From: an uncultured Pseudomonadota bacterium
GTDB lineage: Bacteria; Pseudomonadota; Gammaproteobacteria; Steroidobacterales; Steroidobacteraceae
Length of the DNA: 24,000 bases
Direction of reading: 5' to 3'
Assembly (NCBI GenBank): GCA_903862885.1
Contig: CAIOZU010000036.1
Coordinates: 21,284-45,283 of the forward strand
Positions 1 to 24,000 of this stretch are shown here, piece after piece. The position numbers were made by a program, and so were the translations under genes. Numbering within the stretch: position 1 is the first letter of the stretch; every line of letters begins with the position of its first letter. The notes beneath the pieces are model-generated. The model was not told the origin of the DNA. It saw only the letters and a program-made list of their open reading frames with translations, and ran no database searches.

Positions 1-391
1 TGGCCTTGCCCGCTAGGCCGACCAACTTAAGCAGTTCCATGCCTTTGTTCTCGGCTTCTGCTTGACTGATGCCGCGAAGCTTGATTGGCGACAGGGTTAA
101 GTTCTCAAGCACCGTGAGGTGGCTAAAGAGGTTAAAACCTTGGAACACCATATTCATTTTCTGGCGTACCTTCGGTACGTCAGTGTCAGGGCTCAACAGA
201 TCGACGCCATCAATGGAAATTTTCCCACTGGTGGGGTGCTCAAGTAGGTTGAGGCAACGCAGCAGGGTGCTCTTGCCGGTACCTGAGGGGCCAATGATCG
301 CAACCACTTCGCCTTGGTGGATTTCGGCCGTGATGTCCTTCAGTACGGTGAGTGGGCCGTACTGCTTGGTTAAATGCTCAATCTTAATCAT
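1..391 (-). CDS. Polar amino-acid ABC transporter ATP-binding subunit, 5' part only (gene continues past the window start)
   Basis: Hand translation of the minus strand from ATG 391..389 gives MIKIEHLTKQYGPLTVLKDITAEIHQGEVVAIIGPSGTGKSTLLRCLNLLEHPTSGKISIDGVDL...MVFQGFNLFSHLTVLENL. It has Walker A GPSGTGKST and a GlnQ/ArtP/HisP-like N-terminus. The start overlaps the stop of the upstream permease gene (ATGA at 388..391). It is missing from the ORF track because it is open at the window edge. The + strand ORF 69..431 is its shadow. Confidence 0.9.
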   Translation of the reverse strand, partial: MIKIEHLTKQYGPLTVLKDITAEIHQGEVVAIIGPSGTGKSTLLRCLNLLEHPTSGKISIDGVDLLSPDTDVPKVRQKMNMVFQGFNLFSHLTVLENLTLSPIKLRGISQAEAENKGMELLKLVGLAGKA

Positions 392-2649
392 ACGGCACCT
401 GCCTTGCGGCGCTTGGTCTTGGGGTCAGTGACTCGCTCGAGATAGTTCAGTGCCTGGAGCAATACACCCGATATCAAGAAGTAAAGAACAGCGATCATCA
501 TCAGTGGGAAGAACGCATCAAAGGTGCGGCTTCGGATGATGTCGCTTGCCTTGGTCAGATCCTGCACGGCGATATAACCGACGATTGAGGTCATCTTTAC
601 CAGAGAGATGAATTCGCCCTTGTACACCGGCAGAATTCTCACGATGGTTTGTGGCAGCACGATGTTAATGAAGGTGCGTGTTTGGCTAAAGCCCATGGCG
701 ATGCCGGCCTCTGTTTGACCGCGATCTAGGCTGCTCATGCCGGCGCGGAAGATCTCTGCGAAGTACGCTGCAAAGTTCATACCGAAGGCAATGACCGCCA
801 CCAGGATGGGGCTAATGCTCAAGGACGCAAACACAATGTAGAAAATCACCATGAGCAGCACGAGGACCGGCGTGCCCCGCAAGATGGCAATGTAAATCGA
901 TGCGGGATGACGCAGCCAGCCACTGGCGCTCATGCGCATGAAGCAGATAAGCCCGCCAAGCGCTGTGCCAAACAAGGTGGCTAGAATCGAGATGATGACG
1001 GTGGTCTGTAGGCCGTCCCAGATCAGAAGGTAGCGCTTCTCCAAGAGGATATTGCTTCGGAAGCTGTCCGCGACGCGTGCAAAATACCCAAGCTTTTCAG
1101 CGGCAGGTGTCGCATCGGGGGTGCCATCCAAGGCCGCAATATTGGATTTGAGCGCAAAGACGCGGACTGCTTGCTCATCGTAGGAATCGGAGAAATCGAT
1201 TTTCTTTTGGCGCTCCTCGGTGATGAAGATGGAGTCCGCGATCAGGTCCACTTTTTTCGTGGCTACCGCAGCAACGAGGCTGGAGAAATCCATATTGGAA
1301 AATTGGACGGGACGGTTGAGTGACGCGGCGAAGCGCTTCGTGAGCTCGATATCAAAGCCGACCAGCTCATTGTCTTTGACCGCTACGTAGGGCAGTCCGC
1401 TGACCGATGTACCGACAACCAGCGCGTTCGTGCCGGTGACAGCGGGTATGGGCTGGGCTTGTGTATCCTGATCGTCGAGCCAACGTTTTTGCATGTCTGC
1501 ATACACGCCGTTTTGTCGGATCGACTTCAGAAAGTCATTGAACTGCTGCTTAAGGGCCGTGTTGTCCTTATTAAAACCCAGACCCACGGGGAATGAAAAG
1601 ACGGGTTCTCCGACCGCGGCTAGGGTGGGCTCGGCTTTTAAAATTTCCTTCAACGCCTCGACGTCTGTCAGCGAGGCCTCTGCCTTGCCACTTTTGATCG
1701 CCATGATGACGTCTGATGCCGACTGGTACTGTAAGGTCGTGGCATCCGGATAGTTGGTGGTGACATAGAGAACGTAGGCGGTACCAATCTGGGCCGCGAT
1801 TTTCCGGCCATGCAGATCGCTCGATGAAGTGATTTTATGGTGGGTCGGTTCCGTCTCCACGGCGGACGCGCTGGTGGGCACCACCAACACTTGGTGGATG
1901 TCGGTGTAGGAGTCAGTGAAGTCGATTGACTTCTTGCGCTCGTCTGATGCGGCCATGCCGCCACCGATGATGTCAATCTTCTCTGCCTGCAGTGACTGGA
2001 TCAGTGCCATGAACTTCATGTCAATGAATTCGATGGGTCTATTCAGCTTAATGCCGATACGGCGCACCATTTCAGCGTCGTGACCGCTGATGAGGCCTTG
2101 GCCATCCACGAAAATCAATGGCTCACGGGTCGCGGCCACGCCCACTCTGAGGGGTTTGCCGGTGGTCGGCATGGTCAGGGTGGGTACGTCGTAGGTGGTG
2201 GTGCCCACCTGTAGCCAGCGGGACTCCATGGAGGCGAGCGTGCCGTCGGCTCGCATCTCAGCCAGGACGGCGTTTAGGCTGGCGAGCAAGTCGCTGTTGC
2301 CTTTGCGAACGCCGATGGCCAAGTGTTCGAATGACAGCGGGGCGTTCAATACTTTCAGGCCTGGATTTTTCTTGACCAGCTGGTTCGCGGTGAGATCGGC
2401 GGTGAGGAAGGTATCGAGCTGGTTGGCTTTGACCGCCGCCGCCGCGTCTAAGATGTCATCGAAATGCATCAGTGTGGCTTCAGGAAAACGCTTCGCTGCG
2501 ATGGCTTCACCGGTTGAGCCGGTGAGCACACCAATTTTGGCGTGATTGGCGTCGTCTAGAGCCTCGATGGTCAATCGATCGGGGTGGCAAGCCGTGAGTG
2601 CGAGCAGGCTGAGCAGTAGCCCTGCAGAAAGGGGCAGCGTTTTTTTCAT
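388..2649 (-). CDS. ABC transporter fusion protein: lipoprotein signal, periplasmic type-3 solute-binding domain segments, and a polar amino-acid permease domain
   Basis: 753-aa ORF. The N-terminus MKKTLPLSAGLLLSLLALTAC has an L-T-A-C lipobox. Residues ~165-392 look like a complete SBP_bac_3-type domain (LRVGV...IDFTDSY...DLHGRKIAAQIGT...RWL). Residues ~540-753 are a HisM/GlnP-type permease with the EAA loop (TEAGIAMGFSQTRTFINIVLPQ). The gene is translationally coupled to the ATPase gene. Confidence 0.9.
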   Translation of the reverse strand: MKKTLPLSAGLLLSLLALTACHPDRLTIEALDDANHAKIGVLTGSTGEAIAAKRFPEATLMHFDDILDAAAAVKANQLDTFLTADLTANQLVKKNPGLKVLNAPLSFEHLAIGVRKGNSDLLASLNAVLAEMRADGTLASMESRWLQVGTTTYDVPTLTMPTTGKPLRVGVAATREPLIFVDGQGLISGHDAEMVRRIGIKLNRPIEFIDMKFMALIQSLQAEKIDIIGGGMAASDERKKSIDFTDSYTDIHQVLVVPTSASAVETEPTHHKITSSSDLHGRKIAAQIGTAYVLYVTTNYPDATTLQYQSASDVIMAIKSGKAEASLTDVEALKEILKAEPTLAAVGEPVFSFPVGLGFNKDNTALKQQFNDFLKSIRQNGVYADMQKRWLDDQDTQAQPIPAVTGTNALVVGTSVSGLPYVAVKDNELVGFDIELTKRFAASLNRPVQFSNMDFSSLVAAVATKKVDLIADSIFITEERQKKIDFSDSYDEQAVRVFALKSNIAALDGTPDATPAAEKLGYFARVADSFRSNILLEKRYLLIWDGLQTTVIISILATLFGTALGGLICFMRMSASGWLRHPASIYIAILRGTPVLVLLMVIFYIVFASLSISPILVAVIAFGMNFAAYFAEIFRAGMSSLDRGQTEAGIAMGFSQTRTFINIVLPQTIVRILPVYKGEFISLVKMTSIVGYIAVQDLTKASDIIRSRTFDAFFPLMMIAVLYFLISGVLLQALNYLERVTDPKTKRRKAGAV

Positions 2650-3096
2650 GAGGGGGCTTTCCGGCTGTAGGCAGTCGTTGTGTTTGTTAAGACCGGTGGG
2701 TAGGGGCGCGTCCTTCTAAGACACGGCCTCGTCAGTCACCGGTGGGTCTATCGGATGGCGAAAGTTTAGCAAATTGTGGATGGCCTGCGGGGGCAATGCG
2801 CAGTCTAATGAGTAGGCCAAACGAGGAGGTCCGGGTGAAGGCGCATCGGGCGATGGTGTGTTGCGGGGGTCGGGGTGAACTCCTACTATGGCGCCATCGC
2901 TCGGGTGCGTCCCGTCAACCGGGCGCTCCTTGTTGCGAATTCAACGGCTTAACGCAGGATGCCGCGGATGCCCCGGGCGCCGTGGGGTGTTGCGGTTGGG
3001 TCGGAGCGGTCTGCGGGTGCTGGGTGGGCGCGTCGGTGGGTGGGGGGTGAGGCATTGCGAAAACAGATCGTCCGATTGGATGCGTCCTTAGAACTC

Positions 3097-4137
3097 ATGT
3101 GGCGTGCCGATGCCATCGGTCACGCGCCAGCGGTGTTAGCCACTATCGTGAGCACGATGGGCTCCACGTATCGGAAGGCCGGTGCACGGATGCTCATTCG
3201 TGCCGATGGCAGTCACATCGGCTTGCTCAGTGGCGGCTGTCTGGAGGCGGATCTGCGCGGACACGCGGAGCAGGTGCTCGCGACGGGCCGAGCGTCTGCC
3301 GTCGAATACGACCTGCGTGGGGCGGATGATCTGTTATACGGCATCGGTGCGGGCTGTGAAGGCGCTATGCGGGTATTGCTCGAGCCAGTGGGAGCCAAGT
3401 CATTGGGTGTCGATGCGCTCGAGCAGGCGCTACAGACCGCGGCGCGCGGTGAGCCTGCGGTCTTGATGGTGGTGCATGAGTCGAGCGAGGTCCCTTTGGG
3501 TACTTACGCGGTGAGCGCACCGCTGTCCGCGGGCTTGCAGGCGGTGGGGAGGCAGGTCCTCGCGTCGTCGTCTACCCAATCCATTGACGTCAGTGGAGTG
3601 ATGGGTCGCACGCGCGTGTTGGTGGAGTGGGTGGCTCCTTTGCCGCGCTTATTAATCTGTGGGTGCGGGCCGGATGCTGAGCCGCTGTCTCAGGTCGCGC
3701 AGACGCTCGGATGGCAGGTGGTGCTGGTGGATCACCGTCCTGCGTACGCCCAAGCCAGTCGTTTCCCCGGTGCCACGGTGCGCCTTGCAGCGGCGGCTGA
3801 TCTCGCACACACCCTCGAGTCGGGTCATTTTCATGCGGTGGTGGTCATGAGCCATCATTTGGTCTCTGATGTCGCCTATCTTCGTGCGTTGGCACGCCAC
3901 GGCACGCCGGATTATGTGGGTCTGCTAGGGCCCGCCGCGCGCCGCCGCCGATTGTTAGGTGAGTTAGGTCGTGAGGCGCTGCTGTTAACAGAGCGGCTGC
4001 ATGCGCCGGTCGGGCTTCATATTGGAGCCGTGACGCCTGAAGGGATTGCTTTGTCGGTGATCAGTGAAATCCATGCCCACTTGGCCGGCCTGCCGTCACG
4101 CGATGGGTCGCCTACGTCGTCACCCGCGTCGACTTGA
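3097..4137 (+). CDS. XdhC/CoxI-family accessory protein (molybdenum-cofactor insertion/sulfuration chaperone family)
   Basis: N-terminal signature AVLATIVSTMGSTYRKAGARMLIRADGSHIGLLSGGCLEADL. C-terminal Rossmann-like part LLICGCGPDAEPL...VVLVDHRP...YVGLLGP..R. The longest ORF starts at 2959, but its first ~46 aa are a low-complexity G/A/R/W translation of a G-rich spacer. ATG 3097 sits a typical distance before the conserved block. The start remains uncertain; a TTG at 3076 is also possible. Confidence 0.8.
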   Translation: MWRADAIGHAPAVLATIVSTMGSTYRKAGARMLIRADGSHIGLLSGGCLEADLRGHAEQVLATGRASAVEYDLRGADDLLYGIGAGCEGAMRVLLEPVGAKSLGVDALEQALQTAARGEPAVLMVVHESSEVPLGTYAVSAPLSAGLQAVGRQVLASSSTQSIDVSGVMGRTRVLVEWVAPLPRLLICGCGPDAEPLSQVAQTLGWQVVLVDHRPAYAQASRFPGATVRLAAAADLAHTLESGHFHAVVVMSHHLVSDVAYLRALARHGTPDYVGLLGPAARRRRLLGELGREALLLTERLHAPVGLHIGAVTPEGIALSVISEIHAHLAGLPSRDGSPTSSPAST

Positions 4138-4179
4138 TCAAGGTGTGCGATTGCCCCTTTTGAGTTCCTTGATGCGGAC

Positions 4180-5562
4180 TTAGAGCTCGAATCGGTCTCC
4201 TAGGGTGGGGATCTCAGCGGACGCCTCCGGTAGCCCGTTGGCGAAGGACTGGATAACCTGCGCATCGCCGTGGGTCAGAAAGGTACGCTTTGCCGCGACG
4301 CCGTGATGCCAGGCTAAGAGCGCATCCCGATCGGCGTGCGCAGAAAATCCGTTGATTGTATAAATGCGGGCGCGCACCGCGATGTCTTCACCAAATAAGT
4401 GAATAGAGGCTGCGCCATCAATGATGCGCCGTGCCGGTGTGCCCATGGCGGCGTAGCCGACAAAAATAATACTGGAGGCGTCGCTCGCTAGATTGTGCTG
4501 GATGTGATGCATCACTCGACCCCCTGTGCACATGCCGGAGCCCGCTAAAATGACCGCGCCGCCGGTGATCGCGTTGATGGCGCGCGATTCGCTGCCATCA
4601 CGGGTGAGGTGTAAGCCGCTGAAATGGAGTGGATCGTGTCCTTGTTTCAGTAGATCAGTGAATGCGGCTGATACCGCCTCTGGATGATTTTTGAACGCTT
4701 CGGTTGCGAGGATGGCCATCGGCGAGTCGAGAAAGACGGTGAGTGAGTGGGGTAATCGTTTGGTTTCGATGCCTTCGCGTATGTAATAGAGGATCTCTTG
4801 CGCGCGCTCGAGTGCGAAGGTGGGGATCACGACATTGCCACCGCGTGCGTGGGTTTGACTGATGGCCGTGTACAGCTCATCAAGGGTCGCCGGGAATGAG
4901 CGATGTAAACGATCGCCGTAGGTGGTCTCCATGATCACTGCATCTGCGCCTGGCGGGGGTATGGTGGGTCCATTGAGCATGGCGCGATCGCCCGTGCCCA
5001 AATCACCGGAGACCACTAAGCGTCTTTTTTTATCGTCTTCTGTGAGATCAAAGGAAAGACTGGCGGATCCTAGAATGTGTCCCGTGTCGTAGGCGGTGAC
5101 TTGGATGCCGGCGCAGATGTCCAGTGTTTGGCCGTAATGGAGCGAGCGGCCGAAGGCGGCGATCGTTTGTTCAGCGTCTTCGATGGCGTAGAGCGCTTCG
5201 CGGTGGGCGCGATGACCGCGTGGTCGCACATAGCTGCGACGCGCTTCCTCGGTCTGTAGGTGAGCTGAGTCGCGCAGCACAATGGCGGATAGCTCTTGAG
5301 TGGCTGAGGTGCTGATAATCTCACCTTGAAAGCCGCGCTTGATGAGTAGCGGTAGGCGGCCGCAGTGATCTAAGTGCGCGTGGGTTAGTACGACGTAGTC
5401 TATCTGCGTCGCATCAAAACCGAAGTCAGCAGAATTTTCCTCATGCAGGTCATGACTGCCCTGGAACAAGCCGCAATCGATCAGTACTTGGCGACCGTTG
5501 CAGGTCAGTCGATAGCACGATCCAGTGACTTCTCGAGCAGCGCCATGAAAGGAAATGTGCAT
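4180..5562 (-). CDS. MBL-fold metallo-hydrolase of the beta-CASP / RNA-metabolising type
   Basis: 460-aa ORF. N-terminus MHISFHGAAREVTGSCYRL...VLIDCGLFQG, HxHxDH motif (THAHLDHCG), and C-terminal GFSAHADRDALLAW typical of beta-CASP/RMMBL proteins. Confidence 0.85.
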   Translation of the reverse strand: MHISFHGAAREVTGSCYRLTCNGRQVLIDCGLFQGSHDLHEENSADFGFDATQIDYVVLTHAHLDHCGRLPLLIKRGFQGEIISTSATQELSAIVLRDSAHLQTEEARRSYVRPRGHRAHREALYAIEDAEQTIAAFGRSLHYGQTLDICAGIQVTAYDTGHILGSASLSFDLTEDDKKRRLVVSGDLGTGDRAMLNGPTIPPPGADAVIMETTYGDRLHRSFPATLDELYTAISQTHARGGNVVIPTFALERAQEILYYIREGIETKRLPHSLTVFLDSPMAILATEAFKNHPEAVSAAFTDLLKQGHDPLHFSGLHLTRDGSESRAINAITGGAVILAGSGMCTGGRVMHHIQHNLASDASSIIFVGYAAMGTPARRIIDGAASIHLFGEDIAVRARIYTINGFSAHADRDALLAWHHGVAAKRTFLTHGDAQVIQSFANGLPEASAEIPTLGDRFEL

Positions 5563-5570
5563 GGCGTCTC

Positions 5571-6524
5571 TTAACTGGGGCTGATAGCGGTGTGTTTTGG
5601 CAGGAGCGGGAAGTCGGGGTCATCGTGCGCCCCGTACCAGTCTTTGATTTGCTGCCATGCCTCCACCGCAGAGTCGGCAAAGCAGATGAGATCGCGGTCG
5701 GCGGCGGCGATGCTGCCTTCGGCGACTAAAAAGTCGAGGTCAAAGGCGCGAGTCCAGTAGTCGCGCCCCACCAGCACCACGGGCACTGCTGAGGTTTTCT
5801 GGGTCTGAATAAGCGTGAGCGTCTGAAAGAGTTCATCCAAGGTACCGAAGCCACCCGGAAAGGCGACCAAGGCGCGCGCACGCAGCAAAAAGTGCATTTT
5901 GCGCATCGCAAAATAGTGAAAACTAAAGCACAGCCCGGGTGTCACATAGGGATTTGGAAATTGCTCGTGCGGCAAGCTGATATTCAGCCCAATAGAGGGC
6001 GCACCACAGTCGAATGCGCCGCGATTGGCGGCCTCCATGATGCCAGGACCGCCACCGGTCATGATCGCCAGTCGCCCACCCAGTGGCGGTACTGATCGGC
6101 AGGCGAGTGTCGTAAATTCGCGTGCCATGACGTAGTAGTGAGATTTCGCGAGCAGTCGTTTAGTCACCTGCACCGCTGCGATCAAGGCGGGGTCTTCTGG
6201 AGATCGCGACAGCTGCAGCTCTGCTTGCTTCAAATCGCGGCGTAAAGCAGAGGGCTCGCCGATACGTGTGCTCCCAAAGACAACGATCGTTTGCTCAATA
6301 CCGGCGGCCTCTAAGGTCTGTTCGGCTTTCATAAAATCCAACTGCAGGCGCACCGCCCGCGCGTTGGGATCGGCGAGGAACCGCGTGTCTTGGTCGGCTT
6401 GTCGGTAACTGTCGTGCGACAGAATGGCGCGCACGCGATCGGGCGCGGCTGGGTCATCCTCCGCTGACTTGGCGATCTGCCAGGGCAGTCGATGCTTTTT
6501 TTGGGGCGGATCCGGGGCGGTCAC
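5571..6524 (-). CDS. LOG-family (TIGR00730-type) Rossmann protein, nucleotide N-glycosidase family, with an ~90-aa N-terminal extension
   Basis: Motifs GGGPGIMEAANRGA and PGGFGTLDELFQTLTLIQT (PGGxGTxxE). GTG start at 6524 is preceded by AGGTG. The stop lies 8 nt before the MBL hydrolase start, so the two are probably co-transcribed. Confidence 0.85.
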   Translation of the reverse strand: MTAPDPPQKKHRLPWQIAKSAEDDPAAPDRVRAILSHDSYRQADQDTRFLADPNARAVRLQLDFMKAEQTLEAAGIEQTIVVFGSTRIGEPSALRRDLKQAELQLSRSPEDPALIAAVQVTKRLLAKSHYYVMAREFTTLACRSVPPLGGRLAIMTGGGPGIMEAANRGAFDCGAPSIGLNISLPHEQFPNPYVTPGLCFSFHYFAMRKMHFLLRARALVAFPGGFGTLDELFQTLTLIQTQKTSAVPVVLVGRDYWTRAFDLDFLVAEGSIAAADRDLICFADSAVEAWQQIKDWYGAHDDPDFPLLPKHTAISPS

Positions 6525-6585
6525 TGAACACCTGTGGGGTGGCTAGCTTTTGCCTAATGAATTCAGTGTAGCGCAAGTCCTACCG

Positions 6586-6616
6586 ACCGACGCACGGGGT
6601 CAATCGGTGCGTCGGT
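6586..6616 (-). terminator. Hairpin downstream of the DUF1326 gene (candidate operon terminator, no U-tract)
   Basis: Inverted repeat ACCGACGCAC / GTGCGTCGGT (10 bp) around an 11-nt loop. It begins 12 nt after the stop at 6628. Confidence 0.35.
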
Positions 6617-6627
6617 GTGACTTGTAC

Positions 6628-7239
6628 TTAGGGGCCGCTCCAGTCGATCTGGACGATCTCAGCGCTTTTTCCTGACAGGTCCCAGACGCGCCCAAAGTCG
6701 CGCATCTTGCTCTTGACGCTACGTGCCACGGTCACGTCCGGACCCATCCAGTATTCCGTGTTTTGAATCATGGTTTGCTCACCACTGCGTTTGCCCGTGA
6801 TGGGCTCGACCGATGCCTTTAATACATTGCCGATTGTGATGTGGCGGATGGCACCCTCACGGGTGATCGAGATGGGTAACTGTTTAGTGCCTAAGTGGGT
6901 ACTGACTAACAGCCGGAACAGGCCGGTGGTGCCGCCCGCTTGGCCGCTAAAAATGTGTTCCAAGCCAGTCAGCGCGGCGGTCGAGGCACGCTCGTCCACA
7001 TAGAGCGCGGCCGTCCAGTTGCCATTGCCCATGCGGCCTGGGATATCGAGCAGCATGCCGACATTCAGATCGGTGAGTGAGACATCACCATAGGCGCCCT
7101 CCGTGATGTGTATGCCGACCCAGCCCTGGCAATAGCCTTGCGTTGGTGCGTGTTTGCCTAAGCTCACAACGCACGGACAGAACACGTCGCAGTTGCAGTT
7201 CAGAACCAACTCGCCCTTCATATGCCATGGTGTCGTCAT
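6628..7239 (-). CDS. DUF1326-family protein (uncharacterised, N-terminal five-cysteine cluster)
   Basis: 203-aa ORF with strong SD AGGAGAG. The N-terminus ELVLNCNCDVFCPCVVSLGKHAPTQGYCQGW carries five cysteines. This matches my recollection of the DUF1326 description (~210 aa, five conserved N-terminal Cys). Confidence 0.75.
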   Translation of the reverse strand: MTTPWHMKGELVLNCNCDVFCPCVVSLGKHAPTQGYCQGWVGIHITEGAYGDVSLTDLNVGMLLDIPGRMGNGNWTAALYVDERASTAALTGLEHIFSGQAGGTTGLFRLLVSTHLGTKQLPISITREGAIRHITIGNVLKASVEPITGKRSGEQTMIQNTEYWMGPDVTVARSVKSKMRDFGRVWDLSGKSAEIVQIDWSGP

Positions 7240-7248
7240 ACATCTCTC

Positions 7249-8043
7249 CTAGTGAATAAGGCCAGGCGCAATCCACACGGTGCCCCAAGCCACCAGTGCC
7301 ACGCCGACCGCGCGTCCGATCCAAAGCCCTGCGGGCAGTACTTTCTCAATCAGCATTAACACGGTAAGTCCTGCTGTGAAGCCCAGATCCATGGTGCCGG
7401 TGGCCACCATGAGCAGCATCAGTGCCCAACAGCAGCCCACGCAGTATGCGCCGTGGTGTAGTCCAAGACGTAGAGCGCCGGCTAATCCCTCACGCCAATG
7501 GGCGATGAAAAAGGTCATCGGGTTGCGGCACTTAGTGAGGCAGGCCTGCTTCAGTGGCGCAAATTGATAAGCACCCGCCAGTAGCAGCAGCGCGCCGAAA
7601 ACCCAGTCATGCGTCGCGCGATGTAAGTGTTGGCTCACTGTGGAGATGCCCCACTGGGCGAGGGTGGCGAGTGCGCAGAAGGCCAGCCAGGCGAGCAGAT
7701 AGCCGGTCACGAAGGCGCCTTCGCTTAAGGGGCGGGTCGTGTGGCGGGCGCGCTCGGCGAGATCGGAGAACGTGAGGATCGCGGGTGCTGCGGTCGGCAA
7801 CATCATGGCAATGGACATCACAAACCACATCGATAGCACGCTCATGCTATCGGCGAGCGAGGCGTATCCCGGCGGTTTTGCGTGTGCGGTGTACGGCGTG
7901 TGCACGGTCGGTGTTAAGCAGCCAAGACCCGCCGGGTTGTGAAGGAGCGATACCCAGGCGATGCCACTTAACATCACCAACGCCGCTGACACTATCCATC
8001 GCGGATGCAGGAGTAATCGGGCGGCGGGGTGATCGGTGTGCAT
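7249..8043 (-). CDS. DUF2182-family integral membrane protein (predicted metal-binding)
   Basis: 264-aa polytopic ORF. Motifs MWFVMSIAMMLPTAAPAIL and HHGAYCVGCCWALMLLM resemble the DUF2182 signature. Its stop is 9 nt before the DUF1326 start. Confidence 0.75.
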   Translation of the reverse strand: MHTDHPAARLLLHPRWIVSAALVMLSGIAWVSLLHNPAGLGCLTPTVHTPYTAHAKPPGYASLADSMSVLSMWFVMSIAMMLPTAAPAILTFSDLAERARHTTRPLSEGAFVTGYLLAWLAFCALATLAQWGISTVSQHLHRATHDWVFGALLLLAGAYQFAPLKQACLTKCRNPMTFFIAHWREGLAGALRLGLHHGAYCVGCCWALMLLMVATGTMDLGFTAGLTVLMLIEKVLPAGLWIGRAVGVALVAWGTVWIAPGLIH

Positions 8044-8051
8044 GGCGCGCG

Positions 8052-9155
8052 TTAGATAAACGGCAGGGTCTGTAAGTGTCCTGCCACCGGTTGGCCGTCC
8101 TTGCGTACGTCCACTCGGTCACCGACCTGACAGTTCACATCAATCAGCGCGAAACCGATGTTCTTTTTCAGTCGATAAGACCAAGCGCAGTTGGTGAGAT
8201 CGCCCACCTTGACGCCATCGCGATAAATGGGGTGCCAGAGAAAGCCAAACGGCGTGGGTTCGTTGCCCTCGAGGACGACGCCTAACTGATGGCGCTTGAC
8301 GCCCTCGCGTTTAATTTGGCGAAGCGCCTCGATGCCGATCACGTCATTCGCCACATCAAGATCAATGTATTTATCGAGACGCACTTCAAACGGGTTGGTG
8401 CGATCATCGGTATCGCCGCCATAAGACAGCAGCCCGCTCTCGACGCGCTCACAGAAGTTGGGATTACCAGGGCCGATGTCCCATGGCTTACCGGCTTCCT
8501 TAAAGATATTCCAGAGTTGGCTGCCTTTAGCGCCGTCTCTCAGGTAAATTTCGTAGCCCCCTTGTTTCGACCAGCCGGAGCGTGCGACCACCACCGGAAT
8601 GGTATCGATGGTGGTTTCTTTGAACCAAAAATACTTGAGATCGCGCACCCAATCGCCGCACACGGACGCCACCACCTCAACAGCCTTCGGTCCTTGCAGG
8701 GCAAGTGGCGAGACGTCCGGCTCGCTGACCGCTACCTGCAGTTTGCGCTCCGCCGCAATCGCACGCGCCCAAAACCAAATATTCGAATCCGCGATCGATA
8801 GCCACAGGTGATCCTCGGCCAGCTTCAGCAAAATGGGGTCGTTGATTAATACCCCCTGATGGTTGCATAGCGGCACGTATTTGCCTTGGCCAGGGAGGCA
8901 CTGGGCGAGTGATCGGGGCGTGAGGATCTGGGCGAGCTTTAAGGCGTCGGGGCCTTTCAGTTCGACTTGCCGTTCGACCGCCACGTCCCACAGAGACACC
9001 CCATGGATGAGCCGCCAGTACTCTTCCTCTGGGTGACCGAAGCTGGTGGGCATTAACATGTGGTTATAGGTGGTGAACGCCGTGACCCCCTCAGCCACCG
9101 TGGCCGCGAAGTAAGGGGAGGGGCGAAGTCGTGCGGATGGGGTGATGCCAAACAT
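8052..9155 (-). CDS. Aminomethyltransferase (GcvT) family protein, DmdA-like (candidate tetrahydrofolate-dependent DMSP or other methyl-donor demethylase)
   Basis: 367 aa. Blocks RLRPSPYF..TTYNHMLMPTSF, LWDVAVERQVELKGPDA, SEPDVSPLALQGPKA, VVARSGWSKQGGYEIYL and ERVESGLLSYGGD match the DmdA subgroup of GcvT-fold enzymes as I remember it. The size also fits (~365-370 aa). Confidence 0.8.
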   Translation of the reverse strand: MFGITPSARLRPSPYFAATVAEGVTAFTTYNHMLMPTSFGHPEEEYWRLIHGVSLWDVAVERQVELKGPDALKLAQILTPRSLAQCLPGQGKYVPLCNHQGVLINDPILLKLAEDHLWLSIADSNIWFWARAIAAERKLQVAVSEPDVSPLALQGPKAVEVVASVCGDWVRDLKYFWFKETTIDTIPVVVARSGWSKQGGYEIYLRDGAKGSQLWNIFKEAGKPWDIGPGNPNFCERVESGLLSYGGDTDDRTNPFEVRLDKYIDLDVANDVIGIEALRQIKREGVKRHQLGVVLEGNEPTPFGFLWHPIYRDGVKVGDLTNCAWSYRLKKNIGFALIDVNCQVGDRVDVRKDGQPVAGHLQTLPFI

Positions 9156-9197
9156 GGGGTGTCACGGGGTTTTGGGGTCGGGAGGGTTTTATGTCAT

Positions 9198-9212
9198 ATT
9201 TGTCTGACAAAT
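9198..9212. promoter_or_regulatory. 15-bp perfect palindrome ATTTGTCtGACAAAT in the divergent promoter region (candidate operator)
   Basis: Read directly from the sequence. It lies between the DmdA-like start (9155, minus) and the ligase start (9256, plus). The core TGTCTGACA fits the generic GntR-type GT-N3-AC pattern. Confidence 0.3.
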
Positions 9213-9255
9213 GCCAGTTTCGTCATTTGGCGATTGTTTGAGGGGGGCATTGACC

Positions 9256-10824
9256 ATGATTGAGGCGCCACAACCGTTATTCGCTGACCTGCTGAGGTTG
9301 AACGCCCGATGGCGCGCGAGCCGGCCCGCGATCACCGTGGGCGCCACGCAGCTGAGCTGGGCAGCCTTCGACGCGCGCACTGAAAAAGTGGCTAATGCAC
9401 TGATTGATATGGGATTAGGCCCAAAGGACTGCGTGGCGGTGCTGATGGCTAATAGCCTCGAGTGGGTGGAATTGATGGGCGGTGCGATTAAGGCGGGTGT
9501 GTGCATTGCGCCGCTCAATCTGTCGGTCTCGGATGAGGCGATCGAGCGAATGATCGTGGACTCCGGGGCTGTCGCGGTCTTTGCCAGTGCCTCCCAGCAG
9601 GCGCGTATCGATGCCCTGCGAAGCCGCTTGGCTGCGATCCCCGCGCAGGGCTACATCGCCGTGGGTGCCGGTCCTCAGTGGGTCGATTTTGCGGCATGGC
9701 GCGATCGCGCCGCCGCTCTTGCCCGCGCGGTGGGGCCCTCGGCGGATGATCCTTTCAATATTATCTATAGCTCAGGGACCACGGGCTTGCCTAAAGGCAT
9801 TGTCCACAGTCATCGCCGACGTCTGCAGTGGGCCTATGACGTCGGGATGGCGCTTCGCTTTCATTCGGGTGCGGTGACGCTGTGTCCGGTTGGATTATTT
9901 TCCAACATCAGCATGGGCGCGTTGTTGTTCACCTTACTGGCGGGTGGCCAACTGGTGGTGATGGAGCAGTTTGAGCCGCTGGCTTTTATCGAAGCGGTGG
10001 AGCGCCATCAGTGCACGCACGTGATTATGGTGCCGCTGCAGTTTCAAAAGGTGTTTGAGCACGCGGCTTTTGAGTCTCGGCGTCTTCGCTCTATGCAGAT
10101 GATGTGTACCGTGGGATCGCCGATGCACCCGGATCTAAAAGCGCGTATTGCTGCCACCGTGTCGGCGGATCTGATTGAGCTCTATGGTTTGACTGAGGGT
10201 ATTATTACGACCCTCGATCCGGAAGATGTGCACACCAAGACGGCGTCGGTCGGCAAGCCCGTGCCGGGCACGGATATTCGCATCATTAATGAGCAAGGCC
10301 AGGTGCTTCCTTGCGGTGAATGCGGTGAAATCGTCGGTTGGTCACGCTTTGTTATGAGCGGTTATCACGGGCGTCCGGAGGCCACGGAGGAGGCGCTGTG
10401 GTGGGATGAAAAGGGTAAGCCTTGGCTTCGCACCGGTGATATGGGGCGACTGGATGAGGAAGGCTTTCTTTATATTGTCGATCGTAAAAAAGATATGATT
10501 TTATCGGGCGGGCAGAATATTTATCCGGCCGATATCGAGGCGGTGCTGAAGACGCATCCGTTGGTATTTGATTGCGCAGTCATTGGGATTCCAGATCCTA
10601 AGTGGGGAGAGACGCCATTGGCGTTGGTGATGGTGCGCCCTGAGCAGACGCCGGTGGCCGCTGCGGCATTGCGTCAGTGGGTGAACGAACGACTCGGTAA
10701 GCAGCAGCGGATTGCAGCACTTGAATTTCGTGAGGATCTGCCGCGTAATCCCACGGGTAAGTTACTGAAGCGCGAGTTGCGTGAGCCTTATTGGCGCACT
10801 GTAAAGTCATCATTTTTTGGATGA
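9256..10824 (+). CDS. AMP-dependent acyl-CoA synthetase/ligase (class I adenylate-forming enzyme)
   Basis: Motifs IIYSSGTTGLPKGIVHSH, LYGLTEG, TGDMGRLDEEGFLYIVDRKKDMILSGGQNIYP and PRNPTGKLLKREL. ATG 9256 is preferred over the track start 9211 because GAGGGGGG lies 7-8 nt upstream and homologues start near MIEAPQ. Confidence 0.85.
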   Translation: MIEAPQPLFADLLRLNARWRASRPAITVGATQLSWAAFDARTEKVANALIDMGLGPKDCVAVLMANSLEWVELMGGAIKAGVCIAPLNLSVSDEAIERMIVDSGAVAVFASASQQARIDALRSRLAAIPAQGYIAVGAGPQWVDFAAWRDRAAALARAVGPSADDPFNIIYSSGTTGLPKGIVHSHRRRLQWAYDVGMALRFHSGAVTLCPVGLFSNISMGALLFTLLAGGQLVVMEQFEPLAFIEAVERHQCTHVIMVPLQFQKVFEHAAFESRRLRSMQMMCTVGSPMHPDLKARIAATVSADLIELYGLTEGIITTLDPEDVHTKTASVGKPVPGTDIRIINEQGQVLPCGECGEIVGWSRFVMSGYHGRPEATEEALWWDEKGKPWLRTGDMGRLDEEGFLYIVDRKKDMILSGGQNIYPADIEAVLKTHPLVFDCAVIGIPDPKWGETPLALVMVRPEQTPVAAAALRQWVNERLGKQQRIAALEFREDLPRNPTGKLLKRELREPYWRTVKSSFFG

Positions 10825-11308
10825 ACGGGTGTCAATAGACTGCGCACTGATTTGGGATCTGCCGTCACCGTATTTACATCGGCTTGATGTTGCGGCTAAC
10901 GACATCGATAGCTACCAGCATGTGAATAATGCGGTATATGTCGAGTGGCTGGATCGCGCCGCCTGGGCGCATTCGAGTGCGCTTGGACTGCCGGTCACGC
11001 GTTGCGTGGCGCTCGATCGGGGGATGGCGGTGGTGCGCACCGTGATCACTTATCGGCGGGCGGCGGTGCGCGGGGATCGGGTGGTGGTGGCCACCTGGTT
11101 GTTGCCCGGTGACACCAAGATGCGCGTGAGACGGCGCTTCCAGGTGCAACGCCCCACCGATGGCGAGACCTTGGTGCGTGCCGAGATCGACTACGCTTGC
11201 ATCGAATTAACAACGGGTCGACCGGCGCGTTGGCCGGCTGAGTTCCAAAGCGGCTACCACATTCTCCCGGAGGTCATGACCGCACAGGCTCAACTGGCGG
11301 CCTTGTGA
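10817..11308 (+). CDS. Hotdog-fold acyl-CoA thioesterase (4HBT/YbgC-like)
   Basis: Signature NDIDSYQHVNNAVYVEWLDRAAWAHSSALGL. TTG 10817 overlaps the ligase stop by 8 nt. The alternative GTG 10829 lies 4 nt after that stop. Either start implies co-transcription with the ligase. Confidence 0.8.
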   Translation: MDERVSIDCALIWDLPSPYLHRLDVAANDIDSYQHVNNAVYVEWLDRAAWAHSSALGLPVTRCVALDRGMAVVRTVITYRRAAVRGDRVVVATWLLPGDTKMRVRRRFQVQRPTDGETLVRAEIDYACIELTTGRPARWPAEFQSGYHILPEVMTAQAQLAAL

Positions 11309-11335
11309 GACTGTGCGCGAGGCGTGCGCGTAGTC
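11309..11335 (+). terminator. Hairpin immediately after the thioesterase stop (G-U-containing stem, no U-tract)
   Basis: GACUGUGCGCG-aggcg-UGCGCGUAGUC forms about 11 pairs on the + strand RNA, including G-U wobbles. It sits between convergent genes. Confidence 0.3.
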
Positions 11336-11356
11336 TGCGGGCCGTGGGGTGTGCTG

Positions 11357-12295
11357 TTAAGGCTCTAACACCACTTTGATGGCGCCGGCCGCACGATTAT
11401 TAGCCATTTGGAAGGCTTCTGGTGCGGCATCGATCGGAAAACGGTGCGTGATGAGGGTGCTGGCGATTAAGGGGTTGGCGGCCAGTGCTGCCGCGGCGAC
11501 GTCGACGTCGCGACTGAGTCCACACTGATCATAAAGGCTTGAAGCCACCAGTCGCAGCGACTTCATGCCGATCTCTAGGGCAGGGATGGTTAAGCTCTGC
11601 CAGTAAGTGGCCAGCATCAGAATGGTGCCGCCGGGTCGACACAGAGTCACGCAGTGCGCCATCGCCTCCGTGGTGCCGGCGCAGTCGACAACTACTGGGA
11701 ATTCACCGCTGCCGTCCACTTGAGCGCCTAAGCGCACGGCCGCTTCGCGCTGCGCATCGTGTCGCGCGAACACCGTGAGACCACTCACATAGCCGCTGGC
11801 CATGGCCGCAGTGCAAAGGCCTAAGGAGCCGGCGCCGACGATTGCCATCGGTTCGCGTGGGTTAAGAGGCACTCGACGCAGGCCGTGGAGGGCGACCGCT
11901 AATGGCTCAACGAGACACGCATCGCTCGGTCGCAGTCCGTCAGGTAGGCGCACCAGGCAGCGCGCGGGGACGATGATTTCATCGGCCATGCCGCCGTCAT
12001 GGCTTACCCCATAGATCATGCCCGCACCGCGCCGACACAGCGCGTACTCGCCACGTGTGCAGCTGTCGCAGTGACCGCAGGGTGCGATCGGCTCGATGGC
12101 GACGCGTGTCCCGTTACTCAGTTCGCCCGCCATCTCATGACCGAGTGTGCTGGTGATGGGCCAGCCCGCAGCGATCAGGTGCAGGTCGGAGCTGCAAATA
12201 CCCGCCGAACGAATACGAACGCGGATGCCATCACCCTGCGGGGGCGCCACGTCCACCACCTGGACGTGGCCGGAAAGAGTTCTGACAGCGCGCAT
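11357..12295 (-). CDS. Zinc-dependent alcohol dehydrogenase (MDR superfamily)
   Basis: Catalytic-zinc motif GHEMAGE, structural-zinc cysteines CGHCDSCTRGEYALC, and a Rossmann segment MAIVGAGSLGL. Confidence 0.85.
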   Translation of the reverse strand: MRAVRTLSGHVQVVDVAPPQGDGIRVRIRSAGICSSDLHLIAAGWPITSTLGHEMAGELSNGTRVAIEPIAPCGHCDSCTRGEYALCRRGAGMIYGVSHDGGMADEIIVPARCLVRLPDGLRPSDACLVEPLAVALHGLRRVPLNPREPMAIVGAGSLGLCTAAMASGYVSGLTVFARHDAQREAAVRLGAQVDGSGEFPVVVDCAGTTEAMAHCVTLCRPGGTILMLATYWQSLTIPALEIGMKSLRLVASSLYDQCGLSRDVDVAAAALAANPLIASTLITHRFPIDAAPEAFQMANNRAAGAIKVVLEP

Positions 12296-12501
12296 CGAGA
12301 GGTGTCCAGAGAGTGCAGGAAGACATCCATGCTAACGCAAAGTCATTGGAAATGGGTGTTGTGCCTCATTAGGGCTGATGCGTCCGGGTAATACTTGTTT
12401 TATAAAGCTTGGGTTTTATAGAAGTTGGGGTTGGAGTGGACCGCTGGAGTCAACCGTGGAGGCCCTGGTCGTGAATAGAGTGCTTTGCACCGTGGAATCT
12501 T

Positions 12502-12813
12502 GTGAGGCGTAGCCCGTTCGCCTGGCATGGCGCGATGATCCTGACGGCGATCGGGGTCCTGCTGCTGTGCGCGAACACATCGGTGCTGGCTGCGCCGATT
12601 CAATCGCTCCGTGAGATTCGTTACCAGGGAATCGTTCTGCAGCGTTTCGAAACCAGTTGTGGTGCTGCGGCGATCGCGACCGTCTTAAGTTACGCCTTTC
12701 ACGATGTGGTGACTGAGTGGGGGGTGGAGCTGGGTAAGCGCTTGGCGGATGCGCTGGCACCGGCGGTTACTGGTGGCGTCAGGCGGCCTGAGTATTCCCA
12801 CCTCACAGGGTGA
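12502..12813 (+). pseudogene. N-terminal fragment of a periplasmic C39-like cysteine peptidase (likely remnant)
   Basis: Signal-like start MRRSPFAWHGAMILTAIGVLLLCANTSVLAA. It is followed by LREIRYQGIVLQRFETSCGAAAIATVLSYAF, the catalytic-Cys block of C39-like peptidases. Recognisable similarity ends after ~70 aa, and the downstream His/Asp region is absent. Confidence 0.4.
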
Positions 12814-13084
12814 ACACACTCAGCCCCTCCCTTATGTGTCGAGCGCTTATCTGGGTGCGACCGCTGTTAAGAATCTGGAGCCGCTGGTTGTGTTTGGTGG
12901 TCTATCCTATGTATATGCCATGAGAACATCGGGTGCGCGATTGTATGGTGCGCCGCCGGACAGTGTCGTTACGCGCTTAGGGGCATCGCTGGCGATCAGT
13001 CCGTTCACGGCGGTGACCGCCGGTTTGAACGCCAGCTATGTGGTGTCTGCCAATCCGTATTATCAGGTGCAAGCCCAAGTGTGA
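12749..13084 (+). pseudogene. C-terminal fragment of an outer-membrane beta-barrel transporter-like protein (likely remnant)
   Basis: It is in a different frame from 12502..12813 and overlaps it. The tail shows alternating beta-strand patterns (LVVFGGLSYVYAM, VVTRLGASLAISPF, AVTAGLNASYVVSA). There is no signal peptide and no N-terminal barrel portion. Confidence 0.35.
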
Positions 13085-13131
13085 CCGTCAATGCAACAGT
13101 TCCCTGCGGCGGCGGTGAATAACCCTTGACT

Positions 13132-13189
13132 CCCCTCGGTGATCTGCCGATCACTGAGGGGTATTGGCGGCCTGTCTGAGTGGGCCGCC
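13132..13189. terminator. Two adjacent GC-rich hairpins between convergent genes
   Basis: Hairpin 1 (13132..13161): CCCCTCGGTGATC-tgcc-GATCACTGAGGGG, a 13-bp stem with one G-U. Hairpin 2 (13166..13189): GGCGGCC-10 nt-GGCCGCC. Neither has a U-tract. Confidence 0.3.
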
Positions 13190-13225
13190 TACCTGCAGTG
13201 TCGGCAGCAATCCGTCACGCACACG

Positions 13226-13618
13226 CTATAACGATGACGTTTCGCGTTGGATAGCAACCCAGGCGACGATGGTGCGACCGACTTTAATGGGTACCACACG
13301 CCAAAACATAATAAAGGGCGTGCCATCTTTCTTGTAGTTGATGGCCTTGCCTTCAAATCGTCCCCCTGACTTGAGCGCGGTGGCTAAGCGTGCGATCACT
13401 TTCTTGTCGGTCGCAGGACCTTGCAGGATGCGGGGTGTTTTACCGACGACCGCCGCCGGATCAAAGCCGGTCAGTTTCTTGAATGCGGTGTTGGCGTAGA
13501 TGATTTTTCCATCACGTGACGCATCGGTAATCAAAACAGAATCAAAACTGTTTTCAACTAAGGCTTGCAGTAGTTGTAATTCTGCATTTTCACTTGCTAA
13601 GTTCACTGACTTTGCCAT
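13226..13618 (-). CDS. Short stand-alone PAS protein, LOV-like but lacking the adduct-forming cysteine
   Basis: The sequence VLITDASRDGKIIYANTAFKKLTGFDPAAVVGKTPRILQGPATD...INYKKDGTPF...VAIQRE aligns with the LOV consensus (..GRNCRFLQGpeTD..NYrKdGtpFwN..Q.D). ATG 13618 is preferred over 13672 because AAGGAAA lies 7 nt upstream. Confidence 0.8.
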   Translation of the reverse strand: MAKSVNLASENAELQLLQALVENSFDSVLITDASRDGKIIYANTAFKKLTGFDPAAVVGKTPRILQGPATDKKVIARLATALKSGGRFEGKAINYKKDGTPFIMFWRVVPIKVGRTIVAWVAIQRETSSL

Positions 13619-13950
13619 GGGGTATTTCCTTTGAAGCGGTGACGATGGGTGAGGCGATCGGGACCGACTCATGAAGGGTCGCCGATGAAGGGGGCAGTAT
13701 AGCCATCACGTTGGCCATCGGCGATGGTATCGCGCCGATCGCGACAGGCGATCAAGCCAGGATGAGGCGCTATGCGCGTCCTTGTCCTAGACAACACGGT
13801 CATGGAGTTCAATCGGTGGGTCGTTGGCCTGCCCGTGAGCTTAACGAGCATAGGGGGCTTTATCTCTGGTGAGCTCGCCGAGTACAGCTTGCCTCGCCAT
13901 TAGTCTTTAGAATAGTCCTCACCATGTTGGTCACTGATCCAAAAGGCTGA

Positions 13951-14586
13951 ATGATGCGTGTATTAATTGTGGGAGCCAGTCAGGGCATTGGTCTTGAGGC
14001 GACCCGGCAGGCCTTGGCTGCCGGCCATCAGGTGCGAGCCTTGTCGCGTTCCGCCGCCACCATGGCGCAATCCGACCCAAGACTGGAAAAGGTGGTGGGT
14101 GATGCGCTCAAGCGTGAGGATATGGAGTCGGCCGTTTCGGGTGTGGATGCCGTGATCCAAACCTTAGGCGTCGGCGTGCGTGATTTGTTTCGGCCGGTGA
14201 GTCTGTTCTCGGAGGCCACCCGCGTGTTGATCGCGGCGATGCAAGGCCAGAGGATCCAGCGACTTATCTGTGTGACCGGCTTTGGTGCGGGTGACAGCGA
14301 GTCGAGTATTGGCTGTTTACAGCGCGTGCCCTTCCAGTTGGCATTTGGTCGTGCCTATGCGGATAAGAGCGTGCAAGAGCAATTGATAAAAGACAGTGAA
14401 CTCGAGTGGACGATTGTGAGGCCTGGTGTGTTGACCAGTGGCAAGGCACGCGGTCGCTATCAGGTGTTGGTGGATGCGAGGTCCTGGCGTAATGGGCTCA
14501 TTGCGCGCGCTGATGTGGCGGCGTTTCTGGTCGCGCAATTGCAGGATCGACGCCATCTCCATCACGCACCGGTGTTGGTTTACTGA
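13951..14586 (+). CDS. NAD(P)H-binding atypical SDR (NmrA/BVR-B flavin-reductase-like)
   Basis: N-terminus MMRVLIVGASQGIGLEATRQALAAGHQVRALSRS (glycine-rich dinucleotide fold). Also WTIVRPGVLT, typical of the NAD(P)H-binding domain family. 211 aa. Confidence 0.85.
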   Translation: MMRVLIVGASQGIGLEATRQALAAGHQVRALSRSAATMAQSDPRLEKVVGDALKREDMESAVSGVDAVIQTLGVGVRDLFRPVSLFSEATRVLIAAMQGQRIQRLICVTGFGAGDSESSIGCLQRVPFQLAFGRAYADKSVQEQLIKDSELEWTIVRPGVLTSGKARGRYQVLVDARSWRNGLIARADVAAFLVAQLQDRRHLHHAPVLVY

Positions 14587-14620
14587 CCAGTCAGCCAGCA
14601 GGCCTGCTCTAGAGCAACTA

Positions 14621-14652
14621 AGGCCAGTCTAGGGCCAGTCTAGGGCCAGTCT
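14621..14652. repeat. Three tandem direct copies of an 11-bp unit (A)GGGCCAGTCT
   Basis: Read directly: AGGCCAGTCT AGGGCCAGTCT AGGGCCAGTCT. It lies in the 116-bp spacer between the two reductase genes, ~50 nt upstream of the SDR start. Confidence 0.85.
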
Positions 14653-14702
14653 GTGGCGAGAGGCTATCAGCGACGCCTTGAAACGCGTGGAGGGGGTGAC
14701 CG

Positions 14703-15452
14703 ATGACGACGGAATTTCAATCAGTGGGGCCCGCGGCCTACCCTTCTAATCGCGAATCGATAGACCCGAGTGGCGTGGCAGTGGTGTTTGGTGCCCGTGG
14801 CGGTATCGGCAGCGCGTTAGTCGAAGCGCTCCGTGCCGGGGGGCATTTTAAGCAGGTCATGGGCTTCAGTCGTCATACCGAGCCGCCCATCGATCTGCTG
14901 GACGAGGCGAGTCTTGAGCGCGCATCGGCGGCAGCGGCTGAGTGCGGCGAGCTGCGGCTAGCGATCGATGCCACCGGATTTTTGCACGATGCGCAGCAAA
15001 CACCAGAGAAGAGTTGGCGGCAATTAGAGGCGGATCATTTGGCACGCGCGTTCGCGCTGAATGCGATTGGACCGGCGTTGATCATGAAGCATGTGCTGCC
15101 GCGTTTTCCGCGGGTGGGTAAATCAGTGTTTGCGACGCTCTCTGCGCGGGTGGGCAGCATCGGCGACAATCGTTTGGGGGGTTGGTACGCCTATCGCGCG
15201 TCTAAGGCGGCGCTGAATCAACTGGTGCGTACCGCCGCGGTTGAATTGGCGCGCCATGCGCCACAGGCACTGTGTATTGCGATGCACCCAGGTACGGTCG
15301 CCACCCCACTGTCCGCGCCTTTTGAAAAGACGGGCTTAGAAGTGCATACCCCTGCGGTGGCGGCCGGCCACTTGCTCCGAGTGATCAATCAGCTCCCGGC
15401 ATCAGCCACGGGCGGCTTCTTTGATTGGCGTGGCGAGCCGGTGCCTTGGTGA
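14703..15452 (+). CDS. Short-chain dehydrogenase/reductase (classical SDR, CsgA/C-factor-like subgroup)
   Basis: Motifs VAVVFGARGGIGSAL (TGxxxGxG-type) and the catalytic YRASKAALN. Strong SD GGAGGGGG. Confidence 0.85.
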   Translation: MTTEFQSVGPAAYPSNRESIDPSGVAVVFGARGGIGSALVEALRAGGHFKQVMGFSRHTEPPIDLLDEASLERASAAAAECGELRLAIDATGFLHDAQQTPEKSWRQLEADHLARAFALNAIGPALIMKHVLPRFPRVGKSVFATLSARVGSIGDNRLGGWYAYRASKAALNQLVRTAAVELARHAPQALCIAMHPGTVATPLSAPFEKTGLEVHTPAVAAGHLLRVINQLPASATGGFFDWRGEPVPW

Positions 15453-15489
15453 GCCACTGTTATTAAACAGCGTGACCGCCCGCAGTCGC

Positions 15490-17319
15490 TTAATGAGCGG
15501 CAGACTTCGATGGCTCCGCGCGCGGGGGTGCCACGCCATCACCCCCTGGCATGGGAACGTGGCTTGGCGAATAGAAGCGATCGGCGGGGGTCGTTGCCAT
15601 GAAGGCGCTGGCGAGGTTTCCGGCTGAGACAGTGGGGGCGGCGGTGAGTGGGTCGTAGCGAAACGGCAGTAAGGTACGAAGCGCGTGCCAAGCTGCGGTC
15701 GGGCCCGCGCCAAACTGGCGGGTAGGGTCCTCGAGCTGTCGAATGTCCATCCAATAGGCGGCGTTCAGTAAGTCTTGTCCTAGGATGTCGCGCGATACAT
15801 CCAGCGCTTGGCGCAGACGCATCAGTTTCAACATAGGAACGGCGTCGATGTCACCGACGCCTTTGTCAGCGCTGACGCCATCCGGCGCGACCGGATTGGC
15901 GAGCGGCTTCAGTTCCTGCCACAGCGCATCCGCCGCGCCACCCCCGCCGCCCGCGCCGGCGCCATTCACACCGGAAGGTCCTGGGTGCGTTTTCAGTATC
16001 TGTCGAGCGTCAGTGACGGTGAAAAAAGTGTCCTCGAAGCGATGCATCCGCTGGACCACTACGACCATGAGGTTCGTCAGAGCAATCGGAAAGGCTTCGA
16101 CGTCGTCGACCAACGGATACGGATCCCAGTCTGAGTTCGACAGAATGAAGCCGTGTTTGCCGTGGCTGTACTTGCCGCCTTTGACGTAGTACTTCAATAG
16201 TTGTGGTGTTGACAGCTCCCACGAATCCTCGGGGGCAATATCCGGTCGCACGGTTGGGTTGTGATCGGTTGAGTTCATTTGCACGAGGGTGCTGTCGCGT
16301 AGCCGCGACCACGCCTGCCAAGCGCCGCCCGCGCGCCACACCGTGGCTCGTAGGCTCTCTGGGTCTTGAATAATGCGAAAGTCGCCGTTGAATACGTAAC
16401 TGCCCTTGAGCATATCCAGCGTGCGCGCGGCCGCGTAGTTGGCCCATGCGAACGGTCGGGTCGCCTGCACCGGCATGGTCAACGGACCAATGCTGCCGTT
16501 CATGGCATTAAGATCCATGGCCCAGACAACATCGTGCCATTCCAACAGATGGCGAATGTCATTCACCAACAGGGCCGCGAAGCCGGCGGTTAGGGCGCTG
16601 GTCGTGGCTAGGTTGCCATCGGCTCCCTCGAAATGAATGGGTTTTAGTCCGGCGCGGCGTAAGGCTTCAGCCGCGGGTAAGCGGATGCCTTTGTAATATG
16701 CGAAACCCCGGCCACGAAGCACCGTCCCTGTGGGTACGAAGTCGGCTTCGCCGATGGCGCCGCGCCATTGCACCGCCGGTGTGACGCCTGCGTTCAGTAG
16801 ATCCGCGATGCCTTGCACGAAGCCCGCACTCGCGGCGAGATAGCGCATGTTATTGAGATCCACCGCCAGCATGGCCCGACCCACTTCTTCCTCTGGGATG
16901 TCTTCACCAAAGCCGATTTCTGAATAGCCGGGGCCTGAGTAACGACGGGCGATTTCCGCCTTGAATTCGGCTGAGTCCGGGTCGCCTTTTAGGGAGGCCT
17001 CTTCACGACCAGACCCCGGTGAGCGATTAAACAGATACACCGGTATCCCTTCGGCTTGTGCCTCGAGAATGAGGCCGAATGATGCCTCAGCCCCTTGGAT
17101 GAGCTCCGGACTGAGGTGCACTTTTGCGCCATCGCGTGCGATGGCAACCAGTTGCTCAATGGACAAGTCATGGCCGGTCAGGGTGATCGTTTGCCCGGCT
17201 TTTTGGGGATCAATGACGTGATACGGTACGGCGCCGAGGGCGCTGCTGAGTGGCAGGACAACGCCCAAGAAGGCGGCGCTTGTAAGACGTTGAAATCGCC
17301 ATCTGACTGACTGACGCAT
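15490..17319 (-). CDS. Secreted protein with an aromatic amino-acid ammonia-lyase (HAL/PAL) fold, lacking the MIO-forming Ala-Ser-Gly triad
   Basis: 609 aa with SD AGGAGAG. Sec-type signal MRQSVRWRFQRLTSAAFLGVVLPLSSALGA. Blocks collinear with HutH: ITLTGHDLSIEQLVAIA, IQDPESLRATVWRAGGA (HutH has VQDPYSLRCQPQVMGA) and NSTDHNPTV (HutH has NAVSDNPLV). At the GSVGASGDLAPL position it reads GAIGEADFVPTG (16732..16761). Confidence 0.7.
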   Translation of the reverse strand: MRQSVRWRFQRLTSAAFLGVVLPLSSALGAVPYHVIDPQKAGQTITLTGHDLSIEQLVAIARDGAKVHLSPELIQGAEASFGLILEAQAEGIPVYLFNRSPGSGREEASLKGDPDSAEFKAEIARRYSGPGYSEIGFGEDIPEEEVGRAMLAVDLNNMRYLAASAGFVQGIADLLNAGVTPAVQWRGAIGEADFVPTGTVLRGRGFAYYKGIRLPAAEALRRAGLKPIHFEGADGNLATTSALTAGFAALLVNDIRHLLEWHDVVWAMDLNAMNGSIGPLTMPVQATRPFAWANYAAARTLDMLKGSYVFNGDFRIIQDPESLRATVWRAGGAWQAWSRLRDSTLVQMNSTDHNPTVRPDIAPEDSWELSTPQLLKYYVKGGKYSHGKHGFILSNSDWDPYPLVDDVEAFPIALTNLMVVVVQRMHRFEDTFFTVTDARQILKTHPGPSGVNGAGAGGGGGAADALWQELKPLANPVAPDGVSADKGVGDIDAVPMLKLMRLRQALDVSRDILGQDLLNAAYWMDIRQLEDPTRQFGAGPTAAWHALRTLLPFRYDPLTAAPTVSAGNLASAFMATTPADRFYSPSHVPMPGGDGVAPPRAEPSKSAAH

Positions 17320-17583
17320 GCTTCGCTCTCCTGCTTAACGGGATCGACTCTGTGCGGAAGGCATCAGTGCCTGATGTCTCACTTTACCTCTGCAGGGGAG
17401 AGTGAGGTGAGGCGCTGAGCCGTTCGCCGACCGGTTAGTGTCATACCGAGTCTGGCAGGTGGGTTGTGTGCCGGCAAGGCGTGATCAGAATCATCCCTTT
17501 ATAGTGAGAAATAGCTGACTTATGCTGGGTAACTGCGCACAATAGGATGGTCAGCTCCCCGTCACCTTGGCTCTGGAGGTCCG

Positions 17584-18357
17584 ATGTTTAGTTTTTACGT
17601 CTATGTGGCTGCCTTGCCGGTCATGGCAGCACTCGCTCTCAGCGGATGGGTGATCTCGCTGGTCAAGAACAATGTGGATATCGTAGACAGTTGTTGGTCG
17701 CTACTGTTTCTGGTGGCCACCGGGGCTTATGTCTATGCGAGTGGCGTGCAGTCACCGCGTGGTCAATTACTTCTGTGGCTGGTCATGCTGTGGGCGGTAC
17801 GTCTTTCGGTGTATCTCACCGCGCGCAACTGGGGTCATGCGGAGGATCGTCGTTACCAAGCCATGCGTGCGCGCAATGAACCGAACTTCCGTTATAAGAG
17901 CGTATGGCGCGTGTTCGGTATTCAGGCGTTATTGGCGTGGATCATTTCTTTGCCTTTACTCGGTGCCACGGGCAGCGAAGCGCCGCTCGGCCTGTTGGAT
18001 GCGGCGGGCGTTGTGTTGTGGTGCATCGGTTTTGTATTCGAGGCGGGCGGCGATTGGCAGCTCACTCGCTTTAAGCGAAATCCTGCCAATGCAGGTCAGG
18101 TCATGGACCAAGGCCTATGGCGGTACACTCGCCATCCCAACTACTTCGGCGACTTCGCTATTTGGTGGGGATTCTATTTGATCGCGCTCGCGGCGGGTGC
18201 CTGGTGGAGTATCTTGGGGCCGCTGCTCATGACCGGTCTGTTGCTTAAGGTCTCAGGCGTCGCGTTGCTTGAAAAAGACATTGGTGAGCGGCGCCCCGGC
18301 TATGCCGACTACATTCGGCGCACCCATGCGTTTTTCCCAGGTCCGCCGAAGGCATGA
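17584..18357 (+). CDS. DUF1295-family membrane protein (steroid 5-alpha-reductase / ICMT-like fold)
   Basis: Polytopic 257-aa ORF with the signature GLWRYTRHPNYFGDFAIWWGFYLIA. SD GGAGG. Confidence 0.85.
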   Translation: MFSFYVYVAALPVMAALALSGWVISLVKNNVDIVDSCWSLLFLVATGAYVYASGVQSPRGQLLLWLVMLWAVRLSVYLTARNWGHAEDRRYQAMRARNEPNFRYKSVWRVFGIQALLAWIISLPLLGATGSEAPLGLLDAAGVVLWCIGFVFEAGGDWQLTRFKRNPANAGQVMDQGLWRYTRHPNYFGDFAIWWGFYLIALAAGAWWSILGPLLMTGLLLKVSGVALLEKDIGERRPGYADYIRRTHAFFPGPPKA

Positions 18358-18481
18358 GTTAGAACGCGATTGAGTGGCTGACTCGTGGTGAGGGGTGTTC
18401 GTCCTGTATACAAAGGTGGATCGACCCATGTGGTGGGCGGACTGTGGACAACGCGGGTTAATAATTAAAAAGGTTCTATCT

Positions 18482-18979
18482 ATGAAAAACATAACGAATA
18501 GCCACTCCGTGCGACGCGCGACTTTGGTCTGTGCCTTGATGGTTCTTGGCGCTTCTGTGCAGGCCTGTCATCCATCATCGGTCGCTATCAGTGATCCGTC
18601 TGCGAAAATGGCACACGATGCCTATGTGAAGTCGATTAACGGAAATAATGTCGACGAATTTATGTCAATGGTGACCGATGATGTAGTGATGCTTCCACCC
18701 AATGAGAAAGCGGTGGTTGGGAAAAAAGCAGTCAGAGAATGGGCTGAAGAATATTTTAAGGCGTATAAGTCGCATTGGGATAAAACCCAGACCGAGTTTG
18801 TGCAAGCCGGAGATTGGGCTTTTGAGCAGTACGCGTATCAGCAGTTGGATAAGCCCGTGGCGGGTGGAGCCGATGTGACCGATATCGGCAAGGCGCTGTT
18901 GGTGTTCCATCACGATGCCGATGGGAAATGGCGCGTGGCCCGCGACGCTTGGAATACTGACTTAGCTGCTAAGCCCTGA
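18482..18979 (+). CDS. SnoaL-like / DUF4440 (NTF2-fold) lipoprotein
   Basis: The internal start MKNITNSHSVRRATLVCALMVLGASVQAC gives a signal peptide with a lipobox-like cysteine. The body (FMSMVTDDVVMLPPNEKAVVGKKAVREW...WRVARDAWNTD) matches the NTF2-like DUF4440 pattern. The track start 18395 adds an implausible leader. Confidence 0.75.
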   Translation: MKNITNSHSVRRATLVCALMVLGASVQACHPSSVAISDPSAKMAHDAYVKSINGNNVDEFMSMVTDDVVMLPPNEKAVVGKKAVREWAEEYFKAYKSHWDKTQTEFVQAGDWAFEQYAYQQLDKPVAGGADVTDIGKALLVFHHDADGKWRVARDAWNTDLAAKP

Positions 18980-19006
18980 TCTGAGCTGAATGTGATTGAG
19001 TGGCGC

Positions 19007-19034
19007 CACCCGCTCTCCGATGACGCAGCGGGTG
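19007..19034 (+). terminator. Hairpin after the SnoaL-like gene
   Basis: CACCCGCT-12 nt-AGCGGGTG, an 8-bp stem 28 nt after the stop. No U-tract. Confidence 0.3.
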
Positions 19035-19193
19035 AGGCGTAGGGGCTTAGAACTGGGCTCGATGCCGCCGTCTTTTGGCATCTGAGTCGTCCGCCGCGCA
19101 CGTCAATCCTGGCGGTGCGAGGGCGCGCCTAGCCAGTCATGCACCGCCCGTACCGCCTCTCAGCCCGTGTGAGTGGGAGGCGATCCTCGGCGC

Positions 19194-19210
19194 GATGTGC
19201 GGCGCACATC
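19194..19210. promoter_or_regulatory. 17-bp perfect palindrome GATGTGCGgCGCACATC (candidate operator)
   Basis: Read directly: 8-bp arms around a single central base. It lies ~110 nt upstream of the 19322 ORF. Confidence 0.3.
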
Positions 19211-19321
19211 CCGATGGGACGTGCTGTTAGATTGAAACGGTGTACACTGATTTAAGAACGAACGCTGATTCTAGAGTGTCGTGTTGTCATTTCACGATCA
19301 GCCAGCCGGAGTCATTGACCG

Positions 19322-19867
19322 ATGACCACGACGCCTTTTGCAGAGGTTCCCGCTTCAGACGGCGGAGCGGTGGCGCCGCTGACACTGCCACAACGCAAGG
19401 CGCGTGGGTTTTGTGTGTGCGCGCTGCACCTGCCTCATGAATCAGCGGTAACGTCCGATGCAGTGCTCTGCGAGGTTCATCCGGAGCAGGGGGTCTATTC
19501 GGACGAGTACAATCAAGCGCGCGGTTTTCTATTTTTTGATGACCGTCGCCACCGCTATGTCACTTGGCCGGATGCGGTGGAGGGAATGCGCCAGCCCCGG
19601 TATGCCGGCGCGTCGAGTAGAGGACTCGTGCTGTTCACTTGGATGAACTTGATACGGCTGCTAGAGGCCCTGTGTCATCCCGAACGTCAACCCGTAGAGG
19701 TTATTACCGAAGCCGAAGCCAATGCGCTGATTGCGCAGGCTGGGCAGCGCTTCCCTCCTGATGAGCTCAGTTGCCTGATCAGTTTCGCGCGCGGTGGGGG
19801 AACCGGCACACTGTGCAAAGTATTTCGACGAGTTGCCCTCAATGGACCAGCACCGAGCGTGCTGTGA
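19322..19867 (+). CDS. Hypothetical protein, 181 aa, no family recognised
   Basis: It is the longest ORF in this interval, with ATG preceded by GGAG about 11 nt upstream. It ends 57-69 nt before the flavoprotein gene on the same strand. I see no recognisable motif, signal peptide or TM segment. Confidence 0.5.
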   Translation: MTTTPFAEVPASDGGAVAPLTLPQRKARGFCVCALHLPHESAVTSDAVLCEVHPEQGVYSDEYNQARGFLFFDDRRHRYVTWPDAVEGMRQPRYAGASSRGLVLFTWMNLIRLLEALCHPERQPVEVITEAEANALIAQAGQRFPPDELSCLISFARGGGTGTLCKVFRRVALNGPAPSVL

Positions 19868-19936
19868 GCTAAACCGCACTGCCATTTGCCGACCGACTTT
19901 TCTATAAAACCACCAGATCATTAAGTGATACGGCTT

Positions 19937-21193
19937 ATGCAAAACCCGACAGCAACGCATGCCGTGCACACGCCACAACGCGTGCACATCTTAGGTGCCG
20001 GCCCCGTGGGGCTGGTCATGGCCGCGATGCTGCAATCGATGCCAGGATTTTCTATTCGTTTGTACGAGAAGCGGACCACGTATACGCGCGCTCGAATGGT
20101 CATGCTGGCCTCTTATCTGGTGGCCGACTCTCTTTCCGCTTATGCCGCGGATGAGGTTGATGGCGATAACGTCGCCGCTATTTTTGATGCCACGGAGTTA
20201 GAGGCCGGCTTAAGCGCACGGCGTTCTGTGACTGCAAAACTTGTGGCCTTGATTAAAGACTGGAGTCAGGGCTTTTGTCCTCTGAATACCATTGAGAAAG
20301 GCATCAGCGCTTTGATTGAGGAGGGTGGGCCGAGTCCTGTGGAGCGAATCGTGGGCAACGTGAGCGTAGACCAGGCGTTAGCCATGGTGGCGCCGGATGA
20401 CATCATGATCGACTGCACGGGTTGCAACTCCTTGCTTCGTAACCACTTGGTGCCTGATCAAGTAGGCGAGGTCAGTGCAGCTGAGCGCAATACCTACACG
20501 CTCCGCTTAGAATACGCAGTCAACGTGACTTTTTTGTATGGAGCGCCCTATCAGTGTAACGAGTACTGCAAGTACTACAAGAACCACGGTAATGCCCAGT
20601 ACAAATTCATCCCGGCTGTCGATCGCATCGCGCGGGACGCGGGTGTCACGCATGTGTTCGGAATCATCAGTATTTCAGCGGAGGACTTCGCGGCGATGCC
20701 ACCGACTTGCAAGGGCGATTATTTGCGTGAGAATTTTCCTGCTGTCGCTGTCTCTATGGATCGCTTCATCGAGCAGATTGACAAGGAGACCGGTGGTCAA
20801 GTCATTAGTGAGATTGAGATCGTCCGTATCCCATTGAACTTGTATCACGCGCGAAACGCAACCAATCGCGCATGGCATGTTAAAAGCGCGAGTGGTCAGT
20901 CTGATGACGGCGCGCATTCTTTTTCCAAGGCCTCTGTATTTTTAGTGGGTGATGCAGCGATCGGATCTCCGTATTTTCAGTCGATCTCGCTCGGCATTGA
21001 GTGCGCCATGTTTCTGGCGGGGCTCTTACAGGAAGGAATACCGATGTCTGATGTGCGTAGCCAGTATGAGGCGCGGATTTATAAGCAATGGCTCCGCGTT
21101 TACATGCGCAGTAAAACCATCAAGCACAACAAAGACATATTTGAGCGACTGGACGACACATTTGGCATCTTAGAGCAGCTTAAAATCTATTAA
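19937..21193 (+). CDS. Divergent FAD-dependent (group A flavoprotein monooxygenase-like) oxidoreductase
   Basis: N-terminal dinucleotide fold VHILGAGPVGLVMAAMLQS...IRLYEKR. A mid-protein block IMIDCTGCNSLLRNHL sits where GADGxxSxxR is expected. C-terminal VFLVGDAAIGSPYFQSISLG is a GD motif. The start is ATG 19937 or GTG 19925; neither has a clear SD. Confidence 0.7.
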   Translation: MQNPTATHAVHTPQRVHILGAGPVGLVMAAMLQSMPGFSIRLYEKRTTYTRARMVMLASYLVADSLSAYAADEVDGDNVAAIFDATELEAGLSARRSVTAKLVALIKDWSQGFCPLNTIEKGISALIEEGGPSPVERIVGNVSVDQALAMVAPDDIMIDCTGCNSLLRNHLVPDQVGEVSAAERNTYTLRLEYAVNVTFLYGAPYQCNEYCKYYKNHGNAQYKFIPAVDRIARDAGVTHVFGIISISAEDFAAMPPTCKGDYLRENFPAVAVSMDRFIEQIDKETGGQVISEIEIVRIPLNLYHARNATNRAWHVKSASGQSDDGAHSFSKASVFLVGDAAIGSPYFQSISLGIECAMFLAGLLQEGIPMSDVRSQYEARIYKQWLRVYMRSKTIKHNKDIFERLDDTFGILEQLKIY

Positions 21194-21289
21194 GTTGACT
21201 GGTGAGTCGGCGACGATCGCCGCGCGATCGCACAGGCGCGTTGGTGTTGATGCGCGCAGGTGTCGAGCGACCGGCGAGTGGGTGTGGTA

Positions 21290-21973
21290 TTAAAACGCGT
21301 AGCTCAAGCCGAATGTGAGAGTGTCCGTCTTTGCAGTGTGTGTTTCGAAATACTGGTCGGGCGGAGTGGCTAAAGGATGATTGAACGTGCTCGGGTAATC
21401 ATTCACATGAGAATACGTGCTGTGTCGATAAGCCAGTTGTCCGCGCAGTTGATCGGTCAGTCGGCGCTCAATGCCGGCGCCGTAGCTAAAGCCTCGAAAC
21501 GTTTTCTTGATGCGATCATCAGCAACGGTTCCATAAAAGTTTGAATGATCAAAGTAGGTGCGTGCCGCACCGCTGACCGTGGGACCCGTTGTGATATACA
21601 GCAAGGTGCCGTGGCTGACGACACCCGCTCGAAGGTCCAGCGCGGCTTGCCAACGGGGTTTCAACACGTAGCCAAAATCCTCTGGTGGGAAAGTGGTCGT
21701 TGCAGAGCCTGTGAGTAGCGCGAAGTGCGCCTCCCACCCAAGCACGATGGCAGCCACAGGTGTGTCAAAGCCCGCATGCACGCCTACCCGTTTGTTGGTG
21801 AGAGATTGAGAGACGTTGGCGCCAGGGCTAGCAAGCGTAACGATTTGATCTTTTGTTTTTTCGCGCCACTGCTCGGTGCCGATATCAGCGCCTGCCTGCC
21901 AGCCAGAAAAATCGCTTGCGAACGCGGCGGTGCAAAGGAGGGATAGACCTATCATTATAAGGATGTGTTTCAT
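21290..21973 (-). CDS. Small outer-membrane beta-barrel protein (OmpA-N/OmpX-like porin family)
   Basis: The internal start MKHILIMIGLSLLCTAAFA (AGGAG 8 nt upstream) gives a signal peptide. Alternating beta-strand patterns run through the body. The C-terminus LTFGLSYAF ends in the aromatic residue typical of OMPs. The track start 22045 adds a non-signal leader. Confidence 0.8.
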   Translation of the reverse strand: MKHILIMIGLSLLCTAAFASDFSGWQAGADIGTEQWREKTKDQIVTLASPGANVSQSLTNKRVGVHAGFDTPVAAIVLGWEAHFALLTGSATTTFPPEDFGYVLKPRWQAALDLRAGVVSHGTLLYITTGPTVSGAARTYFDHSNFYGTVADDRIKKTFRGFSYGAGIERRLTDQLRGQLAYRHSTYSHVNDYPSTFNHPLATPPDQYFETHTAKTDTLTFGLSYAF

Positions 21974-22340
21974 GACAGAGGCTCCTGAGCGCTTGGCTTT
22001 TGTGGATTTTGCTTCGCTAGAGGGGAAGCCGGGCGCGAGTCTCACCTATTCACTGGTAGATGGTCAACTGCGCCGCGCTTGTCTTCTGGCGTGCCGGTGG
22101 TAGACGACTGCACTGTCGTCGGCCGCACGGAACGTTACCTGTGGAAAGCCCAGTGCCGCATGCGGGTCTAAAACGGGTTTTCATGCCTTAAGGAGGCGTC
22201 GGCAGGCAATCGATAGGGGTCGTCTGCGTGTCCAACGAGCGGTTGCAGCGGCGCTTGGCGTGAGAATGCGCAGATTGCGTTGGGTCCTCCGTCTGGGCGA
22301 TTAAAAGGTTGTATCCAGTGCCGATGGCAGTGGCCTATCA

Positions 22341-22358
22341 TGGATGGATGGATGGATG
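22341..22358. repeat. Tetranucleotide tract (TGGA) x4.5
   Basis: Read directly: TGGATGGATGGATGGATG. It lies 83 nt upstream of the TonB-dependent receptor start. Confidence 0.85.
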
Positions 22359-22440
22359 TCGTGCCGCCCGTGAGGTAACGCGCCGTTCGGTGGTTCGCTA
22401 TAATGGATACGTAGATCAATCGGTCAAGGTGGACGTTCGT

Positions 22441-24000
22441 ATGCGGATCAATGTGCGGTGGTTGTTATTGCACCGCGGGAGGGGCATCGGGCACGTCTTG
22501 GGGCTTATCTTCGCTGTATCGAGTGGGTCGTCTGTGGCGACCGTTCAGGATGTTCTGCAGGAAGTGACCGTGACGGGGTCACTGATCCGTCAGAACCCGT
22601 TGGAAGTCCGATCACCCGTGCAGGTCTTTACATCGGCGGATATTGAGAAGTCCGGCATCGTTGGGCTGGGCGATTATCTTCAGTCGTTGCCTATCGCGGG
22701 GGCGTCGATCAATCGCAGCAACAACACCGCAGGCAATCTTGGATTTCCACCGGATGGGTCGGGCACCGGCACCGGTGCCTCAGAGATCGACCTGCGGTAT
22801 TTGGGTTCAAAGCGCACGCTGGTGCTAGTCGACGGACGTCGATGGGTGCATGGGTCCTCGGCGAGTGGTGTATCCGGTGCGGTGGATCTCAATACCATTC
22901 CGGCCAACGCCATCGAGTCCATTGAAATTCTACAAGACGGGGCCTCGACGATCTATGGCAGTGACGCGATTGCGGGTGTGGTGAATGTGATTACCCACAA
23001 GCGCTATGACGGCAAGTTCAATATTTCTCTTTATGATGGCGCTTATTCGGCAGGTGATGGACAGGCGACGACCATTGATGTGTCGTGGGGCGCCCAGTCG
23101 GATCAGTCACGGGTGTGGGTGGGCGCGAGCTACGAGGATCAGCGCCGAATCAATTCGGGTGACCGAGCCATTTCGGCCTATAGCATTCCCGGACTACCTA
23201 TTGGTGTGAGTTCCGGGACGCCGCAAGGCACATTCTTCTTCACGGATCCGCGCATACCCGATCCGCAGCAGCTGGGATTGAATCAGGTGGGCATCACACT
23301 CAATGGAGGCGCCATCAATACCGGTCAGACGGGTGTCTTGCCGCAATACGATCCTAATAATCCCTGTGGGGGCAGTTTTCACTGCTTTACGACGGCCGAT
23401 CGCTATAACTACCAGTCGGTGAATGTACTCGCGACACCCAATCAGCGCGTCAATTTATTTACAAAGGGGGAGTTGGATTTGTCATCGAGCGTATCACTGC
23501 ACGCAACGGCGGGAGTGACCCACAGACGATCGAGCTCGCAAGCAGCGCCGGAGCCGCTGTTCTTAGGGCCTGGCGGCGCGGGGGGGCAATGGCTGGAGAA
23601 TGTGGTCATTCCGGCGAATCAACTCTATAACCCGTTCGGTATCACCTTAGATTCTAGCAACATCGACACGCTGGCTCGCCGTCCACTGGAGGCAGGGCCT
23701 CGAATCTTTGAGCAGACCGTCAATACCTTTAACGTCACGGCGGGACTCGATGGGCGCCTCACGCTCGCTCGTCAAACGTGGTATTGGGACGTCACCGGCA
23801 GTTGGTTCCTGAACCATGCCAACCAACGTAAAGAAGGTGATTTTAACGCGCACAATTTAGTCATTGCGCTGGGTGATCCGCTGGTCTGTGCGGCAACCAA
23901 TGGCTGTGTGCCCTTCAATTTCTTCGGTGGGCAGGGAACCGGGTCGGGTTCGATTACCCAGGCGATGTTGGACTATGTGACCTACATTGAGCGGGACTCG
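22441..24000 (+). CDS. TonB-dependent outer-membrane receptor, N-terminal 520 aa (gene continues past the window end)
   Basis: Hand translation from ATG 22441 is open to the window end (1560 nt, in frame). It reads MRINVRWLLLHRGRGIGHVLGLIFAVSSGSSVATVQDVLQEVTVTGSLIRQNPLEVRSPVQVFTSADIEKSGIVGLGDYLQSLP...LRYLGSKRTLVLVDGRRW...IESIEILQDGASTIYGSDAIAGVVNVITHKRYDG. This is a TonB box plus plug domain followed by the start of the barrel. It is absent from the ORF track because it has no stop in the window. Confidence 0.9.
   Translation, partial: MRINVRWLLLHRGRGIGHVLGLIFAVSSGSSVATVQDVLQEVTVTGSLIRQNPLEVRSPVQVFTSADIEKSGIVGLGDYLQSLPIAGASINRSNNTAGNLGFPPDGSGTGTGASEIDLRYLGSKRTLVLVDGRRWVHGSSASGVSGAVDLNTIPANAIESIEILQDGASTIYGSDAIAGVVNVITHKRYDGKFNISLYDGAYSAGDGQATTIDVSWGAQSDQSRVWVGASYEDQRRINSGDRAISAYSIPGLPIGVSSGTPQGTFFFTDPRIPDPQQLGLNQVGITLNGGAINTGQTGVLPQYDPNNPCGGSFHCFTTADRYNYQSVNVLATPNQRVNLFTKGELDLSSSVSLHATAGVTHRRSSSQAAPEPLFLGPGGAGGQWLENVVIPANQLYNPFGITLDSSNIDTLARRPLEAGPRIFEQTVNTFNVTAGLDGRLTLARQTWYWDVTGSWFLNHANQRKEGDFNAHNLVIALGDPLVCAATNGCVPFNFFGGQGTGSGSITQAMLDYVTYIERDS

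Follow-up and report, generated by a model that had tools for sequence, protein, structure and literature searches.

A Probable Minimal DMSP-Demethylation Operon with dmdE and dmdF outside the Roseobacter Bacteria

Genes and Features of the Locus

The DNA considered in this study, a stretch of 24,000 nucleotides that I will call the window, comes from an uncultured proteobacterium outside the Rhodobacterales. Three genes on its minus strand, encoding proteins of 367, 264, and 203 amino acids in the order in which they are read, are listed in Table 1 with the features that flank them. The gaps between the genes, 8 nt (8044–8051) and 9 nt (7240–7248), and the coordinates of all three are exactly those given in an earlier note on this DNA, and the note's view of the genes as a single operon is sound, judging by their spacing. 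I will refer to the genes as dmdA-like, dmdE, and dmdF, and to the three together as a compact operon, co-transcription being something that I infer from the spacing only. The letters upstream of the last gene show a strong Shine-Dalgarno site, AGGAGA, at a distance of 5 nt.

Table 1. Features of the operon and its surroundings (positions within the window).
Feature	Position	Strand	Description
Hairpin	6570–6628	-	Stable; directly 3' of the dmdF stop; core stem CCGACGCAC/GTGCGTCGG
dmdF	6628–7239	-	PF07040 (DUF1326) soluble protein; Pfam 178.6 bits; C15-x-C17-x3-C21-x-C23 ... C37
dmdE	7249–8043	-	PF09948 (PpoB2, formerly DUF2182) polytopic membrane protein, ~7 helices; Pfam 212.6 bits
dmdA-like ("w-type")	8052–9155	-	Predicted GcvT-fold THF-dependent methyltransferase (GCV_T + GCV_T_C); first gene of the operon
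Putative dmd box	9195–9214	.	Conserved 20-nt block GCATTTGTCAGACAAATATG (minus-strand reading) in a divergent promoter region of ~100 nt
Acyl-CoA ligase	9211–10824	+	AMP-forming, divergent; AMP-binding + AMP-binding_C; gene callers start at ~9256
Thioesterase	10817–11308	+	4HBT type; 4HBT_2 59.8 bits; overlaps the ligase stop by 8 nt

The hairpin noted earlier behind the last gene is real, with a folding energy of −26.8 kcal/mol (z = −3.35 relative to shuffled sequences, 2 of 200 of which fold equally well). It is the probable end of the operon and is not a canonical intrinsic terminator; the terminator scan passed it over because it has no T-tract. That scan found terminator-like sites in the window at chance level only, a sigma-70 consensus scan of the window found no promoter, and Rfam and tRNA scans across the full 24 kb found nothing.

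Relation to the Published DmdE/DmdF System

The DUF2182/DUF1326 pair has been named DmdE/DmdF in Roseobacter bacteria (Fu et al., EMBO J 2026, PMC12992908), where the two genes share a transcript with dmdA-acuI and are controlled by DmdR, a GntR repressor that binds sites called dmd boxes. Mutants of R. lacuscaerulensis in dmdE or dmdF lose growth on DMSP, the pair being required because demethylation is toxic without it. DmdF has peroxidase activity in vitro, for which 440 µg of protein per lane was needed, and R. pomeroyi can do without dmdEF when it demethylates DMSP (PMC12992908). The statement in the earlier note that no link had been described between these families and a folate-dependent methyl-transfer enzyme has therefore been overtaken by this work, and its guess at a metal- or redox-active accessory module dealing with a reactive by-product comes close to the published model.

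The window and the Ruegeria operon have the same three families in one operon, with DmdF about 60% identical between them, and a dmd-box-like operator with an identical core, TGTCAGAC, lies upstream of the first gene in both. They differ in gene order, dmdA-dmdE-dmdF in the window as against dmdE-dmdF-(dinB)-dmdA-acuI in Ruegeria, in the clade of the demethylase, and in the divergent partner, which is an acyl-CoA ligase/thioesterase pair in the window and dmdR in Ruegeria. They differ also in what accompanies them: no homologue of dmdR, acuI, dinB, the methanethiol oxidase gene (SBP56), or enoyl-CoA hydratase was found in the 24 kb. A DmdR reference sequence had no match there by tblastn at E ≤ 1e-3, and none of the window ORFs that were scanned has a GntR domain. 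Thus neither of the arrangements typical of the DmdR regulon, a dmdR gene divergent from the operon and an acuI gene in the same operon or cluster, occurs within the window. An MDR dehydrogenase at 11357–12295 was considered as acuI and rejected, since the YhdH model gives it only 17.5 bits.

The DmdA-Like Protein

The protein encoded by the first gene was described earlier as a GcvT-fold enzyme resembling DmdA, and profile and structure searches agree. It scores 130 bits with GCV_T and 44 bits with GCV_T_C, and its best match among solved structures is DmdA of P. ubique (3TFH, 287 bits over residues 2–367), the next GcvT structure, that of T. maritima GcvT, following at 119 bits. It is like the characterised DmdAs of P. 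ubique (3TFH/3TFI/3TFJ, clade D) and R. pomeroyi (clade A) in length (about 367–369 aa) and in its GCV_T/GCV_T_C architecture, it aligns with them from end to end, and its motif SGWSKQGGYE, which contains W197, E204, and Y206 of 3TFH, is identical in the 3TFH alignment.

The same protein falls short of the curated definition of DmdA. With the NCBIfam equivalog model NF009133 it scores 380.5 bits, under the cut-off of 410, whereas the DmdAs of P. ubique (635 bits), Ruegeria (700), Roseibium (637), and Jannaschia (474) all exceed it. Other members of its clade, here called w-type, score 366–392 bits, as compared to 474–700 for DmdAs of the characterised type, and identity is 39% to the P. ubique protein and 42% to the clade-A protein of Ruegeria. 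A neighbor-joining tree, built without reference sequences of DmdA clades B, C, and E and without SPO1648, gives bootstrap support of 100% to the w-type clade, 99% to clade A, and 65% to the union of clade A with P. ubique, which amounts to a trichotomy. By these sequence comparisons, the w-type protein appears to belong to a sister clade of the curated DmdA equivalog, a distinct third clade outside both characterised ones. The likeness to DmdA claimed in the earlier note is thereby sharpened: the resemblance stands, and membership in the curated equivalog does not.

The assignment of DMSP as substrate is a candidate assignment, because the clade groups inside neither characterised clade. The tryptophan of the motif contacts DMSP in DmdA, and the glutamate and tyrosine bind folate (PMC7487153). 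However, some "non-DmdA" sister clades retain both the DmdA fold and the key tryptophan (Hernandez et al. 2020, PMC7487153), and so its conservation in the w-type protein does not discriminate. One might suppose that the w-type enzyme demethylates a related substrate instead, such as methylmercaptopropionate (giving 3-mercaptopropionate), another sulfonium compound (DMSOP or dimethylsulfonioacetate, for instance), or a betaine, and that dmdEF is a general companion of such chemistry. I regard this as distinctly unlikely. It accords with the consistently low NF009133 scores and separate placement of the clade, with the sister clades just mentioned, with the public annotation of w-type members, which reads only "aminomethyltransferase," with the non-functional DmdA-like paralogue SPO1648 of R. 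pomeroyi (Fu et al. 2026, PMC12992908), and with the position of some homologues (Chloroflexota MAG) beside amidase or acyl-CoA dehydrogenase genes. The conservation of all three residues, W197, E204, and Y206, speaks against it, as do the gene neighborhoods considered below.

DmdE and DmdF

The other two proteins had been called a polytopic DUF2182 membrane protein and a soluble DUF1326 protein with a cysteine cluster. Profile searches place both in their families far beyond chance, the scores in Table 1 comparing with gathering cut-offs of 28.7 bits (PF09948) and 25 bits (PF07040), and the motifs quoted for them, HHGAYCVGCCWALM and AMMLPTAAP in DmdE and CNCDVFCPC...C in DmdF, are present.

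The AlphaFold2 model of DmdE (pLDDT 84) consists of seven long helices. Ten residues (M76, M80, M81, P83, P87, C168, C172, C201, C204, and C205) are invariant over 58 homologues, and H197 is kept in at least 90% of them; together they define the conserved motifs MxxxMM...P...P, CxxxC, and HHGxxCxGCC. The CxxxC motif sits in a loop rich in lysine and arginine, presumably on the cytoplasmic side of the membrane. No relative of solved structure was found by sequence, and a Foldseek search of the PDB gave nothing meaningful.

In DmdF, the five cysteines C15, C17, C21, C23, and C37 are kept without exception across 72 homologues. The protein is 58–63% identical to DmdF of the dmdR-regulated operons of Roseobacter and Roseibium, 69–75% identical to DmdF from Rhodospirillaceae MAGs where the gene adjoins dmdR/acuI, and 58–89% identical over all dmdR/acuI-linked loci, as against only 30–34% for the DUF1326 proteins of unlinked, stand-alone pairs (e.g., those of Modicisalibacter, Phenylobacterium, and cyanobacteria). 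These distant pairs always have the two families side by side, but in reversed order, with DUF1326 first, and there are no DMSP or acrylate genes in their surroundings. On the strength of these identities, DmdF of the window is an orthologue of DmdF from dmdR/acuI-linked operons and not of unlinked DUF1326 proteins. Its AlphaFold2 model (pLDDT 95.4) is nearest in fold to beta-cone proteins like acetoacetate decarboxylase (3bgt, E 1e-5, TM 0.48). The fold search matched the model to no known peroxidase fold, and searches by sequence found no relative of solved structure.

The methionine, cysteine, and histidine motifs of DmdE are what I take to be typical thiophilic ligands of Cu(I), comparable to the MxxxM of Ctr1-type proteins, and the CxCx3CxC+C cluster of DmdF presumably resembles polycopper-thiolate motifs. 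These invariant motifs in both proteins could mean that the pair handles copper(I) and is not a peroxidase, with DmdE serving in the membrane, as PpoB2 does, as a chaperone or transporter of copper and DmdF as a copper-thiolate carrier in the cytosol. The pair would be needed since methanethiol and sulfide react with cellular copper or strip it, copper-catalysed thiol oxidation would be the source of reactive oxygen in the mutants, and metal bound to DmdF would account for its weak consumption of H2O2. The modelled fold of DmdF, which is not peroxidase-like, is in keeping with this, and so is the name that Pfam gives to PF09948, PpoB2 copper chaperone, after a protein of Marinomonas mediterranea that provides copper to tyrosinase (PMC2855505). 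By virtue of that name, the earlier remark that neither DUF has an assigned function is also outdated.

PpoB2 is the founding member of PF09948 (COG5486). Like DmdE, it is polytopic, carries Met/Cys/His motifs, and is encoded beside the enzyme it serves. However, PpoB2 loads copper into tyrosinase, whereas the operon of DmdE has no copper enzyme and DmdA needs no metal; nor is a DUF1326 partner reported for PpoB2, such as DmdE has in DmdF. No copper enzymes are found near the distant DUF1326-DUF2182 pairs either, and R. pomeroyi carries out demethylation of DMSP in the absence of dmdEF (PMC12992908). On balance I consider the copper reading unlikely, with a chance that is modest and not negligible.

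Genomic Contexts of Homologues

The neighborhoods of the DmdF clade were compared in 80 genome loci. Nearly all show dmdR divergent from a series dmdE, dmdF, (dinB), (dmdA), and acuI, in agreement with the order given by Fu et al. 2026 (PMC12992908). Two of the 80 loci, both from Ruegeria, have the gene for SBP56/methanethiol oxidase, a copper enzyme, next to dmdR. This might favor the copper reading of DmdE and DmdF, but the low count speaks against it, no other locus of the 80 having such a neighbor. DmdE as a chaperone for methanethiol oxidase is likewise a weak candidate, given this count, the absence of SBP56 from the window, and the fact that the oxidase has a chaperone of its own, SCO1/SenC (PMC5739008).

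The adjacency of the pair to a GcvT-family gene is found beyond the one genome considered in the earlier note. The block dmdA-dmdE-dmdF with its divergent ligase recurs in two close relatives, loci L003 and L087, with different genes downstream. At locus L083, a w-type gene lies beside dmdF, dmdE, and dmdR, read in the one direction, and acuI and an ECH gene, read in the other. In L085, dmdR is divergent from a w-type dmdA and an acuI whose product meets the NCBIfam cut-off, and in L088 the w-type gene adjoins genes for a DmdC-like acyl-CoA dehydrogenase of 591 aa and for MetY. Two loci of Rhodobacterales, L045 and L053, have the w-type gene near dmdEF-acuI and no clade-A dmdA there. The proximity of w-type genes to dmdR, acuI, dmdEF, a DmdC-like dehydrogenase, and MetY supports a role linked to DMSP. 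It also weighs against a different substrate for the enzyme, in that the clade, dmd box included, fills the slots that bona fide dmdA occupies and in the two Rhodobacterales replaces the clade-A gene itself.

Could the three genes be incidental neighbors with no shared function, their short gaps reflecting nothing more than a compact genome? Many w-type homologues do have no dmdEF nearby (L085, L088, and L089 are examples), and many dmdEF loci have no dmdA. Yet L003 and L087 retain the block of three genes despite the change of downstream genes, dmdEF goes with two DmdA clades in gene orders that differ, and the genetics of Ruegeria ties dmdE and dmdF to the activity of dmdA (PMC12992908). I find coincidence very hard to credit.

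A Candidate dmd Box

The palindrome TGTCAGACA lies at 9201–9209, about 50 nt upstream of the start codon of the dmdA-like gene, and occurs once in the 24 kb. The 20-nt block that contains it is unchanged in L003 and L087, whereas the sequences on either side of it diverge. It has its core in common with the footprinted dmd box of R. pomeroyi, TTAAATGTCAGAC, and the same 9-mer recurs between dmdR and dmdE at about 48 genome loci; five further loci (L003, L085/86, L087, and L088) have it upstream of a w-type dmdA. As a palindrome of the FadR type that matches the dmd box, it is, to judge from its sequence and distribution, a putative DmdR-type operator.

What counts against a reading specific to DmdR is that FadR-type regulators in general have an operator consensus of this kind.

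The ligase gene on the other side of the block is kept beside the operon in both close relatives (81% identity in L003 and 74% in L087), and the thioesterase adjoins it in L087 as well (75%). The ligase was considered as DmdB and rejected: it scores 146 bits with the characterised DmdB 6IHK, no higher than with luciferases, as against 246 bits with FadD13.

Proposed Function

I consider it probable, taking all of this as one joint reading, that the locus is a minimal DMSP-demethylation operon from outside the Roseobacter group, comprising a w-type demethylase, a DmdE/DmdF relay, and repression of the DmdR type. Several observations weigh against it: the low NF009133 scores of the w-type clade and its place outside both characterised clades, the lack of the usual accompanying genes in the 24 kb, the generic operator consensus, a DmdF fold unlike that of any known peroxidase together with the amount of protein behind the published activity, and the w-type homologues that have no dmdEF close by. 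The w-type enzyme would most likely take a methyl group from DMSP, or from a compound very much like it, and so form methylmercaptopropionate and 5-methyl-THF. DmdE would offer cysteine, histidine, and methionine ligands on the cytoplasmic face of the membrane or close to it, and soluble DmdF would carry its five-cysteine cluster on a beta-cone like that of acetoacetate decarboxylase. Acting together, the two may form a thiophilic metal or redox relay, whose task would be to neutralise the damage that the pathway causes by oxidation or through thiols (H2O2, methanethiol). A DmdR-type GntR/FadR regulator, which would be encoded elsewhere in the genome, probably represses the operon by binding TGTCAGACA between it and the divergent ligase/thioesterase pair.

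A second joint reading, which I hold to be doubtful, would have the w-type enzyme act on something other than DMSP (for instance in the aerobic demethylation of methylmercaptopropionate, an activity long sought), or make DmdE and DmdF a copper(I)-thiolate relay against the chemistry of methanethiol with copper, or both. This reading starts from the w-type clade as an abundant, unannotated group that crosses phyla and belongs to the DmdR/acryloyl-CoA regulon.

The demethylation of DMSP is the main bacterial sink of one of the ocean's largest pools of organosulfur, and it competes with the formation of DMS, a climate-active gas. The link between dmdEF and a demethylase is not itself new, having been published in 2026 (PMC12992908). 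What the window adds, should the probable reading of a minimal DMSP-demethylation operon hold, is an independent instance of dmdEF joined directly to a demethylase gene, with no acuI, no dinB, and no adjacent dmdR, an arrangement that argues that the pair serves the demethylation step rather than the detoxification of acrylate. It also provides evidence for placing a large clade, DmdA-like but excluded by the NCBI model, in the network controlled by DmdR boxes. If w-type proteins are active on DMSP, then surveys of dmdA that use the curated model undercount demethylators.

The three-gene block and its published counterpart

The three minus-strand genes of the earlier note, with the 8- and 9-nt gaps it gave, are present in the ORF list, and Pfam upholds its placement of their products in the GcvT-fold, DUF2182 and DUF1326 families. 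The motifs quoted there were found as well, their Cys, Met and His residues being invariant or nearly so in 58 DmdE-like and 72 DmdF-like homologues. A strong Shine-Dalgarno sequence (AGGAGA) stands ahead of dmdF, and a promoter scan found no promoter-like sites inside the block. A hairpin does follow the final stop codon (-26.8 kcal/mol, z -3.35), though it lacks a U-tract and was not flagged by the terminator scan. Gene spacing suggests that the three genes are co-transcribed. In a related locus, L087 (relative 84% identical), dmdE as called shares 47 nt with the 3' end of dmdA, where the window has an 8-nt gap, so the true dmdE start codon is uncertain.

Features of the window and of related loci
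Feature	Location	Strand	Remarks
dmdA-like gene	8052-9155	minus	367 aa; GCV_T/GCV_T_C
dmdE	7249-8043	minus	264 aa; PF09948, 212.6 bits
dmdF	6628-7239	minus	203 aa; PF07040/DUF1326, 178.6 bits
Putative DmdR-type operator palindrome TGTCAGACA	9201-9209		~100-nt dmdA/divergent-ligase intergenic region
20-nt block GCATTTGTCAGACAAATATG	9195-9214	minus-strand reading	encloses TGTCAGACA palindrome, perfect
Acyl-CoA ligase, 4HBT thioesterase	9211-11308	plus	8-nt overlap; divergent from operon
SBP_bac_3/permease fusion	388-2649	minus	753 aa
LOG-family protein, beta-CASP RNase	4180-6524	minus	directly downstream of operon
HAL/PAL-family lyase	15490-17319	minus	609 aa
dmdE/dmdA overlap	L087 8058-8104
FAD_oxidored (PF12831) gene	L045 5959-7323; L085 9217-10581		454 aa
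SBP56 gene	L038 6854-8284; L082 same position	minus (L038)	adjoins dmdR
Second dmd-box-like palindrome	L088 9932 (and 6967)

The earlier note knew of no function for either DUF and of no described link to a folate-dependent methyltransferase; both statements are outdated. Fu et al. (EMBO J 2026; PMC12992908) named the DUF2182 protein DmdE and the DUF1326 protein DmdF, and in their Ruegeria lacuscaerulensis dmdE-dmdF-dinB-dmdA-acuI are co-transcribed under DmdR, a repressor of the GntR/FadR type with acryloyl-CoA as its effector. Mutants in dmdE and dmdF lost growth on DMSP, the former being partly rescued by deletion of dmdA; DmdE is not a DMSP importer, and purified DmdF consumes H2O2 (PMC12992908). 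Pfam now calls PF09948 "PpoB2 copper chaperone", after a protein that supplies tyrosinase with copper in Marinomonas mediterranea (PMC2855505). The original observation is real and correctly described, and its central claim of novelty has been overtaken by the 2026 publication; the guess of a metal- or redox-bearing accessory module comes near to current thinking.

A sister clade of characterised DmdA

The suspected likeness to DmdA is genuine. Among solved structures, full-length P. ubique DmdA matches best (287 bits; the next GcvT, 119), and the two proteins are identical in SGWSKQGGYE, a motif that includes the Glu/Tyr of folate binding and a Trp described as central to DMSP contact (PMC7487153). 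P. ubique DmdA and Ruegeria clade-A DmdA are 44% identical to each other; the window protein shares only 39% with the former and 42% with the latter. Against an NCBI DmdA equivalog cut-off of 410 bits, DmdAs of characterised type score 474-700, and the window protein and five relatives 366-392. A bootstrapped NJ tree separates the clade of the window protein (w-type) with 100% support and clade A with 99%, with only 65% for clade A plus P. ubique. By these measures the window demethylase appears to represent a sister clade of characterised DmdA. The clade is large: 7984 of 8000 candidate proteins scored reach E <= 1e-20, and the best 120 are at least 73% identical. Sources annotate them just as "aminomethyltransferase"; a Chloroflexota MAG is the origin of one.

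Genomic context

The exact window proteins are also present on metagenome contigs, the longest of about 50 kb. The nearest genome is the MAG "uncultured proteobacterium VK_bin-4049" (L003; DmdA 92%, DmdE 73%, DmdF 89% identical), the next-closest DmdF proteins are from "Proteobacteria" and Rhodospirillaceae MAGs (69-75%), and those of Roseobacter and Roseibium are 57-63% identical. I examined 80 genome loci carrying DmdF homologues, using reference proteins whose identity Pfam and NCBIfam bore out. Almost all of the loci read dmdR< dmdE> dmdF> (dinB) (clade-A dmdA) (acyl-CoA ligase in Roseibium) acuI>, and those of Rhodospirillaceae type acuI< dmdR> dmdE> dmdF>, without dmdA.

The adjacency to a GcvT-family gene extends beyond this genome: L003 and L087 have the same dmdA-dmdE-dmdF order with the same divergent ligase/thioesterase pair, and incidental adjacency of the three genes is very unlikely. 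Elsewhere, w-type dmdA adjoins <dmdF <dmdE <dmdR and acuI> ECH> (L083), or stands as dmdR< w-dmdA> acuI> (L085, its AcuI reaching the NCBIfam cut-off), the classic R. pomeroyi layout. In L088 it adjoins genes for a 591-aa DmdC-like acyl-CoA dehydrogenase and the O-acetylhomoserine sulfhydrylase MetY, which can use methanethiol. In two Rhodobacterales (L045, L053) it lies 1-5 kb from dmdEF-acuI, clade-A dmdA being missing at the site. Such surroundings argue for a role of the w-type enzyme in DMSP/acrylate metabolism; action of the clade on a different methylated substrate seems improbable.

Two unrelated loci share a FAD_oxidored gene downstream of w-type dmdA or of dmdA-acuI; this recurring partner has been given no part in DMSP catabolism. 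In two Ruegeria genomes (L038, L082) dmdR is adjoined by an SBP56 (methanethiol-oxidase family) gene, whose product has no obvious signal peptide.

A candidate operator ahead of dmdA

The palindrome TGTCAGACA, unique within the 24-kb window, shares its core with the footprinted R. pomeroyi dmd box, TTAAATGTCAGAC. Its enclosing block is perfectly kept in L003 and L087, where the flanks diverge. The sequence TGTCNGACA occurs 103 times in 1.5 Mb of fetched loci, versus ~19 expected. It clusters between dmdR and dmdE (~48 loci), stands 35-90 nt ahead of w-type dmdA in L003, L085/86, L087 and L088, and recurs in L088 between the DmdC-like gene and metY. The L088 palindrome suggests a wider DmdR-type regulon that may include methanethiol assimilation. 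Assignment of the operator to DmdR is limited by a consensus generic for FadR-type regulators. The 24-kb window holds no homologue of dmdR, acuI, dinB, SBP56/methanethiol oxidase or enoyl-CoA hydratase, so the regulator is presumably encoded elsewhere.

DmdE and DmdF

I consider it probable that the block is a DmdR-type-regulated minimal demethylation operon, in which a third-clade DmdA would make methylmercaptopropionate and 5-methyl-THF, and DmdE/DmdF would shield the cell from the consequences of demethylation, as in Ruegeria. That dmdEF is joined directly to a demethylase gene of a second DmdA clade, in a different order and without acuI or dinB, argues that the pair serves demethylation itself.

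The modelled DmdF (pLDDT 95.4) is mostly beta and has no signal peptide; its five invariant cysteines are spread over the end of strand 1, a short helix and the beginning of strand 2. Among solved folds the protein comes closest to acetoacetate-decarboxylase-like beta-cones (E 1e-5, TM 0.48), then to AttH-like proteins; the solved-structure search matched no peroxidase, catalase or peroxiredoxin fold. DmdE (pLDDT 84, ~7 helices) found no fold relative in the PDB. Its K/R-rich loops (100-107 and 160-185, the latter bearing C168 and C172) are presumably cytoplasmic, which would place the CxxxC within reach of cytosolic DmdF, and possibly also the HH motif that opens the next helix. The leading alternative for DmdE/DmdF is that they form no peroxidase but a copper(I)-thiolate relay. 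This fits the non-peroxidase fold, the ligand motifs and the Pfam family, but methanethiol oxidase already has a chaperone in SCO1/SenC (PMC5739008) and R. pomeroyi manages without dmdEF; I regard the relay as possible but doubtful.

DUF1326-DUF2182 pairs in Modicisalibacter, Phenylobacterium and a cyanobacterium stand alone, in reversed order and without consistent neighbours, their DUF1326 proteins only 30-34% identical to window DmdF. The pair is thus a general two-gene module, one branch of which was recruited to DMSP metabolism.

Neighbouring genes and significance

The divergent ligase and thioesterase, an odd pairing kept in L003 and L087, include a ligase that is not DmdB-like. In the SBP_bac_3/permease fusion an ABC permease domain is preceded or followed by two substrate-binding domains within one protein, which could be the importer for the operon's substrate. 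Its gene is syntenic in L087 and also on the longer source contig, where the next gene encodes an ABC ATPase. The LOG/"lysine decarboxylase"-family protein (317 aa) has a long N-terminal extension, and the beta-CASP metallo-beta-lactamase RNase best matches, in NCBIfam, Cas14 of type VII CRISPR (360 bits, far under the 800 cut-off); both genes are missing at the corresponding position in L003. Genes for short-chain dehydrogenases, a DUF1295 membrane protein and a SnoaL-like protein flank that of the aromatic amino acid lyase, and may form a small aromatic-metabolite cluster with it.

The window adds, at modest value, a stripped-down dmdA-dmdE-dmdF architecture in an uncultured lineage, and evidence that an abundant, unannotated DmdA-like clade belongs to the DmdR-box network.

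Follow-up and report, generated by a model that had tools for sequence, protein, structure and literature searches.

The lyase gene and its putative export signal

The window considered here, a 24,000-nucleotide stretch of a contig from an uncultured member of the Steroidobacteraceae, contains a complete gene for a protein of 609 amino acids with a MIO-less aromatic-lyase fold (PF00221; 15490..17319, minus strand). The open reading frame described in an earlier, sequence-only reading is confirmed; it starts with ATG, is preceded by a Shine-Dalgarno sequence (AGGAG, 17328..17332, minus strand; read from the sequence) with an 8-nt spacer, and runs through its 609 codons without interruption. The gene is intact and under strong purifying selection, with a dN/dS of 0.06–0.11 against five orthologues. 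Decay into a pseudogene, which the sequence-only reading had named as a possible objection, is ruled out by this ratio and by the conservation of the motifs (at least 90% among homologues). Nothing in the gene itself speaks for a pseudogene or a mis-called frame; the one split copy was found among relatives from long-read MAGs (L030, 722-2657). Set against this are the uninterrupted frame with its Shine-Dalgarno sequence, the low dN/dS, the near-invariant motifs of the more than 110 homologues of full length, and an identical protein on record on 9 contigs, which makes decay extremely improbable.

The lyase gene is monocistronic and flanked by genes for an SDR and a DUF1295 protein; its orientation is convergent or divergent to that of its neighbors (SDR, NAD_binding_10, PAS, DUF1295, and SnoaL-like). 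The window contains neither an operon partner nor a gene for a flavocytochrome or urocanate reductase, and scans for Rfam families and tRNAs returned no hits. The sole C1-type gene near the lyase, a DmdA-like GcvT (8052-9155), is part of a different operon at a distance of about 6 kb, and a TonB-dependent receptor (22264-24000) likewise belongs to a separate transcription unit; since both are too distant and separately transcribed, they are not counted as evidence. The synteny around the lyase is shared only with a relative of 86% identity (L006).

Residues 1-30 (17230..17319, minus strand) form a Sec-type signal-like segment, which consists of a basic n-region (MRQSVRWRFQR), a hydrophobic core (LTSAAFLGVVLPLSS), and the motif ALGA ahead of the mature part. 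In the AF2 model, the segment is a separate helix of low confidence (pLDDT about 48-60). The putative export signal noted from the sequence gives a positive result in a crude test of hydrophobicity and charge, as do the N-termini of 94 of 111 full-length homologues; the others are mostly truncated gene calls. The segment varies across homologues, and the mature protein is conserved. Export via the Tat pathway was rejected because the lyase has no twin arginine and an RR precedes the hydrophobic core in only 17 of the 111 homologues; the N-terminus has no lipobox cysteine.

Fold and active-site residues

The assignment of the protein to the HAL/PAL fold holds. It matches the Pfam profile Lyase_aromatic (PF00221) with 265.7 bits (gathering threshold 27.3; E 9e-79) over profile positions 1-465 of 466 (residues 52-548), and all diagnostic blocks are present (ITLTGHDLSIEQL, QDPESLR, NSTDHNPTV, and GAIGEADFVPTG). 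The scores against the NCBIfam equivalog models for HutH are far below the cutoffs (TIGR01225, 109.8 vs. 539.15 bits; NF006871, 110.5 vs. 524). The best match among PDB chains is ergothionase of Treponema denticola (6s7j), a MIO-independent lyase of this fold, both by sequence (phmmer E 1.6e-29, compared with 1.2e-17 or weaker for MIO enzymes) and by structure. The AF2 model is confident (pLDDT 83.3, pTM 0.87), and Foldseek again ranks 6s7j first (E 4.7e-23, target TM 0.79-0.80, 24% identity); MIO enzymes share 16-20% identity, with target TM values of 0.72-0.81 for the bacterial members. These rankings agree with a rough neighbor-joining tree (318 columns, no bootstrap, partial sequences as outgroups), in which the lyase clade branches from within the MIO-less sequences and apart from HAL and PAL.

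The decisive position is the segment G187-G198 (GAIGEADFVPTG). The sequence-only reading had recognized this 12-residue motif correctly but placed it at 16732..16761; it spans 16726..16761 (minus strand). Three independent alignments (phmmer against PDB chains, MAFFT, and profile-profile alignment with hhalign) agree that G190-E191-A192-D193 takes the place of the G-A-S-G-D of MIO enzymes, and none of them reveals an Ala-Ser-Gly in register elsewhere in the protein. The absence of the triad, and therefore of MIO, is thus upheld, and so is the view that the lyase does not carry out canonical MIO-dependent deamination. The motif G-E-A-D resembles the G-E-G-D of ergothionase and is followed by a subclade-specific deletion of 3-4 residues; it conforms to the signature of trimethylammonia-lyases, G-E-[GA]-D (or G-x-[AS]-D), and a survey of homologues found G190, E191, and D193 to be invariant in the family. 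Among the best 150 of 1848 clusters at 50% identity, no full-length representative has an Ala-Ser-Gly.

The loop that had been regarded as a degenerate version of the HAL tyrosine loop (P93-E106, PVYLFNRSPGSGRE; 17002..17043, minus strand) is not degenerate. Its PVYxFNR corresponds to the PVYGLNR of ergothionase rather than to the YGxNTGFG of HAL, and the family shows no variation at Y95, N98, R99, G102, and R105. The catalytic base is predicted to be Y95, and R105/E106 align with the K64/D65 pair of ergothionase-type sequences. The predicted carboxylate binders are Q318 and R324 in the block QDPESLR (Q318-R324; 16348..16368, minus strand) and N349 in the block NSTDHNP (N349-P355; 16255..16275, minus strand). 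The roles of these residues and of Y95 are taken over from published work on the ergothionase branch, and all four are invariant in 43 homologues at 51-86% identity. The hhalign comparison with the ergothionase-type profile (probability 100%, E 4e-78, 525 columns) also shows conservation of R148, Q318/D319/R324, N354/P355, and D490, in addition to Y95, R105/E106, and G190-E191-x-D193. The lyase shares with MIO enzymes (HutH, PAL, TAL, TAM, and PAM) the overall fold, the catalytic tyrosine loop, and the carboxylate-binding arginine, but differs from them in lacking Ala-Ser-Gly and MIO.

By contrast, the three residues that recognize the imidazole or thione ring have been replaced. The thiolate-binding Lys384 aligns with G461 (phmmer, MAFFT) or D464 (hhalign) in a poly-Gly region (G453-P476; 15892..15963, minus strand) that comprises the conserved G457-G461 and ADALWQELKPLANP, and residues 453-467 include neither lysine nor arginine. 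The imidazole-binding glutamate (E414 in HAL, E412 in ergothionase) is replaced by the nearly invariant G489 in the block KGVGDIDAVP (K486-P495; 15835..15864, minus strand), where the adjacent D490 is retained, and the imidazole-binding histidine (His84 in ergothionase) aligns with S133 in a variable column. Further differences concern E321, which is invariant and stands in the place of Tyr280 in HAL and Leu278 in ergothionase; H353, which is invariant where ergothionase-type sequences have an invariant aspartate (Asp310, in DDNP); and Ser241, which replaces Asn197. The lyase also differs from ergothionase in its signal-like N-terminus and about 110 additional residues. It is about 100 residues longer than HutH, as had been noted; the C-terminal extension (residues 555-609; 15493..15657, minus strand) is absent from both ergothionase and HAL, and its conservation drops toward a low-complexity tail.

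Gene neighborhoods of the relatives

Members of the lyase clade occur in Gammaproteobacteria from soil and bogs, in Sphingomonas, and in Thermoleophilia. Carriers available in culture are Sphingomonas zeicaulis DSM 100587 and Flavisphingomonas (Sphingomonas) formosensis CC-Nfb-2. The sequence-only reading had suggested a survey of their genomic context, but all-vs-all clustering across 26 loci revealed no conserved neighborhood. Genes for the breakdown of methylated amines or N-methyl compounds adjoin the relatives in Sphingomonas, Woeseia, Thermoleophilaceae, and a single gammaproteobacterial MAG. The relatives with such a context are 38-72% identical to the lyase and belong in part to other subclades. 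In Sphingomonas, a row of genes for a LysR regulator, a TonB-dependent receptor, two lyases, OCD, and a binding protein adjoins HODM/DmmA-family genes, GcvT, FolB, FolD, and PurU; these neighbors are specific for dimethylamine, not for trimethylamine. The MAG of Thermoleophilaceae encodes two lyases, GcvT, and a TMAO demethylase whose score (1169.9) exceeds the NCBIfam equivalog cutoff (1100). In Woeseia, four lyases are accompanied by a TonB-dependent receptor, Amt, and ETFab, and at another locus (L009) a DAO-GCV_T gene resembling DMGDH lies about 2.5 kb from the lyase. Raw counts among 118 flanking open reading frames are 4 for GCV_T and 3 for ETF.

Locus L028 combines ETF, an Fe-S oxidoreductase, two lyases, and GcvT. 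Its OYE/FadH Fe-S flavoenzyme was weighed as a candidate trimethylamine dehydrogenase; its NCBIfam matches are weak and to other members of the superfamily, and the gene appears to be frameshifted.

Flavocytochromes and urocanate reductases are absent from the top 25 families of the 118 flanking open reading frames and from the individually annotated loci, and genes for the processing of thiourocanate or urocanate were not seen in the 118 frames or in separately annotated loci. This sets the clade apart from Shewanella, whose lyase genes adjoin urocanate-reductase-type flavocytochromes of anaerobic respiration. Where the context of the lyase clade is informative, it consists of genes for methylamine and C1 catabolism and of TonB-dependent receptors.

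Proposed function and substrate

MIO-less members of this fold constitute a large, known branch, the trimethylammonia-lyases. Typical ergothionases are cytoplasmic, but bioRxiv preprints of 2025-2026 describe the biochemical characterization of periplasmic MIO-less lyases from Shewanella, namely the histidine-betaine lyase Swoo_3913, the ergothionase SO_3057, and the N-pi-methyl-histidine-betaine lyase SO_3299 (10.1101/2025.08.13.670108; 10.64898/2026.04.22.720169). The premise that all characterized members are cytoplasmic and MIO-dependent is therefore outdated, and the expectation that a MIO-less protein must have an unprecedented activity or a mere binding role does not stand in view of ergothionase and the Shewanella enzymes. 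Like the lyase, the Shewanella enzymes, which were compared via cluster representatives (one of them falls into the same 90% cluster as a Shewanella protein), belong to PF00221 and lack MIO; they are exported and nonetheless carry out lyase reactions in the periplasm. Unlike the lyase clade, they retain the imidazole-binding histidine and glutamate; the Shewanella-type representative P0191 (E 3e-35, 27% identity to the lyase) has a signal-like N-terminus and His/Asn/Glu at the diagnostic positions. Signal-like N-termini are common among the representatives of MIO-less clusters.

On balance, the lyase is likely a Sec-exported, MIO-independent elimination lyase of the ergothionase/trimethylammonia-lyase branch that releases a methylated amine from an N-methylated amino acid other than a histidine derivative. 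After export, it would assemble in the periplasm, where Gln318, Arg324, and Asn349 would hold the alpha-carboxylate of the substrate and Tyr95 on its mobile loop would abstract the beta-proton. The alpha-N-methylated ammonium group would depart as a free amine from an acidic pocket that Glu191 and Asp193 form in the place of MIO, leaving an alpha,beta-unsaturated acid. Since quaternary and tertiary ammonium groups are good leaving groups by themselves, the reaction would not call for an electrophilic cofactor. MIO-less lyases require a trimethylammonium substrate (10.1101/2025.08.13.670108; 10.64898/2026.04.22.720169); as with every characterized MIO-less member, trimethylamine would be the most likely leaving group, with dimethylamine as a possibility. 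In the relatives, the methylamine released would feed the adjoining demethylation and C1 pathways.

Ergothioneine and hercynine, which are produced by fungi and actinobacteria, are abundant in soils. The clade stems from soil and bog habitats and ergothionase is its closest structure, so a lyase that still acts on ergothioneine or histidine betaine (hercynine), with another mode of binding the imidazole ring, deserves consideration, particularly because all characterized MIO-less members use histidine-derived betaines (10.1101/2025.08.13.670108; 10.64898/2026.04.22.720169). Such an activity is quite unlikely. In all three alignments, the equivalents of His84, Lys384, and Glu412 are gone; according to published work, the ring nitrogens are bound by His/Glu (His117/Glu467 in Swoo_3913), and replacement of Lys384 abolishes ergothionase activity (10.1101/2025.08.13.670108; 10.64898/2026.04.22.720169). 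The lack of genes for thiourocanate or urocanate processing among the 118 flanking frames and the separately annotated loci points in the same direction. With all three ring-recognition residues lost and the pocket rebuilt with invariant Glu321, His353, and Ser241 and a poly-Gly wall, the substrate is probably neither ergothioneine nor histidine betaine, as judged from the alignments. The substrate is expected to be a betaine or an N-methylated amino acid that carries a different side chain; tryptophan betaine or a similar aromatic betaine would be a guess.

The invariant changes at Glu321, His353, and Ser241 could reflect an altered chemistry beyond an altered specificity. Only in this clade are Glu321, His353, Ser241, the poly-Gly region, and Gly489 invariant, the protein has some 100 additional residues (the C-terminal extension among them), and no conserved operon partner hints at a pathway, all of which would suit a new chemistry that has nothing to do with amine elimination, or a periplasmic binder without catalytic activity on a dead lyase scaffold. 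Either of these is unlikely, since the catalytic tyrosine, the G-E-x-D pocket, and the Gln/Arg/Asn set are invariant in the 43 homologues at 51-86% identity, and the methylamine and C1 genes adjoining the relatives are in agreement with the release of an amine. The retention of all catalytic and carboxylate-binding elements disfavors a pure binder in particular.

Neither the fold, nor the class of mechanism, nor the periplasmic location is new, as all have already been described; what appears to be new, judging from the aligned residues, is a subgroup of the MIO-less branch in soil bacteria with a rebuilt substrate pocket. If elimination from a non-histidine substrate is correct, the branch extends beyond histidine-derived betaines, and soil bacteria free methylamines from other N-methylated amino acids in the periplasm and without a cofactor, which would be relevant for the cycling of nitrogen and C1 compounds in soil and for the sources of trimethylamine. 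A more tentative proposal, for which the odds are somewhat less than even, is that the clade represents a new substrate class: periplasmic, cofactor-free lyases of aerobic soil bacteria that free tri- or dimethylamine from N-methylated amino acids other than histidine derivatives, for instance hypaphorine and other aromatic betaines. Literature searches returned nothing relevant on MIO-independent lyases acting on hypaphorine and similar non-histidine betaines. Such a class would constitute an unrecognized route by which betaines of plants and fungi give rise to volatile methylamines in soil, and the divergent paralogues arranged in tandem (as many as four in Woeseia) would cover a family of substrates. 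Because the lyase needs neither a cofactor nor post-translational ring formation, it may also be of interest for biocatalysis.

Public databases label the close relatives of the lyase as 'histidine ammonia-lyase', a systematic misannotation that extends from this clade to many further sequences without MIO.

Fold, MIO site and predicted export

The gene at 15490-17319 (minus strand) is an unbroken ORF of 609 codons with an ATG start, preceded by an AGGAG Shine-Dalgarno sequence 8 nt 5' of the ATG. The predicted protein matches Pfam PF00221 (Lyase_aromatic) over profile positions 1-465 of 466 (265.7 bits, E 9e-79) but falls far below the curated NCBIfam cutoffs for all named MIO enzymes (HutH, 110 bits vs. 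a cutoff of 539). The sequence blocks quoted in the sequence-only reading were all found in the protein, and its claim that the MIO triad is missing is borne out by profile alignment. Three approaches (phmmer against PDB chains, MAFFT with 60 relatives, and profile-profile alignment with hhalign) agree that G190-E191-A192-D193 occupies the position of G-A-S-G-D in MIO enzymes, and none of them recovered an in-register Ala-Ser-Gly.

The substitution is not confined to a single sequence. Among 111 full-length homologues (56-86% identity), the blocks GAIGEADFVP, PVYxFNR, QDPESLR, NSTDHNP, poly-Gly, and KGVGD(I/L)DAVP are at least 90% conserved. The dN/dS between the gene and five orthologous genes ranges from 0.055 to 0.109, with dS saturated; together with the motif conservation, this rules out a pseudogene. 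The gene is functional and under purifying selection, and database records list nine contigs that carry the identical protein.

At the N-terminus, a basic n-region is followed by a hydrophobic core and then an ALGA site, with neither a twin-arginine motif nor a lipobox. The signal-like segment described from the sequence is present also in 94 of the 111 full-length homologues (by a crude test, most misses being truncated gene calls). Its sequence varies among homologues; the mature protein is conserved and begins near the kept (E)AYRPI. AlphaFold2 renders residues 1-28 as a detached helix of low confidence. From these features, we infer that the protein is exported.

Placement among MIO-independent lyases

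By sequence, the closest solved structure is the ergothionase (ergothioneine trimethylammonia-lyase) of Treponema denticola (PDB 6s7j; E 1.6e-29, vs. 1.2e-17 for the top MIO enzyme). It also ranks first in a Foldseek search with the model of the protein (mean pLDDT 83.3, pTM 0.87), at E 4.7e-23, a target TM-score of 0.79-0.80, and 24% identity; HAL, PAL, TAL, and aminomutases follow at 16-20% identity. Ergothionase is MIO-independent and eliminates trimethylamine from ergothioneine; since a quaternary ammonium leaves readily by itself, the enzyme can dispense with an electrophilic cofactor.

Periplasmic, MIO-less PF00221 enzymes have been described from Shewanella in two preprints of one laboratory (bioRxiv 10.1101/2025.08.13.670108, 10.64898/2026.04.22.720169). 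They comprise the Mg2+-dependent histidine-betaine lyase Swoo_3913, the ergothionase SO_3057, and the N-pi-methyl-histidine-betaine lyase SO_3299, each encoded next to a gene for a urocanate-reductase-type flavocytochrome for anaerobic respiration. The combination of periplasmic location and missing MIO is therefore documented, and such enzymes do act as lyases.

When 1.84 billion cluster representatives were searched exhaustively with HMMER, 1848 clusters matched at E ≤ 1e-3. Ala-Ser-Gly is missing from all full-length representatives in the best 150 of these clusters, and many of them have signal-like N-termini; their clusters contain named Shewanella, Raoultella, and Pseudochrobactrum proteins, all annotated as HAL/PAL/TAL-family proteins or histidine ammonia-lyases. 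A rough neighbor-joining tree over 318 columns, with partial outgroups and no bootstrap, separates all MIO-less sequences from HAL and PAL. Among the MIO-less sequences, those of the QDPESLR lineage group together, with the GE[AS]DF subclade of the protein as the most derived part of that lineage. The protein belongs to a known branch of MIO-independent lyases. The feature noted from the sequence is real and was accurately described, but the unprecedented biology inferred from it does not hold. This branch already has periplasmic, biochemically characterized members. The novelty lies in a well-conserved, uncharacterized subclade whose substrate pocket has been rebuilt and whose ecological setting and genomic partners are different.

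As the public annotation of P0003-P0120, P0272-P0274, and P0282-P0315 shows, JGI, NCBI, and UniRef give the labels "histidine ammonia-lyase" or "hutH2" to this clade and to many other PF00221 proteins, despite the missing MIO triad. Such labels are a systematic misannotation.

Substrate pocket and putative reaction

The protein keeps the tyrosine base, the three carboxylate binders, and the acidic pocket of the G-E-x-D motif. In its alignment with an ergothionase-type profile (hhalign; probability 100%, E 4.3e-78, 525 columns), the residues retained relative to ergothionase are Y95 (= Y54), R105/E106 (= K64/D65), G-E-x-D, Q318/D319/R324, N354/P355, and D490. By contrast, His84 of ergothionase is replaced by S133 (a variable column), Asn197 by S241, Leu278 by an invariant E321, the invariant Asp310 by an equally invariant H353, and Glu412 by G489. 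Lys384 pairs with G461 in the phmmer and MAFFT alignments and with D464 in the hhalign alignment, with no basic residue nearby in any of the three. The clade also differs from ergothionase by a deletion of 3-4 residues past G-E-A-D-F-V-P, several insertions, and a C-terminal extension of 55 residues.

At the ring-recognition positions His84, Lys384, and Glu412 (ergothionase-type numbering; residue roles from papers), 25 representatives have H/K/E (ergothionase type) and four, among them one Shewanella cluster, have H/N/E (histidine-betaine lyase type), whereas x/G/G occurs exclusively in the uncharacterized clade of the protein. Because the imidazole and thione ligands are lost and the pocket is lined with glycine, the substrate is probably neither ergothioneine nor hercynine. 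Our best guess, which is speculative, is a betaine derived from an amino acid whose side chain is larger or of another kind.

After its predicted export by Sec, the protein would assemble in the periplasm, which should be easy because no cofactor is needed. Q318, R324, and N349 would bind an alpha-N-methylated amino acid, Tyr95 would take the beta-proton, and the methylated ammonium would depart from the E191/D193 pocket. The products would be an enoate and trimethylamine, or possibly dimethylamine, because Dmm/HODM genes adjoin the lyases of Sphingomonas.

Gene neighborhoods

A search of 185,579 species (one genome each) recovered only 25 loci. They belong to gammaproteobacterial MAGs of bogs and soils (Steroidobacteraceae and relatives) and to Sphingomonas, Acetobacteraceae, Rhodospirillales, Woeseia, and Thermoleophilaceae/Solirubrobacteraceae. 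No gene neighborhood is conserved across the loci overall. Among 118 flanking ORFs, there are four GCV_T genes and three each for ETF, TonB-dependent receptors, and LysR, but no urocanate-reductase-type partner was seen. In raw counts, N-demethylation and C1 genes recur beside the lyases in three or four independent lineages, which fits a release of methylated amines; this evidence comes from relatives, not from the window.

Sphingomonas zeicaulis and a second Sphingomonas share a gene row of LysR, TonB-dependent receptor, a subclade B lyase, a lyase of the query subclade, OCD/mu-crystallin, binding protein, and cupin, beside HODM-alpha, two DmmA-like genes (one of which exceeds the NCBIfam DmmA-family cutoff), GcvT, FolB, FolD, and PurU. 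The tandem lyases (L005, 6166-9899; L026, 8079-11782) pair a "GEGDL / VEDL" paralog, which retains the Glu412 equivalent, with a "GEADF / GVGD" paralog of the query type. The downstream OCD/mu-crystallin gene overlaps the stop codon of the second lyase by 4 nt, suggesting translational coupling.

In Thermoleophilaceae, the two lyases and the GcvT-like gene of locus L030 are followed by a protein that exceeds the cutoff of the NCBIfam equivalog for TMAO demethylase (1169.9 vs. 1100), an enzyme with a DUF1989 + GCV_T architecture (PMC12560246); locus L028 encodes an OYE/FadH Fe-S flavoenzyme, ETF, an Fe-S oxidoreductase, two lyases, and GcvT. In these long-read MAGs, one lyase copy of L030 (722-2657) is broken into ORFs of 395 and 330 aa, and the flavoenzyme of L028 (2849-4971) into ORFs of 541 and 162 aa, reflecting either assembly frameshifts or real pseudogenization.

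A Woeseia sp. MAG (L025, JBBDXW010000048.1, 6657-15594) carries four divergent lyase paralogs between a TonB-dependent receptor and an Amt-family transporter with ETFab, and a CCG Fe-S protein. The paralogs share 39-50% identity with the query and differ in their residues at the MIO site and the Glu412 position; they could cover related substrates or form hetero-tetramers, because active sites of this fold lie at subunit interfaces. At locus L009, whose lyase is 72% identical, a DAO-FAO_M-GCV_T gene of the dimethylglycine/sarcosine-dehydrogenase type lies about 2.5 kb away, past an IS66-family transposase gene (12250-13698).

In the window, the gene stands alone between an SDR and a DUF1295 gene, an arrangement shared only with its 86% relative. 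The sole C1-type gene, 6 kb away, encodes a DmdA-like GcvT-family protein (8052-9155, minus strand) just under the NCBIfam equivalog cutoff for DMSP demethylase (380.5 vs. 410 bits); it forms an odd combination with a PpoB2 copper chaperone and a DUF1326 gene in the same row (7249-8043 and 6628-7239). In Sphingomonas and Woeseia, the gene immediately upstream of the lyases encodes a TonB-dependent receptor, but in the window the ORF with a TonB-dependent receptor Plug domain (22264-24000, plus strand, extending past the window's end) is about 5 kb distant. Two further, uncharacterized plus-strand ORFs encode a protein of 181 aa with no Pfam match (19322-19867) and one of 422 aa with just marginal N-terminal Rossmann/FAD-binding matches (19925-21193). 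A 753-aa protein (388-2649, minus strand) fuses periplasmic SBP_bac_3 solute-binding domains (three matched stretches) to a BPD_transp_1 ABC-transporter permease domain.
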